Source: a virus (taxonomy: Duplodnaviria > Caudoviricetes). From it: a stretch of DNA of 64,000 bases. Under the pieces are notes generated by a model that did not search any database, was not told where the DNA came from, and saw only the letters and a program-made list of their open reading frames with translations. Numbering within the stretch: position 1 is the first letter of the stretch; every line of letters starts with the position of its first letter. Below are positions 1 to 64,000 of the stretch, one piece after another. A program made the position numbers and the translations under genes. The DNA is taken from positions 32,119 through 96,118 of the IMG/VR virus record IMGVR_UViG_3300044656_000123; one strand, 5' to 3'.

Positions 1-368
1 AGAGCCAGGAAAATTTGTTTAACATCGTGGTAGTAATAGCGGCTATATTCCTGTAGTGTTTCGATCAGAAAGAATTTGACCCGTGATACAATGTTATCCT
101 TAACAACGTCGGGCCAGTACTTTTGCACCCGTTTATAAGTAAAAAATCTGCATTTATTTAAGTCAGAGGCGTCGGCTGTCAAGGCCCATTGCATATAATC
201 CTGATAAGCTTCTTCGTCAAGTTCATGAACTACGACGTAGCGGCTTAGTATCGCTTCTCTTAGTGCAGTATTGCGCATATTTTTAATATATTCATCAAGA
301 GCAAGGATAGTGCCTCTTTGCTTGATATCAGCCATAAACTCTTGACCACTGTGATAATAGTCTCTCAA
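1..368 (-). CDS. hypothetical protein, 3' end runs off the window
   Basis: Frame open from TTG at 368 (LRDYYHSGQEFMADIKQRG...) to position 1; GGAG SD at 377-380; not in the ORF track. Confidence 0.65.
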   Translation of the reverse strand, partial: MRDYYHSGQEFMADIKQRGTILALDEYIKNMRNTALREAILSRYVVVHELDEEAYQDYMQWALTADASDLNKCRFFTYKRVQKYWPDVVKDNIVSRVKFFLIETLQEYSRYYYHDVKQIFLA

Positions 369-455
369 TTGTTGCTCTCCAAGCCGGAAGAATGTATTTA
401 TTGTAACGAGCGGCAACGAATTTTGATGTGTTTTTAAAAATTCATCCTAAAAGTG

Positions 456-490
456 TTGACAACTGTAATGTTTTCGTGTAAGATTGTCAA
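456..490. promoter_or_regulatory. overlapping divergent sigma70-type promoters
   Basis: Plus TTGACA(456)-17-TAAGAT(479); minus TTGACA(490-485)-17-TACAGT(467-462); lies between divergent genes. Confidence 0.7.
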
Positions 491-510
491 TGTAATCACG
501 AAGCAAGGAG

Positions 511-957
511 ATGGCGCGAATGTTCTTCGATAAAAGCGATTTAGAGATGACCGCTCTGGACATCTATCAGCTTGAAGGCAAGGACCGCAAAATCGCTGAG
601 CTACCTTGCGTCGAAATTAGTGACGACACCGTTGAGGTGGGATCACAGCAAAACATCATGCAGAGGTACAAAGTTTTGCATGATGGCACAAAGCCGATTA
701 TGTGTGAATGTACATGGTCCAGTTATCACCCGAAAGAATACATTACCCCTGAAGGCACAAAAATCATGGGTAACGAGTGCAAGAGTCATTTCAAGCGGGT
801 GCAATGGGCTATCGACAAACGCACAGCGCGGCTAGCTGCCGAGAAGCAAAGTAAGGTAGCGGTAAGCGTTGAAGTAAAGGCCAGTGTAGAAGTAAAACCT
901 GCTGAGCGTAAGCGTGAACATTCACCGCTTCACGTAAAGCCATTTAGTTTGACCTAA
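511..957 (+). CDS. hypothetical protein with SWIM-like Zn finger
   Basis: CEC...CKSH motif; AAGGAG upstream. Confidence 0.55.
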   Translation: MARMFFDKSDLEMTALDIYQLEGKDRKIAELPCVEISDDTVEVGSQQNIMQRYKVLHDGTKPIMCECTWSSYHPKEYITPEGTKIMGNECKSHFKRVQWAIDKRTARLAAEKQSKVAVSVEVKASVEVKPAERKREHSPLHVKPFSLT

Positions 958-1002
958 TTTGACACATTTTGACACAACAAGACACAAAAGGAGTTTAAAA
1001 CT

Positions 1003-2487
1003 ATGTTATTCGATGATTCAACCCTTGACATGCTTGGTATCCCTGAACTTGACGATGCTGCTACTGAGGAATCATCAGACTTCCTTACAGGCGGCATGGA
1101 GATACAGTATCCGCAACTTGTTTGGTTCTCTGGCTTAGCTGGCAAAAATCCCATTGTAGAGAAGGCCGGGGCTAATGAGTGGGCCGAGACTGATCAACAG
1201 GCTATCGGTGCATGGATCGAAGTTTCTAAAACACCGGAGAAGCTTCAGGAAATCGCCGCTAAGCTTGCCGAGAAAGGCGTTGTGAAGTTCGCGCATATCC
1301 AGCATGACGACGGGAAAGTCAAAGAATATTGGGCCATTAATGACCCGAAGTACCTTGTGTTGGCGCATGGCATACCTAGCCAGTGGCAGGTTATGCACTT
1401 CGACAAGACCGAAGCCAAATGGGTGCATAACACCGAGAAGGAATTAGGCATCGCACGCGGCACCATGACCATCGAGCACAAAGACATCAACAAGCAGTCA
1501 ACGTACAACTTCATCTCTTGCCTTGTGATTGTCAAGCAACTCGCTGACTTGTACGTTGACGAAGATGGCAACCCGTTGCCTCTGTTGATGAGCTTCAAGA
1601 GCTTGAACGTGCGCGTCGTCCACGATGCCTTGACTGCGCATTACGGCTTCATTGCCGATCAACGCAAATGGTATGCTGGCGAACTGTTGGAAAACAAGGC
1701 TTTCAAGGCCCGCTACAAAGGCAAGAAGGAAGAGGAGCTTAAGCGTATCGCTTCCGCTATAGCGAATCGTCACTGTCAATTCTGGTCTTACTACCTGCCT
1801 CTGGACAGAAGCAAGGTCCGTAAGGAGCACAAGGCTGGCGCGAACAATCAGAATGGCGGAAGCCAGAAAGTGTATGAGCCGGAAAACAAGGCGGCTGCTA
1901 CGCTTCTCTACAACAACCGTCCTAGCGCTGAAGAGGCTTTGTACTGCGGTGATGCGCTCTATGTCAAGGTCCGAAACTATGTGCTTGACACAAGCGTACA
2001 ACCACCAGCACCGGGCGGCATGGCTATTGATTATTGCCGGGAACGCGTTGCACGCGCCGTTGAAAATCAGAATACTCTGAACAAATACGGCAACAACGAG
2101 TTCGGCTCTAAGAAAACCCGTCCTGATTGGATGGCTCAGCAATCTTCAAGAGCTTCGCATGGCATTGTTGAGGACGAAACTGGTATACCGGAGTCACTTC
2201 GCTCTAACCCGACGCCTGCCGCACCTAACGCCCAGGCCCGGACACAGCTAAAACTACGCATGGGGAAGATCGAGCACCTACACAAGATCTTTGAGGCGAA
2301 CGCCTGTGAGGAAGGCTTTATCATCCTGCCTGAGCTTAACGAAGCTCTTGAGGAAGTTGGTCTTTCTGACACCCGTAAGGCTGAGATGGCACAGAACGCG
2401 CTTAACGCAGGTAACGCTGTGCTAGCAAGGCTGAAAGAAGAATTACAGGACGCATTTGTTGATGTAGAAGCACCGCGCCGCTTCTAG
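1003..2487 (+). CDS. hypothetical protein, 494 aa
   Basis: Long ORF, AAGGAG SD, followed by palindromic terminator. Confidence 0.85.
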   Translation: MLFDDSTLDMLGIPELDDAATEESSDFLTGGMEIQYPQLVWFSGLAGKNPIVEKAGANEWAETDQQAIGAWIEVSKTPEKLQEIAAKLAEKGVVKFAHIQHDDGKVKEYWAINDPKYLVLAHGIPSQWQVMHFDKTEAKWVHNTEKELGIARGTMTIEHKDINKQSTYNFISCLVIVKQLADLYVDEDGNPLPLLMSFKSLNVRVVHDALTAHYGFIADQRKWYAGELLENKAFKARYKGKKEEELKRIASAIANRHCQFWSYYLPLDRSKVRKEHKAGANNQNGGSQKVYEPENKAAATLLYNNRPSAEEALYCGDALYVKVRNYVLDTSVQPPAPGGMAIDYCRERVARAVENQNTLNKYGNNEFGSKKTRPDWMAQQSSRASHGIVEDETGIPESLRSNPTPAAPNAQARTQLKLRMGKIEHLHKIFEANACEEGFIILPELNEALEEVGLSDTRKAEMAQNALNAGNAVLARLKEELQDAFVDVEAPRRF

Positions 2488-2498
2488 TTCAGCACAGT

Positions 2499-2532
2499 CA
2501 ACATGGCGTAACAAATTTGTTACGCCATGTTG
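2499..2532. terminator. perfect 34-bp palindrome, probable terminator
   Basis: CAACATGGCGTAACAAA/TTTGTTACGCCATGTTG. Confidence 0.6.
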
Positions 2533-2547
2533 TTGCATTAAGGAGAG

Positions 2548-3108
2548 ATGCACATGAGAGGCCCGAACGAACTTGACAACCCTGATTTTGACGAAGAATT
2601 GCGCAAAGGGGATGAGGTATACTTTGCAAGAGAGGATGAAGAGGACCCGAAAGGTACAATAATAGGCAGTATACCATATGAAGTATTCAACATAGGTTCA
2701 AGCAAAACCGATTTTGACTATATATTACGTTCACCGTCCGGCGAAATGCTCCGCGTCAAGACTGCCTATGTACGCGATATTGACGGTAAAACTTGCCTGA
2801 TCAATGCAGAGATTTTGACTAAGGACACTACAGAGCTTTCCTTGCCGGAAATGTACGAGGACTATGAATTGCTAGGTACTGAAGAATCCCGGCAAGGTCA
2901 GTACGTTGTCATCAATCTTCCAGACGGTGAAGGCACCCGCATGAAAAAGCTGCCTATCGCTTTGTGGGGGCATTATATGGTCAAGTCTTACACTGATTTG
3001 CGCGTTGTGTCAACGCGAACTACCGTCTTGCCTATGGTCTGCTTGTCGAAGCAGCTAGAGCCGCAACGTGTAACGCCTGAAATGTTTGTAGATTGGGCAA
3101 TGATATAA
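2548..3108 (+). CDS. hypothetical protein
   Basis: ORF with AAGGAG SD. Confidence 0.75.
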   Translation: MHMRGPNELDNPDFDEELRKGDEVYFAREDEEDPKGTIIGSIPYEVFNIGSSKTDFDYILRSPSGEMLRVKTAYVRDIDGKTCLINAEILTKDTTELSLPEMYEDYELLGTEESRQGQYVVINLPDGEGTRMKKLPIALWGHYMVKSYTDLRVVSTRTTVLPMVCLSKQLEPQRVTPEMFVDWAMI

Positions 3109-3112
3109 CAAA

Positions 3113-3135
3113 GTAGCCGGGAGATTCCCGGCTAC
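3113..3135. terminator. hairpin between convergent genes
   Basis: GTAGCCGGGA-GAT-TCCCGGCTAC. Confidence 0.55.
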
Positions 3136-3497
3136 GTTCTTTTAGGGTAGTAAATCGGTGTCATTTTGCCGCGAACACCTTTTGCCATTTTAAACAGTTT
3201 GCGCTCTAGTTGTTTCTGTCGTTGCAGATAAGGTATAAGGTGAAATTCATCCATCTCTACATCCTCATGCGCTATCTGCATTAAGCCTGTATAGTCTCTC
3301 ACATCGGGTTCTAGCTCTGCCCGTTTAAGCAAATTGCCTTCGCTGTCAACAATGTCAACGTAGGCAATTTGTGTTGTTATGACTGGCTTTTCTTTGTTCG
3401 CGGCCTTCCTACGGGATTTTTTGGCCCGATTTGGCGTGTTCGTGGCCTGCCTACGGGTCTTTTCTCCTGCGCCTTCTTTCTTTTGTCGTAGTCCCAT
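3132..3497 (-). CDS. hypothetical protein, possibly the frameshifted C-terminal half of 3377..3904
   Basis: Overlaps the upstream ORF by about 120 nt and has no clear SD. Confidence 0.45.
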   Translation of the reverse strand: MGLRQKKEGAGEKTRRQATNTPNRAKKSRRKAANKEKPVITTQIAYVDIVDSEGNLLKRAELEPDVRDYTGLMQIAHEDVEMDEFHLIPYLQRQKQLERKLFKMAKGVRGKMTPIYYPKRT

Positions 3498-3904
3498 CGC
3501 AGCAACTTCACTTTCAAGACATCAGATAACCATATATAGCTCGTTCGCTTCACAGTATACCCTAGTATATCGTGCATGGTATCCTCTGGTATCCAGTCAA
3601 ATTTACCGAGGCCCTTTTGCAATCGCACCGTTTTGTCAGTGTAGTTCGGTATAAATCCGTTTGCTGACGGCGGTGTGCATTCATACCTTAATCGAAGGTT
3701 ATGTATTCGGGCTGCTTGGTCGGTAGTAACATAGCCATACTTGTCGCTTACGCTGCCATATGGTACGATCTGCCTAAACTCATCTATAAATTCGCTGTCG
3801 CTCATCGGGTTTTCTGCGTTCTGTCGAAAACCGTTGTGCGTGTGCATGATAGTCAAAATTTGCTCATCGCTTAACCGATGATTCTCTACGGTAGCTGTAG
3901 TCAT
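3377..3904 (-). CDS. putative DNA-binding protein with two AT-hook-like PVGRPRT motifs
   Basis: AAGGAG SD; repeated GRPR motif at the C-terminus. Confidence 0.6.
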   Translation of the reverse strand: MTTATVENHRLSDEQILTIMHTHNGFRQNAENPMSDSEFIDEFRQIVPYGSVSDKYGYVTTDQAARIHNLRLRYECTPPSANGFIPNYTDKTVRLQKGLGKFDWIPEDTMHDILGYTVKRTSYIWLSDVLKVKLLRWDYDKRKKAQEKRPVGRPRTRQIGPKNPVGRPRTKKSQS

Positions 3905-3987
3905 GGTTTTGCACTCCTTTCAGGGGTATGTTTTACTATAACATATCTTTAAGCTTATGTCAAACCAATTTTTGATGAATTTCATGC

Positions 3988-4263
3988 ATGCAACGAGCGA
4001 GAAAGGACAAAAACATATACAACTTACTCTTGTGCCTCCAACTTCACCCCGGCATCATACTTATACATTACTTGCAAGAAGGTATCTTCTACCAGCTAGG
4101 CCGCTTCAGCGAAAAACAAGCAGACGATCTACTAGCCCACTACGAAAAATATGGTGAACTTACGCTGTGCCAGGGTGATCTGTACTCAGGATTCTACTTT
4201 TACGATCACCGTATCGAGAAATTGACTGAGCAAAAAGCTATTAAGCGCATCAAGACCCTGTAA
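3988..4263 (+). CDS. hypothetical protein
   Basis: ORF fills the gap; start uncertain. Confidence 0.45.
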   Translation: MQRARKDKNIYNLLLCLQLHPGIILIHYLQEGIFYQLGRFSEKQADDLLAHYEKYGELTLCQGDLYSGFYFYDHRIEKLTEQKAIKRIKTL

Positions 4264-4292
4264 TTGACAAATACTATTACAAATGTTAAACT
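4264..4292 (+). promoter_or_regulatory. sigma70-type promoter
   Basis: TTGACA-17-TAAACT with extended TG. Confidence 0.7.
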
Positions 4293-4304
4293 AGGAGCAA
4301 TATT

Positions 4305-4706
4305 GTGGACAATACTAATTGGCGTCCAGCCCCGAACACGCGAGAAAACATCAAGACTCTTGCCGACGAACTAAATAAGGTCTACAACGGATTTGACGGG
4401 AGCATAGGCAGGATCTTAGATCGAAAATACCATGACCGTGACGCCTACGCCGCAATACGTAACTATAGGCGTCAAATGCTCGACTTGATTGAACGCATTG
4501 ACTTCATGATGATGATACAACAAGGTCTAGAGCACAAGGATTTTACTGAACTTGTATTATCAGGGATGCTCAGAGCAGGCGACGTACTGACATCATTGGA
4601 TTTTTTGTCAGAAATAGAGCATAGCGATGCAATAAGGCAAATCGAAAGAAAGGCGAGTAACCATGAGTCTAGGCGACGTAATGACAGTGGGCAACCTCTT
4701 AATTGA
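4305..4706 (+). CDS. hypothetical protein
   Basis: AGGAG SD, GTG start. Confidence 0.7.
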   Translation: MDNTNWRPAPNTRENIKTLADELNKVYNGFDGSIGRILDRKYHDRDAYAAIRNYRRQMLDLIERIDFMMMIQQGLEHKDFTELVLSGMLRAGDVLTSLDFLSEIEHSDAIRQIERKASNHESRRRNDSGQPLN

Positions 4707-5118
4707 GTTTGGCTTAGCAGTACTAGCTGTAAGGGGCATCAATACACAGCAAAATCACGGTGAGCGCATCAGAATTTTTGAAATCATGCAGGAGCGCGGC
4801 GCATTGATGACAACTGAGCAAATCATGTCTCTGCCTCCGCATGTACAAGAGCAGTTGGCTATTGAAATCGAAGAGAGGATCGAAGTAGCCTACAGAGACG
4901 CACAGCGCTACAACCAGCAAAAAGCTCTGCCTGCCCCGAAGCAAGCAGCAAAGAAACGCAATGTTTCATACGCCCCGCGTGGTCATGTAGCAACAGTAAA
5001 AAGTGCTACAAACAGCTATAACCCGGAAGATGAGGCGTATGATGATGAAGATGGAGCCGTGACCATACGGCGTAGTAATAGCCCTAAAAGGCGAATGAGC
5101 CGGGAAGAAGAATGGTAA
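4663..5118 (+). CDS. hypothetical protein
   Basis: ORF in operon. Confidence 0.65.
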   Translation: MSLGDVMTVGNLLIEFGLAVLAVRGINTQQNHGERIRIFEIMQERGALMTTEQIMSLPPHVQEQLAIEIEERIEVAYRDAQRYNQQKALPAPKQAAKKRNVSYAPRGHVATVKSATNSYNPEDEAYDDEDGAVTIRRSNSPKRRMSREEEW

Positions 5119-5119
5119 C

Positions 5120-5557
5120 ATGCACGATTTTTCTAAGCGAAAGCTTCTAGCTTTCATAGTTCTTGCGATGAGCGTGTACACGCTCATCCTTTTTATTACT
5201 GTAAAGTATTTAGAGTATCAAACGGCGCACCCTGAAACGTTGATAGTTACAGTAGTCGTCACGCCAACAACGCCCACGCCACGATACTACGAGCCGACAC
5301 CTACACCTTCTAGCAATCCGCCTGTACCGCATCACAACAAGCCACAACAAGGCGGCTACACTGGTACTGTGACAGAGCCTTACGTTGCTCCTGTTGTGCC
5401 TGTACATTACGTTGTCAGGACTACAGTAAAGCCGACGATTGCATTAAAGCCACATCACTACGTTCATCGTAGTAGGCACCATCACAGGCGTCACTACGAG
5501 CATCGTAGCAGGCACCATCACAGAAAACATCACAAAATTAGGCTTGACAAATGCTAA
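5120..5557 (+). CDS. membrane-anchored Pro/Thr-rich protein with His/Arg-rich tail
   Basis: N-terminal TM (LLAFIVLAMSVYTLILFITV), PT repeats, HRSRHHHR repeats. Confidence 0.7.
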   Translation: MHDFSKRKLLAFIVLAMSVYTLILFITVKYLEYQTAHPETLIVTVVVTPTTPTPRYYEPTPTPSSNPPVPHHNKPQQGGYTGTVTEPYVAPVVPVHYVVRTTVKPTIALKPHHYVHRSRHHHRRHYEHRSRHHHRKHHKIRLDKC

Positions 5558-5572
5558 TTAGCATATTATAAT
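5544..5572 (+). promoter_or_regulatory. consensus promoter with palindromic operator
   Basis: TTGACA-17-TATAAT; spacer contains perfect palindrome ATGCTAATTAGCAT. Confidence 0.85.
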
Positions 5573-5640
5573 AGATCCTAGTAAGAGCGTTGACGGTCCC
5601 CAACGATTCCATAGCCGGACGCTTTTACTAGGATCTTTTT
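5573..5640 (+). ncRNA. putative small RNA or attenuator hairpin
   Basis: AGATCCTAGTAAGAGCGT...ACGCTTTTACTAGGATCT plus T-run immediately after a consensus promoter. Confidence 0.45.
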
Positions 5641-5657
5641 AGTAAGGAGAACAAACC

Positions 5658-5882
5658 ATGAAACCATACATTATTACTTTTTCCTTAATCGTTATTGTTG
5701 CCGCGCTGATGGCATGTTCCGGCTCTGGCTACACATCGTCTTATCATAGTAGCTACAGCTACCCGGTGAACTACGGCTATAGCTGTGTACACAGCAAGAA
5801 AGTAAAAATTAGCACAAAGTATCACCCGGTCTACGGTCTACAGACAAAGAAAACCGTAAAACACCAAACTACCTGCTACTAG
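5658..5882 (+). CDS. putative lipoprotein
   Basis: Signal peptide with lipobox-like LMAC; AAGGAG SD. Confidence 0.6.
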   Translation: MKPYIITFSLIVIVAALMACSGSGYTSSYHSSYSYPVNYGYSCVHSKKVKISTKYHPVYGLQTKKTVKHQTTCY

Positions 5883-5889
5883 GAGAGCC

Positions 5890-6531
5890 ATGAATAGCAT
5901 CAACGTTCAAAACTATATAGAACAGTGCAAGAAGCATGTTAGCCCACGTGCAGACACCCCTATGAAGAAAGAGCTAATGTTTGCGCTTGGCACTGCCGAC
6001 GAAGCTGGCGAGGTCGCTGGCGTCATTAAAAAGATCCATTTTCATGAAATGGACGAAGAAGAAGGCCGCGTACGCCTGCTTAGTGAGGCTGGTGACGTAT
6101 TCTGGTACTTGTTGCAATTGCTAGACATGTACGGCATTGACTTTTACGAGTGCCTTGAACACAACCTTGAAAAGCTCAACAAGAGGCATGGTGAAGAATT
6201 TAGGCCGGGTTACACTTCTGACACAGTTCAACCCCCTAAACGAAAACTAGTACTTTTGATGGGTTTTTCTGACGACGTTGACGCCTACATTGCGGATCGT
6301 CTTAAAAACAAAAAGCATGATCGTGAAATATTCCTTGCCCTGGCCTTTAACTACCTTGAGATTCTACGCGGCTTTAACAACGGCTATGAAACAGTGATCA
6401 CTGACATTACGCGGGGCGACTCTGTTAGCAACGCTTTTACTGAGCTACAGGCGCGGCAACACTTTGAACACCTCGGAGTGTCCATTGAAGTAGTCAGACT
6501 TGAAAACTCTTCAGCGAATCAGGTAAAATAG
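5890..6531 (+). CDS. MazG-like nucleotide pyrophosphohydrolase with C-terminal extension
   Basis: LGTADEAGEVAGVIKK and EAGDVFWY motifs of the MazG-like family. Confidence 0.8.
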   Translation: MNSINVQNYIEQCKKHVSPRADTPMKKELMFALGTADEAGEVAGVIKKIHFHEMDEEEGRVRLLSEAGDVFWYLLQLLDMYGIDFYECLEHNLEKLNKRHGEEFRPGYTSDTVQPPKRKLVLLMGFSDDVDAYIADRLKNKKHDREIFLALAFNYLEILRGFNNGYETVITDITRGDSVSNAFTELQARQHFEHLGVSIEVVRLENSSANQVK

Positions 6532-6549
6532 CCTGACCGAAGCCCATTT

Positions 6550-6579
6550 AAACAGCACCGTAGCGCTACGGTGCTGTTT
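6550..6579. terminator. perfect palindrome terminator
   Basis: AAACAGCACCGTAGC/GCTACGGTGCTGTTT. Confidence 0.65.
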
Positions 6580-6634
6580 TTAGTATCTTGAGTTTTCATT
6601 GTTGGCGTAGTAACATGTCATATTACGATATTTT

Positions 6635-7222
6635 ATGGAGGAACGATCAATGATTGTCACAACTGACAATGAAGTTTGGTACAATACCCTAGTTATGGAG
6701 CATGAACGCAACGCAAACTTTGCACCTGAGAACTCAGGCACTAGGAAAGCTGAAAGCGTCATCGTTGACGAACTAAAGCAAATGCAATATGATCGTTCTT
6801 TGCGTTTTACCGAGAAACAAGCGTTAACGCTACTGTGCGCAAGGCTTGCGGCGCGTCTGCACACACTACGGGAATCTACATCATTTCAGAGTGAAAAACG
6901 AACGGTGTACTATCGCTTCCTTGCCACGCACGCAAAGATCAAGCGCGAAACACCTACGTCAATTTTTCACGCGGTACAAGAATATGTGTATAATGGGCAT
7001 CAAGTAACGCCAATGCAGTGCTTTTGCTTTGGCATGTTTGTTGAGTACTGTGCAAACGGCTACGACTACCGGGAAATACAAGCGTTTGTCACGCAGACGA
7101 CTATGCGCGAGTGGATTATCAGACACATTGATTATTACGAAACAATAGGCAATAGGATTACGTATCAAAATCGTCAAGAGGCTATAGATGCCTTTATTTA
7201 CATTTTAGGGCTATTTCATTGA
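6635..7222 (+). CDS. hypothetical protein
   Basis: ORF; GGAGG SD favours the internal Met at about 6650. Confidence 0.7.
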   Translation: MEERSMIVTTDNEVWYNTLVMEHERNANFAPENSGTRKAESVIVDELKQMQYDRSLRFTEKQALTLLCARLAARLHTLRESTSFQSEKRTVYYRFLATHAKIKRETPTSIFHAVQEYVYNGHQVTPMQCFCFGMFVEYCANGYDYREIQAFVTQTTMREWIIRHIDYYETIGNRITYQNRQEAIDAFIYILGLFH

Positions 7223-7767
7223 TTTTACTTCCTGAAAATGACCCGGCTAACGGGCATTGGCTGAACCTGTATAACTCTGCGGTGTTTCTCACAAAAAGTC
7301 TGCCAAGAGAAAATGGCATGACGTATGCGATGCAGCATCTTTTAGATGAGGTGCGCGAGATACACAATGATGAGATAGTGTTTCAACTGCGTGAAATACG
7401 TCCGTACTTTGCTGCTATCGTAGTGAAAGCATTGCAAGAGACCAAAGGGGACAGCGTATATTTTCAGGGGATACAACACGGTTACTTTCTTTTACACATC
7501 GGTTTGCGTTACCACCAGCAAGATTCTTTGCTTGCGGTCTTAAGGCTGGTAACGCAAGCCCATAGTCACCAGCTTGGTGCAACCGTGTATCGTGATGTGC
7601 TCGGATATATCAGAGATGATATCAGAAAACAGCGTCATGCCTCTCTAGACGCTCTACGAAACGATATCTTGCATTATTTTGACCGTATACGCCGATCCTC
7701 GTTAAAAACAAAAGAAAAGCAGCAGACGTTACTCGCCTGCTGCCATGTACTTCACTGTTTCCACTAG
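7219..7767 (+). CDS. hypothetical protein
   Basis: TTGA overlap with the upstream gene. Confidence 0.6.
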   Translation: MILLPENDPANGHWLNLYNSAVFLTKSLPRENGMTYAMQHLLDEVREIHNDEIVFQLREIRPYFAAIVVKALQETKGDSVYFQGIQHGYFLLHIGLRYHQQDSLLAVLRLVTQAHSHQLGATVYRDVLGYIRDDIRKQRHASLDALRNDILHYFDRIRRSSLKTKEKQQTLLACCHVLHCFH

Positions 7768-8711
7768 ACCGTTTTGACTACCTGTGCTGGCTCATCATCA
7801 TCAAAACCATCAACAACGGTGTATCCTAGCTCTGTAATCTGAGCCTTGACAGTGTTGGCGGCTCCCCATAACTCCTGATAGCGCAGATTGTTGTAAACGT
7901 TCACCAAGTTATGCGCGGCTGTTTCCGGGTCGCCTTCGTTGCTAAACTCCTTTGCCTTGTTAAGAAGCTCTTGCGCCGGATCTGCGGCCTGCTTTAATTC
8001 TTCCTGCATTTCGAGTGCGCGGCCTGCTGAGATGCTAAGACTGCTCATAGCCATTGCAGGGCTATCATCATGCGTGTAGGTACGTCTTAGGTGCTCTGCG
8101 GCACGCTTAGCCTGATACATGGCGTGCTCAGCAAAGCTTGTATGTAAAACGTCCGAAGCCTGTACACAAGCTTTGCTCCAATCAGATTTAGCCCACGCCT
8201 CTTGTAGCTCCTGCAAAGCCGTTGCGCTGATTCTGTCATTTACGCCAAGCTGTTCGTACTTTTCAGCGATTAAGCGGTCTGTCTGCGTGTCAAGGTTTGT
8301 GTCAAAGATCTGAGACAGGTTTTTTGGCCTGTAGCCACGATCCATGACCATCTCATTGAGAATGCGAAAATGATGCATCAACTTATTGTACCGATCAGAG
8401 CCGATGTCAAAACAATTCATGATTGCCCACACGTGGCCGCGCATGGTCTCAAGCGCCTCTACTTGCTCTTTCGTAGTAGGCAAAATGTTGATGTAGCTGG
8501 TGCGTTTCATGAAGCCGACAGAGCTAAGCGGGTTAACCAGATGAACGCCCAAATTAATGACTGGGATAGCGCTGGTGATCCATGTAATATCATCGCTAAG
8601 TGCCGGGTTGACTTCAAACCAATAGCCCCCGATATGCCTAACCGCGTACTGCCCTTTTAGCGTGTTTACTAGCTCTTCATCGTCAATCCAGTATGTTTTA
8701 CCTTGTATCAT
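7764..8711 (-). CDS. hypothetical protein
   Basis: Start moved to MIQGK (8711), which has an AAGGAG SD. Confidence 0.8.
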   Translation of the reverse strand: MIQGKTYWIDDEELVNTLKGQYAVRHIGGYWFEVNPALSDDITWITSAIPVINLGVHLVNPLSSVGFMKRTSYINILPTTKEQVEALETMRGHVWAIMNCFDIGSDRYNKLMHHFRILNEMVMDRGYRPKNLSQIFDTNLDTQTDRLIAEKYEQLGVNDRISATALQELQEAWAKSDWSKACVQASDVLHTSFAEHAMYQAKRAAEHLRRTYTHDDSPAMAMSSLSISAGRALEMQEELKQAADPAQELLNKAKEFSNEGDPETAAHNLVNVYNNLRYQELWGAANTVKAQITELGYTVVDGFDDDEPAQVVKTV

Positions 8712-8781
8712 TAACAAGCTCCTTTTGTTGTGGTTATTGTATAGGACATTTGTAACATAAAAATTACATGGTGTCAAGGTA

Positions 8782-8810
8782 TTGACATGCGAGTAAGCAT
8801 GTGTTAAAAT
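8782..8810 (+). promoter_or_regulatory. promoter with dyad operator
   Basis: TTGACA-17-TAAAAT; ACATGC-GAGTAA-GCATGT; back-to-back with a minus-strand TTGACA at 8772-8777. Confidence 0.75.
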
Positions 8811-8842
8811 GATTTTACCACAAACAAGTAAGGAGTCAAGCG

Positions 8843-9259
8843 ATGGCAACAGGGTTTAATATTGATAATCCGGTCAAAATCGTTGAAGATGGCGACAAAT
8901 TTGACGGGCTGCAAGGCACTGTCAAAGGCCACGATACTAACGGTGATTATTGGGTGCAGGTGCAGGGCTATGAGGGCTGTTACCGCTTTCCGCAAGAGAG
9001 CCTAAAACTAAACATTGTCAGCAATGTGCTTGAGATTGTCATTGAAAAGTACTACGACCTTCCTAGAAACCTAGACTGTGTACTTAAAGAAACAAAAGCG
9101 CTGAACCACGTCATGACAGATCACTTTACGATATTAAAATTTGACCTACAGCAAAAACTCTGGAAAGAGCTAGACAATGAGCTAGCCGCCTCTAAGAGAG
9201 ACGGTGACATCATTGACTACAAGGTTACGTACTGGTCTATTAGCCCTGATGTGTCATGA
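8843..9259 (+). CDS. hypothetical protein (KOW/SH3-like N-terminus)
   Basis: AAGGAG SD; VKIVEDGDKFDGLQGTV pattern. Confidence 0.7.
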   Translation: MATGFNIDNPVKIVEDGDKFDGLQGTVKGHDTNGDYWVQVQGYEGCYRFPQESLKLNIVSNVLEIVIEKYYDLPRNLDCVLKETKALNHVMTDHFTILKFDLQQKLWKELDNELAASKRDGDIIDYKVTYWSISPDVS

Positions 9260-9269
9260 GGAAGCGTTA

Positions 9270-9593
9270 ATGAATATTGTTATAACGCCGCTCCGAGACG
9301 CAAAGCAAGAGGCATTTGCTGCCATGAATACGGCATGTCGTGGACATTTAAGAGCCAGGGCGATAGCCGGGGAATTGCTTAGTAATGCCTTCTTTGGCCG
9401 CGCCGCAAGCGACGTAGCCGAGGTGGTAAAGGCAGAGGCAGACAAGTACGGGGCGCTATGGTTTTGCCAGCATGTACACGGCGTTGAACTAGGTGAACTT
9501 ATAGAAACAGGGGTCATAGGTTATTGTCTCTACATGGCCTATGATGCTATTGTAGAGGTGCAACATGATCTTGACAAAGCAGGAAGCGGCTAG
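9270..9593 (+). CDS. hypothetical protein
   Basis: GAGG SD before ATG 9270. Confidence 0.65.
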   Translation: MNIVITPLRDAKQEAFAAMNTACRGHLRARAIAGELLSNAFFGRAASDVAEVVKAEADKYGALWFCQHVHGVELGELIETGVIGYCLYMAYDAIVEVQHDLDKAGSG

Positions 9594-9810
9594 ATTGCCA
9601 TTGCCTTTTCTCTCAGGCGGCATGCTCTTCATGGCAGGATTGCTATTCTGGACAGAATATACGTTCAGAACGGACTACATGTTTTTTATGTTGGGCGCAT
9701 TCTGCCTGTATGGGTCACAATTCCCGATTCGATCAGGTTTAATTATATTGGAGGCGTATGAATCCAAATACAGTACTTATGCTCTTTGGGACTTACTTAA
9801 GCATCAATAA
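9565..9810 (+). CDS. small membrane protein
   Basis: Two hydrophobic segments; GAGGT SD. Confidence 0.55.
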   Translation: MILTKQEAARLPLPFLSGGMLFMAGLLFWTEYTFRTDYMFFMLGAFCLYGSQFPIRSGLIILEAYESKYSTYALWDLLKHQ

Positions 9811-10087
9811 GTTCCTTGACGATTTTAGCAACTGGACAATGTACCAGACCGACCACTACAACGGTGACTACAAAAACGTCTTTGCACATGGAGAACATCA
9901 AATCATCTCCTTTTGCGTTGTTTTGCGTGATACGAAGTTCATGCGCATAGACGAAGCAGCTACCAGACATGGCGTTGCTTATTGCGGCCTTGACGGTACG
10001 CTAGGGCATGTGGCACCTTCCAACACAATGCGTATGACAACGCAAAAGGCTGTAACAGACGCATTGATTAAGCTAGGTGCGTTGTGA
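9758..10087 (+). CDS. hypothetical protein
   Basis: GGAGG SD. Confidence 0.7.
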   Translation: MNPNTVLMLFGTYLSINKFLDDFSNWTMYQTDHYNGDYKNVFAHGEHQIISFCVVLRDTKFMRIDEAATRHGVAYCGLDGTLGHVAPSNTMRMTTQKAVTDALIKLGAL

Positions 10088-10347
10088 TCGAAATATTGTG
10101 CTCAGGCTATCCCGGTCTTATTGATGAAGAGTTTTGTAAGTTCATGACCATGCAGCTTAACGATGGTCAGACGCATCGTATGGTACGGTGGTTAGACACT
10201 GGCAATAGTAACCATTTAGTGTACTATCTGCTGAACGAGGACATAGCCGCCAACATCGAAGCTATAAAGCGCTGGTGTGGCAATAATATGCGACACATCG
10301 AGCGAGTACAAATAGGATACGGGCATAGTGGGCGACTTACTACGTGA
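10084..10347 (+). CDS. hypothetical protein
   Basis: GTGA overlap with the upstream gene. Confidence 0.6.
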   Translation: MIEILCSGYPGLIDEEFCKFMTMQLNDGQTHRMVRWLDTGNSNHLVYYLLNEDIAANIEAIKRWCGNNMRHIERVQIGYGHSGRLTT

Positions 10348-10489
10348 CATTAATCAAGCCGTAAAAGACGCCTTTGCATTGATACCCCGCGCTATGATGG
10401 CAGTCTTAGACATAGCTGTTGAGTGGTGGGGTATCATCGTATTTCTTGGCTTTATTTTCGGCGTAGTCTTATGGGTTGCGTTCAAATGA
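10328..10489 (+). CDS. small membrane protein, 53 aa (not in track)
   Basis: VGDLLRDINQ...WWGIIVFLGFIFGVVLWVAFK*; ATGA-coupled to the next gene. Confidence 0.55.
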   Translation: MGDLLRDINQAVKDAFALIPRAMMAVLDIAVEWWGIIVFLGFIFGVVLWVAFK

Positions 10490-11061
10490 CAGAGTTTACA
10501 GGTCATGATTGGCCTTATGAGCCGTTAGAGCAGCAGAGAAAGGCGCTAAAGGATGGAGAGTACCATATCTTGCTTGCAGGCGAAATCTACGACGTTGACG
10601 CGATACACGCGATTATCACAACACTATCATTCTTGCAACGATACGGAAGGCCATTTCACCGTCTCTATAAATTGGTCAGGCATCGGCCTAGCTCAGTTAG
10701 TAGTGTCATCAGGTGCGAGATCCCGTTTAAGCATCAATCATTTACAGTCTCATCGCATCGAATTGCGATGCTCCGCATGCTGTTGGAGCACTGTAGCGAT
10801 AGCACCTTATATGAGATAACACACTGTAAAAATGGTGAGTTGATCAGTGAAAAGAACTTTCCTGAGTACGAGCCAGGGGCCTTAAATGCTACGCTGGAAG
10901 CCGCGCTAAAAGAACGAGGTTGGGTAGAGCCAACAGGCAAGCCGTTTTACGACACAATAGAACAATGGCAGGAGCGTAAGAAGCTAGGCAAGAAAGCCCC
11001 GGTGTTGTCGATACACCGATTTTACGATGAACTAGCACACCTATGGAGGAAGAAGCGATGA
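10486..11061 (+). CDS. hypothetical protein
   Basis: ATGA coupling at both ends. Confidence 0.65.
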   Translation: MTEFTGHDWPYEPLEQQRKALKDGEYHILLAGEIYDVDAIHAIITTLSFLQRYGRPFHRLYKLVRHRPSSVSSVIRCEIPFKHQSFTVSSHRIAMLRMLLEHCSDSTLYEITHCKNGELISEKNFPEYEPGALNATLEAALKERGWVEPTGKPFYDTIEQWQERKKLGKKAPVLSIHRFYDELAHLWRKKR

Positions 11062-11393
11062 ATGAATACCGCAAACAGGACCTAGAAGAAAGGCATCGGC
11101 TAGGCAGAGCAGAGTACAAGCGTCGGCTTGAAGCGTTAAAGATTGTTACTGACGATATACAAGAAACGAGAGTAGCCCTAGCGCGTGTATGGCTGGCTGA
11201 GCACTATCCTGACGAAGATGTTACCGTAACAGCATCACCGTCGTCTCTGGAAAACATTGCGCTAGGCTTCCACATAGATCACAAAGTATACGCATACCGT
11301 GTCGGGGGTCCTGAGACTGCACAGATAGCGCGTGAGCTAGTTGATTACTTCAACACCATCGGCGGATTTAACTTTATGTTTTCCCGTATCTAA
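11058..11393 (+). CDS. hypothetical protein
   Basis: GGAGG SD; followed by hairpin at about 11398-11424. Confidence 0.7.
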   Translation: MNEYRKQDLEERHRLGRAEYKRRLEALKIVTDDIQETRVALARVWLAEHYPDEDVTVTASPSSLENIALGFHIDHKVYAYRVGGPETAQIARELVDYFNTIGGFNFMFSRI

Positions 11394-11445
11394 GCAAAGC
11401 CCGGTAGAAAACTCATACCGGGCTAATATTTTGCCTAAAACCCTA

Positions 11446-11474
11446 TTGACATATGCGTATTAGCATGGTATATT
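11446..11474 (+). promoter_or_regulatory. early promoter/operator cassette
   Basis: TTGACA TATGCGTATTAGCATGG TATATT. Confidence 0.85.
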
Positions 11475-11504
11475 TAATCCATCAAGGCGAAGGGAGAAAG
11501 AACG

Positions 11505-11768
11505 ATGAACGAAATGCAAGCGATGCTTGAACACTTGGCAGGGCTAAGAGGCAGGCCGCGCAATCAACACACTGAGGCCGCGTTAAAGGAGCTTGAAGAG
11601 TCTATGCATGCATGGCCTGAGCCGTACAGTGACAAAGAGATTGAACATATTCTTGCTGACCGACGTATAGCCGCGCTGCTAGTGCTGTTATGTCCACCTG
11701 AGTACAAAGACCGCGTTACAAAGATTGCTCAGGCGTACAGTGACGGTAATCACTGGCAATACTACTAG
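11505..11768 (+). CDS. hypothetical protein
   Basis: GGAG SD; first gene after promoter. Confidence 0.7.
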   Translation: MNEMQAMLEHLAGLRGRPRNQHTEAALKELEESMHAWPEPYSDKEIEHILADRRIAALLVLLCPPEYKDRVTKIAQAYSDGNHWQYY

Positions 11769-11780
11769 GGGAGAACAGCG

Positions 11781-11873
11781 ATGAACGAAGTTACCACAAC
11801 GCTGTTTCTCATCCCGGCGACGATCTTTACAGTATGTATAGCGGCTGTCCTGTTTCTTGCTCCGAGAAAATGA
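11781..11873 (+). CDS. 30-aa membrane peptide (not in track)
   Basis: GGAG SD; MNEVTTTLFLIPATIFTVCIAAVLFLAPRK*. Confidence 0.5.
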   Translation: MNEVTTTLFLIPATIFTVCIAAVLFLAPRK

Positions 11874-11947
11874 CAGTCAATCTATGGATTGTGGCGATAA
11901 GCATAGTTATTGCATTGTTGATGTGCTGGTTACTAGAAAGGTCTTAG
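11870..11947 (+). CDS. 25-aa membrane peptide, or frameshifted continuation of the previous ORF
   Basis: MTVNLWIVAISIVIALLMCWLLERS*; ATGA overlap. Confidence 0.4.
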   Translation: MTVNLWIVAISIVIALLMCWLLERS

Positions 11948-11949
11948 TT

Positions 11950-12261
11950 ATGAATCCGCAAGAAATAGCCGCGCAAGCGGTACGCTATTGCAATGCTATG
12001 GACGCTTACGAGGCCCGTGAAGCCTATCTACGCAAGTTAGCGTTTTCGACGCTCCGGGGCATGGTGGTACGCATTGCGCAAGGCGATGAGGACTATGTAC
12101 AAAGCGTCACAACGCAGCCGAAAAGTGGCCTTGTTGCTACGCTGGTAGAGTTTGAGTGTGGCGGCGCGGTGCAAGAGGCTGAAGAACTGCTAAAAACAAT
12201 GGGTGTAGACGTAGAACAGCTTGAAGAAATAAGGAGAGCAGGTAAAAATGAGAGAGATTGA
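11950..12261 (+). CDS. hypothetical protein
   Basis: AAGG SD before ATG 11950. Confidence 0.65.
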   Translation: MNPQEIAAQAVRYCNAMDAYEAREAYLRKLAFSTLRGMVVRIAQGDEDYVQSVTTQPKSGLVATLVEFECGGAVQEAEELLKTMGVDVEQLEEIRRAGKNERD

Positions 12262-12420
12262 ACAATATTACAGTTACCTTGTGATGCCAGAGGACCGGGA
12301 CCCTAGTGAGGACCTTAAAAAGGCAAATATGATAGCTGTCATTGGACTACGCTGCTATCAGAGCTAGCGCGGCGCGGCGTCGTACCGGAAGGTGAGTATA
12401 TTGTAGAAGTTTGTTGGTAG
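12248..12420 (+). pseudogene. short gene apparently split by a frameshift at an A5 run near 12320
   Basis: MREIEQYY...EDLK continues in the -1 frame as GKYDSCHWTTLLSELARRGVVPEGEYIVEVCW*. Confidence 0.4.
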
Positions 12421-12450
12421 TCTAGTCGCAAAGTAAGGAGAATAAGGCAC

Positions 12451-13188
12451 ATGGCTGAGCAAATTAAAGAGACGCACGATCAGAAACTTGAACGTTACAA
12501 GAAGAAGATTAAGGCCCTGCTAGAACTAGCTAAAAGTTCTAATCAGGAAGAGGCCGCAAGTGCTAGCGCTAAAGCGATGCAGCTATGTATGCAATTTAAC
12601 ATAGACGTAGCAGAGGCCGGGGAATGGACAGCAGACAGCTACGATACCCTAGACATCAAGATAGGGCGCGATAAATGGAAGCGCTTGCTGCTTGATGGGC
12701 TATGCAAGTACAACTTTTGTCGCCGCTTCTACCAAGCACGCTACGCACGTGCCTACATTGTAGGCGAGAAAGACAACCGTGAATTAGTAGAGCTTATGGT
12801 GTACAGCCTGATCAAGAGCCTAGAGGAGATGGCTAAAGAGGCGTACAAAAACTATGGCGTGGGCCATGCGCGTCACTGGAAAGATGAGTATTATACAGGT
12901 GCAACAGCAGCAATATGGGACCGCTTAGAGAAGGAAAGGGGAGCAGTTGAGCATGCCGCGCAAATTGAAGCCGCTTCGCCAGCAGGGACCGGGCTAGCTA
13001 CGCAAACGATGGCTCTAATTGTTGTAAAAAATGACGCGCTAGAAGAGGCGTGCAATCGCATTGTCAAGAACGTTAGAAAAGAGCCAAAGAAGCGCTACAA
13101 GTTTGATACTGGTGCGTTTCACCGTGGTTATGAGGACGGTAAAAATGTAGCGATGACAAACCGCAAACAGATCGGAGCAGCAAGCTAA
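12451..13188 (+). CDS. DUF2786-domain protein
   Basis: KKIKALLELAKSSNQEEAASASAKAMQLCMQFNI matches the DUF2786 N-terminal pattern. Confidence 0.75.
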   Translation: MAEQIKETHDQKLERYKKKIKALLELAKSSNQEEAASASAKAMQLCMQFNIDVAEAGEWTADSYDTLDIKIGRDKWKRLLLDGLCKYNFCRRFYQARYARAYIVGEKDNRELVELMVYSLIKSLEEMAKEAYKNYGVGHARHWKDEYYTGATAAIWDRLEKERGAVEHAAQIEAASPAGTGLATQTMALIVVKNDALEEACNRIVKNVRKEPKKRYKFDTGAFHRGYEDGKNVAMTNRKQIGAAS

Positions 13189-13559
13189 TGCAAATGCTAA
13201 TATTAACGGACGATGAAGCGACAGAGCTACGCCTTTCACTTAGAAGCTCTATGCTCAACACGGAAAGCTCAATAAACTTGCTAGGTGAACTTATGTCGCC
13301 CGGTGTCATGGAAGTGTGGAAACACAGTCAAGAGCTACGCCAAACGATACTAGACAAGCTAGACGGGAAAGTACCAACGGTCCCCATGACACCGCAAGTA
13401 GCCGCGTACCTGAAAGACAGGCTACGCAAGCTTCGAGACTTGCGCGGAATTGACTTTGAGACAGCAAAGCTAAATTTCAGGCAGGAGCTTTCTGCGTTCG
13501 GTCTTGATGTGCTGTCCGACGAAAACGAGGATTATTACGGCGTAGGGCTAGGAGAGTAA
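13188..13559 (+). CDS. hypothetical protein
   Basis: TAATG coupling, GGAG SD. Confidence 0.7.
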   Translation: MQMLILTDDEATELRLSLRSSMLNTESSINLLGELMSPGVMEVWKHSQELRQTILDKLDGKVPTVPMTPQVAAYLKDRLRKLRDLRGIDFETAKLNFRQELSAFGLDVLSDENEDYYGVGLGE

Positions 13560-13577
13560 CCCGGCGCGGTCTTTGGC

Positions 13578-13607
13578 AAAACCTGTACAAAATTTTGTAC
13601 AGGTTTT
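13578..13607 (+). terminator. perfect palindrome terminator
   Basis: AAAACCTGTACAAAA/TTTTGTACAGGTTTT followed by T-run. Confidence 0.7.
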
Positions 13608-13627
13608 TTATTGTCAAAAATTAGGTA

Positions 13628-13656
13628 TTGACATATGCGTAAAGACATGTTATATT
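13628..13656 (+). promoter_or_regulatory. early promoter/operator cassette
   Basis: TTGACA TATGCGTAAAGACATGT TATATT. Confidence 0.85.
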
Positions 13657-13691
13657 GTTCACAGATCAAACAACGCAAGGAGTTATGAGAA

Positions 13692-14324
13692 ATGGACACA
13701 GTAAGAATCTACGGGACAGACCGGGAAGTAAACGCGGTCAACGCTATCTTGAAAAGAGCGCCGCTTGACGCTGATTGGTACTTTCAATGTAGCGGTAAAG
13801 ACATCTGGTATCACGTTTTCCCGGCTTCCGACCTTATAAACGATGTAAACCTAGTTGCCGCGCTTTCTCATCTTTACCCGCTTATGCTGTATCGCTTCTA
13901 TGATGGTGACAACCTGATGCAAGGCAGGCGGGCCGGGATAAACAGCGACGACTACACCAACTACAACAATAGCCGTAACTGGAATCTGCACGACATTTTG
14001 CGCCGTAATTACTCGCTAGGCTATAACCTATATCCGATGGACATGCGGTGTAACCTTACGGCGGCTTACCACAACCTAGCAGCAACGATCTATAAAGCGA
14101 TGGCAAATGAAGCCCTGATCGTTGAAGAGGCCATAGTACGCGAATCCTCGCTTGCACCTTCTGAAGAGGAATACCCTATTATTAACGCACGTCAATGGCT
14201 TGCGGCGCGGCGTCACGACTTCATCAAGGCTCAGAACAAGACCGACGATCTACGCCAACGCGTGACCTTGATTAGCGCGGTTATTACAATGATTGACGAA
14301 CACATAAAGGGCAACAGAGCATGA
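13692..14324 (+). CDS. hypothetical protein
   Basis: AAGGAG SD. Confidence 0.75.
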   Translation: MDTVRIYGTDREVNAVNAILKRAPLDADWYFQCSGKDIWYHVFPASDLINDVNLVAALSHLYPLMLYRFYDGDNLMQGRRAGINSDDYTNYNNSRNWNLHDILRRNYSLGYNLYPMDMRCNLTAAYHNLAATIYKAMANEALIVEEAIVRESSLAPSEEEYPIINARQWLAARRHDFIKAQNKTDDLRQRVTLISAVITMIDEHIKGNRA

Positions 14325-14734
14325 TAAACGAGGAAAGTTTAAAGACCCGCGTGCTAGAAAGACGCATAGAAGCACACTGTAAATTGCCCCTTGCCCCGGA
14401 ATTAGCTCAGCAATTTAAAGATGCGTACGAGCACATCAACAGAGCAACGTACTGGCAAGAGGATTCTCACCCCTGGCAAGAGACCGGGCGCTATGTACGA
14501 TCTTTGTCAAACGGTGCTTTAAAATCGTTTCTTGTCATGCAGATACGCGAAATACAGCGCATGATACCAGATGATTTCATTGACTTTCTTGAAGCTGATA
14601 ACACGACACTCAGAAACGAGATACTAAACCGCGTTGGCGCTGAAATGCAGCAATACAACTACATCGGCCTTTTGCTTGAAGAAATTGAGTTGTTAAGATC
14701 GACAGTTAGAAAATTTGAGGGAGAACAATCATGA
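14321..14734 (+). CDS. hypothetical protein
   Basis: ATGA coupling. Confidence 0.7.
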   Translation: MINEESLKTRVLERRIEAHCKLPLAPELAQQFKDAYEHINRATYWQEDSHPWQETGRYVRSLSNGALKSFLVMQIREIQRMIPDDFIDFLEADNTTLRNEILNRVGAEMQQYNYIGLLLEEIELLRSTVRKFEGEQS

Positions 14735-15465
14735 CAATTTCACGCATCGAGCATTACAGAGTCTTGCTTCTGATCACAGAGATAACAAAGTTTAAAGATG
14801 GTTTTTATGGGAGCGATACAACACCAGCAACCAAAGAGCTAGACACGTTTCTCACCTACCTTGAGTTGCTTACGATGTGGGATGAATCCGCTAAGCCCTG
14901 GCAACAAGCCGTGTTACTGGCAAACAGCAAAACAGACGGTAAAACGTACACCTACCTCATGAACACTTTACGCCGGGTTGAAGAGGCCGATGAAGCCACG
15001 ATCTTTACGGTGATTGAAGTAGAAAACGACAGGCTACGCAAGGAAGTGCAGAAGGCCGCTATCATAGACAGGGACCGCATTGAACGCATTAAGGAGCTTC
15101 TTGACGAAAACAAGGAGTTAAACAGGCAGATCGAAGGTCTACGCGCCACAAACGATGATTTGATTGCAGAGGCAAGCGACAACGAAGAAAGTCTAGCAGA
15201 TGCCAGTGAAGAAGTTACGTCACTTGAAAACAAGGTAAATGACCTAGAGGACCGAATACAGGACCTAGAGGATGATTTGACGCAAGCAAAGAACGATCTA
15301 GAGGACATGGCTGCTGAACGCGATGAGTACAGGCGTGAATTGCGGCTTGCCAATGACGAACTAGACGAAGTTAAGGCCGAATTAAGCCAAGCAAAAGATG
15401 ATTATAGAAACGCGCTAGACGACGCTGAAGATCTTAGAGACAAGCTAGAACAGCACCAAATGTAA
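14731..15465 (+). CDS. acidic coiled-coil protein
   Basis: Heptad-like LEN/LED/LE repeats over the C-terminal 140 aa. Confidence 0.75.
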   Translation: MTISRIEHYRVLLLITEITKFKDGFYGSDTTPATKELDTFLTYLELLTMWDESAKPWQQAVLLANSKTDGKTYTYLMNTLRRVEEADEATIFTVIEVENDRLRKEVQKAAIIDRDRIERIKELLDENKELNRQIEGLRATNDDLIAEASDNEESLADASEEVTSLENKVNDLEDRIQDLEDDLTQAKNDLEDMAAERDEYRRELRLANDELDEVKAELSQAKDDYRNALDDAEDLRDKLEQHQM

Positions 15466-15495
15466 AACGGGTTTTAAAATTGTCATAAATACCCC

Positions 15496-15524
15496 TTGAC
15501 ATATGCGTAAAAGCATGGTAAATT
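15496..15524 (+). promoter_or_regulatory. early promoter/operator cassette
   Basis: TTGACA TATGCGTAAAAGCATGG TAAATT. Confidence 0.85.
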
Positions 15525-15578
15525 ATTGACAACGAAGCGATACAAAAAAACGAACGCAGAAAGTAAGGAGTAAGAAAC

Positions 15579-16604
15579 ATGGTTCAGTTTATTAAAAAGA
15601 CAAAGACAAGCAGTGCTCAGGTGATTTTTGACAAAGAGACACTAGATAGCTTGCGAGCTACGTTTAGCGAAAAATACTTCGATCTTAAGCTTGAACATAA
15701 AATATGGTCTCTGCCAGTGGCTTTCGGCTCTTGTCTCACCTGTCGCATGAATAGCCGCGTTATAAAGTTCGTCTACCACGACACGGCTATCGTGACATGG
15801 AACGAGGACAAAACGATCACACTCAACACCGGGGGCTTTATCAGCAATGCCACAAAAGAAAAATTAAACTTTGCACTTTCCGGTCACGGCTTCGTACAAA
15901 CTGCGTGGGATGGCTCAGGACAATGGACGTTGCACCTTGTTGATACGTGGAAGCCATTGCAGGAGAACGGGCGACCTCACTACCTGCCTTCGATCAAGCT
16001 CTATGATGGCCTGACATTTGAAGAGGATAATCATACAATCATCAGCACAGAGCCGCGCATTGACAAAGACACCTATGTAGACCTCTTTGCACTGTACAAG
16101 GAGCTAGGTGGTAGGGGCCGCGCCGCCAACGCTCATGATGGTGTTAGCCTTGCTGAGTATGACAAGCTTATAGATCGTCTTGTCAAGCAGTACTGTGAGC
16201 TTGTCATAACCTGGGAGAACTTAGACCGCTACAACAATAACCACGCTGATTGTCATGTCTGTGATGAGTGGGAAGAAATTATTGATCGTGGTCTAGATGA
16301 GGGTGTTATTAAACCTGCTGGACGATCAGGGACCATTAAAGAGCAGTGCTTAGGTTTACTGCGTACGCACGATGCACGTCAAGACGATGAGGACCGTGAC
16401 CACCTGTTACAACACGTCAAACAAGGCAAGTTTAACAGCAGCATCGTATGGATAGCCTTGAAGATAGCACAGTTAAACCCTGTCTATTACATGCATCACA
16501 GCACATCGGAATACTACGCAGAAAGAAACCTTAAAACTATGCGACACTACACCGGGCGCATGTTACGCCGCATGCTGCATAAAGGCGTTGTCAACGTAGC
16601 ATAG
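15579..16604 (+). CDS. hypothetical phage protein
   Basis: AAGGAG SD; YHDTAIV...ITLNTGG...TKEKLN pattern recalled from phage hypotheticals. Confidence 0.8.
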   Translation: MVQFIKKTKTSSAQVIFDKETLDSLRATFSEKYFDLKLEHKIWSLPVAFGSCLTCRMNSRVIKFVYHDTAIVTWNEDKTITLNTGGFISNATKEKLNFALSGHGFVQTAWDGSGQWTLHLVDTWKPLQENGRPHYLPSIKLYDGLTFEEDNHTIISTEPRIDKDTYVDLFALYKELGGRGRAANAHDGVSLAEYDKLIDRLVKQYCELVITWENLDRYNNNHADCHVCDEWEEIIDRGLDEGVIKPAGRSGTIKEQCLGLLRTHDARQDDEDRDHLLQHVKQGKFNSSIVWIALKIAQLNPVYYMHHSTSEYYAERNLKTMRHYTGRMLRRMLHKGVVNVA

Positions 16605-16668
16605 CTCTATCATCTAACGTCAATTCGGCGCGGCTTTAACACCGCGCCTCACAAGGAGAATACACAAT

Positions 16669-17016
16669 ATGGCATATCAGACCGTGTTAAATACACAGCA
16701 GATCGAAGATACAAAACGTCTAATAGGTGAGCACACTGATATTATCACCGGATTTTTCACCAACGACAACAACGCTTTTAGCGCGGCTTTACGCATACTA
16801 GACCGCGCCGCGCCAACAAAAGACCCTGATATAGCAATAACCGCGCTGAAAGCCTACGTTTCTGATCGCATCGGCCTTGCAATCAATCAGAACCATGATA
16901 AAACGCTAGCGTGCAACTTCACGCAGACCGGGTTAAACCTCGTAGATTGGTACGCAGTGCTCAGCATTTTGCAGGAGATAAAAGACGCTAAAGACTTAGA
17001 TCAACAACCGTTTTAA
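16669..17016 (+). CDS. hypothetical protein
   Basis: AAGGAG SD; terminator hairpin at about 17034-17075. Confidence 0.75.
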   Translation: MAYQTVLNTQQIEDTKRLIGEHTDIITGFFTNDNNAFSAALRILDRAAPTKDPDIAITALKAYVSDRIGLAINQNHDKTLACNFTQTGLNLVDWYAVLSILQEIKDAKDLDQQPF

Positions 17017-17205
17017 GCCGCGCCGTTAACCTTAAATCACTTCTGTAAATGGTTATTTACGGAAGTGATTTTTTATTTGGTTGTAATTAAACCGCCATTT
17101 AATTAACCATTTATTACCGTTAATGCCCGTAATATAGGGTAATTAAATAGAAATTTTCTTACCCTATTCAATTTTACCAGTTTTTAAATTATCATAAATT
17201 AGGTA

Positions 17206-17234
17206 TTGACATATGTGTAAAAGCATGCTAATAT
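17206..17234 (+). promoter_or_regulatory. early promoter/operator cassette
   Basis: TTGACA TATGTGTAAAAGCATGC TAATAT; about 65 bp near-identical to 13618-13682. Confidence 0.8.
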
Positions 17235-17268
17235 TGTTCACAGATCAAACACAGCAAGGAGCAAACCG

Positions 17269-17373
17269 ATGAAGCTAAGCCATGAATACGTCATTATCTG
17301 CGTTGCCATTATGATCATTGTCCCACTTGTGTTTATAGGTCTGTACTATGGCCTGGTTACGCTTATCCCATAA
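17269..17373 (+). CDS. 34-aa membrane peptide (not in track)
   Basis: AAGGAG SD; MKLSHEYVIICVAIMIIVPLVFIGLYYGLVTLIP*. Confidence 0.65.
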   Translation: MKLSHEYVIICVAIMIIVPLVFIGLYYGLVTLIP

Positions 17374-17384
17374 GGAGCAACAAC

Positions 17385-17978
17385 ATGATCACACATAAAG
17401 AAATACGCACGTCAACCGGGCTTACGTGGGACATGCTAAAAGATCAAGTGCTAGCACTTGGCAGACTTTTTTGCTCAGGTGTCGATGTATATGACAAGGC
17501 TATTGACTTCTGTGAGTACATCATGACACTGATGCAATGCATGGAAAACCATGACTACGAGGTAGAAGCAGACAAGGCTTTTATGTGGTTGTACGTGGCC
17601 TCACATCAATACTACGTTCGTCACAGTCTTTGCATTGTCGGATACAAGAAATTTATTGATCTACTAGTACACCGTGATTATAGTCCTTACCCCGGCGCGA
17701 TAGTTCGAGATAATTTGTATTGGCTCTTTACGCAGAAATGTTTTGTCACTCCTACACACGGCGCGGTGTTGTGGAATCTGTACTTGACGACAGGTACAGA
17801 GCAAGAAGCTAAGCCGAATCTTAGCGCTTACATGACGTTTGCATTTCTCTATAAGCATATGCCTGTATGGTATCGCAAAGACTTGCCCCCTACTGAGACA
17901 TGGAAAAGAGAAGCGATATTCATGGCCTTACCTGCCATACTTGGCACTGATTTTTGTGAGATTCAAAAATTGCCATAA
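17385..17978 (+). CDS. hypothetical protein
   Basis: AAGGAG SD. Confidence 0.75.
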   Translation: MITHKEIRTSTGLTWDMLKDQVLALGRLFCSGVDVYDKAIDFCEYIMTLMQCMENHDYEVEADKAFMWLYVASHQYYVRHSLCIVGYKKFIDLLVHRDYSPYPGAIVRDNLYWLFTQKCFVTPTHGAVLWNLYLTTGTEQEAKPNLSAYMTFAFLYKHMPVWYRKDLPPTETWKREAIFMALPAILGTDFCEIQKLP

Positions 17979-17985
17979 ATACCAC

Positions 17986-18014
17986 TTGACACATGCGTAA
18001 AGAAATGTTATATT
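17986..18014 (+). promoter_or_regulatory. early promoter/operator cassette
   Basis: TTGACA CATGCGTAAAGAAATGT TATATT. Confidence 0.8.
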
Positions 18015-18056
18015 GAGACCACGACAACGAACACACAAAGTAAGGAGTTGAGACAC

Positions 18057-18716
18057 ATGGAGAACTGGACAAACATCAATGATATTATTGCCAAGTACAA
18101 GACAAAGTACGCGCTAGAGCCAAAGACAGAAGAAAAATGGCGTGAGGCTACTACGATCTACGCGGGTCACTTCTTCATCTTTCAAGACGCCGCAAAATTA
18201 GGTGAGGGAGGCGGTAAATGGCACCTCTTACACGCAGACAAGCACGCTAACACTACCTATGTGTATGGAAGCTATAGCAAAGAAAAGGTTGAAGAAGTTG
18301 CCGCGTGGCTCACTGAGACCGGGCCATTTACACGTATCAGTGAAATTACTGAGAAGTGCAGGAAAGCAAACAATAATTACTTTGAGTCTAGAGGCGGATT
18401 TAAGCGCTATTCCGGTTTCCCGAACGAAGTTGTGTACGCTGGACGTTTCTTCATCGAGCGACTACGCCAAAATTTTCCGCTCAGTCATAGCCGTTCAGAG
18501 ACCACGTATCGTATTCTCTGCGTTGACGACAACGGAAGCGAGGTCACGAAGCTCAGCGAACATTATAACCTTGACTCTTGCAAGCGTCACATTGCAAAAA
18601 TCACACAGTACGCCGCGCCGCGTACGAAGCCAACTGAGTACGAAGAATATTGCAACCGCGTCAACGCTGCGCATGGCTTGCGTTTCGGTGTCATTGACAT
18701 TGAAGTACAGGAGTAA
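18057..18716 (+). CDS. hypothetical protein with internal duplication
   Basis: IYAGHFFI and VYAGRFFI in the two halves; AAGGAG SD. Confidence 0.75.
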   Translation: MENWTNINDIIAKYKTKYALEPKTEEKWREATTIYAGHFFIFQDAAKLGEGGGKWHLLHADKHANTTYVYGSYSKEKVEEVAAWLTETGPFTRISEITEKCRKANNNYFESRGGFKRYSGFPNEVVYAGRFFIERLRQNFPLSHSRSETTYRILCVDDNGSEVTKLSEHYNLDSCKRHIAKITQYAAPRTKPTEYEEYCNRVNAAHGLRFGVIDIEVQE

Positions 18717-18719
18717 AAC

Positions 18720-19031
18720 ATGCAACTGACTGAAGAAGAAGCGCTTGCTATGTTCCTGATCTTAAAAGCGTGCATAGTAGAAAATAACGTAGAAGGTGCA
18801 AGGCATTACATGCGCCAATATAAAGGTAGCTTAAAAAATGTCATAACGTTCGCTTCCAAGCTGTATGATACGATGCCATACAACTATAGCAAGCCGGAAT
18901 TAATCGGCAAGGTCATAGCGACTATTCAAGTCATAGACCCGGAAACAGGTGAACCGCGTGAAAGCTGTGAATGCAGCATGTGTACAAACAACACGGAATT
19001 AAAAGTAAACGAAGCGCATACAGGAGAATAA
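18720..19031 (+). CDS. hypothetical protein
   Basis: AGGAG SD. Confidence 0.7.
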   Translation: MQLTEEEALAMFLILKACIVENNVEGARHYMRQYKGSLKNVITFASKLYDTMPYNYSKPELIGKVIATIQVIDPETGEPRESCECSMCTNNTELKVNEAHTGE

Positions 19032-19036
19032 AAATC

Positions 19037-19756
19037 ATGGGTTTCACTGAGCAACTTTGCGAAAATCTTAAAATTACAGAGAAAGAACGCGAAAAACGCG
19101 CAGAATTATCCGCGCTATTTCAAAACGCGGTCTCTGCACTGGACGTTGACACGAAATTTTACCATACTGACAAACAAGGCCCGATGAGTATAGACCTTGC
19201 ACGCCGGGACAAATGGGCAACTGTGTACCGTATGACACTACACATGATCTGCGAAGGTGAATATGATGTCATCATAGGTATGCAGCAGGAAGAAGGTAAA
19301 ACATACCTGATCGACCACACTGAGCCGCTTACAGTAGAGGCATGGGTATACATTTCTAAGTTCTTTACCATCGTTTACAACACATGGCTAGCTGAGCAAG
19401 AAGCGGCGCGGGTTGTGCCTGTAGCCAAGTACCTAGCCAAGATTGCTGTACCAGAAACGCCGTACTATCATAATTGGATAGTATCAGAATACGAAACTAA
19501 GGCATGGAGTAAAGCGCTTCCCGGCGTGACTAGCCTTGTCTCTACACTGGATGAAACAAGTTTTATGACTCTCTGTTTTGCCGCGCAAAACGATGCGTTT
19601 CTAGCCGATAAAACTGGCAGAGTACCGCAAGAAGGTAAGGCATTTCAGTACATGACCAAATTGTACTTGCAGTTTCACCGCATACGCCTAGCTGAGAAGC
19701 ACGCCGGGTTTAATGAAGCGTCAAAAATTTTTGACGCGATGATAACACTAGAGTAA
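19037..19756 (+). CDS. hypothetical protein
   Basis: AGGAG SD before ATG 19037; palindromic terminator at about 19776-19803. Confidence 0.75.
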   Translation: MGFTEQLCENLKITEKEREKRAELSALFQNAVSALDVDTKFYHTDKQGPMSIDLARRDKWATVYRMTLHMICEGEYDVIIGMQQEEGKTYLIDHTEPLTVEAWVYISKFFTIVYNTWLAEQEAARVVPVAKYLAKIAVPETPYYHNWIVSEYETKAWSKALPGVTSLVSTLDETSFMTLCFAAQNDAFLADKTGRVPQEGKAFQYMTKLYLQFHRIRLAEKHAGFNEASKIFDAMITLE

Positions 19757-19840
19757 CAACCTTGCTCCTTACTGAAAACCCGTAACTTTAAAGTTACGGG
19801 TTTAATTTTTGCCAATTTTTAAAATTGCTATAAAACCCTA

Positions 19841-19869
19841 TTGACATATGCGTTATGGCATGTTATATT
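19841..19869 (+). promoter_or_regulatory. early promoter/operator cassette
   Basis: TTGACA TATGCGTTATGGCATGT TATATT. Confidence 0.85.
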
Positions 19870-19928
19870 TAGCACATCGAAGCGAACACAAAGAACTGAA
19901 CGAAGTGACAAGTAAGGAGCATAAAACT

Positions 19929-20558
19929 ATGAACGGTTGGCCTGTAGCTTACGCGTACGAAGCAGACACGTGGTGCCCCAACTGTCTGCCTGTCGAGGAC
20001 AACGAGGAAAACAGTGACGTAATTGGTGCAATTTTTGAGCACGAAAGCAGTGAGTACGAACGTGGCTTGTACTGTAATGCCTGTCATGAAGAGATTTTCC
20101 CTGATCGTTGCCGTGTCACGCTAATTGACGATGATAGCAACTCTCTAGCCATGACGGTAGAGGTAGAGCGGCTTAGCAGTGAGCTAGACAATACTGAAGT
20201 GTGGACAGGCAAGGCGTACAGCGCAACTATCACCCTGATTGACTTTGGTGAATCAGAAACGTTTACATTCTATACCATGAGTAACTACGAACCTAGCTCA
20301 GAACGTGCATTAAACGATATTCGTGAAATGATGGCATACAGTGAGGACTACGCAACCGCGCTAGACCTGTACAAAGACTATTCCACGCAGACACGAAGCC
20401 CGAAAAGAGCGGTTAGTGAGGCTCTTGCCTTGTCTGCACGCTGGTATGAATCTGTCATGCTGCGTAATGCAATACGCGATTTCTTCAGCGACAACAACGG
20501 TAACAAGTGGTACAAGCATTTTGTAAACGGCGACTATAGCGGTGAAGAAGGTTATTAA
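19929..20558 (+). CDS. Zn-binding hypothetical protein
   Basis: AYEADTWCPNC...GLYCNAC; AAGGAG SD. Confidence 0.75.
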   Translation: MNGWPVAYAYEADTWCPNCLPVEDNEENSDVIGAIFEHESSEYERGLYCNACHEEIFPDRCRVTLIDDDSNSLAMTVEVERLSSELDNTEVWTGKAYSATITLIDFGESETFTFYTMSNYEPSSERALNDIREMMAYSEDYATALDLYKDYSTQTRSPKRAVSEALALSARWYESVMLRNAIRDFFSDNNGNKWYKHFVNGDYSGEEGY

Positions 20559-20861
20559 ATGCAATTGCTTAGATGGTTCTACATTGATGTGAACCGCGCT
20601 TCTTTCGGTAGTGAGCACACTGTCTTACTACCGAAAGACGGGCAAGTAGTATGCATCATGCAAGCTGAGAGACCGTATAGGATAGCACTGCGTATCTTGT
20701 ACGAAGAAAACGCAGAGATGCAAGAACGAACATTCTTTATGCTTGAAACTTTTCCGCAATACCACACAGGAAGCCCGGTAGAGCTTAAAGGCTTTACACA
20801 CCTTGCAACCGTTCAACGCGGCGAACGCTCAGCATTTGACATCTTTGAAGTAATAAAGTAA
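20559..20861 (+). CDS. hypothetical protein
   Basis: Abuts the upstream stop codon. Confidence 0.7.
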   Translation: MQLLRWFYIDVNRASFGSEHTVLLPKDGQVVCIMQAERPYRIALRILYEENAEMQERTFFMLETFPQYHTGSPVELKGFTHLATVQRGERSAFDIFEVIK

Positions 20862-20889
20862 AAGCATGCTTTTCATGCGATAAAGGGGG

Positions 20890-21498
20890 ATGAACATGGT
20901 AACAAGCAGAGTGCAGAAACTAAACCCATTACAGCAAGCGGTACTAAGTGATCTAGGGGTTTCATACCTTAGCAATCGCGGTACAAGCGGCCTTACAGTA
21001 TGGGGATTCATTCAGCGTAAAACGGTTATGATTCGTCTTGGCGTTATGACGTTTGAGGGTTGCGTTAAGGTACTACGAGAGTACCGCGCCACCTACGAGA
21101 CCAAAGTAAAAGAGCTAGCCGCGTACACGGATGAAGATGCTAAGATCGAGCGTGAACAGTATCAGCGTATCGTCAACGCGCTAGACATTGCAGTGGGTGA
21201 CATCTTGATGGTTAAAACCATCGGGGCAACTGAGCAAGAAGCTATGTACACCGTATATATCCAGTATGCAACCGTAGACCATGAACGGATTTTAATGGCA
21301 ATCAAGGCACTCATACCAGATTATGACAGGATAGAGGCGTCACACTTCAGCGATGAATCTGGTATGAGTAGCGCAACATTCAACGTGAAAGACCGCGCTA
21401 TCTACGATGAAATAGAACTACTCTACGCACAAGGCGCTATAACATACGCTCAGCTATCAATGGGCCGCGCTAAGTACATGCAGGATGGAAGTTGTTAA
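20890..21498 (+). CDS. hypothetical protein; C-terminal domain paralogous to 22181..22444
   Basis: TVYIQYATVDH...SATF...LLYAQGAITYAQLSMG versus TVTVQFKTIDY...TATV...LLYARSWLTFASISVG. Confidence 0.75.
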   Translation: MNMVTSRVQKLNPLQQAVLSDLGVSYLSNRGTSGLTVWGFIQRKTVMIRLGVMTFEGCVKVLREYRATYETKVKELAAYTDEDAKIEREQYQRIVNALDIAVGDILMVKTIGATEQEAMYTVYIQYATVDHERILMAIKALIPDYDRIEASHFSDESGMSSATFNVKDRAIYDEIELLYAQGAITYAQLSMGRAKYMQDGSC

Positions 21499-21549
21499 CG
21501 TAAAGTAAAAGCATGCTTTTCATGCAGAAAGAATAGGAGAGCAAACGAT

Positions 21550-22140
21550 ATGGCAAAGATTGATTTTACATGGACAGATGGACACAAGGACACTGTAGCC
21601 ACCGGGACCGCTATGCTAGGGCAATTGCGCATAACAGCTCAGATTGTGTTTGATTATAACCATGACTGGCTTTGGCGCGGTACTTTCACCGATCAGTACC
21701 AGAACGGCGCGGTAAAAAATCCACGTGCAAAACACGAACGCAACGTGTTTAAATACTTTGTGCCTACCAACACGGTACGCGAACACTTGAAGAGCATGCT
21801 AGAGCAAGGTGTAGAGCTACGCGAAGCCCGTACTAAGGCTCTTGAATACGTCCGAGAGGATATGCGTATCACTGCGAGTCCAGAAGATAGCGGCTACTAC
21901 GCCGTAGCCGTGATTGTAACCGTGTCTATCCTGGTTAAGCACGCGCAGGACGCTAACCAATGGGTAGACCTGGCAACCGATAGCCTCTATGGTATCGAAG
22001 GAAAGTATGCATACGTCAAGCCGCAGGATGACGAGTACATCAAAGAGGTTGTGCAGGAGTGTACAGACAACGCGCTCGTTATGGCACATAGTACGGTAAA
22101 ACAGATTAAAGAGGCGGACAACGGCATTTTCGAGAACTAG
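21550..22140 (+). CDS. hypothetical protein, paralog of 22525..23217
   Basis: Shared AVKNP/ALKNP, YFVPTNTV/YFLPDNTV, EDMRI/EDMAI, GIE motifs. Confidence 0.8.
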   Translation: MAKIDFTWTDGHKDTVATGTAMLGQLRITAQIVFDYNHDWLWRGTFTDQYQNGAVKNPRAKHERNVFKYFVPTNTVREHLKSMLEQGVELREARTKALEYVREDMRITASPEDSGYYAVAVIVTVSILVKHAQDANQWVDLATDSLYGIEGKYAYVKPQDDEYIKEVVQECTDNALVMAHSTVKQIKEADNGIFEN

Positions 22141-22180
22141 ACCATAAAAGCATGCTTTTCATGCAGTAAGGAGCAAGAAA

Positions 22181-22444
22181 ATGGTAAGTGTAGAAGAAAA
22201 AGATTTCATGACGGTCACGGTACAGTTTAAGACCATTGACTATCATCAAGTCATAGAGGATTTAACGAAGATTTTCCCCGGTTTTAGTGAGGTCGGAAGC
22301 GTTGGGTACACTGGTAACGGGATAAGTACCGCTACAGTAAAAACGGATTCTTGCACAGTCTTTAGCCGCTTGACACTGCTCTATGCTCGTTCATGGTTAA
22401 CTTTTGCCTCTATCTCTGTAGGTGAGTACAAAGAAGTACGCTAA
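22181..22444 (+). CDS. hypothetical protein
   Basis: AAGGAG SD; paralogous to the C-terminus of 20890..21498. Confidence 0.75.
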   Translation: MVSVEEKDFMTVTVQFKTIDYHQVIEDLTKIFPGFSEVGSVGYTGNGISTATVKTDSCTVFSRLTLLYARSWLTFASISVGEYKEVR

Positions 22445-22524
22445 CAACTAAAAGCATGCTTTTCCTATCAATAAGCATGCTTTTCTTAGCGCTTAGCGCT
22501 ACTAGCACAGTAAGGAGTTACAAA

Positions 22525-23217
22525 ATGATCGTAGATTCTGCCAAGTGGCAAGAGACTAACAAGCATGATGTATACCTGTACCAGCAAGCACAGTTAGGGC
22601 CATTTATTATTGACATTAACGTAGGTCCTGATTTTACACACAATTGGATAGAGCTAAAAGGCACTGTACTCACTGAGCCGGAACCGCATGCACTAAAAAA
22701 CCCCTACTATACCGGGTGCCTGGGTGAGTATCCTTACTTCCTACCAGATAATACCGTAGCAAAATTGACAAAGTATTATATAGAGCAACGCGGCTATACG
22801 CCACAACGAGCACGCAACAAGGCATACAGTGACGTGGTAGAGGACATGGCTATTGCTCTAGCACCTGACCATGCAGGATATGAAGCTTTTTACATCCTGG
22901 CAACTGTACACATGCGCATAGAGGCCGGGGATAGTTCGGACCTCATTACACTAGCATCACGGTCTAGTATGGGCATTGAAATCAAGACAAGTGCAACTGC
23001 ATGGCGGGCGGAACGGGAAAGAAAGGTAAGAACTGCATCATACTCAGAACCGGAAAGGCACGTAGAAGAGACAAGACAAGCATTAGCTGTGAAAGCAGAA
23101 AGAACTGCAAAGAGGGCAATACATGCGTCACTAGGAATAATCAGGCATATAAAGCGTGATGTGCCAACAAGTGCATTTACGGATGTTGTGCGAGAAATCC
23201 AAGAAAACAAGAAATAG
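22525..23217 (+). CDS. hypothetical protein, paralog of 21550..22140
   Basis: AAGGAG SD before ATG 22525. Confidence 0.75.
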   Translation: MIVDSAKWQETNKHDVYLYQQAQLGPFIIDINVGPDFTHNWIELKGTVLTEPEPHALKNPYYTGCLGEYPYFLPDNTVAKLTKYYIEQRGYTPQRARNKAYSDVVEDMAIALAPDHAGYEAFYILATVHMRIEAGDSSDLITLASRSSMGIEIKTSATAWRAERERKVRTASYSEPERHVEETRQALAVKAERTAKRAIHASLGIIRHIKRDVPTSAFTDVVREIQENKK

Positions 23218-23309
23218 ATGCAACATGTGTCATAGTGTTAGAAAACGCATAACATGCAACGTGTGTCATAGTTCAGAATAGCGGTGAAAGATGCAACGTG
23301 TATCACGCT
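23218..23309 (+). repeat. three direct repeats ATGCAACRTGTRTCA, period 36-37 bp
   Basis: Copies start at 23218, 23254 and 23291. Confidence 0.75.
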
Positions 23310-23323
23310 CCTGATCTCACCAG

Positions 23324-23364
23324 AAAACCCGGCTCTAGTCACCAGCTAGAGCCGGGTTTTCTTT
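23324..23364 (+). terminator. terminator of the ACCCGGCTCTAG repeat family
   Basis: AAAACCCGGCTCTAG-TCACCAG-CTAGAGCCGGGTTTT. Confidence 0.75.
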
Positions 23365-23391
23365 TACCATATAAAGAACATAAAACCATGC

Positions 23392-23420
23392 TTGACATAT
23401 GCTATTTCATATGCGATACT
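23392..23420 (+). promoter_or_regulatory. promoter/operator cassette, variant class
   Basis: TTGACA TATGCTATTTCATATGC GATACT, followed by a second TTGACA. Confidence 0.7.
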
Positions 23421-23470
23421 TGACAATACAACTTAATAAATTTTGACCGCTAAGTAAGGAGTAACAAAAC

Positions 23471-24451
23471 ATGGCTAACATCATTGGTGCAACGTTCTAT
23501 TTCGCCTCTACTCAAATTTGTTGTGATTGTGCAGAAAAGAGGCTATCTGATTATGGTCTAGCTTGTGATGAGATTAAAGAGGTACTAGGCTATCAATCGC
23601 GTAGCGTGTTTAGTCGTTTGTGGGATGAATGGCCTATCCGCTATGAACACGGTAAAGAGTACGGTGTCTATTTCTTAGAAGTTGACAACTATGTAGAGTA
23701 CACCAGCTATAGAGGTAATGTGCAGTATTGGCTAGACATGTCTGCTTTTACTGAGCAAGATAATGATAGCCTTATCTATATCTCTACTGTTAACGGTGTG
23801 CCTACTGCGTCTAAAATCAACAATGGGGATAGCTACGTATTAACAGAACGCAGTCACTATGTAGAGAACAAAGACCGTGAAACTATAACCCGCGTGCTTG
23901 CAAAGACTACTGCATTAACTGATCTAAGGGATATAGAGCAAATTACTGATGAGTACGATACTAGAGGCGAAATGTTGACGTGTGAATCATGTGATGCAAT
24001 GATGATAGAGGAATACACGATTGATTGTTACAACTGTGATAAGACTATAGCGCATGGTCACACGGCTTATGATATTGAGTACGGTAATTCACTGGACGAT
24101 TACAACGGTATGCCGCGTGTAATGCGCTTGTGCCTACGCTGTGAGCTTAATAGGCGTCAAGCAATCGACAATGCTATCATGTCTGCATTGATGCAACAAC
24201 ACAAAGAAACCGGGTCTAGATGGTACGCTCTTTATACTGGTGACATTGCAAACAGGGGATTTTATGAAGTCTATGAAGAGGTAAAGCATAGTGAATCCCT
24301 GATCTTTGCTAAGCTGAATCAGAAAGTTAAGGCTATCATCGAAAAAGCGTACTACGATGAAACTACAGAGTCACTTGCTAAGTTTAAAGAAACCTGCACA
24401 AGCGCTATAGTTCGCTTAGACCGTAAATATGATTATGATTCTAGCTTTTAA
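23471..24451 (+). CDS. Cys-rich Zn-binding hypothetical protein
   Basis: Four CxxC pairs (CCDC, CESC, CYNC, CLRC); AAGGAG SD. Confidence 0.8.
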   Translation: MANIIGATFYFASTQICCDCAEKRLSDYGLACDEIKEVLGYQSRSVFSRLWDEWPIRYEHGKEYGVYFLEVDNYVEYTSYRGNVQYWLDMSAFTEQDNDSLIYISTVNGVPTASKINNGDSYVLTERSHYVENKDRETITRVLAKTTALTDLRDIEQITDEYDTRGEMLTCESCDAMMIEEYTIDCYNCDKTIAHGHTAYDIEYGNSLDDYNGMPRVMRLCLRCELNRRQAIDNAIMSALMQQHKETGSRWYALYTGDIANRGFYEVYEEVKHSESLIFAKLNQKVKAIIEKAYYDETTESLAKFKETCTSAIVRLDRKYDYDSSF

Positions 24452-24471
24452 CTCCTGATCAGTCACTAGGC

Positions 24472-24500
24472 ACCCGGCTCTAGCTAGAGCCGGGTTTTTT
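24472..24500 (+). terminator. palindromic terminator
   Basis: ACCCGGCTCTAG/CTAGAGCCGGGT plus T-run. Confidence 0.75.
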
Positions 24501-24632
24501 TGTTCTCTGCACACCAGCTATGTCTGCACTCTATCAACTGATCAGGAGCAAACACACCAGCTATACCTGCACACCAGAAAACCCGGCTCTAGCTGGTGAC
24601 ATAGTACCTAGTCATGGTATAGACCACTTGCT

Positions 24633-24876
24633 TGTAATTTTTCCCTTAGTTCTATAACTTCCCTATGGAAAGTGACTCATAATCGCGTTTAAATGCGTTT
24701 CTGAGGGTGCAAAAGTCTAGCCATAGAATCACCCGTCTAAAGTCTGCAAGGGGCTTTCTCGTTAATCGGCTTTCTCGTTAATCGTAGGCCCAAAGAGAGG
24801 CATTTCAGAAACGCTGGTGTATCTACACAGGGACCTCTAAAAACCCTCAGATTTCTATTTAAATGCGATTAAATAG
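24633..24876. repeat. about 245-bp structured non-coding element, copy 1
   Basis: First about 100 bp and last about 75 bp near-identical to 27987-28230; long imperfect inverted repeat at about 24680-24708 and 24843-24871. Confidence 0.85.
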
Positions 24877-24979
24877 CATTGTCGCATGTCTACTAGAATA
24901 TGATAACCTGCACTCAAGACATTAGGCATTACAAGCATAACGGGTTTTATGGGTTTTCAAAAATTGCTGTAAAATCCGC

Positions 24980-25008
24980 TTGACACATGCTAGTAGATAT
25001 GCAATACT
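24980..25008 (+). promoter_or_regulatory. promoter/operator cassette, variant class
   Basis: TTGACA CATGCTAGTAGATATGC AATACT, followed by TTGACA. Confidence 0.65.
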
Positions 25009-25057
25009 TGACAAAGATTCAACACACTAAACAACGTAAGGAGATGAGACAAGCGCT

Positions 25058-25453
25058 ATGCAACACAGAGAGAGGTATCCTAAAAACTGGGCAAAATTAG
25101 CGCTTGATTGCAAGGAAAAAGCGAACTGGACGTGTCAACATTGCGGCTTATACATCCCTAGAGAGGGTGTACAGATGGTTTCACGTAAGGGGAAACCGTG
25201 GACTATGTATCTGTGTGCCGCACACATAGACCATGACACTGAAAATGAGAACCCGCGTCTACTTGCTCTATGTCTGATATGTCACGCTAAATACGACTAT
25301 TCACAGGAGCAAATTAAGAGGCGTATCGAAGCTGAACAAAGACGACATGCTATTTTAATTGCACAAGCGGGTTACACACCAGCAAAGACACGTCTAGTCA
25401 ACATTGAACGGTATAGGGCACATAAAAGAAGTAAGGAGTTGCAAACAGCATGA
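25058..25453 (+). CDS. HNH endonuclease-like protein
   Basis: YPKNW...CQHCG...AHIDHDTEN...LCLICHAKYD. Confidence 0.8.
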   Translation: MQHRERYPKNWAKLALDCKEKANWTCQHCGLYIPREGVQMVSRKGKPWTMYLCAAHIDHDTENENPRLLALCLICHAKYDYSQEQIKRRIEAEQRRHAILIAQAGYTPAKTRLVNIERYRAHKRSKELQTA

Positions 25454-26199
25454 ATTATGATGAGACGATTGCACATTATGAAGCAAGCATAAACCGTGTT
25501 CAGCGTGCATGTAACACTATTGCGTGTATGCTAGAACAAAGACACGGCTATATCAATGCTTGTCAAGATGATTGCTACTTATCTTTGTTGAGACCGGATG
25601 AAAGTGTCATATACGTTGACACTGGTGTTTATATCTGGTTGGAAGATAAGCAGGAACAAAACATACAGCAAATTAAAAGTGACCTTGCACAATGGAATAA
25701 AGTACTAAGCGTGTTAAAAGCGGAATTACGCGCTATCCATAGGAAAAATAAGGAGCAAGAAGCCAAGAAAAATGTACGTTGTTATACTTGCCTCAAAATG
25801 TACAGAACTGAGCAAGAAGGGGATAGTACAGACATCTATGTAGGCATGGATGTAAATATCTGCTTGCATCCTTGCTCAGATGGCAAGGAACATTATATCT
25901 GTTTTTCCTGCTATTGTGAGCTAGGCACAACTGAAGATTTTACGGTTATTCTACCTGTCTACTGTATAGCTATGCTGCACAATTATCATAGCTATAAGTA
26001 CCTTAAACCTATCTGGTGTGTTATCTACACAAGCACAAACATGCATGAAATAGAGAGGATACACCGTAAATTAGAGGATAAAGCCTATAGAGGCTTATGC
26101 GGTACTAGCTACGCGGATAGCCGCTTAAGGTCATACCGCCTATTAACGACAAACACCGTCAAGGCTAGCAAAGCCGGGTTATGCATGACAGGAGTATAG
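25450..26199 (+). CDS. hypothetical protein with a CxxC...CSDGKEHxxCxxC Zn module
   Basis: Module shared with the N-terminus of 28642..30489. Confidence 0.7.
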   Translation: MNYDETIAHYEASINRVQRACNTIACMLEQRHGYINACQDDCYLSLLRPDESVIYVDTGVYIWLEDKQEQNIQQIKSDLAQWNKVLSVLKAELRAIHRKNKEQEAKKNVRCYTCLKMYRTEQEGDSTDIYVGMDVNICLHPCSDGKEHYICFSCYCELGTTEDFTVILPVYCIAMLHNYHSYKYLKPIWCVIYTSTNMHEIERIHRKLEDKAYRGLCGTSYADSRLRSYRLLTTNTVKASKAGLCMTGV

Positions 26200-26203
26200 A
26201 GCC

Positions 26204-26338
26204 GTGAAAATCTATGATGAATCTCTGTATTGTGCAGAGTGCGATACAGAGATCAGTACTGAGCAAGCGCTATTTTGTGACGGTCTTTGTGATGATTGCT
26301 ATGAAGAGTGCGAAAAACTAAACACCAGCAAACAATAA
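26204..26338 (+). CDS. 44-aa Zn-finger peptide (not in track)
   Basis: AGGAG SD, GTG start; CAEC...CDGLCDDC. Confidence 0.6.
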   Translation: MKIYDESLYCAECDTEISTEQALFCDGLCDDCYEECEKLNTSKQ

Positions 26339-26351
26339 GGAGAATAAGAGC

Positions 26352-27092
26352 ATGATTACCGATACACTTTATCAATCCGTTAACACCGTTGTTTATGATG
26401 GCATGCCTACAGACGGCTATGACGGTCACTACAAAGAAATCGTCATAGCTGAACAATGGGGTTTTAGAGTTGTCTGGTGTATGGAAGTTGCAAGCGATGG
26501 TACGCAGTATACACATCTCTACAGACTTGAAAAACTACGCAAGCTTACACCAGAACAAAAGGCTATGCTAGGTCCCTACGTTGCGTACGGTCTTTATGAT
26601 GTTGAGTCTCGTTTGTGGCTAGGCATCACTGGCATTTACTATTCTAAGCAAGAAGCGCTAGACGCATTTAAGGAGAAAGTGTTTATAACTAACCATAATC
26701 GCGGCTTTACTGATCTTGCGTACGCGCTAGAGCAAGCGCTTGACGGTATACAGTTTTTTAGACAGGATACCTATTGTTACTGTCATGATTGCGCGTTGAA
26801 AGTGCTCTTTAATGGCTCTAGAGCACGTATGCTCTACAGTCTTAAGCATAATATATTCAAGGATATAGAGGGTTTTAGCTATGGCCTCTATCATGAGTAT
26901 AGCGCCTCACTTGCCGATACTCCAACCTATGAGAACGGTGTCAATTGCTCAGAATGTGGCAATAGCTTGCTAGAGCCTCTAGACACTGATTATGATGAAG
27001 ATATAGCCGTTACTGGCATAGACCCTGATCAGGACATGACAGGGAATTATGATGGCTCTATACCGTGTGACTTCGACGCGCAATCAATGTAA
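26352..27092 (+). CDS. Zn-binding hypothetical protein
   Basis: CYCHDCA...GVNCSECG; AAGGAG SD. Confidence 0.75.
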   Translation: MITDTLYQSVNTVVYDGMPTDGYDGHYKEIVIAEQWGFRVVWCMEVASDGTQYTHLYRLEKLRKLTPEQKAMLGPYVAYGLYDVESRLWLGITGIYYSKQEALDAFKEKVFITNHNRGFTDLAYALEQALDGIQFFRQDTYCYCHDCALKVLFNGSRARMLYSLKHNIFKDIEGFSYGLYHEYSASLADTPTYENGVNCSECGNSLLEPLDTDYDEDIAVTGIDPDQDMTGNYDGSIPCDFDAQSM

Positions 27093-27151
27093 GTAGCTTG
27101 TCACCAGCTAGGCACCCGGCTCTAGCTGGTGACACATAAGGAGAATACAAC

Positions 27152-27502
27152 GTGAATAGAAATTACTGCACTAAGGAGCATACACCAGAAAATCAGGAGC
27201 AAGCTAGACAAAAACTGCTAGAGCTATGCCCACGTGGAACTACTGTGTATTGTTTCGTGACTGCACTCAATAGCCATAGCACACCACGTTATGAGATGGC
27301 AGTGATACACATGTATGGCGGCGTACCTGATCTTAAGAACATAACCGCGTGGATACACATTTTTACCGGATGGCGCTATTATGATCGCGCATGGACTACT
27401 AACGGGATTCAGTGTCAAGGTAACTACTATGATAGCATTGTCGCTAATTTGTCCGATAGACTGTACAATGATAGAGCCGCGTTAATTGCGGTAAAAAAGT
27501 AA
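27152..27502 (+). CDS. hypothetical protein, paralog of the next gene
   Basis: GTTVYC/GDTIYC, NIT, TGxRxY, SIVANLS/SVVKTLS shared. Confidence 0.75.
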   Translation: MNRNYCTKEHTPENQEQARQKLLELCPRGTTVYCFVTALNSHSTPRYEMAVIHMYGGVPDLKNITAWIHIFTGWRYYDRAWTTNGIQCQGNYYDSIVANLSDRLYNDRAALIAVKK

Positions 27503-27514
27503 GGAGTGTCAACA

Positions 27515-27883
27515 ATGGCTAGAGGCGTTTATATTACACTGTCAACGCAAGAAGAGACAAACGAGCTAAGAAGCGGTACAATGAAGTATCTACGGTCTTT
27601 TATACAAGCTGGTGATACCATCTATTGCAAGCTGGTGTACAAAACGTCCAGCAATTTACCGGGTGCTACGCGTGGTTATGCATTGATGGCATATTGCAGT
27701 GAAACGGGCAAAATTGCCAACATTACGCATGACGTTGCACTAGTCACAGGAACACGGTTCTATAGTGGTGAACCGCAATGTATGATGGTTAGGGGAGAAG
27801 ATGTAAAATCCGTTGTTAAAACACTTTCTTTTCTCCTGTTCAATGAAGATAATAGTAAGCTTAACTGTGATATCTGGTGTTAA
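27515..27883 (+). CDS. hypothetical protein, tandem paralog
   Basis: AAGGAG SD; terminator at about 27910-27939. Confidence 0.75.
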   Translation: MARGVYITLSTQEETNELRSGTMKYLRSFIQAGDTIYCKLVYKTSSNLPGATRGYALMAYCSETGKIANITHDVALVTGTRFYSGEPQCMMVRGEDVKSVVKTLSFLLFNEDNSKLNCDIWC

Positions 27884-27986
27884 CGCTCAATACTGAGTAT
27901 ACGGGTTTTAGAGGCAAGTTTTAAACTTGCCTCTTTTTTGTTCTCTGCACACCAGCTAGAGCCGGGTCTCTCTGCATTGTTCATCC

Positions 27987-28230
27987 TGTAATTTTTCCCT
28001 TAGTTCTATAACTTCCCTATGGAAAGTGACTCATAATCGCGTTTAAATGCGTTTCTGAGGGTGCAAAAGTCTAGCCATAGAATCACCCTACTCATCTTTG
28101 CAAGGACCTCTCTTGACAATCGGCCTTGTTGCCAATTGTGGCGCGATTAAATGGCATTTTAGAAACGCTGGTGTATCTATACAGGGACCTCTAAAAACCC
28201 TCAGATTTCTATTTAAATGCGATTAAATAG
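27987..28230. repeat. about 245-bp structured non-coding element, copy 2
   Basis: Duplicate of 24633-24876 with a divergent central about 65 bp. Confidence 0.85.
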
Positions 28231-28233
28231 GTA

Positions 28234-28262
28234 TTGACAAATGTCTGTAGGCATGCGATACT
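28234..28262 (+). promoter_or_regulatory. promoter/operator cassette, variant class
   Basis: TTGACA AATGTCTGTAGGCATGC GATACT; downstream TTGACA.TACAACTTAATAA shared with the 23392 promoter. Confidence 0.7.
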
Positions 28263-28323
28263 TGACATACAACTTAATAATTTCTAAGACCTGAACACAG
28301 GTAGAAAGTAAGGAGCATTGAAC

Positions 28324-28566
28324 ATGCATACAGGATTTTACACGGGCTATCAATCATTACGCGTCAAGGTTATACGCTTTTCTGCTAAGCAGTGTATTGT
28401 AGCTACTCAACTTATCATCTTTGGTGATAAGGGACAATGGAAGTTAAAACTAGTCGATATGTCCAAAGATGACTACGCTAAAAAACTGATGGCTACAGAT
28501 AACAAACGTTGGATGTACACAGGCAAGGATAGAAGTCAATATTTTTTCTGGTGTGATATCCGTTAA
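28324..28566 (+). CDS. hypothetical protein
   Basis: AAGGAG SD. Confidence 0.65.
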   Translation: MHTGFYTGYQSLRVKVIRFSAKQCIVATQLIIFGDKGQWKLKLVDMSKDDYAKKLMATDNKRWMYTGKDRSQYFFWCDIR

Positions 28567-28641
28567 TCTAGCTTGCTGGTGTGCAATCTAGCACACCAGC
28601 ATTAAAGCCTGAACGTAGGTAGAAAGTAAGGAGCAACAACA

Positions 28642-30489
28642 ATGGCAAGTACTAAATGTTTCAATTGCAAAAATCATCATAGTGGGACACTAGAGGCCGG
28701 GTGCAATGATGGTCATAGACACCGTATATGTCCCGATTGCACAACACGTTGCACCGTTGACGGTATTGTACAGCTTGAAAACGTCAAAAGTACAATGTCA
28801 AACGAAAAAGCACGCGTAGCTATGACAAGCGTTAAATGTTTCGTTTGTGGTAACGCTGGTGAGCACGTTCTAGTGCCTTGCTCAGATGGCAAAAAACACC
28901 GTGTTTGTGAAACCTGCACAAAACATTGTGAGGTACTAGGCACTGTCGATCTCAATGGCGAAAAAGCGTACTTGCTTAAGCAGAATAAGCGCAACGTGCA
29001 ATTTCAGGCTATCAATCCCGTCAATCATAGCGTAGTCTATCAATTTGACCTTCCTGTCGCCAAAGATGAAAATTTTGACAAGAATATTGCAGACATGACA
29101 ACACACCTTATAGAAAAAGCACACGGTGATAAATACGGTGTTATCAGGAGCAAAGAAGATTTAAACAATATCAGGATAGAGGTCTCTGTATCATTAGGTG
29201 ACACCGTTGAATCATCGTTTTTTAGTTTCTCACTACTAAACGCAGTAGAGGACCATGAGGAAAAAGCTAGAGCCTACGCACAAGATTTTTTTGCAACTGC
29301 ACAAAAAAATTACAGAATCTCGGATGTGTACTTACTGCGTGCTAGCCTTGAGTACTTCAAAAATACAAGTTTTGTCAGCGTCAAGTACTTAAGAAAGTTC
29401 TTTCATGATGCATTTAAAGCAGAATACAAGCGGCTTTATGATGAGTACAAGACACCAGCTAAGCAGGAAGTGATAACCGTCTCTTTGCCTACTCCTGATC
29501 AGGATGAAATTACACCAGAAGATGAAACACCAGCAAAAACACCGTTTACACAGTTCTTAGCGCAAGCACGCGGTACAATGAAAACGTGTGATTTTTGCGG
29601 TAAAGAGGATTATATGCTTAACATGGATATTGTGCAGACTAGCAAGGGTGACGCAAAACCGTTTTGCAATGATTGCATAATAGCTCACATGCAAGGGGGT
29701 ATCTTTGTGTATCCTACTCCTGTTATGTTCCCTGATGATGTACAGGAGCAAGCAGAGATTAACGCGCAAGCTTTTTACGCTAGACACAACGATGCATCTT
29801 TGCGTGAAATCAATGAAGAAATGGACAATCATACACGCGGGTTTTCTCTGCACATGCTACAAGAGTATGAAACCGCGTTTAAGACTGCGTACTATGGCCT
29901 CTTTACTAAAGACAATCCGGTAAAGATTGATCTTAGACAGTCACCAGCTATAGAGCCGTGTTCTATCCCTGATCAGGAGAATATAACCATCTCACCAGTA
30001 ACTTTTAAGTCTGCAAAGTCAAGCGCAATAGCCGCAAAGATCAGGAAGAATGCACTCAAGTATACAGCACGCGGTATATCACTGCTAATCATTGCAATCA
30101 TGGCTTGCTCAGTCTTTGGCCTAGCTCATAGCTTGACAACACATGCTCAGACAAGCGGTACATGTAAAGCGTACGTTCATCATGCCGGGTGGTATGTTCG
30201 CGGCTATGGCAGTGATACCACGTACGGATATCATAGCGCCTCACCTAATAGCGTTTATGGGGGTGACGTTCCGCCTAGCTCGTTACATTGTCCTAATAAC
30301 CCTTACAATGGGACTACAATGAATAATAGCGCCTCTAGCACACCAGCAAGTACTAGCACACCAGCAAGTACACACAAGCACGCTAAGAAGCATCACAGGA
30401 GCAAGAAACATCATTCTAGCAAACACACGACTAGCACCAATACACCAGCAAGCACCCCTACCTATAGCTGTATATTGGTGCAAAAGTAA
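28642..30489 (+). CDS. multidomain membrane protein: tandem Zn fingers, TM helix, Ser/Thr/Pro- and His/Lys-rich tail
   Basis: Two CxxC-CxDG-H-CxxC modules, a further CxxC pair, TM GISLLIIAIMACSVFGLA, TPAST repeats. Confidence 0.8.
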   Translation: MASTKCFNCKNHHSGTLEAGCNDGHRHRICPDCTTRCTVDGIVQLENVKSTMSNEKARVAMTSVKCFVCGNAGEHVLVPCSDGKKHRVCETCTKHCEVLGTVDLNGEKAYLLKQNKRNVQFQAINPVNHSVVYQFDLPVAKDENFDKNIADMTTHLIEKAHGDKYGVIRSKEDLNNIRIEVSVSLGDTVESSFFSFSLLNAVEDHEEKARAYAQDFFATAQKNYRISDVYLLRASLEYFKNTSFVSVKYLRKFFHDAFKAEYKRLYDEYKTPAKQEVITVSLPTPDQDEITPEDETPAKTPFTQFLAQARGTMKTCDFCGKEDYMLNMDIVQTSKGDAKPFCNDCIIAHMQGGIFVYPTPVMFPDDVQEQAEINAQAFYARHNDASLREINEEMDNHTRGFSLHMLQEYETAFKTAYYGLFTKDNPVKIDLRQSPAIEPCSIPDQENITISPVTFKSAKSSAIAAKIRKNALKYTARGISLLIIAIMACSVFGLAHSLTTHAQTSGTCKAYVHHAGWYVRGYGSDTTYGYHSASPNSVYGGDVPPSSLHCPNNPYNGTTMNNSASSTPASTSTPASTHKHAKKHHRSKKHHSSKHTTSTNTPASTPTYSCILVQK

Positions 30490-30490
30490 C

Positions 30491-30545
30491 TTGACATATG
30501 CGTCAAGGCATGCGACAATAAAAATAAAAACATGCCTTGACGCAT
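30491..30545 (+). promoter_or_regulatory. promoter with operator duplicated in inverted orientation
   Basis: TTGACA-17-GACAAT; ATGCGTCAAGGCATG (30498-30512) and its exact reverse complement (30531-30545). Confidence 0.75.
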
Positions 30546-30563
30546 GGATAAGGAGTGTCAACA

Positions 30564-30671
30564 ATGGCTCTAGTGATGTTTGCGATACTGAGCATAGGCG
30601 CAAGTATCCATTTTCGTATCATGGTAAAGTTAGACAGTACACCAGATAGTGAGGTAGTGACATGGAAGTAA
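30564..30671 (+). CDS. 35-aa hydrophobic peptide (not in track)
   Basis: Leader AAGGAGTGTCAACAATGGCT identical to 27501-27520. Confidence 0.55.
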   Translation: MALVMFAILSIGASIHFRIMVKLDSTPDSEVVTWK

Positions 30672-31171
30672 TTATCATAGCCGGGTGTATCCTGATAGTG
30701 TGTTGTATTCTCTGTTTTGACTTGCTAGAGATTGCAGTAAGGCGTTTATTGCTGGTGTCTATCCTGATCTTTGCGGCTATGCTTCTTGCTCCTGTCTACT
30801 TTTGCATAGGGCTTTATCAGGGATTCACACAGGACAAACAGCAAGCTAGAGACAATGCAGAGAAAATCAATCAAGCGTGCTCTAGTCTTTGGCGTATCTA
30901 CTGTAAAGCGTGGTCTATCCCTGTCAAGGTCTTTATGATAGAGCCTCACATCAATAAAGCCGTGAAATCTGGTATTAAAGACGGTCTAGCTTTTAGACGT
31001 TGGAGCAAGCGTACACAATTGAACCCTAATCACCCCTACACAGTATTACATCCTGCTAGGTCATTTGTTAAAGCTATGCCTTATATCATGCACAAGTACT
31101 CACAAAAGGCACAAGGCAAGAAGCCGTTAGACCCGGAAAGAATAGAAACGTTGTGGGATATCTTGCCATAA
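30662..31171 (+). CDS. membrane protein
   Basis: Two N-terminal TM segments; GAGGT SD. Confidence 0.7.
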   Translation: MEVIIIAGCILIVCCILCFDLLEIAVRRLLLVSILIFAAMLLAPVYFCIGLYQGFTQDKQQARDNAEKINQACSSLWRIYCKAWSIPVKVFMIEPHINKAVKSGIKDGLAFRRWSKRTQLNPNHPYTVLHPARSFVKAMPYIMHKYSQKAQGKKPLDPERIETLWDILP

Positions 31172-31185
31172 GGAGAATAAAGAGC

Positions 31186-31434
31186 ATGTCAAGGTTATAC
31201 GGTTCTAAGACTGCGTACTTATCTAGTACTGATCAATGGTCACAAAACATGTGTGAAAATGCTCAGAACGTACAAGTACATATCTATGATTGTATGTACG
31301 AACATGAGAAAGCAGAGAAACCTATACACGATAAAGCCGCTATGTCCTTACGTGGCAAGTGGGCATTAATTCACATCGGTTTCTCTCTGCAATCGCTTAT
31401 CTTTGGCAGTGTAGACAAAGATCTTATTTTTTAG
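31186..31434 (+). CDS. hypothetical protein
   Basis: AAGGAG SD. Confidence 0.65.
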   Translation: MSRLYGSKTAYLSSTDQWSQNMCENAQNVQVHIYDCMYEHEKAEKPIHDKAAMSLRGKWALIHIGFSLQSLIFGSVDKDLIF

Positions 31435-31472
31435 CTGGTGACATTGACAACTATCATAGGAGTAATACAAAC

Positions 31473-32672
31473 ATGCAATTTAACTTGAATCACGCGTTTA
31501 TAGCTGATGCTATAGAGCAAGGGGACAATGTACCTGTCAATACGGCTATGGACGTGTCACAAGACAGGATTAATTTAGAGGCTATACCAGATATAGAGCC
31601 TGTTTATGTCATTCCTTACTTGGCTTGTAAGGGGAATGTTACCATGCTTGCTGGTGACAAGGGGATAGGAAAAACGTTTCTTACTACAAAGATAGCTAGT
31701 GATGTTTCTAACGGTGCAATGTGGTATACGGGCAAAAAACTAGACAAAGAAGCGGTACTGTTTATTAATGTGGAAGATGATAAACGTACAATACGTGTAC
31801 GTGTACGTGACCATAGCGGATTATGGTCTAATATCCATTACTTCAATGAAATAACCATCAATAACCCGCAATCAAGTCAAAAGGTAGCCAAGTCACCTTT
31901 TGAGTTACCACGTGATTTTACTTGGCTTGACAATGCAATAAAGTTCTACGGTATAGGTCTAGTGATGATAGACAACGTAGGGGCATGTTTTCACAATGCG
32001 GATAGCAACGACTATGTACGCAAAAACATCATGCTACCATTGCAAGGTCTAGCTAGGTCTAATGACGTTGCTATCCTCCTGATCAATCATCGCAATGATA
32101 ACACTGTGAGGAAAACGGACAATTCAGCTAGCAATACAAATTTGCTTAAGAGCATAGCGCATGCCAAGAGTATTAGCGATGTCGCTAGAGCCGTGTTTTA
32201 TGCCTATATACCGGATGAAAACCCCGATCTAGTGTACATTAAGTGCATAAAAACTAACATGTTCAAAATGTCTGCTTTCCCTATGACTGCGTACACTATG
32301 CTCACGAATCAGGACAATAAAACAGTCTGTATATTCTTAGATGAAACTGGCATAGCTAAGGGTGTACAGTCTTTGTTACCTGCACACTCAAGAATGTTGA
32401 ATAATCCGTGTGCAACGTTAGAGGACACGGAAAATACCATCATTAACATAGTTGGCAACTATACAGAAGTGACACAAACAAAGATTATACAAGCACTTGG
32501 AAAGTTTAGAGACCCTCTAGAATTGTACGGCGTTATTGGAAAGTTAATTCGTGAAAATAAGATAGAGAGGGACAAAGACGGGTTTTTAGTGTTCACTTTT
32601 GCAGTTCAACAAGCTTGGAACGATTATGTAGCTATGCAACAATCTTCCTTACCTAGTCCCTCACAACCATGA
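31473..32672 (+). CDS. AAA_25/RecA-like ATPase (RepA-type helicase-like)
   Basis: Walker A GDKGIGKT, FINVED, Walker B LVMIDN, ILLINH; AGGAG SD before ATG 31473. Confidence 0.85.
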   Translation: MQFNLNHAFIADAIEQGDNVPVNTAMDVSQDRINLEAIPDIEPVYVIPYLACKGNVTMLAGDKGIGKTFLTTKIASDVSNGAMWYTGKKLDKEAVLFINVEDDKRTIRVRVRDHSGLWSNIHYFNEITINNPQSSQKVAKSPFELPRDFTWLDNAIKFYGIGLVMIDNVGACFHNADSNDYVRKNIMLPLQGLARSNDVAILLINHRNDNTVRKTDNSASNTNLLKSIAHAKSISDVARAVFYAYIPDENPDLVYIKCIKTNMFKMSAFPMTAYTMLTNQDNKTVCIFLDETGIAKGVQSLLPAHSRMLNNPCATLEDTENTIINIVGNYTEVTQTKIIQALGKFRDPLELYGVIGKLIRENKIERDKDGFLVFTFAVQQAWNDYVAMQQSSLPSPSQP

Positions 32673-32985
32673 TTCTTTGCTCAGTTAGAGCCGTTTTTAG
32701 GGGCTTTACAGAGCTTAGACTAGGTAAGATACTAGGCTCTAGAGTAAAGCCCCTAAATCGTGCCTACAGGAGCAATAAACACTATATGCACACTGCACAT
32801 AACCATAGTACTATACACAGTAGGCATACAGTACTATACACACCAGCTATACACAGTACATACTGAGCAAGAAGTAAGGAGCAAGCGCAATGTACACACA
32901 ACACACCACACAGTACAGAGCACACCAGCTTACACAGTCTGCACACTACACACCAGCTATGTCTGCACTCTACCTCTACATAATG

Positions 32986-33179
32986 TTAGGCGCAACTAAT
33001 AACAACGTTAGCACAATGCACAACTATGTATCATGCATAGCTACCTCGGTGTTTTGTGTAGTACCTACATTTTTGTTAGGAGTCCCTATAATCAAGTCAA
33101 TTTCTAAGATAACATTATTGTTAGTCACACCTAATCACATTGTTTAGACTGGACTAACACCAGAGTTAGACGCGGCTAA
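32986..33179. repeat. TTAG-N6-CTAA dyad array
   Basis: Perfect copies at 32986, 33121, 33144 and 33166; one-mismatch copy at 33076. Confidence 0.75.
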
Positions 33180-33399
33180 TTTTTCCTGGTGTTGTGCCTA
33201 ACACAGCTTGGTGGATAGAAACACCGAACTAAAATAAAGATTCTAGTTATAATCGAATTTCGGCGCGTTTAAAAGGCCGCTCAAAGGTGCTGGCAAGCGG
33301 CCTAACAAGGTAGTAACTGTCAATAGCACTATAAAGATAGAGGCTTACAATGCTCCCCACCTACCTTGTTCAGAGAGTATACAACGCAAGAAGGCCCGG

Positions 33400-34050
33400 A
33401 GTCCAGCACAACAAACAGTTTTGTGGATGGTCCACAAAACTGTACAAAAATCCACAAAACTGCATGACGCGGCTCTACAGGCTTTGTCAAGGTACCACAA
33501 AAATACAAAATCCCTAATTTTTCCACAAATTTGTCCAACGCACTCAGCCCGCTCTACAGGCCGATCCAAGGCATATTTTAGCAAAATTGTGGAAGAAAAT
33601 GGACCCTTACAAAAATATCCACAAAAATCAATGCAAAGAGACCCCTATATAGCAAAAAAGTGACGTTTTAAAATAAAACCAAAAAGAACTTATATTATAT
33701 TATTTATATATATATGTATATATAGTAATTATTACTTATATATAGTCTTATATTTTTGTAAGCATATTTCCTTGCATTGATTTTTATTTTTGTATGTCGG
33801 TATCCAGTCGTCCACATTTTTGCATTGATATTCCTTCCCCCTTTTTCTTCCACATTTTTGTCAAAAATATGCCTCGCGCCGCTCCCCACCTGCCCTGAGT
33901 GCCTTGGACAAATTTGTGGAAAATTGGTATATACCAGTGCTGTGAAAAAGCTTCCCCGTTGGCTTCACACACTTTTGTGGAAAATGGCGCATATTTGTGG
34001 ATTTCCACAAATCCGTCAAAATGCGGCCTTCCATAATTCTGCATACCCCA
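33400..34050. other. putative replication origin with DnaA-box-like repeats and AT-rich core
   Basis: TTWTNCACA matches at 33519, 33915, 33941 and 33976 plus about 8 TCCACA/TGTGGA variants; AT-rich 33665-33790; 20-bp inverted repeat 33519-33538/33904-33923. Confidence 0.65.
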
Positions 34051-34225
34051 CAGAATGCCCCTTGCACTGACTGACCCCCTACGTCAAAAATGGCGAAGTA
34101 GGATACCATCTAGGTTCACTGTAGTAGCTTTATTCGTACAGCCTGAAACGAAGAAGGGCCTTGCAAACCCTCGGTAGGTACAATCACCCATCGAAGCTCT
34201 ACAAGGCCCCTAAAATGTTGTGTTT

Positions 34226-35194
34226 CTAGGAGTTTGGCTTGTTTCGCATCACTGTAGCGCGGCTAATTTCTAGCATTTGCGCGATTTTACCATCAGTAAC
34301 CTTCTCGCCTTTGGCCTCAAGCTCTTTTATAGCGTCTGCAATGCGCTGAGCGGTGCTTGGCTTTCCACCTTTTTGCACTTCCACAATTTTGCGTACAACG
34401 TCAGGTTTACGTTTTTGTGGAAACTGCGGCATTGTAATGATGGTAGCCTGATCATCGTTAGCTTCTTCCACAATTTTGCTATCGGCAGGTGCCTCAATCT
34501 GTGCTTGCGGCGCAGTTGTGATCTCTGTTGGCGTGGCTTCTTCAATGTTAACAGTCAGATCTTCTTTAACGCTTAAGAAGAAGCTTGGAATACGAATATC
34601 GGTAAAGTCGTAGCTGTGTATTCTGGCAACGCCGAGAAAGCCGACGACTGCAATGGCTCTAGTCAAAGACAGGACCCAAAGCGGAAACGGGTTAACACCA
34701 ATGTCGGTCATCGGTAAATGCGCAGCAGTAGCTAGGCTGTCAATGTATGTCACGGCTCCGGCGTTAAAGCCAAGAAGCCCGGTTAGTACAAAGTAGATCA
34801 GAGCTTGCACCCAATTTTTACCGCGCAGCGATTCAAGGAAATTTACCAGTACGACGCCGAAACCAGCGTCGATAGCTATAGCTTGGAGCCATGCCCAACA
34901 CTGAGAGAGCCAGGGCATTGACGCAACAAGAGCGCCGCCTGTCAGGTAGTTGACCATGCTTATGACTAACGCTAGGACAATGAGTAGTTCTGATGCCTGC
35001 ACAACAAGGTCAAAGATAAAATTTTTGAGGTTTTTGAGCCACGACAATTCCCCAAATTTGCGTAAGAACCATGCAGCGTGCTTTACCCATTTCGGAAAGG
35101 TCGGGGCATCTTCATTTTCCACATTTTTGCGTGCAACCTTGTGTATAACTTTGTTCTGTGCAACTTTATCCGTAGACATAGTAACGTTCTCCAT
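34226..35194 (-). CDS. multi-TM protein with C-terminal HTH (Spd/DUF2637-like architecture)
   Basis: About four TM segments, acidic linker, TDGKIAQMLEISRATVMRNK. Confidence 0.7.
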   Translation of the reverse strand: MENVTMSTDKVAQNKVIHKVARKNVENEDAPTFPKWVKHAAWFLRKFGELSWLKNLKNFIFDLVVQASELLIVLALVISMVNYLTGGALVASMPWLSQCWAWLQAIAIDAGFGVVLVNFLESLRGKNWVQALIYFVLTGLLGFNAGAVTYIDSLATAAHLPMTDIGVNPFPLWVLSLTRAIAVVGFLGVARIHSYDFTDIRIPSFFLSVKEDLTVNIEEATPTEITTAPQAQIEAPADSKIVEEANDDQATIITMPQFPQKRKPDVVRKIVEVQKGGKPSTAQRIADAIKELEAKGEKVTDGKIAQMLEISRATVMRNKPNS

Positions 35195-35207
35195 CCTTTG
35201 AAAAGTT

Positions 35208-35399
35208 TTAATCTTCGGTCACGATATCGCCTTCTCTAAGCTCCTGCTCAGTAACAAAGGCGACCTGTTCACCTTCCGGGTTTTCAGCTATGACGCGGTA
35301 ATATACGTCGTCGGGTGAACTGTGTGTAGGAGTAGCGCGAGTGACCGTGTACCCCTTATTGTCATGGTCTTGCAGTTTGCCGAGTAACCATCCTATCAT
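35208..35399 (-). CDS. hypothetical protein
   Basis: AAGGAG SD before MIGWLL. Confidence 0.65.
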   Translation of the reverse strand: MIGWLLGKLQDHDNKGYTVTRATPTHSSPDDVYYRVIAENPEGEQVAFVTEQELREGDIVTED

Positions 35400-35665
35400 C
35401 TGTATAGCTCCTTTGGACTCCATTCATAGTTGTTATCGCCCCGGTAACGTACCAGATCGCCCGGTTTGATAGCAGCATTTGTACTGAGTTGAATCTGCTC
35501 TTGTTTGTAGTTCAGCGCAATGACGTGGTTATTGCCAAGCACGCGCCTCACGTTAATAACAGTGTAGATCTCCGAGTCTCGCCTGAACAGCCTTTTTAGC
35601 TGCCTGCAAAGATTGCCCATTAGATCTAACATAGTCACAAGTAAATGCATTAGCGCCGTACTCAT
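35396..35665 (-). CDS. hypothetical protein, start uncertain
   Basis: Stop overlaps the next start; resembles the downstream small gene (YTV...GDLV/GDIV). Confidence 0.5.
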   Translation of the reverse strand: MSTALMHLLVTMLDLMGNLCRQLKRLFRRDSEIYTVINVRRVLGNNHVIALNYKQEQIQLSTNAAIKPGDLVRYRGDNNYEWSPKELYR

Positions 35666-36287
35666 TCCAGTCCCCTTGTAGCCGTAAGTTCTTGTAACTG
35701 TTCGTGTTAAGCTCTGACACTAGGTAGCGCCAGCGTTTATCAAAGTCTCCTGAGATGCCAACATGGTGCATCATGGTAGGCTTACATGTTAACACATATA
35801 CGGCTTCGCATGCAAGATCGTAATTTTTGTTGCCTTTTGTCTTGCCTAGATCGTCAAGGCTTTTGCGCTCGAACACCGGGACACTTCGCAAAAGCGATTC
35901 GCGTGTTTTGTAGATGTTTTTATGACCACAAATGTAATCTGAGTACAAGACGTGGAGCCTGTTTAAGTAGTCCCGGTCTGTTTCGTCAGCGTAACGCCTG
36001 ATTGTCTCTGCGATGCCGACGCGAAACCTGCTTAGCCCATATAACTGAATATCAGCTAAGAACTCAGGGCAGACGATTTTGCAGTTACGCATGCGATACG
36101 TAAGCTTATGTACGTGATCCCATACGTCTAAGCTGTGTGCTACGTACTGTTTGCGCGTCGGCAGGCACGTTGCAACGATAATGCCAGCTTCAACGTCGTG
36201 AAGTTTCTTAAATCTTCCGCCTTCCCCGCGCTTTCTCGCTTGCGCAATTTGGCTCATTCTTGGAGATTTTTCACCCTTTTTCGGCAT
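35553..36287 (-). CDS. GIY-YIG homing-endonuclease-like protein with two tandem domains
   Basis: AGIIVATC...QYVAHS...LYG..RF and AVYVLTC...HVGISGDFDKRW...NLRLQGDWNEYGANAF. Confidence 0.75.
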   Translation of the reverse strand: MPKKGEKSPRMSQIAQARKRGEGGRFKKLHDVEAGIIVATCLPTRKQYVAHSLDVWDHVHKLTYRMRNCKIVCPEFLADIQLYGLSRFRVGIAETIRRYADETDRDYLNRLHVLYSDYICGHKNIYKTRESLLRSVPVFERKSLDDLGKTKGNKNYDLACEAVYVLTCKPTMMHHVGISGDFDKRWRYLVSELNTNSYKNLRLQGDWNEYGANAFTCDYVRSNGQSLQAAKKAVQARLGDLHCY

Positions 36288-36387
36288 TTTTCTACCTAAA
36301 ACTTGAAAATATTGAGGATGAAAGAAACATCGCTAATAGGTCGTCCACATCAACAAAATTAACGTTTTATCATCATCCTCTTGACAT

Positions 36388-36416
36388 ATTGTACAGTATT
36401 TATTACAAGTTGTCAA
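36388..36416 (-). promoter_or_regulatory. sigma70-type promoter for the GIY-YIG operon
   Basis: Minus-strand TTGACA-17-TACAAT inside the inverted repeat CTCTTGACA/TGTCAAGAG. Confidence 0.75.
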
Positions 36417-36427
36417 GAGATATAGGC

Positions 36428-36545
36428 AAAATAAAAGAGTCAAGTGTAAGTTGACTCTTTTAAAGTATGGCGATGCTGGAAGGCTGTCGCTAATACCATG
36501 TCAGCCTGCGGTTTCTTGTACCAGAAAAAACCAGAAATGTCAATT
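36428..36545 (-). ncRNA. putative small RNA, unit 1
   Basis: Promoter TTGCAT-17-TACACT (36580-36552) plus a second TGcTATAAT (36594-36586); terminator AAAAGAGTCAA/TTGACTCTTTT at about 36433-36460. Confidence 0.6.
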
Positions 36546-36605
36546 GCGCTGAGTGTATCAGAAAAGCGCGGAAAATGCAACATTGATTATAGCATGGTGG
36601 AAGGC

Positions 36606-36765
36606 AAAATAAAAGAGCCGCCATAGCATTTCTGCTACGTTCTCACGCGGCTCTCTCGATGCAGCTAGGAGTTTGACCGCTCCCTACTGTCTACGCGGTT
36701 GGAATAAGTCTTTACATGCAATTCGCCTCAGAGAAGCACCCGTTCTTTCGGCACGCCTTTGGCAT
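36606..36765 (-). ncRNA. putative small RNA, unit 2
   Basis: TGcTATGAT (36780-36772); terminator stem AGAGCCGC/GCGGCTCT with U-tract; internal GGAG-TTTGACCG-CTCC hairpin. Confidence 0.6.
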
Positions 36766-36791
36766 GAACGTATCATAGCACAGCCGAGCAT

Positions 36792-36914
36792 AAAAATAAA
36801 GGGCTACCTGCACGTAACCCTTTATCGTCAGAGGCGAAATGTTACTGTCGCTACTGCTATGTCAGCGTTTATTGAATGAAAGGAATAACAAGTGTGGAAA
36901 ACAACCTGTCCATA
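36792..36914 (-). ncRNA. putative small RNA, unit 3
   Basis: TGtTATACT (36929-36921); terminator ATAAAGGG/CCCTTTAT with U-tract. Confidence 0.6.
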
Positions 36915-36941
36915 AGGCTAAGTATAACATATTGCACAGCA

Positions 36942-37038
36942 TAAGAGAAGGCCCGAACATAGCCGATCCGGGCCTAACACAATAAATTAAAGGAGAATGA
37001 CACGTTGTATTACGCGCTACCTACCTGTGAAGTAAGGC
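36942..37038 (-). ncRNA. putative small RNA, unit 4
   Basis: TGtTATAAT (37053-37045); terminator AGGCCCG/CGGGCCT; carries anti-SD CAUUCUCCUUU. Confidence 0.6.
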
Positions 37039-37051
37039 AGGTAGATTATAA

Positions 37052-37145
37052 CAAAAGCAAAGAGCAGAGTAAAGATTTCTGGCAATCCCTACTCTGCTCT
37101 TTGCTTAGTGACGTGGATGGAAGTATCGTTATCTCGATGAGTTGC
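37052..37145 (-). ncRNA. putative small RNA, unit 5
   Basis: TGaTACACT (37160-37152); 15-bp stem AGCAAAGAGCAGAGT/ACTCTGCTCTTTGCT. Confidence 0.6.
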
Positions 37146-37163
37146 AAGCAAAGTGTATCACAC

Positions 37164-37256
37164 AAAGAACAAGTACGCAAGAGCGTCAGTGATGGAAGGG
37201 GCATTAGCAACCATCACTGACGCTCTTGCGTACATTATCAAATGTAATTCTGGTTC
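37164..37256 (-). ncRNA. putative small RNA, unit 6
   Basis: TGcTATGAT (37271-37263); perfect 23-bp stem 37173-37195/37211-37233. Confidence 0.6.
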
Positions 37257-37277
37257 TGTTCTATCATAGCACTACTG

Positions 37278-37911
37278 TCAATACCTGATGAAGTACACTC
37301 CGTTCCCGACGCTGTATTTAACATACGCTACTGCTGTCGGGTGCGCTCCCCAATTCATAGATGATCCTGTAAACGTGTTGCCATTTACGCTTTCCACTAC
37401 ACCAACATGGCCGAGGCCGAAAGCTCCTTGCACATTGGCGTTAAGCTGGAATATATCACCGCGTTGCGGCCTAGTGTCCACAGTCCAATGAAAATCTCGT
37501 GCGCGTGCTACCCATTGGTTAGCGTTACTCTGTGTCGTCCAAGGTACGAAGATACCATGTAAGTCGTGATAACGTTTGTTGGCGTACCATGTGCATTGAG
37601 GGAAACTAAAGAAGTTGCCAACGCCTTTTACTGCCTGCATTGTTTGTCCTTTCACGGTTAAACAGATTGTCTCACCGGGAAAGATCAAGTTTGCGTTAGG
37701 CAATCCGTTTATTGTCTGTAAATGCTGCCAAGTCGTGTTGTGTTGCTGTGCTATACCGCTCAACGTATCGCCAAAGTGAACCGTCACACCTAAACTGCAT
37801 GGCGGCGCTGCATGGGTGACAATGATACCTGATACCGTCAACGACAATGGTATCACCAGTACTATAAGTATTAGCGATAATATACGTGGGTTTCGGATTA
37901 TGACGCTCCAT
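37278..37911 (-). CDS. secreted LysM + CHAP cell-wall hydrolase, with apparent +1 frameshift near the N-terminus
   Basis: LysM VHFGDTLSGIA...NGLPNANLIFPGETI; CHAP QCTWYA...GHVGVVE; the SD/ATG at 37911 is out of frame with the signal helix. Confidence 0.85.
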
Positions 37912-37925
37912 GTCTGTTCTCCTTA

Positions 37926-38303
37926 CTAGTAAAGCCTTCTAATATCCAAATCCGGGTTAGGGGGCCTATCAAGTAACGATCCATCGACAACCGTTACTTT
38001 GACGCTATTTTTTCTTCCCCTCATACTTTTAACGCGCTCAGCAATATTAGGGAAGTAAACACCTAGTTTTCTGTCCAGTTTTCCTAGCAAATTTGAGCCA
38101 GGAAGCTCTGCATACGATTCAAGCAGGCTGAGCGCCCGGTTATGCATACCGCTAAGATCTTTGTGTAGCGCATAGAGTTGATCGAAGTTCTTCTTCACCC
38201 TGCCTAGCAGAGTTTCAAGGTCTTGAACTTTTAGCCGTAACCCGGTGTTTTCGGCTCTTAATCGCTTCAACTCATCTAATATTTCATCATTCTCCATATT
38301 CAA
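37926..38303 (-). CDS. coiled-coil hypothetical protein
   Basis: GAGGT SD; heptad pattern. Confidence 0.7.
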   Translation of the reverse strand: MNMENDEILDELKRLRAENTGLRLKVQDLETLLGRVKKNFDQLYALHKDLSGMHNRALSLLESYAELPGSNLLGKLDRKLGVYFPNIAERVKSMRGRKNSVKVTVVDGSLLDRPPNPDLDIRRLY

Positions 38304-38541
38304 CCTCGTAGCATAACAACTTGCGAACTACATATTTATGTGTAAATATCCAGTGCCTAGCTATGCTATAATCCCTTTTGTCTCTTGCAATGTCAAGGCC
38401 ACAACACCAGTGTACAGTAATTCCATGCCGCTCTAGACATTGCATATGCTTGATGAGTTGATCACAATGCAAGTCTGTCCACCTGCGGGGCCATCGCATA
38501 AATTCATATTCAGGATAATGTCTCACAACATAATGTACCAT
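38287..38541 (-). CDS. hypothetical protein
   Basis: AAGGTG SD. Confidence 0.6.
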   Translation of the reverse strand: MVHYVVRHYPEYEFMRWPRRWTDLHCDQLIKHMQCLERHGITVHWCCGLDIARDKRDYSIARHWIFTHKYVVRKLLCYEVEYGE

Positions 38542-38635
38542 TAGTCACCTTCTTTGTTACCTAGATAGTACCATGAGTGTTTATAGTGTTGAGTAATGTT
38601 GTAAGTACGGTTGTACGGACGTACGTACAGGTAGT

Positions 38636-39256
38636 ATGGATAAATTAATAGAATACGCTGACAATGTAGATATTTGGGACCTGCAACCCGGTGAACCTAG
38701 TATATGGCATGAGAGATTTGAATATTACAGGCTCATGGGGCCTTTGCGTACTATCGGCAAAGCATACAGGCGCTACCGTAAGGATATAGATAACGTTGAA
38801 ACTACCGCTTCTGCAACGCATTATTGGCGCGAGAAAGCGGCTCAATGGAAGTGGGAGGAGCGTGCTCAGGCGTGGGACGCTACAGTACAGGAAGAAAAAG
38901 AGGAACGAGCGCTTTCCGTTTTCAGCGAAGGTCTTTCTTTATCGCATGAGCGTGTTGCAAAGCTAAAATTAATAGCGCAAAAGCTTGAGGAATACATATT
39001 AGACCCTCGTACAACGCGAGTATCTCCGCACATCATTGAGCAATATCGTGGACTACTAGACGACATTGCTAAAGAACGCGGTGAACGCAGTAACAAGGTG
39101 TCAATTTCCGGTCCTTCAGGTGGTCCGATTGTGATTGAAACGCAGTGGGGGCGTGGCGGGTCTGCGTCAGAAGCGTGGAAGTCGTTACCGTCGCCAGTTA
39201 TAGACTCCGTTGTAGAAGAAATCACCGATACAGAGAATGGCAGCAAAGCAGACTAA
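38636..39256 (+). CDS. terminase small subunit (probable)
   Basis: Directly upstream of TerL; WDLQPGEP...YRLMGPLRTI...WKWEERAQAWD; SGPSGGPI C-terminal motif. Confidence 0.75.
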   Translation: MDKLIEYADNVDIWDLQPGEPSIWHERFEYYRLMGPLRTIGKAYRRYRKDIDNVETTASATHYWREKAAQWKWEERAQAWDATVQEEKEERALSVFSEGLSLSHERVAKLKLIAQKLEEYILDPRTTRVSPHIIEQYRGLLDDIAKERGERSNKVSISGPSGGPIVIETQWGRGGSASEAWKSLPSPVIDSVVEEITDTENGSKAD

Positions 39257-40637
39257 AAAACTTACCGTATCGCTATACACTCCGCACGCTGGACAGATGC
39301 TACTACACAACTGTCCGGCGCGTTTTCGTGTCATGAGTTGCGGTAGACGCTTTGGTAAGACGCTGGCAGCGACCAATGAACTTGCTAAAAAGGCACTGGA
39401 AAAGCCTTCTAGTCTTAACTGGTGGGTAGCCCCGACGTATAGACAGACAGAAATTGCGTTCAATCTTCTTGCTGAGGCCCTTACCCCGGTCATGACCAAA
39501 GACCCTAACCGGGGGAAAATGCGCATTGATCTTATCAATGGATCAGTCATTGAATGTAGATCCGCAGAACGCTATGAAAATATGCGCGGCGACGGTCCTA
39601 GCTTTGTTGTGTTTGATGAAGCGTCTAAGTGTCCTAAAGAGGCATGGACGGAAGTAGTGAGACCTGCGTTAGCAGATAATCAAGGCGGTGGAATATTTAT
39701 TAGTACACCGTGGGGGCATGACTGGTTTTGGGAACTTTTCATGCGTGGACAGGACCCGAACGAGCCTGATTATTGGTCTCATAGTTTTCCGACATGGGCA
39801 AACCCTTTTATTCCTGCAAAGGAAATAGACGAAGCAAGAAGAACGTTACCTGAATTTGTATTTAAACAAGAATTTGAGGCAGTATTCTTAGATGATGCAG
39901 CTTCAGTATTTCGTAAAATTGATCAATGTGTTGCTGGTGATTTCAGAGAGCCGGAGCCGGGACACTATTACGTAGTAGGATGGGACGTTGCTAAACAGGA
40001 CGACTATTCAGTTATCACAGTTATTGATTGCAACACAGGCGAGGTTGTGTATTTTAACCGTTTCAATCGAGTTGATTATAGCATGCAGTTGGATAACTAT
40101 GTTGTACCAACGGTACACCGCTTTAACAATGCTCATGTTATTATGGATAGTACAGGTGTCGGCAATCCTATCTTAGAAGAAGCTATAAAAAGAGATATAT
40201 CGGTTGAAGGCTATTACTTTACGAACGCAAGCAAGAAAGAACTTATTGATAGAACCGTCGTTGCTATCGAAAATAGATACATTACCTACCCCTCTATCCC
40301 AATTTTGCTCAGCGAACTTAAGGCTTTTAGTTATGAAATCACCAAATCGAGAAATGTTATATATAGTGCCCCTGAAGGGCAACACGATGATTGTGTTATA
40401 AGTCTTTGTTTAGCTGTGTGGGGTGCAAAACGAGGAGCTACAATACCATTTGAGGTAACAACGCGAAAAGAAGAAAATGCAACTGCTATAATACCTCAGA
40501 CACACAAGGTAGATCAGGCGTGGATAATGCTTCGTCAGCAACAGATGGCTCGGTCCCTGTCATGGGTACAATCTTCAGCGCCTTATGTCGCGCCGGAAAG
40601 CGATGGGAAAAATGATAATACTTGGGGAGTGGCATGA
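39237..40637 (+). CDS. terL: terminase large subunit
   Basis: Walker A GRRFGKT, Walker B VVFDEAS, ISTP, nuclease GWDVAK and HDDCVISL. Confidence 0.95.
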   Translation: MAAKQTKKLTVSLYTPHAGQMLLHNCPARFRVMSCGRRFGKTLAATNELAKKALEKPSSLNWWVAPTYRQTEIAFNLLAEALTPVMTKDPNRGKMRIDLINGSVIECRSAERYENMRGDGPSFVVFDEASKCPKEAWTEVVRPALADNQGGGIFISTPWGHDWFWELFMRGQDPNEPDYWSHSFPTWANPFIPAKEIDEARRTLPEFVFKQEFEAVFLDDAASVFRKIDQCVAGDFREPEPGHYYVVGWDVAKQDDYSVITVIDCNTGEVVYFNRFNRVDYSMQLDNYVVPTVHRFNNAHVIMDSTGVGNPILEEAIKRDISVEGYYFTNASKKELIDRTVVAIENRYITYPSIPILLSELKAFSYEITKSRNVIYSAPEGQHDDCVISLCLAVWGAKRGATIPFEVTTRKEENATAIIPQTHKVDQAWIMLRQQQMARSLSWVQSSAPYVAPESDGKNDNTWGVA

Positions 40638-42496
40638 CTAAGAAGTATAAGAAGCAAAAATCACAGCCTGTTACTCGGTGGGAATGGGAAGATTTAGCGC
40701 AAGATAAGAATTTATCGCGTGAGTATACGCAGCTTGCCACAGCCTTACATGAGGCGCAATCTCTTGCTGTGCAAAAATCTGTGCGCATGGGAGGCTCCCC
40801 GGCTGAGTACATTGATTTAACTCGCGCAACCGCAATCTTAGAACGTTCTCCGCAGCTTATACCCTACTTAGACAGCATCAGAAAGCAAGGTAGTAGCCTT
40901 CCTACAGGCTTTACATCGTATCAGAGCTACCTACAAAAACAAAGCCCTACAGGTAACGCGCACCCGCAAGCAACGCAATCATCTGGCCTTTGGTCAGGCA
41001 ATCAATCTGAGCCTGATGGCGCGCCAAATGCTAGGATTATGCGTGATCTTGCTGATTCAAACGAGTGGGTACGTGCGGCTATTAACACCAGACGCCAGCA
41101 AATAGGCAGAGCTAACATAGCGGTTATGCCCTTCAATGAAAGAAAGTCGTATCCCAAACAGCTAGCTAAGCGTATACAATTATTGCTCGATCAACCAAAC
41201 GAGTACAGGCAAAACTACTACGAGCTTATGTCATCTGTTTGCGATGATATTTTAGTGCTTGATCGTGGCGTGCTCTTAAAGGATATGACAACCTCACGTC
41301 AGCCTGTCCATCTCTATACAGAAGATGGCGCAAACGTTAAAATTTACCCTGATTGGTCAGGCAAAGACAGAGAGCCGCGCTATGTGTATGTAGATCCGCA
41401 GAGTAATCGCAAGGTGCCTCTACGCAACGATGAGTGCGTCATGATGATGGCGAATCCTGCCACGTACCGTTTCTCGCTTTCCCCGGTGCAAGTGCTCTAT
41501 AACACCATTCGGGCTGACCTTGCAGCAACAAAGTCGGCTGCAAGCATGGTAAGTATGAAGCCGCCGCCACATATGATCCAATTGCAGGGGGCTACGCAAC
41601 AGCAGTTAGAAGCTATCCGCGCACGCTATGAATCGGAGATTGCTGGACAGAAAGAAATTTTCTGGATTTCGGGCCAGAATCCAGCAAATGTGACACCGCT
41701 TATCTTTTCGGCCAGAGATAACCAATGGCTTGAATGGCAGGTGTATCTCGCAAGAAAGATTGCGGTTGTTTTTCAGATTTCGCCTCAACAACTCGGCATA
41801 ACTTTTGACATTAATAAAGCTACTGCCTCTTCACAGCAAGAAATCTTTGAGGATACCGGGCTAATACCTCTGCTTTTATTGATCGAATCATACTTAAACG
41901 AGGAAATTGTAGGTGATTTTGCTGCGAAGCTGCCTGATGGCCGCGTTGATTTTGATTCAATTAACCTTCGCATACTTTTCCCTGAAGTCTCCGAGTCGGA
42001 CAGGCAAATGCACGCGGAACGGGCGATCAAAGTTGCAACGACGGGCTTAGCTGGCCTGCCAAGTATGACGTTAAACCAAGTGCTTGCATTGTTTGGTGAA
42101 GAGCCAGTTGAAGGCGGAAACACGTTTTATGCGCCAACGCGTGAAGGTCCGTTACCGTGGCTTAGCTATGATAATAAGCTCGGTGAATTTACACCGTGGG
42201 CTACAACTGATGGCTCTATGGGAGGTCAAGACCCGCTTGGTGGTCCGACTGACAATCAGACACCGCGTGACGGTACAGGCGGCTCCGGTGATTACGCTGG
42301 CCCGATACAAAGTCAGGGCGCAGATTCGCCTGAAGATTTAGGGCAGCAGGCAGGCGCTAATAGTAGCAGAGGCAGTAATGCAAGCTCTAGCGCAGGTGAT
42401 AAGGGTTCTAGTGGCGGTAAAGCACAAAGTTCAGGCGGAAAGAAGAGTTTTGATAATCGTCGTTATGGGAAGCGTTGGATTCCCGAAAGGAAATAG
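40634..42496 (+). CDS. portal protein (HK97-like) with Gly/Ser-rich tail
   Basis: WVRAAINTR, LLDQPNEY, LSPVQVL, IAVVFQISPQQLG motifs; position after TerL. Confidence 0.9.
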   Translation: MTKKYKKQKSQPVTRWEWEDLAQDKNLSREYTQLATALHEAQSLAVQKSVRMGGSPAEYIDLTRATAILERSPQLIPYLDSIRKQGSSLPTGFTSYQSYLQKQSPTGNAHPQATQSSGLWSGNQSEPDGAPNARIMRDLADSNEWVRAAINTRRQQIGRANIAVMPFNERKSYPKQLAKRIQLLLDQPNEYRQNYYELMSSVCDDILVLDRGVLLKDMTTSRQPVHLYTEDGANVKIYPDWSGKDREPRYVYVDPQSNRKVPLRNDECVMMMANPATYRFSLSPVQVLYNTIRADLAATKSAASMVSMKPPPHMIQLQGATQQQLEAIRARYESEIAGQKEIFWISGQNPANVTPLIFSARDNQWLEWQVYLARKIAVVFQISPQQLGITFDINKATASSQQEIFEDTGLIPLLLLIESYLNEEIVGDFAAKLPDGRVDFDSINLRILFPEVSESDRQMHAERAIKVATTGLAGLPSMTLNQVLALFGEEPVEGGNTFYAPTREGPLPWLSYDNKLGEFTPWATTDGSMGGQDPLGGPTDNQTPRDGTGGSGDYAGPIQSQGADSPEDLGQQAGANSSRGSNASSSAGDKGSSGGKAQSSGGKKSFDNRRYGKRWIPERK

Positions 42497-42498
42497 CT

Positions 42499-42723
42499 AT
42501 GTATCACGGCAATAATAAACATCACATTGATATGCATGACGATGTTGAGGTAAAGGAAGCTCAGCTAGTTAAGACTGCTGACGGTCATGAGATTCATGTC
42601 AAATACACTGTCAAACCCGGTATTGACGCCAGTGAAGTGCGCTATATGCACCGAACAAACGGCGTCAATCACAGCATGGACGATGTAAAGCCAGTGGTTG
42701 AGAAAGAAAGCAAGAAAAAGTAA
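42499..42723 (+). CDS. hypothetical protein
   Basis: AAGGA SD; lies between portal and protease. Confidence 0.65.
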   Translation: MYHGNNKHHIDMHDDVEVKEAQLVKTADGHEIHVKYTVKPGIDASEVRYMHRTNGVNHSMDDVKPVVEKESKKK

Positions 42724-45138
42724 ATGTCAAAAATCGTTGAGCTTGCGCCAGCAATTACGCTTGACGACGTAATTGCAACGAAAGGCGTGGGGTATAAGCC
42801 TGACTTTAAGATCCATACGGCAGGCATCGAGCCAGATAGAAGCAATAATCGCTTAGTGCATATGGTTGGTTCTAGCACAGAACAGGATATGCAAGGCGAC
42901 ATCATGACCTTGTATGCCTTAAATGACATGACAAAGGCGGCTCCAAATATGACGATCTGGTTAAATCATAATTATGATTTGCCCGGTTCAATATTTGGTT
43001 CTGTTGTTGGCGCTCCTACCATTAAGCACCAGCAAGGTATTGCGGATCTGCACTTAACCGTAGATGTAGAGCTTGACAACCCCGCAGCCGCGCAAGTTAA
43101 GCGATACATTGATAATGGCAGGCGTTTAGGGTGCTCTATCGGCTGCATGGTTACTAAATACGAGGTGCCAACAGAGGACGACGGGCCTAATTGGGCGAAT
43201 ATGCCCATCAAAATACTTGGTGTTTACCCGGTAGAATATAGTGTCGTGGGCATACCGTGTAATCAAAGATCGTGGGTTGAGAATGCTATAAGCGGCGTTT
43301 TCACCCGAACGCTCGATCCTGCTCTAGCCCCGGCTATGAAGTCATTATGGCCTTCTCGCTACAAGGAAATGGCGAAATCTTTTAGCGATGAGACCCGTGT
43401 TAAAATGGATATGTACGAGCCACGCGAGGCCATTGACGGACGCATCGAATGGTTGCCAGCAAAGAAAATGTTCTTAATGAGCTACGATGGTAAAGAACGC
43501 CGCTTTAACACGAAGGACCTGCAAGATTTCTTTGCTGGCGCTCAGCCTATCCGCACAGAGCAAGAAGTTGACGATCTTCTTGACCTCGATCTTAAGATTG
43601 ACGATCTAGGAGAAGATGAACTTGACCTTGTTAAAGGCGTCTGCGGCAAAACTTCATGGCCGCTTGACATGGAAAGTTCATGGGACAAATCTACCGCGCA
43701 CCATCATTTACTTGAGTGGGCAGGCGGCAAAGAGAACTTTCAAGCATCAAAGTTTAAAAGTACTCATTTCTGGTATGACAATGACGGTACGCAGATTAGC
43801 GATTTCCATTATCCGTTTTGCGATGTTAAAGGCGGAAAGGTAGTTGCTGTTTGGCATGCAATAGTCGCGGCTGCTGCTGCATTGGGAGGCGCAAGGAGCG
43901 GAACCGATGCAGGTGGAAAAGGCGCTATCCGCAGCCGCGTGGCTTCATATTATCACAAAGCTGGAAAAACCCCACCCTGGGAAGAAGGCGCAGAGAAGGA
44001 TGAAAAGTCAGTGGATGAATTAGAACTTACTGAGAAAGAACAAGCCCAACAGGAGCTTGACAAAGTTGCTGCGGGTAAACCTGCCGACGATAAGAAGCCA
44101 AGTAAAGACGACAAGGACCCTGACAACGACGGGGATGATGATACAGACCCTAAAAAGGACACTGATCACGACTACGCCGGGAAGCAGGATGACGACAAAA
44201 AAGACGATCAGGATGATGAAGAGGAAGATGAGGACGGTAAAGGTGGTCATGAAGGCAGCAACAAAGAAGGCAATGACAAGAAATCTGCCGAAGAAGTTGT
44301 ACAGTCATCCGAACTAGACCCCGGCAAGATTGCTCTGCTTGCTGCATACAACACGGTAGGAAAATCGTTGAACTTACCGGAGTTGACTACTGAGAAATAC
44401 CTTGAAGTGCAGAAAGCAGGAGTACAGATTGACGGTCAGCACATGCATCACTTACAGATGCTACACGACATGGTTTGTTCTATGTCCGGTGGTATGACCT
44501 GCTCAAATGCTCCTGCTCAGTCTTTCAGTGACGCCGTAGCTCAGGCTCAGGAAATTTCAGGCAATTCTCCTAGCGTCATGCCTTCTGTTGCGTATTCACT
44601 CGGTGATCACTTAAACAAGATCACGAAGTCAATGGAAGCCTATAACGGCTACATGGAACAGATGCAAAAATTTGTAGAAGGCCAGAGCACCGTTAAAGTT
44701 GAGCTTGAGAAGGCGCAGCAAGAGGTTGCGACACTTGGCGCTGAAGTCGTGAAGTATCAGGAAACTATTGCTTCGCTCAAAGACATGCCTCTAGGCAACC
44801 CGATTCACCATAATCGCACAGTGCATGAGGCAGACCGGGACGCAACGATCACACGTGAAGAAATTCTAGGTATTAACAAGGCCGCGCCCGTCGAATGGCA
44901 GGCAGAAGATTCTCTTGCCAAAGCCTTTGAAATGACTTCGACAAAGAAGAAGAATGCAGGCGGCATGTTTATTGAGTATCGTGTATGGCCTGAAGGCGTT
45001 GGCGGCGACACGAAGAAGGGTGTAAGACCTGAGCTTACCTCCGACCAAATCACCTACATGAGCTTTCAGGACATCAACAACTATCGTGAAGGTAAATACG
45101 CCGAAGTCCCCTGTATCGGGAGCCAGAAAGCAAAGTAA
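42724..45138 (+). CDS. prohead protease / scaffold fusion
   Basis: DMQGDIM, WLNHN, GCSIG, EYSVVGIPCN (HK97-type protease motifs); acidic linker; C-terminal coiled coil. Confidence 0.85.
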   Translation: MSKIVELAPAITLDDVIATKGVGYKPDFKIHTAGIEPDRSNNRLVHMVGSSTEQDMQGDIMTLYALNDMTKAAPNMTIWLNHNYDLPGSIFGSVVGAPTIKHQQGIADLHLTVDVELDNPAAAQVKRYIDNGRRLGCSIGCMVTKYEVPTEDDGPNWANMPIKILGVYPVEYSVVGIPCNQRSWVENAISGVFTRTLDPALAPAMKSLWPSRYKEMAKSFSDETRVKMDMYEPREAIDGRIEWLPAKKMFLMSYDGKERRFNTKDLQDFFAGAQPIRTEQEVDDLLDLDLKIDDLGEDELDLVKGVCGKTSWPLDMESSWDKSTAHHHLLEWAGGKENFQASKFKSTHFWYDNDGTQISDFHYPFCDVKGGKVVAVWHAIVAAAAALGGARSGTDAGGKGAIRSRVASYYHKAGKTPPWEEGAEKDEKSVDELELTEKEQAQQELDKVAAGKPADDKKPSKDDKDPDNDGDDDTDPKKDTDHDYAGKQDDDKKDDQDDEEEDEDGKGGHEGSNKEGNDKKSAEEVVQSSELDPGKIALLAAYNTVGKSLNLPELTTEKYLEVQKAGVQIDGQHMHHLQMLHDMVCSMSGGMTCSNAPAQSFSDAVAQAQEISGNSPSVMPSVAYSLGDHLNKITKSMEAYNGYMEQMQKFVEGQSTVKVELEKAQQEVATLGAEVVKYQETIASLKDMPLGNPIHHNRTVHEADRDATITREEILGINKAAPVEWQAEDSLAKAFEMTSTKKKNAGGMFIEYRVWPEGVGGDTKKGVRPELTSDQITYMSFQDINNYREGKYAEVPCIGSQKAK

Positions 45139-45582
45139 ATGAAAAAGCACCAGCCTGTAAACGTTAACGAGGTACACAAATCAGAGCTAGCAAGCGCCGG
45201 ATTTAACCAGTCTCTTGCACTGACAATTACGAAGGCTACAAACAGCATGGTGTGTGCCTATGCGTTTGCAGCGCTGGCATTACTTGGTTTCCCGGCCCTG
45301 AGTTTGTTCATGGGGCCGGAGCTAGCTATATACGTTGCATGGTTTAGTCAGACCTTCTTGCAACTGACTTTCTTACCCGTCCTGTCCGTAGGTCAGGGCA
45401 TTATGAGTAGGCATCAAGAGCTACAGTCAGAAGAGCAATTCAACACTACTGTAAAGATATACGGTGACATAGAAGAACTGAAGCAAGAGATAGCTGAACT
45501 CAGGCGGGAAAACAAAGAGATTAAAGGCTTGTTAATCCGCATTGCATTGGAGCATGAGCACAATGAAAAAGAATCAGTCTGA
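45139..45582 (+). CDS. DUF1003-like membrane protein
   Basis: SMVCAYAFAALAL...WFSQTFLQLTFLPVLSVGQ followed by a coiled coil. Confidence 0.65.
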   Translation: MKKHQPVNVNEVHKSELASAGFNQSLALTITKATNSMVCAYAFAALALLGFPALSLFMGPELAIYVAWFSQTFLQLTFLPVLSVGQGIMSRHQELQSEEQFNTTVKIYGDIEELKQEIAELRRENKEIKGLLIRIALEHEHNEKESV

Positions 45583-45766
45583 GCTAGATGACCTCATTTT
45601 CGAGCTAAACGATGCTTCACCTCATAAATATCGGCTAACCAATACAGAGCATCCACCGACTAGAAAAGAGTTCTTTATTGCGGTTGCGGTTGGAGCCTTT
45701 CTTTATATGGGCATACCTCTTGTCGCTGGAATTGTCGTTGTGATAAGTCGTGCGCTAGGCCATTAG
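45563..45766 (+). CDS. small membrane protein
   Basis: C-terminal hydrophobic segment; GGAG SD. Confidence 0.55.
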   Translation: MKKNQSELDDLIFELNDASPHKYRLTNTEHPPTRKEFFIAVAVGAFLYMGIPLVAGIVVVISRALGH

Positions 45767-45982
45767 TACTTGACTAAGTGACCTTTTATCTCAGTTGTGT
45801 GTTATAGTTAGTAGTCATAAGGTTGTCCGGTCATGTGGATGATATTTGTTCTCCGTATCAATAAGCTGGCCGGACAGTCTTGAACTAAGCAGAAATATTG
45901 TACAGCCACATATTTCGATAGCGCTTCATGCGGCTTACGAGCGTGCGCCAGGGCAGCAACACTACATTTGTAAGGAAGAAAA

Positions 45983-47206
45983 GTGAGCGATACATTTACA
46001 AATGTTCTTGATCCGCGTGACGCTACGTATGCTATACAGCGCCAACAGCAGATTGATGAACTTCTTCAACTGAATACTCAGCAGTTAGACCGTCGCCTTA
46101 ACTGGATGTTAAACAGTGGCGAAAACATCCGTGACGATCACAAACTTTCACAGAAATTCATGGGCGATGTGCTGAGCAATGCCTCTACCCCTGAAATTCT
46201 GCGTAAAGGCATTCTTGACTCGACAAGCGGCACGACTGGTAACGTTCTAATCCGCCAGGATCTAGAGCCAATTCTGTACGCGCTGTTCGTTAAAGTGTTC
46301 CCTGCCTTCGAGAGATTGAAAAAAGGGCAAGCAAACGGTTTGGTTCACGCATTTAACCAAATCACTTCTCCTGACTCTTCCAGCGCACAGAGCACGATTA
46401 TCAGCGAACTTGGCACCGTGAGCTACGTCAGTTCAAGCTACGTTCGTGGCACTGCACCAATCGCTGTGTTTGCTACCGGGCGTGGTGTGGGTATCAAGGA
46501 ACTTGCCGCCGTTAGTGCAGGTGGAGCACCTTATGACCCACAGAAAACTGAAATGTCAAACGGTATGATCAAACTCGCCTCTGACATTCAGTACACCATC
46601 TTGCAAGGCAACGCTTCTACTTCGAGTGGCGCGGGCGCAGCTACCGAACTCGGCGTCTACAATGCCAATGGCTTTGATGGATTCCGCTCTATCCTTGGCT
46701 CGGTTGGCTCCTACTCCGGCAACAACGCCATTCAAACCGACATCGGCAGCTTGAACATGCTGGAAAGCTTGCAGTCAGTTGCGGCTAAAGCTGCAAACAA
46801 CGGCGGCAATCCTAGCTTGGTCATGATGAGCATGAACGCAAAACAGGCTCTTGACATTGAGCAACAGAACAACCAAAGGTACGATAAGGACATGGTTGAC
46901 ATTGTTCCCGGCGTGCGATGTAACAAAGTCGCATGGGCGAACGGTGAATTGACCATTCTCCCGATCCCCGGCACAACGCTCGGCACCTACAACCGCACAT
47001 CGGACAATGCGCTTGTTGAGGACATCTATGTACTCGATGAGAATGGCATTTCCTTGCGCTGGTTGTACAGCGAAAGCTTCACAGTGCTGCAAATCCCAAC
47101 AGGTGTTGACGGTGCTCTTTCTAACCGTTTCATCATCTTTGGCATGTATGGCATGGAAGTTGCCGCGCCTCTGTTCAGTGGCAAAGCTCGTAGACTGGCA
47201 AGCTAA
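45983..47206 (+). CDS. major capsid protein
   Basis: Size, position after protease/scaffold, LIRQDLEP and FDGFR motifs typical of HK97-fold capsids; AAGGA SD. Confidence 0.85.
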   Translation: MSDTFTNVLDPRDATYAIQRQQQIDELLQLNTQQLDRRLNWMLNSGENIRDDHKLSQKFMGDVLSNASTPEILRKGILDSTSGTTGNVLIRQDLEPILYALFVKVFPAFERLKKGQANGLVHAFNQITSPDSSSAQSTIISELGTVSYVSSSYVRGTAPIAVFATGRGVGIKELAAVSAGGAPYDPQKTEMSNGMIKLASDIQYTILQGNASTSSGAGAATELGVYNANGFDGFRSILGSVGSYSGNNAIQTDIGSLNMLESLQSVAAKAANNGGNPSLVMMSMNAKQALDIEQQNNQRYDKDMVDIVPGVRCNKVAWANGELTILPIPGTTLGTYNRTSDNALVEDIYVLDENGISLRWLYSESFTVLQIPTGVDGALSNRFIIFGMYGMEVAAPLFSGKARRLAS

Positions 47207-47210
47207 AATC

Positions 47211-48128
47211 ATGGTGTATTCTCGCTACGCCAGTTCAATTAGCAGGGTTAATGCTATTGCTCGTAGAGAGAAGCGTAGGGCCGCAAGGTTGGCTAGAAGG
47301 CATGCCGTTGCGGTCCTACGAGGCCAGATCAGGCAGCAAAGAGCGCTAATTGCTGGTGAACGCAAAGCCATAGCATCACAAAGGCTTAAAGAAAGGTCTA
47401 CTCTTGCCGCAGACCGATCACGAATAGCCAAAGTGAAAAACTCTGAACGCAGAGCAAGGGCCGCAGAGAGGTCTGCTTTGCTCAGAGACAGAAGCAAGAT
47501 AGCTGGTATTCGCGCCAAAGAAAAATCACAGGTAGCTAAACAGCGCAAAACGATTCTTGCGCAAAGTACTGCCATAAAGAATGAGCGCTCCATAATCAAG
47601 CAAGAACGCGCTGAAATGCGGAGCATGAGCAGTGAACAAAAACGTGCCATGCGCTCAGTTATCAAGGGCCAGGAAGCAGCAATTAGAGCGCAACGCACTA
47701 AGGTTAGGTCTGAACGGGCCACGGTAAGAAAAGAACGTTTAGCAGCTAGGCGCAAGATAACAAAGATCCGTGGGCAAGAAAAGAGTATCAGAGCTAAGTT
47801 TAAGCGTACAAAGGCAGTAGCTAAAGGTAAGATATCGAGCCTGAAAGCTTCTGAGCGGCGCACTAAAACAGCTTTTAAATCAAAGTTATCAGGCGAAAAA
47901 GCCAGTATAGCCGGAAGCAGGAAAACTATTGCCGGGTATAAGGCAAGAATAGCCTCTATCAGAGGTGCTACCGGGACCTCTCGAAAGGGCGTCACTAAAA
48001 GGTACACCTTTAAACGAACATCGTACAAAGGAACAAAGTCGGCAGCTTCAGGCACAAGCGCTTTTAGAAGCGGCCTGACAAAAACAACGGCGTCGAGAAC
48101 GACAAAACATCACGGAGGACATCACTAA
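47211..48128 (+). CDS. extremely basic Arg/Lys/Ala/Ser-rich protein, 305 aa
   Basis: Starts 4 nt after the capsid stop and is TAATG-coupled to the next gene; low-complexity basic helical repeats. Confidence 0.75.
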   Translation: MVYSRYASSISRVNAIARREKRRAARLARRHAVAVLRGQIRQQRALIAGERKAIASQRLKERSTLAADRSRIAKVKNSERRARAAERSALLRDRSKIAGIRAKEKSQVAKQRKTILAQSTAIKNERSIIKQERAEMRSMSSEQKRAMRSVIKGQEAAIRAQRTKVRSERATVRKERLAARRKITKIRGQEKSIRAKFKRTKAVAKGKISSLKASERRTKTAFKSKLSGEKASIAGSRKTIAGYKARIASIRGATGTSRKGVTKRYTFKRTSYKGTKSAASGTSAFRSGLTKTTASRTTKHHGGHH

Positions 48129-48577
48129 TGCCAATCGCAAAACAAGATCCGAGCAAGGTAGAGATTTTACCAGCGTATAAGCCTAATGGTCAGCTAGCAA
48201 CAGCAAGCGATGATCTTTGCACAGTCTTACACGGCTACGGGCGCGTAGCCTCTGACGACGTTCATTACATTGACAACTACAAGTTTGTTGGCGGTATCGG
48301 GCGAAATATTCCCCGTTCTATCGCTAAGCACTGGAAAAATGGCACAAGGCCGGACGGTCAGCCTGCTATTAGCCGGGTGTTTTGTCAAGCTATCCTACCA
48401 AACGACGCCAATGAAGTTGACTTTGCGCAAGCGACGGGTATTCAGCCTATGGAGCCGACAAAGCTAGCTGCCATGATCGGGGCTAGTGACGCGCAGGCTC
48501 TTATTGAAGCGCTCGGTATCCAGAAAACCGCGCAATTGATCGAAGAGCTAAAGGCTGGCATCGGCCAAGCTAAATAG
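48128..48577 (+). CDS. hypothetical virion-module protein
   Basis: GGAGG SD. Confidence 0.75.
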   Translation: MPIAKQDPSKVEILPAYKPNGQLATASDDLCTVLHGYGRVASDDVHYIDNYKFVGGIGRNIPRSIAKHWKNGTRPDGQPAISRVFCQAILPNDANEVDFAQATGIQPMEPTKLAAMIGASDAQALIEALGIQKTAQLIEELKAGIGQAK

Positions 48578-48619
48578 TTATACACATTTTAAATAGTTAT
48601 ACACAGGAGATGTGTATAA
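48578..48619. promoter_or_regulatory. three TTATACACA (DnaA-box consensus) sites
   Basis: 48578-48586 (+), 48597-48605 (+), 48611-48619 (-). Confidence 0.6.
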
Positions 48620-48656
48620 CTTGATACGGACAACCGTACAAGAAAGGTCTGCTGAT

Positions 48657-49349
48657 ATGAAAATATCGAAAGCATTGCGAGGCAATCTTGACTTGCAGCA
48701 GATTGAGTGTCTTAATGTTGCCGCCGCTTCTGCTGGCTCCGGCTCCGATTTTGAGCATGTTATAGGCTATGTGGCCGACCTTACGCAAGGTGGTCCTTCA
48801 GGCGCAGCGGGTATGCAGGCAGTAAACTATCAGCAAATTCGCTACTTTACAATGGTGTGGGAAGCGACCATGACAGGGCAGGCAACAAACTACTTCACGA
48901 TCAACTTTAACCAGTACCGCGCAGGTGCTTTGTTGGTAAACACTACTTCGAGCACTTCTGTTAGTGCGGCTGGCTCAGCTACAATCACCGTTGGCTCTGG
49001 TGGTGCTAAAAACTGTTACATTGGTCAGTACTTAAACATTAGCGGCGGCACAGGCACCGCAGAAACCGTACAGGTTACAGCGTTTAATGCGAACAGTAAC
49101 ACCATTACGGCTGTGTTTGCTAACACGCACTCAGGCACCTATAACGTAGTTGCCGCGCCCCTTGCCACGCTTGCATACAGTTCAAGTTCGGTGACTGATA
49201 GCAAGTTTGTGCCTCACCAGATTAAAGCTTTGCCGAACACGGTACAGGCAGGCGATGTTATCACCGTAGCCCGTGTGTCTACTGGTACAGGGTTAGCTTC
49301 TGTTGCTGCTACGTTTGGCTATGAATGGGTCTGTGCCGGACCACAGTAG
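48657..49349 (+). CDS. virion structural protein (decoration-like, Thr/Ala/Gly-rich)
   Basis: Beta-rich composition; position in the head module. Confidence 0.7.
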   Translation: MKISKALRGNLDLQQIECLNVAAASAGSGSDFEHVIGYVADLTQGGPSGAAGMQAVNYQQIRYFTMVWEATMTGQATNYFTINFNQYRAGALLVNTTSSTSVSAAGSATITVGSGGAKNCYIGQYLNISGGTGTAETVQVTAFNANSNTITAVFANTHSGTYNVVAAPLATLAYSSSSVTDSKFVPHQIKALPNTVQAGDVITVARVSTGTGLASVAATFGYEWVCAGPQ

Positions 49350-49359
49350 GGAGTAAGGC

Positions 49360-49671
49360 ATGGCTCAGAGTTTCGCGCATCATTCTGAAGTTGGTACGTA
49401 CACACCGTACCACTTCAATGCTACTCAATCTTCAACGTTAATTGCTACAGACCATACACACGGCACCTTTTTAGGGACCGTTGTAATTAATCAAGCTGGT
49501 ACAAGTGACGTTATTACACTTTCTAATGGAAGTAGCAATACTATCGCCGTAATTCATCCGGTAGCTGGCGCTACTTACACGTATAGATGTAAATGTGATC
49601 AAGGCTTGTTTGTAACTATTGCTGGCACAGCCGGAGATTATACAATCAATGCTAAGCCGGGTGCAATTTAG
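49360..49671 (+). CDS. small virion protein
   Basis: GGAG SD; beta-rich. Confidence 0.7.
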   Translation: MAQSFAHHSEVGTYTPYHFNATQSSTLIATDHTHGTFLGTVVINQAGTSDVITLSNGSSNTIAVIHPVAGATYTYRCKCDQGLFVTIAGTAGDYTINAKPGAI

Positions 49672-49680
49672 GAAATATAA

Positions 49681-50625
49681 ATGCCAAAGTACTTAACTGT
49701 CAATCAGTACAAAAGATACGGGGATGGGGTGTCACTTTCTGGCGTGACTGATATGAACTTGGCATTTATGATAAGCAGGGCCGAAGCATCCATAGATGCG
49801 CACTTCGGCCTTGATCCTAAATTGGGAGGTTGGGAGCCTCACCAAGTCATGCTACAGCAAAGGTTTAACGAGCATACACGTCAAACCTTCATGCCAAACT
49901 ACCATATCCCGGTGCGTAATATTACACGGTATCGTATTCAGGTATCAAACGTCTCAACGTCCGGCGCTGGATTCTTCGCTGACATCAATGCTGGCGACTG
50001 TGTTATCAACAACACGGGCCAGTACATTGAAATTGTACCGTTGCAGGCAGTGACATACTCTTTATCCCCGGTACTTCTTGAACTAGGATTAAAATGGCCT
50101 ATTGTCGAGATGGATTGCGAGGTAGGATATTACATTCCGGTCTTTGGAGACACTTTAATAGATGGTGGTCAACACACTACATATTATGCAACTGATGGTT
50201 TTTGGGCTAGCAGCTATGACCAATCTCTTGCATCGCAACCTAATCAACTTCCGCCAGTGCCGCCAAATGTCTACGTTAACGGCGTCAAACAAAACGCTTC
50301 AGCGTACACAGTAAACTATCAGGATGGATCTATCACCTTTAACTCTGTCCAGTTGCCAACAGCAACCGTATCGCTGGACTACACTAAAACAATCCCTGAT
50401 TTCATCACAGAGGCGTGTGTTATTCAAACGTCGTATCTAATGGCGCATAAACGCTTAAATGAAATGGGTGTCTACTCAGGCATGTATCAATTCCGTAATG
50501 GAGAGCAAGAGATAAGCTATCCACGTGTTACAGGTGTATCAATGCTAGGACGTACCACGCCTACGTCTCTTTGTCCTGAAGCACTTGGCGTTTTATCTCG
50601 TTATGATGACTGGTCTATAGCATGA
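49681..50625 (+). CDS. head-tail adaptor (probable)
   Basis: YLTV.QY...ISRAEASIDAH and IPDFITEAC motifs; inserted VYVNG...YTVNYQDGSITF domain. Confidence 0.7.
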   Translation: MPKYLTVNQYKRYGDGVSLSGVTDMNLAFMISRAEASIDAHFGLDPKLGGWEPHQVMLQQRFNEHTRQTFMPNYHIPVRNITRYRIQVSNVSTSGAGFFADINAGDCVINNTGQYIEIVPLQAVTYSLSPVLLELGLKWPIVEMDCEVGYYIPVFGDTLIDGGQHTTYYATDGFWASSYDQSLASQPNQLPPVPPNVYVNGVKQNASAYTVNYQDGSITFNSVQLPTATVSLDYTKTIPDFITEACVIQTSYLMAHKRLNEMGVYSGMYQFRNGEQEISYPRVTGVSMLGRTTPTSLCPEALGVLSRYDDWSIA

Positions 50626-51005
50626 TTGTACTAGCAAACGTATATGTTGACATTTATAGATCGTCATACAGTACGAGTAGTGGTACAGACACGGCTCAGC
50701 CGTATCTTGTGAAGGTCGAAGGGCATATATCGCGCATACAAGGCGCAATATTAAAGCCTGTGCAAGCTGGCGGGGTGCTCTATTCACAGTATGCACTAGG
50801 CTTAGATACTTCTGTAGACGTACAAAAGGGCGATATTATAAAAAATATACGCAGAAAAGACAGTGGTAAACTCTGGTTTGACAATACGGATTATCAAGAA
50901 TGGCGTGTAACTGACGCTAATAATTCAAGTATTGGCTTTCTAGAGTACCGAGATGTTGAACTAACCCGCATTGTTGCCGGGGGAGGCTTTAAAAGTGGAA
51001 TTTGA
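50622..51005 (+). CDS. head closure/stopper protein (probable)
   Basis: Synteny, size, DVQKGDII motif. Confidence 0.6.
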   Translation: MIVLANVYVDIYRSSYSTSSGTDTAQPYLVKVEGHISRIQGAILKPVQAGGVLYSQYALGLDTSVDVQKGDIIKNIRRKDSGKLWFDNTDYQEWRVTDANNSSIGFLEYRDVELTRIVAGGGFKSGI

Positions 51006-51471
51006 GATTGATACAACTCAAATTGAAGAGTGGATAGCCAGGATCGAAGCCGCTATTGAAGCCGCGCCGGAAACTTGTGCAAGGATAGCGAATGAAGGCG
51101 GCGATTTGCTAGCGCTGGCACTTGGCGTTAATGCCCCTTTTGATGGCGCGGCTAATAACGGCGTTTTACCAAATGAGGCAGGGCATTTAAATCAAAGCTT
51201 TGGCTATAACGAAGCTACGCCGGGTGAGTCGTGCGTTGCTGAGGTTTGGACCAATGAGCCTATTAAGTATCAATATGTTACACAGGGTACGGCTACTCCT
51301 ATTCTTCCGGTACAAAAAATGGCTCTCTGGTGGCCTGATGCCGCACACCCTGTTGCTTTTGTACGTGGACAGGAAGCAAACCCATTTCAGGAAAAGGCTA
51401 AAGCTGATTTTGAGTCTGAATTTCCCGATGCTGCAAACACTATCGTTGCTGAATGGCTAGGTGAAATTTAA
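50995..51471 (+). CDS. neck protein, HK97 gp10-like
   Basis: NAP...GHLNQSF...YVTQGT...GQEANPF; GGAGG SD before GTG 50995. Confidence 0.7.
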   Translation: MEFEIDTTQIEEWIARIEAAIEAAPETCARIANEGGDLLALALGVNAPFDGAANNGVLPNEAGHLNQSFGYNEATPGESCVAEVWTNEPIKYQYVTQGTATPILPVQKMALWWPDAAHPVAFVRGQEANPFQEKAKADFESEFPDAANTIVAEWLGEI

Positions 51472-51947
51472 TGGCTAACCCTAATCCAGACAGCGTAATA
51501 ATGTCAGCAATAGCAACAATTGCCCCCGCAGGTACACGCTTAGCGTCATTTGGCAACCCGGTGATCATCGAGAATGAATACTTGTTGTCACAAGGGCGCT
51601 TTCCTGCCTTGCATATCGAAGCAGACAGGCAAAAATATGTGCCGTGTGGCGCAAGTGTCTACGATGGTACTGCAAAGTTTCTTATTACGTATCTGGATAG
51701 ATGGGATCAAGCTACAGTAAGCATAGATGTTATCAGGAAAAATGTAAAGTCCGACCTTGAGATAATCATGGCTAATCTCATGCATAACTCATCTCTTGCC
51801 GTAGCCGGGGAAGCAACAGCAGTTTCTATTTCACAGTATCAACTTAGCCCTTATAGGGGTGAACTTGACAGTACAACCGTACAAGGTATGGTATTATTAA
51901 AAAGGACGTTGACCGTTACCGTCAATGTGCTTCCATTCGATGTTTAG
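51471..51947 (+). CDS. tail terminator/completion protein (probable)
   Basis: Synteny; FPALHI motif. Confidence 0.6.
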   Translation: MANPNPDSVIMSAIATIAPAGTRLASFGNPVIIENEYLLSQGRFPALHIEADRQKYVPCGASVYDGTAKFLITYLDRWDQATVSIDVIRKNVKSDLEIIMANLMHNSSLAVAGEATAVSISQYQLSPYRGELDSTTVQGMVLLKRTLTVTVNVLPFDV

Positions 51948-51958
51948 GAGATGTTTAG

Positions 51959-52297
51959 ATGGCAAAGATTCCAGCTAGGTATGTCGGAGGTCATGACATC
52001 CTGTTGAGTAAGTTTGGAGGCCCGTATTATGACGGTGATGGCCGCAGACTGCTTGACCTTGTATTGCACCCCGGCGATACGTTGATGATGGAAGATGAAG
52101 AGGTTTTAGGGTTTTCGATGCTTCATGATCCACGTCATGAAAAAGAATCTGTAAAAATCGGTGTCGGCAAGCAGGTTCTAGACGAGCATAACAGCCTGAA
52201 AGACCATGAATTGCGCGAACTTGGTTATCAATTCCATGAGGGGCGCAGAGATTTTGAGCCGATTCGTAGAACAGCACCTTTAGGAGATAACGACTAA
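51959..52297 (+). CDS. hypothetical protein
   Basis: AGGAG SD. Confidence 0.7.
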   Translation: MAKIPARYVGGHDILLSKFGGPYYDGDGRRLLDLVLHPGDTLMMEDEEVLGFSMLHDPRHEKESVKIGVGKQVLDEHNSLKDHELRELGYQFHEGRRDFEPIRRTAPLGDND

Positions 52298-53544
52298 TGC
52301 CTATCGTTCCAATTCGTGAAGATAACGCTTATGTGGGCATTGCTAAGCAATCTTCGCAAGGTTCACCTGTAGCGCCTTCAACCTTTGTTCGCTGGCTAGA
52401 TGGTACAAAGCTTGAGTTTGGCATGAAAACCGCTGAAGTTTGGGAAGGCGATGGGTCGCGCCATGTCTCACAGCTTATCAAAGAGCAACAGATGGTCAAG
52501 GTAACGGTTAAGTTTAATCCGCGCCCCATCGAACTAGGCTTCTTTGAGGCTGCGGCGCTCGGTTCTAACTCTGATACCTTCACGGCAGCTACCGTTTCAA
52601 CTACCGTCTCTGCAAATACTAGCTCTGGCGCAACGAGTGTCAATGTTCCTTCTAACACCGGGCTAACTGGCACTGGCACAATCACGCTTGTTGTTGGTGC
52701 AGGCACCGCAAACGAAGAAATAGCCACGTTTAACCTGCCTGTAACTGGCGCTGGCCCGTACACTTTGACAGTTGCTAACTCTGGTACGCTGAAGAAATCG
52801 CACACCACCAGCGACGTAATACGCACGTTCTCTCAGCATGTACTCACTGATCAGGTAGACAGCCCTTATTACACCCTAGAGGTTGGTCTAGGCTCACTTA
52901 ACGGCGGTGCTGGCCCAACGCTCCGCGTCACTGACTGCAAAGTAGAGCAGATTCAACGTACCGCAAAGTCAGGCGGCATACTGGAATACAATGTTGATTT
53001 TGTCGGTATCGCAACGGTTGCGCAGACCAATCCAAGCGTAGTGACGTACGAGAATCACAATATATTCTTGTATTCGCAAAGTAACGGCGGCTGGACATTA
53101 AACGGCAGTACTACAGGCGATGCTCAGGCTGTCGAGCAGTTCAGTATCACGCAGAAGAACGCTATTGATACAGGCATTCAGGCCGAGGCTCTTACTCTTG
53201 CCGCGCTTATCTTCGGTAACATTGATGTTAAAACCAACATCGAAGTTATTATGCAGAATAGCAACCTTATCAATTTAACGTACTTCGGCAGCAACACAGG
53301 CACAAGTGACTCGCAAACTATTGGCGCTGGTAACTTAACCGTATCATTCTCTCAACCTGACGGATTTCATGTGGTCACGTATACCCTTACCACGCTGAAC
53401 TATGCTCAGCTTAAAATGCCGGAGCCAAAGAAAGACGGTAAGCACTTCAAGTTTAGCTTAGAAGGCACCAGTACATCAAACATGGGGCAAAACACTTACC
53501 TTCTACAAGTAACCGTTCAAAACACTCAGAACTCTTCGTACTAG
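52297..53544 (+). CDS. major tail tube protein with inserted beta domain
   Basis: YVGIAKQSSQGSPVAP N-terminus, PYYTLEVG, DCKVEQI; position before chaperones and tape measure. Confidence 0.8.
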   Translation: MPIVPIREDNAYVGIAKQSSQGSPVAPSTFVRWLDGTKLEFGMKTAEVWEGDGSRHVSQLIKEQQMVKVTVKFNPRPIELGFFEAAALGSNSDTFTAATVSTTVSANTSSGATSVNVPSNTGLTGTGTITLVVGAGTANEEIATFNLPVTGAGPYTLTVANSGTLKKSHTTSDVIRTFSQHVLTDQVDSPYYTLEVGLGSLNGGAGPTLRVTDCKVEQIQRTAKSGGILEYNVDFVGIATVAQTNPSVVTYENHNIFLYSQSNGGWTLNGSTTGDAQAVEQFSITQKNAIDTGIQAEALTLAALIFGNIDVKTNIEVIMQNSNLINLTYFGSNTGTSDSQTIGAGNLTVSFSQPDGFHVVTYTLTTLNYAQLKMPEPKKDGKHFKFSLEGTSTSNMGQNTYLLQVTVQNTQNSSY

Positions 53545-53572
53545 ACGTACGGACAATAGGAGAACACAACAA

Positions 53573-54028
53573 ATGGAACAAAGTTCAAGCCTTGATCTTT
53601 TCTTAAACGCTGAAACAAACTTCAGCGAAATCTTGCCGGAGCCTGTTGAAGTAGACATCGTTGAGTACGAAGAAACTGAAGTAGGCACCCGACCTAATGG
53701 CAAGCCTATTATCAGGCGTGACCCTGTTGCAAGGACCACGTATATCAACACCTACGTTCCGATGCGCGTCTTTCACAAGATGATTGCCAGTCAGGAGAAG
53801 ATAAAACGTGCTCAGGCTATGATGAACGGCGAAGAAAAGAACAGTGACGCTATGATTTCATGGATGACAGAGCAAGTATTAGCCGTGTGGCAACTGACTG
53901 AGCCTGACATGGATCTTGACACGCTGTTAGAAGGCTTGACTTTCCCTAAAATTCTAGGTTTGTTCTCGGTTTTTTTCGGAAGCCAGTTGAAATTAATGCA
54001 GGCGCAGGCTCAGCAGGCGGAAGAATAA
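53573..54028 (+). CDS. tail assembly chaperone (gpG-like)
   Basis: Position; slippery T TTT TTC at 53971-53977. Confidence 0.8.
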   Translation: MEQSSSLDLFLNAETNFSEILPEPVEVDIVEYEETEVGTRPNGKPIIRRDPVARTTYINTYVPMRVFHKMIASQEKIKRAQAMMNGEEKNSDAMISWMTEQVLAVWQLTEPDMDLDTLLEGLTFPKILGLFSVFFGSQLKLMQAQAQQAEE

Positions 54029-54393
54029 GACACCCTTCCGAAGAAAGTTGGGGTGAGCTTTCTTCGGAAGTTCAAATCATGGATTGGGACGATGAGGCGC
54101 AAAGAGAAGCCATGCGCCAAGCTAGAGAACTACAAAAACGTGACCCTGAAGCCGCGTCACATCTTATTGTGACGCTACAAGCAACGCAAGAGGAGCAGGA
54201 GAAGAAGGGAAACATTGTAGATCGAAGGCCAGATGGCTATGACCCCATCAAGCTTTACGACATTGTATGTAAAGAGTACGGATGGAGACCCAAAGACATT
54301 GATGAGATGCATTATATGACATTCTTTGCAATGGTCCGGGCCATGATGGATCGTCACGAAGAAGAAAACGCGCAATTAAAGAGCTATAACTAG
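53971..54393 (+). CDS. tail assembly chaperone -1 frame extension (gpGT-like)
   Basis: -1 frame is open from the slippery site into the 54079..54393 ORF (YGWRPKDIDEM motif). Confidence 0.75.
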   Translation, partial: FFRKPVEINAGAGSAGGRIRHPSEESWGELSSEVQIMDWDDEAQREAMRQARELQKRDPEAASHLIVTLQATQEEQEKKGNIVDRRPDGYDPIKLYDIVCKEYGWRPKDIDEMHYMTFFAMVRAMMDRHEEENAQLKSYN

Positions 54394-54402
54394 GAGTTTT
54401 GA

Positions 54403-57400
54403 ATGGCTGGCGACGAAGAAATATTATTTAATGTTAACGGCAATGTAGGAAGCGCCGTTTCAGCATTAAATGAATGGGTTTCAGCCATTCAAAACGTTCA
54501 GAAATCTTTCGGTGATTTAGCAACTGGCATCGCTGACCTGAACACAGCTTTTAGCGGCCTCTCACAAAACATTAGCGGTGTCATGAGTGCGCTTGAAAAC
54601 CTTGCTTCTAGCCCTGCCGCAGAGATGCTAGGTACACTTGCTGAAGCAGCTACAACGCTAGAAGAGACAGGCAGCGCTCTTGCTGAGTCTTTAAGCGGTG
54701 ATGCGGCGGCATTAACCGAGCTTACTGACGCTTCGGCAACTGCGGCTGAGGTGCTTGCCTCTCTTGCTCCTTCAGCAGAAGAGGCAGATTCAGTTCTTAC
54801 TACGTTAACTGACGGTATTGGCACTGTCGCTACTGAGCTATCCACTATGGGGCCTGACGCTGACGGTGCAATGCAAGCAATGCTCGATCTTGCGCAAGCC
54901 GTTGGTGACGCTCAGCAAATCATGACGGTATTCTCTGGTGATGCCGACGCTGTTGACGTAGCACTTAACTCACTTACCCCATCATTTCAAGCTGCACAAC
55001 AAGCTTTGTTAGCACTAGGCGATGCTGGCACCCCTGCCTTAGCAGCGTTTGTGTCTATGGCTGACGCAGCCAATGCACAGTTAAACCCCGCTTTGGCGCA
55101 AGTATCTGCTGTGTCTAATCAAACGGCTTCCGACATACAAAACGCAGGATCAAGCGTTGATGCTGCGGCGCAACAAGTCGCTACTAGCGCCTCAAGTATC
55201 GCTGAGTCTGGTGCAGAAATAGCAGCAACAGGCGGCGATGTAGAGGTTTTAAATCAAGCATTCTTTGCTGTCCAACCTGCCGCGCAAGCAGTTTACACAG
55301 CCGTTAACGGCGCTGCACAACAGATGCAGAATGTACAAATAGCCGCGCAACAGGCCGCGCAAGGCACAACCGGGTTTGAAGATGCCTTGAATGCGCTCCT
55401 TGCCAAGCTTGATGAGGTTGTAGGAGCAGTTAATAGCCTGACCGTTGCCGAAGAAACAAACGCAGCCGAGGACAACGCAGCAAGAACGGGCATGGGCAAT
55501 GATGCAATGCAGCTTATGATGCTCATACCAATGATTACACAGACCGCAGGCGGATTTTTGCAAATGGGCATAGCGGCTGAGGATAGTATTGCGCACATTA
55601 CTGGCCTTGCCGATCAGTCTTTAGCTCTTGCTTCAAACTCTAAAACACTCAATACAGACATTACTGCACTAGAACAATCAGCGCAGAAATACGGCGTATC
55701 TATGAAAGACGCTGGCGATGGTCTGTATTACATTATTTCAGCAGGTTTTAATACAGCAGATGCATTAAAGGTGCTTGATGTATCAATGGAAGCATCTGCG
55801 GCTACTGGCGCAAAGATGCAAACAGTTAGTAACGCGCTTACTAGCGTATTGCACGCTTACAACTTAACTGCTGCACAAGCTAAAACTACACAGGACCAAC
55901 TAACAGAAGCCGTTGTAAGTGGTAAGCAGGACTATCAAGAATTTGCCAATGTGATCGGTAGAACGGCTGCGGTAGGTTCAAACGCTGGCGTGTCTTTGAG
56001 AGAGCTTCTTGCTGCGGAATCCACATTAACACAGATCAACCCATCGGTAAGACAGGATACACAGAACCTTGCTAACCTCATGGGAGTGCTGAGTACTGGC
56101 GCAGATAAGACTGCAAAGACAGCGCAGGCACTTGGTTTGCAGTTTAACGAGACATCGTACCGATCAAAGGACCTGTACGAAAAACTTCAATATTTATGGC
56201 AGGTATCAGGGCAAAACACTGATAAATTCCATGCCTTATTGCAGAATGCTACAGCGTACACAGCCGCTATGAACCTGATGCGCGATGGTGGAACACTCTT
56301 TACAAACCAGATGATCAATCAAGGTCAGGCTATAGGGTCTACTGACCGAGCTTTTCAGCAGGCTTCACAGACCATTAGCTTTGCTCTGAACCAGATTAGC
56401 GCAGCGCTCTCTGTCATGTCCTACAACTTTATTCGCGCTATTGGCCCGGTTGTGGCTCCGCTTTTCGCGCAATTCGCCTCTATGCTTGGAAACTTAGCTA
56501 GCAACACACAGGTTTTAATGCCGATACTCGGAGGTCTCGCCGCAACACTTGGAGTACTCCTTGTAGCGGCTGTAGCGGCTGTAACGGCTTCATTTTGGGG
56601 CATGCTTGCGCCGTTTGGCGCTATTGCTATTGCTATCGGCGCTGTAGTAGCGGCCTTTATCTATATCATTCCAAAGATTATTGAGGTAGCAAACAGTAAT
56701 ACAATGCTCGGTAGTTCACTTAGAGCAATTGAGTTTGTTGTCAAGTCTGCTGCTCAGAACTTACGTAGCGCTTTCGGCGGTGCTATAGCCGCTCTACACC
56801 CCTTACTAGCTGGCCTTGGCACAATATTGCACAGCGTAGTTATCCCGGCACTAGCAGCGTTAGCAGGCGGCATAGGGCAAGGTTTAGCCAGTCTCATGAA
56901 CATGATAGCGCAAGCTGTCAGAGCCGCAACACCATACATTCTGCAATTTGGTGTATACATACAACAGCACGTTGCCCCGGCCTTGCAAGCAGCTTTACCT
57001 AGCATCGAGTCTTTTGCTAAGACCATCGGAAGTATGATACCGTTCATCATTGCTGTTGGAGGGCCATTACTCGCCTTGCGCGGCGCTGTAGGTTTGGTTA
57101 CTGGCGCTATGGGTCCTTTAGAAGTCGTAGTGGGACGCGCAGGGGCAGCTTTCAATCTGTTCAAGATTCCGGCGCAAGGAATTTGGACAGTAATGCAAGG
57201 CTTAGGCGGAATTATCAGGAATCCGATATCAGCGTTCGCGCAACTGCAAATGAGCCTTACAACTATCGCTGAGAATATTATGGGCGTTTTCAGAGTAGCA
57301 ATACTCTGGCTTCAAGGTGCATTTGGCATAGTTATGGACGTTATTGCTGGCGCTGGTGGTCCTCTACAAGCTTTCCTTGCGGTAATTCAGGCAGGCGGCG

Positions 57401-59586
57401 CGGCTATCGGTCAGTTTGCAGGTGCGCTTATAGGTATGATTAACCCGGTAACAGTGATTGCGGCTGTACTTGTAGCTCTGAGTGCCATTCTTATTCACTG
57501 GCTTGTTACTACAAAGCAAGGACAGGCAGTGCTTGCCGGGTTGTGGGCCGCTCTTGTCAGGGTCGGTCAAGTAATTTTATCTTCGCTTCAACCTGCATGG
57601 GCCTCGTTACAAGCTTCGATGCGCTTAATTATGGCATCGCTTATGCAAGTATGGGTAGCACTACAGCCTCTTATGCCTTTGTTCTTGCGTGTAGCTCAGA
57701 TAATAGGCGCAATACTTGTTGTAGCTATAGCTATAGCCATTGCCGCAATTGTAGGTATTATCACAGCATTAGCAAACTTCGTAGCTGGCCTTGTAAATGT
57801 GATAGCACATGTCATACAGTTCGTGTCTGGAATAATCCAAGCATTTGCAGGTCTATTCACAATCCTAAAAGGCTTGTTACACGGCAATACTGCTGAAATG
57901 CAGCAAGGATGGAATACTTTTTGCCAAGGGCTTCAAAATGCATGGAATGGCCTATGGGGTGCGCTCGTTGGCATAGCAAAGACCTTTATTAACACAATTA
58001 AGGGGCTTGTTGGGGGCTTTACGTCGGCTATTTCTGGCATGTTTCACGCTATGGCTGACGCGGTTGTGCATCACTCCATCTGGCCTGATATGTGGACAGC
58101 GATTAGTGCTAATACCTCGACAAACACGGCGAAGGTACACGGTCAGGTACAAAACTTCTCATCTCAGACGCAAGCCAGCTTTATGCAGATGCAAGTAGCT
58201 TCAGTAGCCCATGTAGCAACAATGTGGCAAAACGTACAGCGCCAAATCAGCGTAGCCATGACTACCAGTACTGCGGCTGTGCGCGTCGGCTTTGCGGCTA
58301 TGAATACGCAGATAGTTAGCTCTGGCGTGCTCATCCAACACTCTGTAGTACAAACATGGTCACTTGTCGCAAAAGCTATCACTGTCTCTCTTGCTCAGAT
58401 CGAAACACAGGTACGCACGTGCTTTGCGACGATGGACGCAGACATGGCAAAGTACGACGTGCTCTTAATCAATGAGAACAATGCTACGTGGACAGCTATA
58501 GCGCAGCAAACCACGACGCACCTGACTGCCATGCAAAATGCAATTAACACCGGGTACGCCAACATAGCTAAGACGATCCAGACCGATCTAAATAGCATCA
58601 CACTGCAAAATCAAACTTTCTGGACAAAACTGGTACAAGATACGAGAACGCAATGGACATTGGTGCTCTCTCTGTACACGCAATACGAACTCTTGATCTT
58701 CAACGGTTACAAGGCATGGCAGCTACAGCTTACAGTGCTTTATACGCAGTGGTGGACTACGTATCAAACATTCCTTAAGGCACAGCTACTACTCGTTACA
58801 ACAGAATGGCGAACTTTCTGGTTAGCTTTGATCAAGCAGGATCAACTCAACTGGAAAACGATGTTGCTGGACGCCACAAACGGCATGAGGCTCATCAATA
58901 CAGCTATCCAGACGGGTATCAAAACCATAGAGACCACTATAACAGCGCTTATTACATGGATTACGCAGCAAATGACCGCACTAGACGCAAAAGCAACGGT
59001 GTGGGGCAGAGACTTTGCGGCAAACTTTGCGGCTGGTATCAACTCTGGCGCTGGCGCAATACGCTCAGCAATCGCAAGCGTCACCGCTTCAGCACAAGCT
59101 AACCTTGGACACTCAAAACCATCGCAAGGTCCCATGTCTGACGATGACGTTTGGGGCTTGCATTTCATGCAAAACTTTGCAAAAGGTATACAAGCAGGGT
59201 TACCGGAAGTACAACAGGCGGCGCAAAACGCAGCAAGTATCATCACAGCAGCCATGCCTACGGCTCAGAATGCGCTCAACGCCTCGCGCCCCGCTCAGGG
59301 TAACGTCACAAACGGCGCGGAGCACTTACAAGTACTTAAGCAGATCCTTGCTCAGCTAAAAGCCATGCAGCAAGGCGGCGCAGGCACTACAAACAACTAT
59401 GGGTCAACGCAGATCGGCTACAACATACCGAGCACACAGTTAGGATCTATTGTTCAGCAGTTTAGCAACGGTAATAACCAGTTATCAGCAAGTCAGATAG
59501 CAAACATTTACAACCAGATTAACCAGTTACAAGGTCTATCTCAAGAATACGCGGCTAGGGGCGCATCGACGGGGGTAGGATTCTAA
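54403..59586 (+). CDS. tape measure protein (TP901-type core)
   Basis: 1727 aa, Ala/Gly-rich; DAGDGLYYIISAGF...SVLHAYNL core; amphipathic repeats; HSKPSQGP motif. Confidence 0.95.
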   Translation: MAGDEEILFNVNGNVGSAVSALNEWVSAIQNVQKSFGDLATGIADLNTAFSGLSQNISGVMSALENLASSPAAEMLGTLAEAATTLEETGSALAESLSGDAAALTELTDASATAAEVLASLAPSAEEADSVLTTLTDGIGTVATELSTMGPDADGAMQAMLDLAQAVGDAQQIMTVFSGDADAVDVALNSLTPSFQAAQQALLALGDAGTPALAAFVSMADAANAQLNPALAQVSAVSNQTASDIQNAGSSVDAAAQQVATSASSIAESGAEIAATGGDVEVLNQAFFAVQPAAQAVYTAVNGAAQQMQNVQIAAQQAAQGTTGFEDALNALLAKLDEVVGAVNSLTVAEETNAAEDNAARTGMGNDAMQLMMLIPMITQTAGGFLQMGIAAEDSIAHITGLADQSLALASNSKTLNTDITALEQSAQKYGVSMKDAGDGLYYIISAGFNTADALKVLDVSMEASAATGAKMQTVSNALTSVLHAYNLTAAQAKTTQDQLTEAVVSGKQDYQEFANVIGRTAAVGSNAGVSLRELLAAESTLTQINPSVRQDTQNLANLMGVLSTGADKTAKTAQALGLQFNETSYRSKDLYEKLQYLWQVSGQNTDKFHALLQNATAYTAAMNLMRDGGTLFTNQMINQGQAIGSTDRAFQQASQTISFALNQISAALSVMSYNFIRAIGPVVAPLFAQFASMLGNLASNTQVLMPILGGLAATLGVLLVAAVAAVTASFWGMLAPFGAIAIAIGAVVAAFIYIIPKIIEVANSNTMLGSSLRAIEFVVKSAAQNLRSAFGGAIAALHPLLAGLGTILHSVVIPALAALAGGIGQGLASLMNMIAQAVRAATPYILQFGVYIQQHVAPALQAALPSIESFAKTIGSMIPFIIAVGGPLLALRGAVGLVTGAMGPLEVVVGRAGAAFNLFKIPAQGIWTVMQGLGGIIRNPISAFAQLQMSLTTIAENIMGVFRVAILWLQGAFGIVMDVIAGAGGPLQAFLAVIQAGGAAIGQFAGALIGMINPVTVIAAVLVALSAILIHWLVTTKQGQAVLAGLWAALVRVGQVILSSLQPAWASLQASMRLIMASLMQVWVALQPLMPLFLRVAQIIGAILVVAIAIAIAAIVGIITALANFVAGLVNVIAHVIQFVSGIIQAFAGLFTILKGLLHGNTAEMQQGWNTFCQGLQNAWNGLWGALVGIAKTFINTIKGLVGGFTSAISGMFHAMADAVVHHSIWPDMWTAISANTSTNTAKVHGQVQNFSSQTQASFMQMQVASVAHVATMWQNVQRQISVAMTTSTAAVRVGFAAMNTQIVSSGVLIQHSVVQTWSLVAKAITVSLAQIETQVRTCFATMDADMAKYDVLLINENNATWTAIAQQTTTHLTAMQNAINTGYANIAKTIQTDLNSITLQNQTFWTKLVQDTRTQWTLVLSLYTQYELLIFNGYKAWQLQLTVLYTQWWTTYQTFLKAQLLLVTTEWRTFWLALIKQDQLNWKTMLLDATNGMRLINTAIQTGIKTIETTITALITWITQQMTALDAKATVWGRDFAANFAAGINSGAGAIRSAIASVTASAQANLGHSKPSQGPMSDDDVWGLHFMQNFAKGIQAGLPEVQQAAQNAASIITAAMPTAQNALNASRPAQGNVTNGAEHLQVLKQILAQLKAMQQGGAGTTNNYGSTQIGYNIPSTQLGSIVQQFSNGNNQLSASQIANIYNQINQLQGLSQEYAARGASTGVGF

Positions 59587-59588
59587 AC

Positions 59589-60653
59589 ATGGCATTAACA
59601 CCAATACTATACAACTCATTCAACCTGAATGATGGCATAAATTACGTTACGCTTAGCAAAAATGTTGGTTTCCCGGCTATTAATCCGAGCACTTTTAAGA
59701 TTGGACGCTTAGAAGGCATGAAAAAAGTCGGTGAAAACATCAATGAGCGTAAAATTAGCCTGACGGTACGCGTTATTGGCGTGTCTCGCGCTGACCTTGA
59801 GAACAAAATTGATGCGATGCAAAACGCGCTATGGCAGCGTGGCGGAAATCTTTATCTGCACACGAACGATAACAGGTACTTTATTGTTGACTGTGTTGAT
59901 TGTAAGTATAACTTTGGTGTTGGGCAAATTGTATCAGTGACCGCGCAACTCGATTTTATAGCGTACACACCCTTTGCCTTTGCAAGTACGCAGTCAAGCT
60001 ATGACACAGGCATATTCGTGATGCCTTCTGTTGGTACACAGCTAGGTCCGAAGTCATTTTCTCAGTCCTTTGCAGTAGTCGGAGGCGGCAACGTCTATAC
60101 GCGGCCTGTGATCACCATTACAAACCAGCAACCGTTTATGCAGGTTACGCTGACTAGCGCGTTAACTCTCAACGTAAACTACACCTCTATCAACGTAACT
60201 GCCGTGACGCAGCCATTATATCAAGGGGATGACCTGATAATACAAAGTGGCACGACAAAACAATCTGTTGTTGTTGCAGCGAGTGTTAGTGCAGGAGCAA
60301 CAACAATCCCTGTTGGTGGTTTCCTGCCAAACATCACTTTTGCTATCGGTAGCACAGTGACTAGAGACTCAACAATAAACGCTATTTTCATGAACCAGAC
60401 AACAGATCAACAGGTGTTAGAGGTAAGTAGCCTCTTGCCTAACAACTACGGTGATGATCTTGTGATCAACTGTGATCCTTTGTCAACGAATGGATACACG
60501 GCAATACTCAATGCAGGAAGTACAATATCAAGTATATCCGGGTCCTTCCCGGTGTTAGAGCCGACAGAGACAGATTATACATTCGTGATTAATGCAAACT
60601 CAGTGCCGCAACTAGAAATAGTGTGGAACTGGAATACTAGATGGTTAGCGTAG
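59589..60653 (+). CDS. distal tail protein (Dit-like)
   Basis: Follows TMP; ERKISL, FIAYTPFAF, GNVYTRPVITI, GSFPVLEP. Confidence 0.8.
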   Translation: MALTPILYNSFNLNDGINYVTLSKNVGFPAINPSTFKIGRLEGMKKVGENINERKISLTVRVIGVSRADLENKIDAMQNALWQRGGNLYLHTNDNRYFIVDCVDCKYNFGVGQIVSVTAQLDFIAYTPFAFASTQSSYDTGIFVMPSVGTQLGPKSFSQSFAVVGGGNVYTRPVITITNQQPFMQVTLTSALTLNVNYTSINVTAVTQPLYQGDDLIIQSGTTKQSVVVAASVSAGATTIPVGGFLPNITFAIGSTVTRDSTINAIFMNQTTDQQVLEVSSLLPNNYGDDLVINCDPLSTNGYTAILNAGSTISSISGSFPVLEPTETDYTFVINANSVPQLEIVWNWNTRWLA

Positions 60654-60654
60654 C

Positions 60655-62943
60655 ATGGGATACATAGCACTAGATACATTTAATAGGTCAAATCAATCAG
60701 GATGGGGTACTGCATCTGACGGTGCGCACACGTGGTCTGTTCTTTCTAGCGGTGGCGCATCATACAATATTTCCGGCAATACAGGCGTAGCGACACTTGG
60801 AAGCTCAGGCAATACATCTTTTAACGCTCTAGCCTCTTCTACTAACGGTGAGCCTTTTGAAATTTACATGGAATGGCAAACCAGCAACAGCAGTAACCAC
60901 GTAGGAGTATTTTTTGATTATTTAGACTCATCAAACTACATGTACGCTGAGGCTACGGCGTCTAACGTTAATATTCACCGCATTATCTCTGGCTCAGACA
61001 ATATTATCGCTACAACGCCTAACCCTAATCCTAACTCATCTAATACGCCGTACGGTATGCGTCTACAATGGCGTACAACCGGGGATTACTTCTTAAAGAC
61101 ATGGATACTAGCAAACGGTGAGCCTTCAGGTTGGACGCTGAACGTCAATGATGGATTCTTTTCTAATGGTCAGTTCGGCATATGGACAGGTAGCCGCTCA
61201 CAAGGCAGCACCGTTACCCTTACGCAATACGGCGTAACAGATACGTCGATAGTCAATGATCCAAGTCAGCTTATTCTTAGTGACTCCATCACGTACAGCA
61301 ACAGCGCCGCGCCAATACCTACGCCTCCACCGATTACAACAACATATAATTTTACTGGAAACATAGTTAGCCAGCGTTATTACAAGTATCAAGTAGCGTA
61401 TGTTTATACACCAGACAACAGTACTTTTATTGATGTGCTTCGTGACGCTCCTTTATTGGCAGGATTCACAGAAACAATATCGAGCGGCATTTCGCCTATT
61501 CGCGTAAAACTTCCGCGCAGCTTTGACTTCTATGATCAGGCTGGCATTATCGGAAGCCGAGGAACGATAGCGCAAGGTAACGTTGTGCGCTACTACTTGT
61601 TTGGTCCGGGTCTGCCTACAAGCGGATACTTACGATTTCAGGGATTTATTGATACCATAGAGCCTGAAATATCCGATAACGGAGAGGAAAGCGTTACAAT
61701 TACGTTGGTGCCTTTTTCCTCTGTTCTTGGTGATCATGGCATCACCACTAATATATTTTTCGGTAAGGCAGGTACTACAAGTACGTATGTTGACCCGATA
61801 AATATAATGAAGTACTTCTTCACGACAACTGATACTGTTACCGGAAAATCATTCATGTATCCGTTGACGTGGGACCCTAGCAACCCCACGTCAAGCGGCA
61901 TCACAGTAAGCTACGCGTTTAGCAATCAGAATATACAGAGTATCTTTGACACAGCTTTATTAATGCTCCCGGCTAACTGGTATTACCGGATTAACCCGGA
62001 TAATACCGTGAGCGTCAACGTGCCTAATACCTTGCCTGATCACACGCTTTACGTCGGCAAAAACATCTCTAATCCGCAGTACCGCATTGATTGGAGTCAG
62101 TTAAGAAACGTAGTTGTGTACAAAGGCGGCAATTCAGGCGGTACTACAACAGGTACAGTAACAGGATCTATCAGCAGCGCTAAAACAGACAGTAAAAGCT
62201 TAAGCTTAAACGGGTCTACATCCGGTACAGTAAAATCAAGTGGTAGCATGAGTGGTAGCATGAGCGGCAATGCCCCGGCTGGTGGTGGAAGCATGACCGT
62301 AAGCGGCAGTGTAAGCGGTAGCGTAAGCGGTGGTTACAGTGATAGCTTTAGTGTTAGTGGTAGTACAGGCAACATCAATGTCACTGGCTCAATTACTGGC
62401 ACAACCACTATAACGTCTGTGCCTATGCAGCTTGTAAAGTCTAGTGCCAGTTCTCTTGCAACGTTTGGTGAAAGAATTAATTACTATACCGAAGCAAGGA
62501 TAGTAGACCAGAATACGCTGAGTGTTGTGGCGCTCGGAGTGCTGACGCAGTTAAATCGGTACACGATCAGAACAAAGGTCCGTGTACCAGACTACTCCGG
62601 CACAACAGGTACAGGGTATCCAATTGACAGCTTTAAAGTTGGTCAATCTGTGCTTGTTGTCGATCCTACAGCGCCTAATAGCCAGATTCCTACTTTATGG
62701 GATCAAGGTATATGGGATCAAAGTGCATGGGACTTTAAAATCGGTGTGAACCTCAAAACATCACTTTTTGACCATACATTGCCTATTGTCAGTATCGCGT
62801 ACGGGTTTGACTATGTAGATCTTGAGTTAGATTCTCTGATGCCAAACTTGTCGCGTGCATTTAAAAGTATTCAACAAAGTCTTAATGACTTCACTATGGG
62901 CATAGTCGCTACAGGTGCGGCTACTGCTGCTCAAACAAACTAA
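60655..62943 (+). CDS. baseplate hub / minor tail protein with N-terminal beta-sandwich domain
   Basis: Follows Dit; DTFNRSN...WG lectin-like start; LRNVVVYKGG; Ser/Gly repeat insert. Confidence 0.75.
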   Translation: MGYIALDTFNRSNQSGWGTASDGAHTWSVLSSGGASYNISGNTGVATLGSSGNTSFNALASSTNGEPFEIYMEWQTSNSSNHVGVFFDYLDSSNYMYAEATASNVNIHRIISGSDNIIATTPNPNPNSSNTPYGMRLQWRTTGDYFLKTWILANGEPSGWTLNVNDGFFSNGQFGIWTGSRSQGSTVTLTQYGVTDTSIVNDPSQLILSDSITYSNSAAPIPTPPPITTTYNFTGNIVSQRYYKYQVAYVYTPDNSTFIDVLRDAPLLAGFTETISSGISPIRVKLPRSFDFYDQAGIIGSRGTIAQGNVVRYYLFGPGLPTSGYLRFQGFIDTIEPEISDNGEESVTITLVPFSSVLGDHGITTNIFFGKAGTTSTYVDPINIMKYFFTTTDTVTGKSFMYPLTWDPSNPTSSGITVSYAFSNQNIQSIFDTALLMLPANWYYRINPDNTVSVNVPNTLPDHTLYVGKNISNPQYRIDWSQLRNVVVYKGGNSGGTTTGTVTGSISSAKTDSKSLSLNGSTSGTVKSSGSMSGSMSGNAPAGGGSMTVSGSVSGSVSGGYSDSFSVSGSTGNINVTGSITGTTTITSVPMQLVKSSASSLATFGERINYYTEARIVDQNTLSVVALGVLTQLNRYTIRTKVRVPDYSGTTGTGYPIDSFKVGQSVLVVDPTAPNSQIPTLWDQGIWDQSAWDFKIGVNLKTSLFDHTLPIVSIAYGFDYVDLELDSLMPNLSRAFKSIQQSLNDFTMGIVATGAATAAQTN

Positions 62944-62953
62944 GGAGTAAACC

Positions 62954-63172
62954 ATGACCCAGGCAGAAATTGAGAATCTTTTTATGTACCACGCGCCGAA
63001 CGAAGCTCAGATCGAAGAAATGAAGAAGCTTCGGGAAAAGGCGTTATCCTTTGCCATGATGGTTTCTGAGTTAACACCAGTGTCGCCTGAGCAGACGCTA
63101 GCCATTCGAGCTATCCACTTGGCTTCTATGCATGCAAACTCAGCTATCGCTCTGCACAGTAAGAAGCCTTAA
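62954..63172 (+). CDS. Acb2/Tad1-like hairpin protein (putative cyclic-nucleotide sponge)
   Basis: FMYHAP...LREKA...PVSPEQTLAI...MHANSAIA resembles the short Acb2/Tad1-domain family; AAGGAG SD. Confidence 0.65.
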   Translation: MTQAEIENLFMYHAPNEAQIEEMKKLREKALSFAMMVSELTPVSPEQTLAIRAIHLASMHANSAIALHSKKP

Positions 63173-63223
63173 GTACTTTTGAACTAGCCTGAGAGCATAA
63201 ACAATGCTTATCCGTTACACTGT

Positions 63224-63634
63224 ATGAAGGAGAACATCAGGTTGTCAGTACAAGATAAACCATCCTTGAATCGTATTCCTGTAGAATACACTGAAGCAGG
63301 TTATGAAGCCGTTATGACTTCGGCGCAAGAAGGCGTAAAATTGCCTCAAGCGCTAGGAGAGATCTTTGCGAAGGAAGGTCTTGAAGTCACTATCACGATT
63401 GACTGTGATTATAAGAGCAAGTTCTTCCCAGGCTGCGGCACTGAGAAGGTGTTGCTTACGATCATTACGCCGCGCATCGCGCCAGCTACTAAGTTTATGA
63501 AAGATCCTTTAGTGATCTACACCAACTTAGATGACCTTGCTCAAATTAGAACAAACCGTAATTATGGATTCAACGCTGCAAACACAGCAAGAGAGTTCGT
63601 AAGAGCTTATAAACAGTATTATGAGATTGCCTAA
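63224..63634 (+). CDS. hypothetical protein
   Basis: ORF TAATG-coupled to the next gene; start uncertain. Confidence 0.65.
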   Translation: MKENIRLSVQDKPSLNRIPVEYTEAGYEAVMTSAQEGVKLPQALGEIFAKEGLEVTITIDCDYKSKFFPGCGTEKVLLTIITPRIAPATKFMKDPLVIYTNLDDLAQIRTNRNYGFNAANTAREFVRAYKQYYEIA

Positions 63635-64000
63635 TGGGTCTGAACGTTTCGCTAATTACATTTAGCCCAAACACAACTATAAAGAGCGCTGACGTGAATG
63701 CTAACTTTCAACAAGTACTGAATGCGGCAACGTATTCAGGAAGCATTCAGGCGACAAACAACACGACTACACTTATTGAGATTGATGATATAGACATCAC
63801 GATCAAAAACGGTAGTCATACTTGTCATAGCTCTAGACACAAGCACCATTCAGGCTCTAATGATCGGTGTCAAGTTTTTTCGGTTAAGACCAACGGCGTT
63901 ATAATTGACGCTTTAGTGATTGACGAAACCGGGCAGTGTCACCATAAACACGGTCATCACTGTGATGGATACGGTAATCACTACGTTTCAACAAGCTACT
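63634..64000 (+). CDS. tail fibre-like protein, truncated by the window
   Basis: MGLNVSLITFSPNTTIKSADVNANF N-terminal anchor motif; frame open to the window end. Confidence 0.65.
   Translation, partial: MGLNVSLITFSPNTTIKSADVNANFQQVLNAATYSGSIQATNNTTTLIEIDDIDITIKNGSHTCHSSRHKHHSGSNDRCQVFSVKTNGVIIDALVIDETGQCHHKHGHHCDGYGNHYVSTSY

Follow-up and report, generated by a model that had tools for sequence, protein, structure and literature searches.

Six tandem candidate small-RNA units behind the lysis genes of a soil phage, one of them with predicted complementarity to the phage's own ribosome-binding sites

Directly behind the lysis genes of an uncultured soil phage, a span of 844 bp carries six head-to-tail minus-strand units with the appearance of separately promoted and terminated small-RNA genes. 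The window, meaning the whole stretch of 64,000 nucleotides that was analyzed (positions 32,119 to 96,118 of IMG/VR record IMGVR_UViG_3300044656_000123), belongs to a phage whose host is probably a member of the Ktedonobacteraceae. The explanation that we favor, with a probability slightly above even, is that the units are autonomous non-coding 'RNA morons', some of which would act in trans, with the third unit (U3) as a putative anti-Shine-Dalgarno (SD) regulator.

The array occupies an ORF-free gap of 990 bp (36288-37277) between the endolysin gene, identified by its CHAP (2.5e-15) and LysM (8.1e-12) Pfam domains, and a 244-aa ORF; both are encoded on the minus strand. This ORF matched no Pfam family, and its PHROG match to a homing endonuclease was weak only. 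The first box of the array starts 6 nt past the endolysin TGA stop, and the canonical promoter of the downstream operon marks the array's end. Boxes and hairpins together parse the gap into six minus-strand units of ~92-160 nt each, U1 to U6, listed here with their neighbors in minus-strand order:

37278..37856, minus strand: endolysin ORF (LysM + CHAP; Pfam and sequence), last gene of the lysis cassette
37162..37271, minus strand: U1, box TGcTATGAT at 37271-37263, ~30 nt of single strand, hairpin, tail TTGTTCTTTGTG
37054..37160, minus strand: U2, box TGaTACACT at 37160-37152, single-stranded motif, hairpin, TTTTG tail
36938..37053, minus strand: U3, -35 box TTTACT, 17-nt spacer, box TGtTATAAT at 37053-37045
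36790..36929, minus strand: U4, box TGtTATACT at 36929-36921, 13-bp hairpin at 36826-36795, TTTTAT tail
36604..36780, minus strand: U5, box TGcTATGAT at 36780-36772, hairpin at 36689-36662
36428..36594, minus strand: U6, two candidate boxes, TGcTATAAT at 36594-36586 and TGaTACACT at 36560-36552, 12-bp hairpin at 36462-36432, TTTTG tail
36385..36416, minus strand: canonical promoter TTGACA-17-TACAAT of the downstream operon, conserved in the related phages L005 and L135
35553..36287, minus strand: 244-aa ORF downstream of the array, with a leader of ~100 nt

The minus strand of 36552-37271 contains seven extended -10 boxes of the form TGnTAnnnT and the plus strand contains none; across the genome such boxes occur at ~1.07 per kb per strand (103 minus-strand matches in 96 kb). 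All seven had been named in an earlier sequence-only reading and were recovered at the same minus-strand coordinates. They score 4-6 of 6 by the primary-sigma consensus, which may not be this host's rules, and the boxes are conserved at the homologous places of two metagenomic relatives, L133 and L136. A -35 box is recognizable only in U3, leaving five of the six promoters without one; an extended -10 (TGn) promoter can work without a -35 box. At all five internal junctions the next box lies ~1-20 nt past the previous T-tract, as the sequence-only reading had described, and the chance of such spacing is ~0.027 per junction by arithmetic from the genome-wide box rate. Elsewhere in the phage genome, a promoter directly after a terminator is a frequent arrangement.

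Six hairpins share one orientation; those of U1 and U5 were identified by reading and folding, and the other four by a terminator scan. The stem of U1 is a perfect 23 bp (37233-37211 / 37195-37173; fold -48.4 kcal/mol, z -10.6), and that of U2 is 23 bp with two G.U pairs (37106-37084 / 37078-37055). The U3 terminator hairpin (36975-36949) has a 9-bp stem, those of U4 and U6 have stems of 13 and 12 bp, and U5 has 9 bp plus an inner 6-bp helix and a branched terminator (36655-36613, tail TTTTATTTTG). Good T-tracts follow four or five of the hairpins (U2, U4, U5, U6 and, more weakly, U1), and the U3 tail TCTCTTATG is poor; the earlier claim of a hairpin plus U-rich tract in every unit thus stands for the hairpins and falls short for the tract of U3 and, to a lesser degree, of U1. 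The generic scan returned six terminator-like sites in 3 kb, all minus (2.8 +/- 1.7 in shuffles), and five of these six rows fall inside the array, where they represent four distinct hairpins (U2, U3, U4, U6). From its position, the U1 hairpin apparently doubles as the endolysin terminator, so that the endolysin transcript would have its 3' end in U1. In five of five arrays, folding of the sense strand is more favorable than that of the antisense by 3.6-16.8 kcal/mol, and the window's terminator stems contain six G.U pairs and no A.C pairs; because the structures are strand-biased in both respects, we read the units as minus-strand RNAs.

No minus-strand ORF in the array has an SD site of credible spacing. 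Between phages, similarity switches reading frame on both strands, which argues that the units are non-coding; on the plus strand, frames of 71 and 48 aa cross hairpins and are not conserved, and no credible gene lies under the array. The view that the stretch holds no credible ORF is therefore upheld. Rfam returned nothing at the gathering score (best E ~0.9, to unrelated eukaryotic families, with noise up to E 10), and the array contains no CRISPR-repeat-like or ToxI-like repeat structure. Each unit has, at the level of sequence, the make-up of a small RNA (sRNA) gene: non-coding, within ~50-300 nt, and flanked by a promoter and a terminator of its own.

The unit bodies had been described as largely unrelated, which holds for most of them. 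The exception is a 22-nt motif of U4 (GCUGACAUAGCAGUAGCGACAG at 36866-36845), 19/22 identical in U6 (GCUGACAUGGUAUUAGCGACAG at 36505-36484) and also present in unit 4 of L133, to which U6 is homologous; by this motif, U4 and U6 are apparently paralogues. A self-search found no internal similarity in the array beyond it, so that the array as a whole does not follow the pattern of multicopy sibling sRNAs (LhrC, Qrr, PrrF type), whose copies are homologous to each other. The remaining sequence landmarks are specific to their units: a single-stranded motif in U2 (AUACUUCCAUCCAC at 37126-37113), a 5' seed (CCUUACUU at 37037-37030) and an internal seed (GUGUCAUUCUCCUUU at 37003-36989) in U3, which also carries AUUCUCCUU at 37000-36992, a CU-rich stretch in U4 (UUAUUCCUUUCAUUC at 36888-36874), and a 14-mer in U5 (GAAUUGCAUGUAAA at 36724-36711) that is invariant.

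Comparison of the locus among relatives for unit gain and loss, which the sequence-only reading had put forward as a check, uncovered an array in L133 and L136 and a single unit in L005/L135, and the two homologous arrays bear out the parse into separately promoted and terminated head-to-tail units. In L133 and L136, whose endolysins are 77% and 82% identical to that of the window phage, the array follows right after the endolysin gene and keeps the order U1-U2-U3-U4. Its boxes are TGaTATACT, TGtTATACT or TGcTATACT; TGaTATACT with a long hairpin stands at the place of U1, and the -35 box of U3 is TTGAAT or TTGAAC at 18-nt spacing. The third relative, L005/L135, has only a U3-like unit after the endolysin gene. 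L005 also carries a U5 homologue (3428-3572, minus strand) at a different genomic place, behind another gene, in which 6 of 28 pairs are kept through changes on both sides. Array size at the endolysin site is therefore six units in the window, at least four in L133 and L136, whose contigs end inside the array, and one in L005/L135; the relatives amount to three independent phages only. From these comparisons, units appear to have been gained, lost, duplicated (U4/U6) and relocated (U5) within the phage lineage, and most units would be dispensable, since L005 manages with one.

From phage to phage, the -10 boxes and short single-stranded motifs persist and every hairpin has a counterpart, while the stems differ in sequence through compensating changes. 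L133 and L136 retain the U2 motif ACUUCCAUC, while the three long stems (17-23 bp) are unlike in sequence; in U3, three phages have the 16-mer CGTGTCATTCTCCTTT without a difference, and the terminator has been retained. Conservation thus falls where an sRNA needs it, on single-stranded motifs and the terminator, and for this reason we read the units as sRNAs. A model of the U3 family (R1) scored 77-101 bits in L133, L136, L005 and L135, making U3 the unit most widely common to the relatives, and it gave no other significant match in the 96-kb genome (best extra E ~0.2). Strain variants were also seen: five changes in U6, all within its 7-nt loop, and a variant at 36647 (two runs) by which a C-G pair becomes U.G in the minus-strand RNA, in line with the strand bias of the structures. 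In the parts covered, contigs of near-identical strains from four soil and rhizosphere runs contained point variants only, with no unit gain, loss or joints.

Searches for additional relatives covered several routes. A TerL profile reached phages L155 and L156 (51% identical), which have tRNA-like genes in the gap and not an array, and single-query searches of IMG/VR with the endolysin or the 244-aa ORF protein found no relative. Endolysin homologues P0005, P0007, P0010 and P0028 proved to lie in bacterial chromosomal contexts and were set aside as not being phages. Pattern searches of IMG/VR gave no matches for U3, 15 for U4/U6, all due to chance, and 119 chance matches for the U5 14-mer, whose sole real match was L005.

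The extended ribosome-binding site (RBS) of the phage is AAGUAAGGAG(AAU), which is complementary to the two CU-rich seeds of U3. It stands in the leaders of early genes, for example those starting at 12451, 26352 and 28642, and is missing from late-gene leaders such as that at 39237. CCUUACUU matches AAGUAAGG at 12 plus-strand early-gene RBSs, and AUUCUCCUU matches AAGGAGAAU at phage RBSs. Perfect complements of U3 of at least 7 nt occur at 42 of 119 gene starts (15.6 +/- 5.8 in shuffles; reached by 0/300) and, with the minimum raised to 8 nt, at 23 of 119 (4.3 +/- 3.1; reached by 1/300), counts to be read with the knowledge that the test was framed after the motif was seen and that any CU-rich stretch will match SD sequences. 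The antisense of U3, taken as a control, gave 13 and 4 gene starts at these two lengths. The RBS of a 305-aa ORF carries the longest complement to the U3-like unit in L005 (11 nt).

For U1, U2, U4 and U6, RBS complementarity was not enriched, and for U5 it was mild at k=7 (25 vs 14.2; reached by 12/300 shuffles); the complement of the invariant U5 14-mer is absent elsewhere in the phage and in L005. Duplex energies of the six seeds against 126 phage translation starts showed nothing beyond shuffled seeds except for U3's own antisense. A match of 9-12 nt between U3 and codons 1-4 of the second lysis gene (ATGGAGAATGA; window 38297; L133 6358) was within chance. By these counts, complementarity between U3 and the phage's own RBSs appears to be the only one with statistical support, and U3 is a predicted anti-SD RNA.

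In the model that we favor, a cluster of 'RNA morons' would have been inserted between the lysis cassette and the next operon. We infer transcription, RNA ends, trans action and targets as follows. The host's RNA polymerase, with its primary sigma factor, would transcribe each unit from the minus strand, starting at an extended -10 promoter, mostly without a -35 box, and stopping at its own intrinsic terminator, with predicted RNA lengths of ~92, 92, 99, 125, 160 and 118-150 nt for U1-U6. At least some of these RNAs may pair in trans via short single-stranded motifs 5' of the terminator. In a mode like that of CU-rich sRNAs of Gram-positive bacteria, U3 would occlude the SD regions of early or middle mRNAs of the phage and perhaps those of host mRNAs.

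A further step, that the phage runs part of its development with a modular, fast-evolving sRNA cassette in which the U3 core mimics the anti-SD sequence, can be entertained only tentatively, as a possibility well short of even. Here U3 would fit an RBS, the one given above, that is common to a dozen or more early genes; its accumulation would shut off translation of the whole early class, perhaps along with strong-SD host mRNAs, and the remaining units would contribute more targets in the host or in competitors. Most of what is known about phage sRNAs concerns lone genes in a small number of well-studied prophages of enterobacteria. If the 'RNA moron' reading is true, non-coding morons evolve as a modular accessory cassette, like protein morons or counter-defense islands, and the turnover of units has taken place in a soil lineage that has hardly been studied and that probably infects Ktedonobacteria. 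U3 provides a concrete hypothesis, that of an sRNA fitted to the phage's own RBS family as a possible global translational switch.

The array might instead be a boundary, a stack of terminators that stops late lysis transcription from entering the next operon near the origin, with -10-like boxes that reload polymerase or are by-products and with short RNAs that have no function. We consider this unlikely. The location exactly between two same-strand operons, the use of the U1 hairpin as endolysin terminator, the frequency of promoters behind terminators elsewhere in the phage and the ability of L005 to work with a single unit are all consistent with a boundary. Such a role would, however, leave unexplained the conserved single-stranded motifs with replaced stems, the U5 homologue with compensatory pairs at another locus and the RBS complementarity of U3, and a single 23-bp hairpin would have sufficed in place of six terminators in succession. 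Were the units inert by-products of this kind, the finding would reduce to an unusual intergenic architecture. It is also conceivable, though we think it quite improbable, that the RNAs are expressed and serve without mRNA pairing as protein-binding decoys or sponges or as counter-defense RNAs, for example as host-RNA mimics, RNase III substrates or inhibitors of RNA-guided or RNA-sensing defense. The perfect stems of U1 and U2 are unusually long (23 bp; 16-20 bp in relatives), beyond what a terminator needs, and 23-bp stems are long enough for RNase III; five of the six units are without clear target complementarity in the phage, and units that come and go rapidly are a typical trait of accessory or counter-defense loci. 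Arguing against decoys are the lack of any Rfam resemblance, of CRISPR- or ToxI-like repeats, of a tRNA-like fold and of a linked protein partner.

Peptides in place of RNAs, possibly leaderless and encoded by some of the units, are in our judgment very unlikely. Candidates do exist: an ATG 8 nt after the -10 box of U4 opens a frame of 14 hydrophobic residues, one 7 nt after the box of U5 opens a frame of 17 residues with four Cys, and U6 contains a 47-aa frame; leaderless translation occurs in several Gram-positive-like phyla. The U5 frame is nevertheless lost in L005, through a 2-nt indel and the lack of a start codon, and the putative stop codon of this frame falls inside U5's conserved 14-mer; the frame switching and missing SD sites described above count against the other frames as well. 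The sequence-only reading had proposed that the phage captured orphan antisense or incompatibility RNAs of plasmids, satellites or prophages (counter-transcribed RNAs, ctRNAs) that silence competing mobile elements, a proposal that we now regard as extremely improbable. The sRNA-like make-up of each unit, a promoter with a hairpin, and the differences between units speak for it. A BLASTN search with both strands of the array found nothing in 72,556 plasmids and 50,697 phage records up to E 0.05, the ctRNA and C4 families of Rfam were not matched, and a longer U5 pattern found three matches in 185,579 species genomes, all due to chance. Nor does a foreign origin agree with the units being shared by descent with related phages: they seem to have been inherited within the lineage, with paralogues (U4/U6) and relocation (U5).

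Several known systems invite comparison. ctRNAs, C4 of P1 and P7, CI of P4, OOP of lambda and sar of P22 are small, hairpin-rich and independently promoted, like the window units. RNAs of this type overlap or adjoin their target gene and pair with it in cis by complementarity, whereas none of the window units overlaps an opposite-strand gene and none has an Rfam match. The tRNA/tmRNA arrays of large phages are likewise a different case, as ARAGORN found zero tRNA or tmRNA genes in the window. The sRNAs PasA/PasC/PasD, AgvB and AsxR of lambdoid prophages are stand-alone genes, typically beside the holin/lysozyme operon, and these lysis-side sRNAs vary in presence and copy number, such that several can adjoin (10.64898/2026.05.13.724894). 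The window units similarly stand behind lysis genes and vary among relatives, but a lambdoid site has one or two sRNAs of the Hfq type, whose expression and targets are proven, whereas the window holds six heterologous units known as DNA, in an unrelated soil phage and with no sequence or Rfam similarity to them. In Listeria monocytogenes, LhrC1-5 use redundant CU-rich motifs, in a loop and in single strand, to block the SD region of their targets (PMC4132741). U3 resembles them in its two CU-rich anti-SD motifs, at the 5' end and in the single strand before the terminator. LhrC copies, in contrast, are mutual homologues, chromosomal and controlled by LisRK, whereas the window units are mostly unrelated to each other, phage-borne and without sequence similarity to LhrC. 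Phage morons consist of an autonomous promoter, gene and terminator between conserved genes and are variable among relatives (PMC3594210). The window units are likewise autonomous, located between conserved flanks and variably present; where a classical moron carries a protein-coding gene, their payload is non-coding, and six such modules are concatenated.

The array occupies 37271-36428 on the minus strand, directly 3' of the lysis genes, and its surroundings are as follows.

Features around the array
Minus strand, up to 37278: lysis cassette, its last gene endolysin (37856-37278)
37277-36288, minus strand: 990-bp stretch without an ORF of at least 80 aa
36416-36388, minus strand: canonical promoter TTGACA-17-TACAAT
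3' of this promoter, minus strand: 244-aa ORF, then a 322-aa HTH protein
After the HTH gene in minus-strand order: origin-like region with many DnaA boxes
From 38636, plus strand: small and large terminase genes

At 37271-36552 the minus strand carries seven extended -10 boxes (TGnTAnnnT) with 4-6/6 matches to TATAAT, and the plus strand carries none; the genome mean is ∼1 per kb per strand. The six hairpins all have the same orientation, with stems of 23, 23, 9, 13, 9(+6), and 12 bp in U1 to U6, and the T-tracts that follow are good in U2, U4, U5, and U6, fair in U1, and poor in U3. At every internal junction ∼1-20 nt separate the previous tail from the next box. Within the window array only U3 has a -35 box, and U6 has two candidate -10 boxes. 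Folding relative to shuffled sequences is pronounced for U1 (z -10.6) and U2 (z -8.2), with a modest gain for U3-U6 (z -1.4 to -2.6). All of the boxes and hairpins listed in the sequence-only reading are present, but its description of the unit bodies as largely unrelated needs correction because U4 and U6 have a common 22-nt motif (19/22 identity). No tRNA genes and no matches to Rfam families were found in the array region.

The window forms the right-hand 64 kb of a 96-kb phage record (IMG/VR class linear, ∼83% complete). Comparison with 50,697 deposited phage records gave no close relative; the top large-terminase match among them is 40% identical. All public runs containing window DNA are soil or rhizosphere metagenomes. 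The Ktedonobacteraceae/Thermosporothrix group (Chloroflexota) is the likely host, because the nearest non-phage homologues of the LysM+CHAP endolysin (44-54% identical) are chromosomal proteins of these bacteria. At the endolysin start (37696-37927), a strong RBS AGTAAGGAG (37927) and ATG 37911 open a 71-aa frame that overlaps, out of frame, the 5' end of the 192-aa LysM+CHAP frame (GTG 37856); the related contig L133 is split likewise, with a 67-aa ORF followed by CHAP. Possible explanations are two genes that overlap, a start that was mis-called, and programmed frameshifting in endolysin. The origin-like region (32700-34200) contains many DnaA-box-like TTGTGGA/TCCACAA repeats flanking an AT/TA-rich core, and an analogous iteron and AT-rich region is present at 2150-3450 of the comparison sequence L007.

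Arrays were also found in related phages. In two Logan contigs from other samples, L133 (identical to L134) and L136, endolysin is 77% and 82% identical to that of the window, respectively, and the portal-terminase-lysis synteny is the same. In both, the endolysin stop is followed directly by the box TGaTATACT, ∼30 nt, and a long hairpin, and then by more box-body-hairpin units up to the contig end within the array; the two arrays are 76% identical across 386 nt. U2 of the window, L133, and L136 keeps the single-stranded motif ACUUCCAUC, with terminator stems (23, 17, and 20 bp) that differ in sequence. U3 of both contigs keeps the terminator and a 16-mer, CGTGTCATTCTCCTTT, identical to the window, and its -35 box reads TTGAAT or TTGAAC, with 18-nt spacing. 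In L133, unit 4 is similar to window U6 and, to a lesser degree, U4; the similarity lies in the motif GACAUrGyAkUAGCGrC and the terminator run-up. A third lineage, L005/L135 (large terminase 82% and endolysin 59% identical to the window), contains a single unit between endolysin and the conserved TTGACA-17-TACAAT promoter; this unit resembles U3 (UUAUCUCCUUUUUC), and its score is 77 bits against the family model, to which the sequence itself contributed. L005 also carries window U5 as a clear homologue at another locus, behind a 305-aa ORF and with one more unit in front of it; an invariant 14-mer is common to both U5 sequences, and 6/28 predicted pairs are kept via two-sided changes. In phages further removed (large terminase 51% identical), the intergenic gap contains a tRNA-like sequence instead of the array. 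From these comparisons we infer that the array is inherited within a small clade and that its units behave as modules, with gain, loss, duplication, and relocation.

At 37263-37283 of the window and 3700-3720 of L005, the preceding ORF (endolysin and the 305-aa ORF, respectively) ends in TTGACAG-(2-3 nt)-AGTGCTATrmT, with its TGA stop inside TTGACA, an indication that this junction is carried along when units move. L005 (IMGVR_UViG_3300044719_000257) is classed by IMG/VR as a provirus, and the lineage may therefore be temperate.

The sense strand out-folds its complement in 5/5 arrays, by 3.6 to 16.8 kcal/mol, and in the window terminator stems there are six G.U but no A.C pairs, the G.U pairs becoming mismatches if read from the other strand. 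Strain variants, which come from low-depth contigs and are weighed as small supporting points only, include one contig with all five changes within the 7-nt loop of the U6 hairpin and a variant at 36647 (two runs) that converts a C-G pair to U.G on the minus-strand RNA. The U6 loop (36444-36450) in the metagenome run X7 reads almost as the reverse complement of itself (five changes), which looks like a hairpin-loop inversion with the stem intact.

When six seeds were paired with 126 phage translation starts, their duplex energies did not go beyond those of shuffled seeds, and nowhere else in the phage is there a complement to the invariant 14-mer of U5. Counting perfect complements over 119 gene starts singled out U3, the remaining units giving no such RBS signal; this test was devised after the motif had been noticed, and CU-rich stretches match Shine-Dalgarno sites generally.

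Gene starts with perfect complements to U3
At least 7 nt: 42/119; shuffles 15.6 ± 5.8; 0/300 shuffles reach the observed count; antisense control 13
At least 8 nt: 23/119; shuffles 4.3 ± 3.1; 1/300 shuffles reach the observed count; antisense control 4

The segment CCUUACUU at the predicted 5' end of U3 (37037-37030, minus strand) is complementary to AAGUAAGG, a phage-specific RBS extension of 12 plus-strand early genes (8.8-32.9 kb), and AUUCUCCUU, within the single-stranded stretch 5' of the terminator, is complementary to AAGGAGAAU at further RBSs. The RBS form AGUAAGGAG occurs in the early/middle block and at endolysin, not at structural genes. Across 17 kb of L005, the U3-like unit of that phage has its longest complement (11 nt) at the RBS of the 305-aa ORF. 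Because the test was post hoc and any CU-rich stretch fits such sites, the predicted pairing is a good lead, not proof. At least 14 early/middle genes (5600-33000, plus strand) have the extended RBS AGTAAGGAG, often AAGTAAGGAG, 6-9 nt before ATG; structural genes have shorter GGAG or AGGAG sites.

We lean towards regarding the locus as an array of autonomous small-RNA genes ('RNA morons'), each of which would be transcribed from its extended -10 promoter and stopped at its own terminator, with at least U3 base-pairing as an anti-Shine-Dalgarno RNA. U1 doubles as the endolysin terminator, and a terminator/promoter boundary with inert RNAs is an unlikely reading of the whole. The perfect 16-23 bp stems of U1/U2, long enough for RNase III, favor protein-binding, decoy, or counter-defence RNAs, which we consider quite improbable overall.

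Tiny leaderless peptides made from the units are very doubtful. No minus-strand ORF of the array region is preceded by a usable Shine-Dalgarno site, peptide-level similarity between arrays is fragmentary, with frame switches on both strands, and a possible 17-aa frame of U5 lacks a start codon in L005, where a 2-nt indel also interrupts it. The proposal of the sequence-only reading, captured antisense/incompatibility RNAs, is scarcely credible: plasmid and phage collections have no similarity to the array on either strand, and the units have been passed down vertically among related phages.

Besides these putative small-RNA genes, the genome contains more short promoter-to-terminator non-coding units, one of 870 nt, and the phage may therefore make general use of RNA-based regulation. 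Before the window, the plus strand has another gap without an ORF, 1.48 kb long (G000:C1:16435-17916 of the record; 3640-5120 of the piece L129).

Units within the 1.48-kb gap
L129 ∼3719-3790, plus strand: ∼65-nt unit, TGcTATAAT to terminator
Ending at L129 ∼4700-4745, plus strand: TTGACA-17-TAATAT promoter, ∼870 nt without an ORF, 16-bp palindromic terminator
3' of the ∼870-nt unit, plus strand: ∼130-nt promoter-to-terminator unit

The gap matches no Rfam family, has no homologous sequence in either L005 or L007, and may be a large structured RNA. At G000:C1:13600-13785 (piece L162, plus strand), a TTGACA-17-TATACT promoter is followed by ∼145 nt and a terminator. Its 3' part (CTCCTTACTT) is a perfect antisense match to a 67-aa minus-strand gene at the RBS and start, and the unit is therefore likely a cis-antisense RNA rather than a trans anti-RBS cassette. 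A short unit at G000:C1:15480-15575 (L129 2680-2775) consists of TATACT, ∼45 nt including CUUCUCCUUAUU, and a 17-bp terminator; CUUCUCCUUAUU is complementary to AAUAAGGAGAA RBSs at 26337, 27138, and 31170, and TTTTGTTATAAT, directly 3' of the unit, is identical to the U2-U3 junction.

Searches of the literature gave no counterpart to six heterologous non-coding modules arranged head-to-tail. Stand-alone sRNA genes (Pas sRNAs, AgvB, AsxR) adjoin the holin/lysozyme operon of lambdoid prophages (10.64898/2026.05.13.724894), LhrC of Listeria is a CU-rich sRNA with redundant anti-Shine-Dalgarno motifs (PMC4132741), and morons are defined as promoter-gene-terminator inserts (PMC3594210). The window locus would resemble the lambdoid prophage sRNAs, LhrC, and morons in working, not in sequence family.
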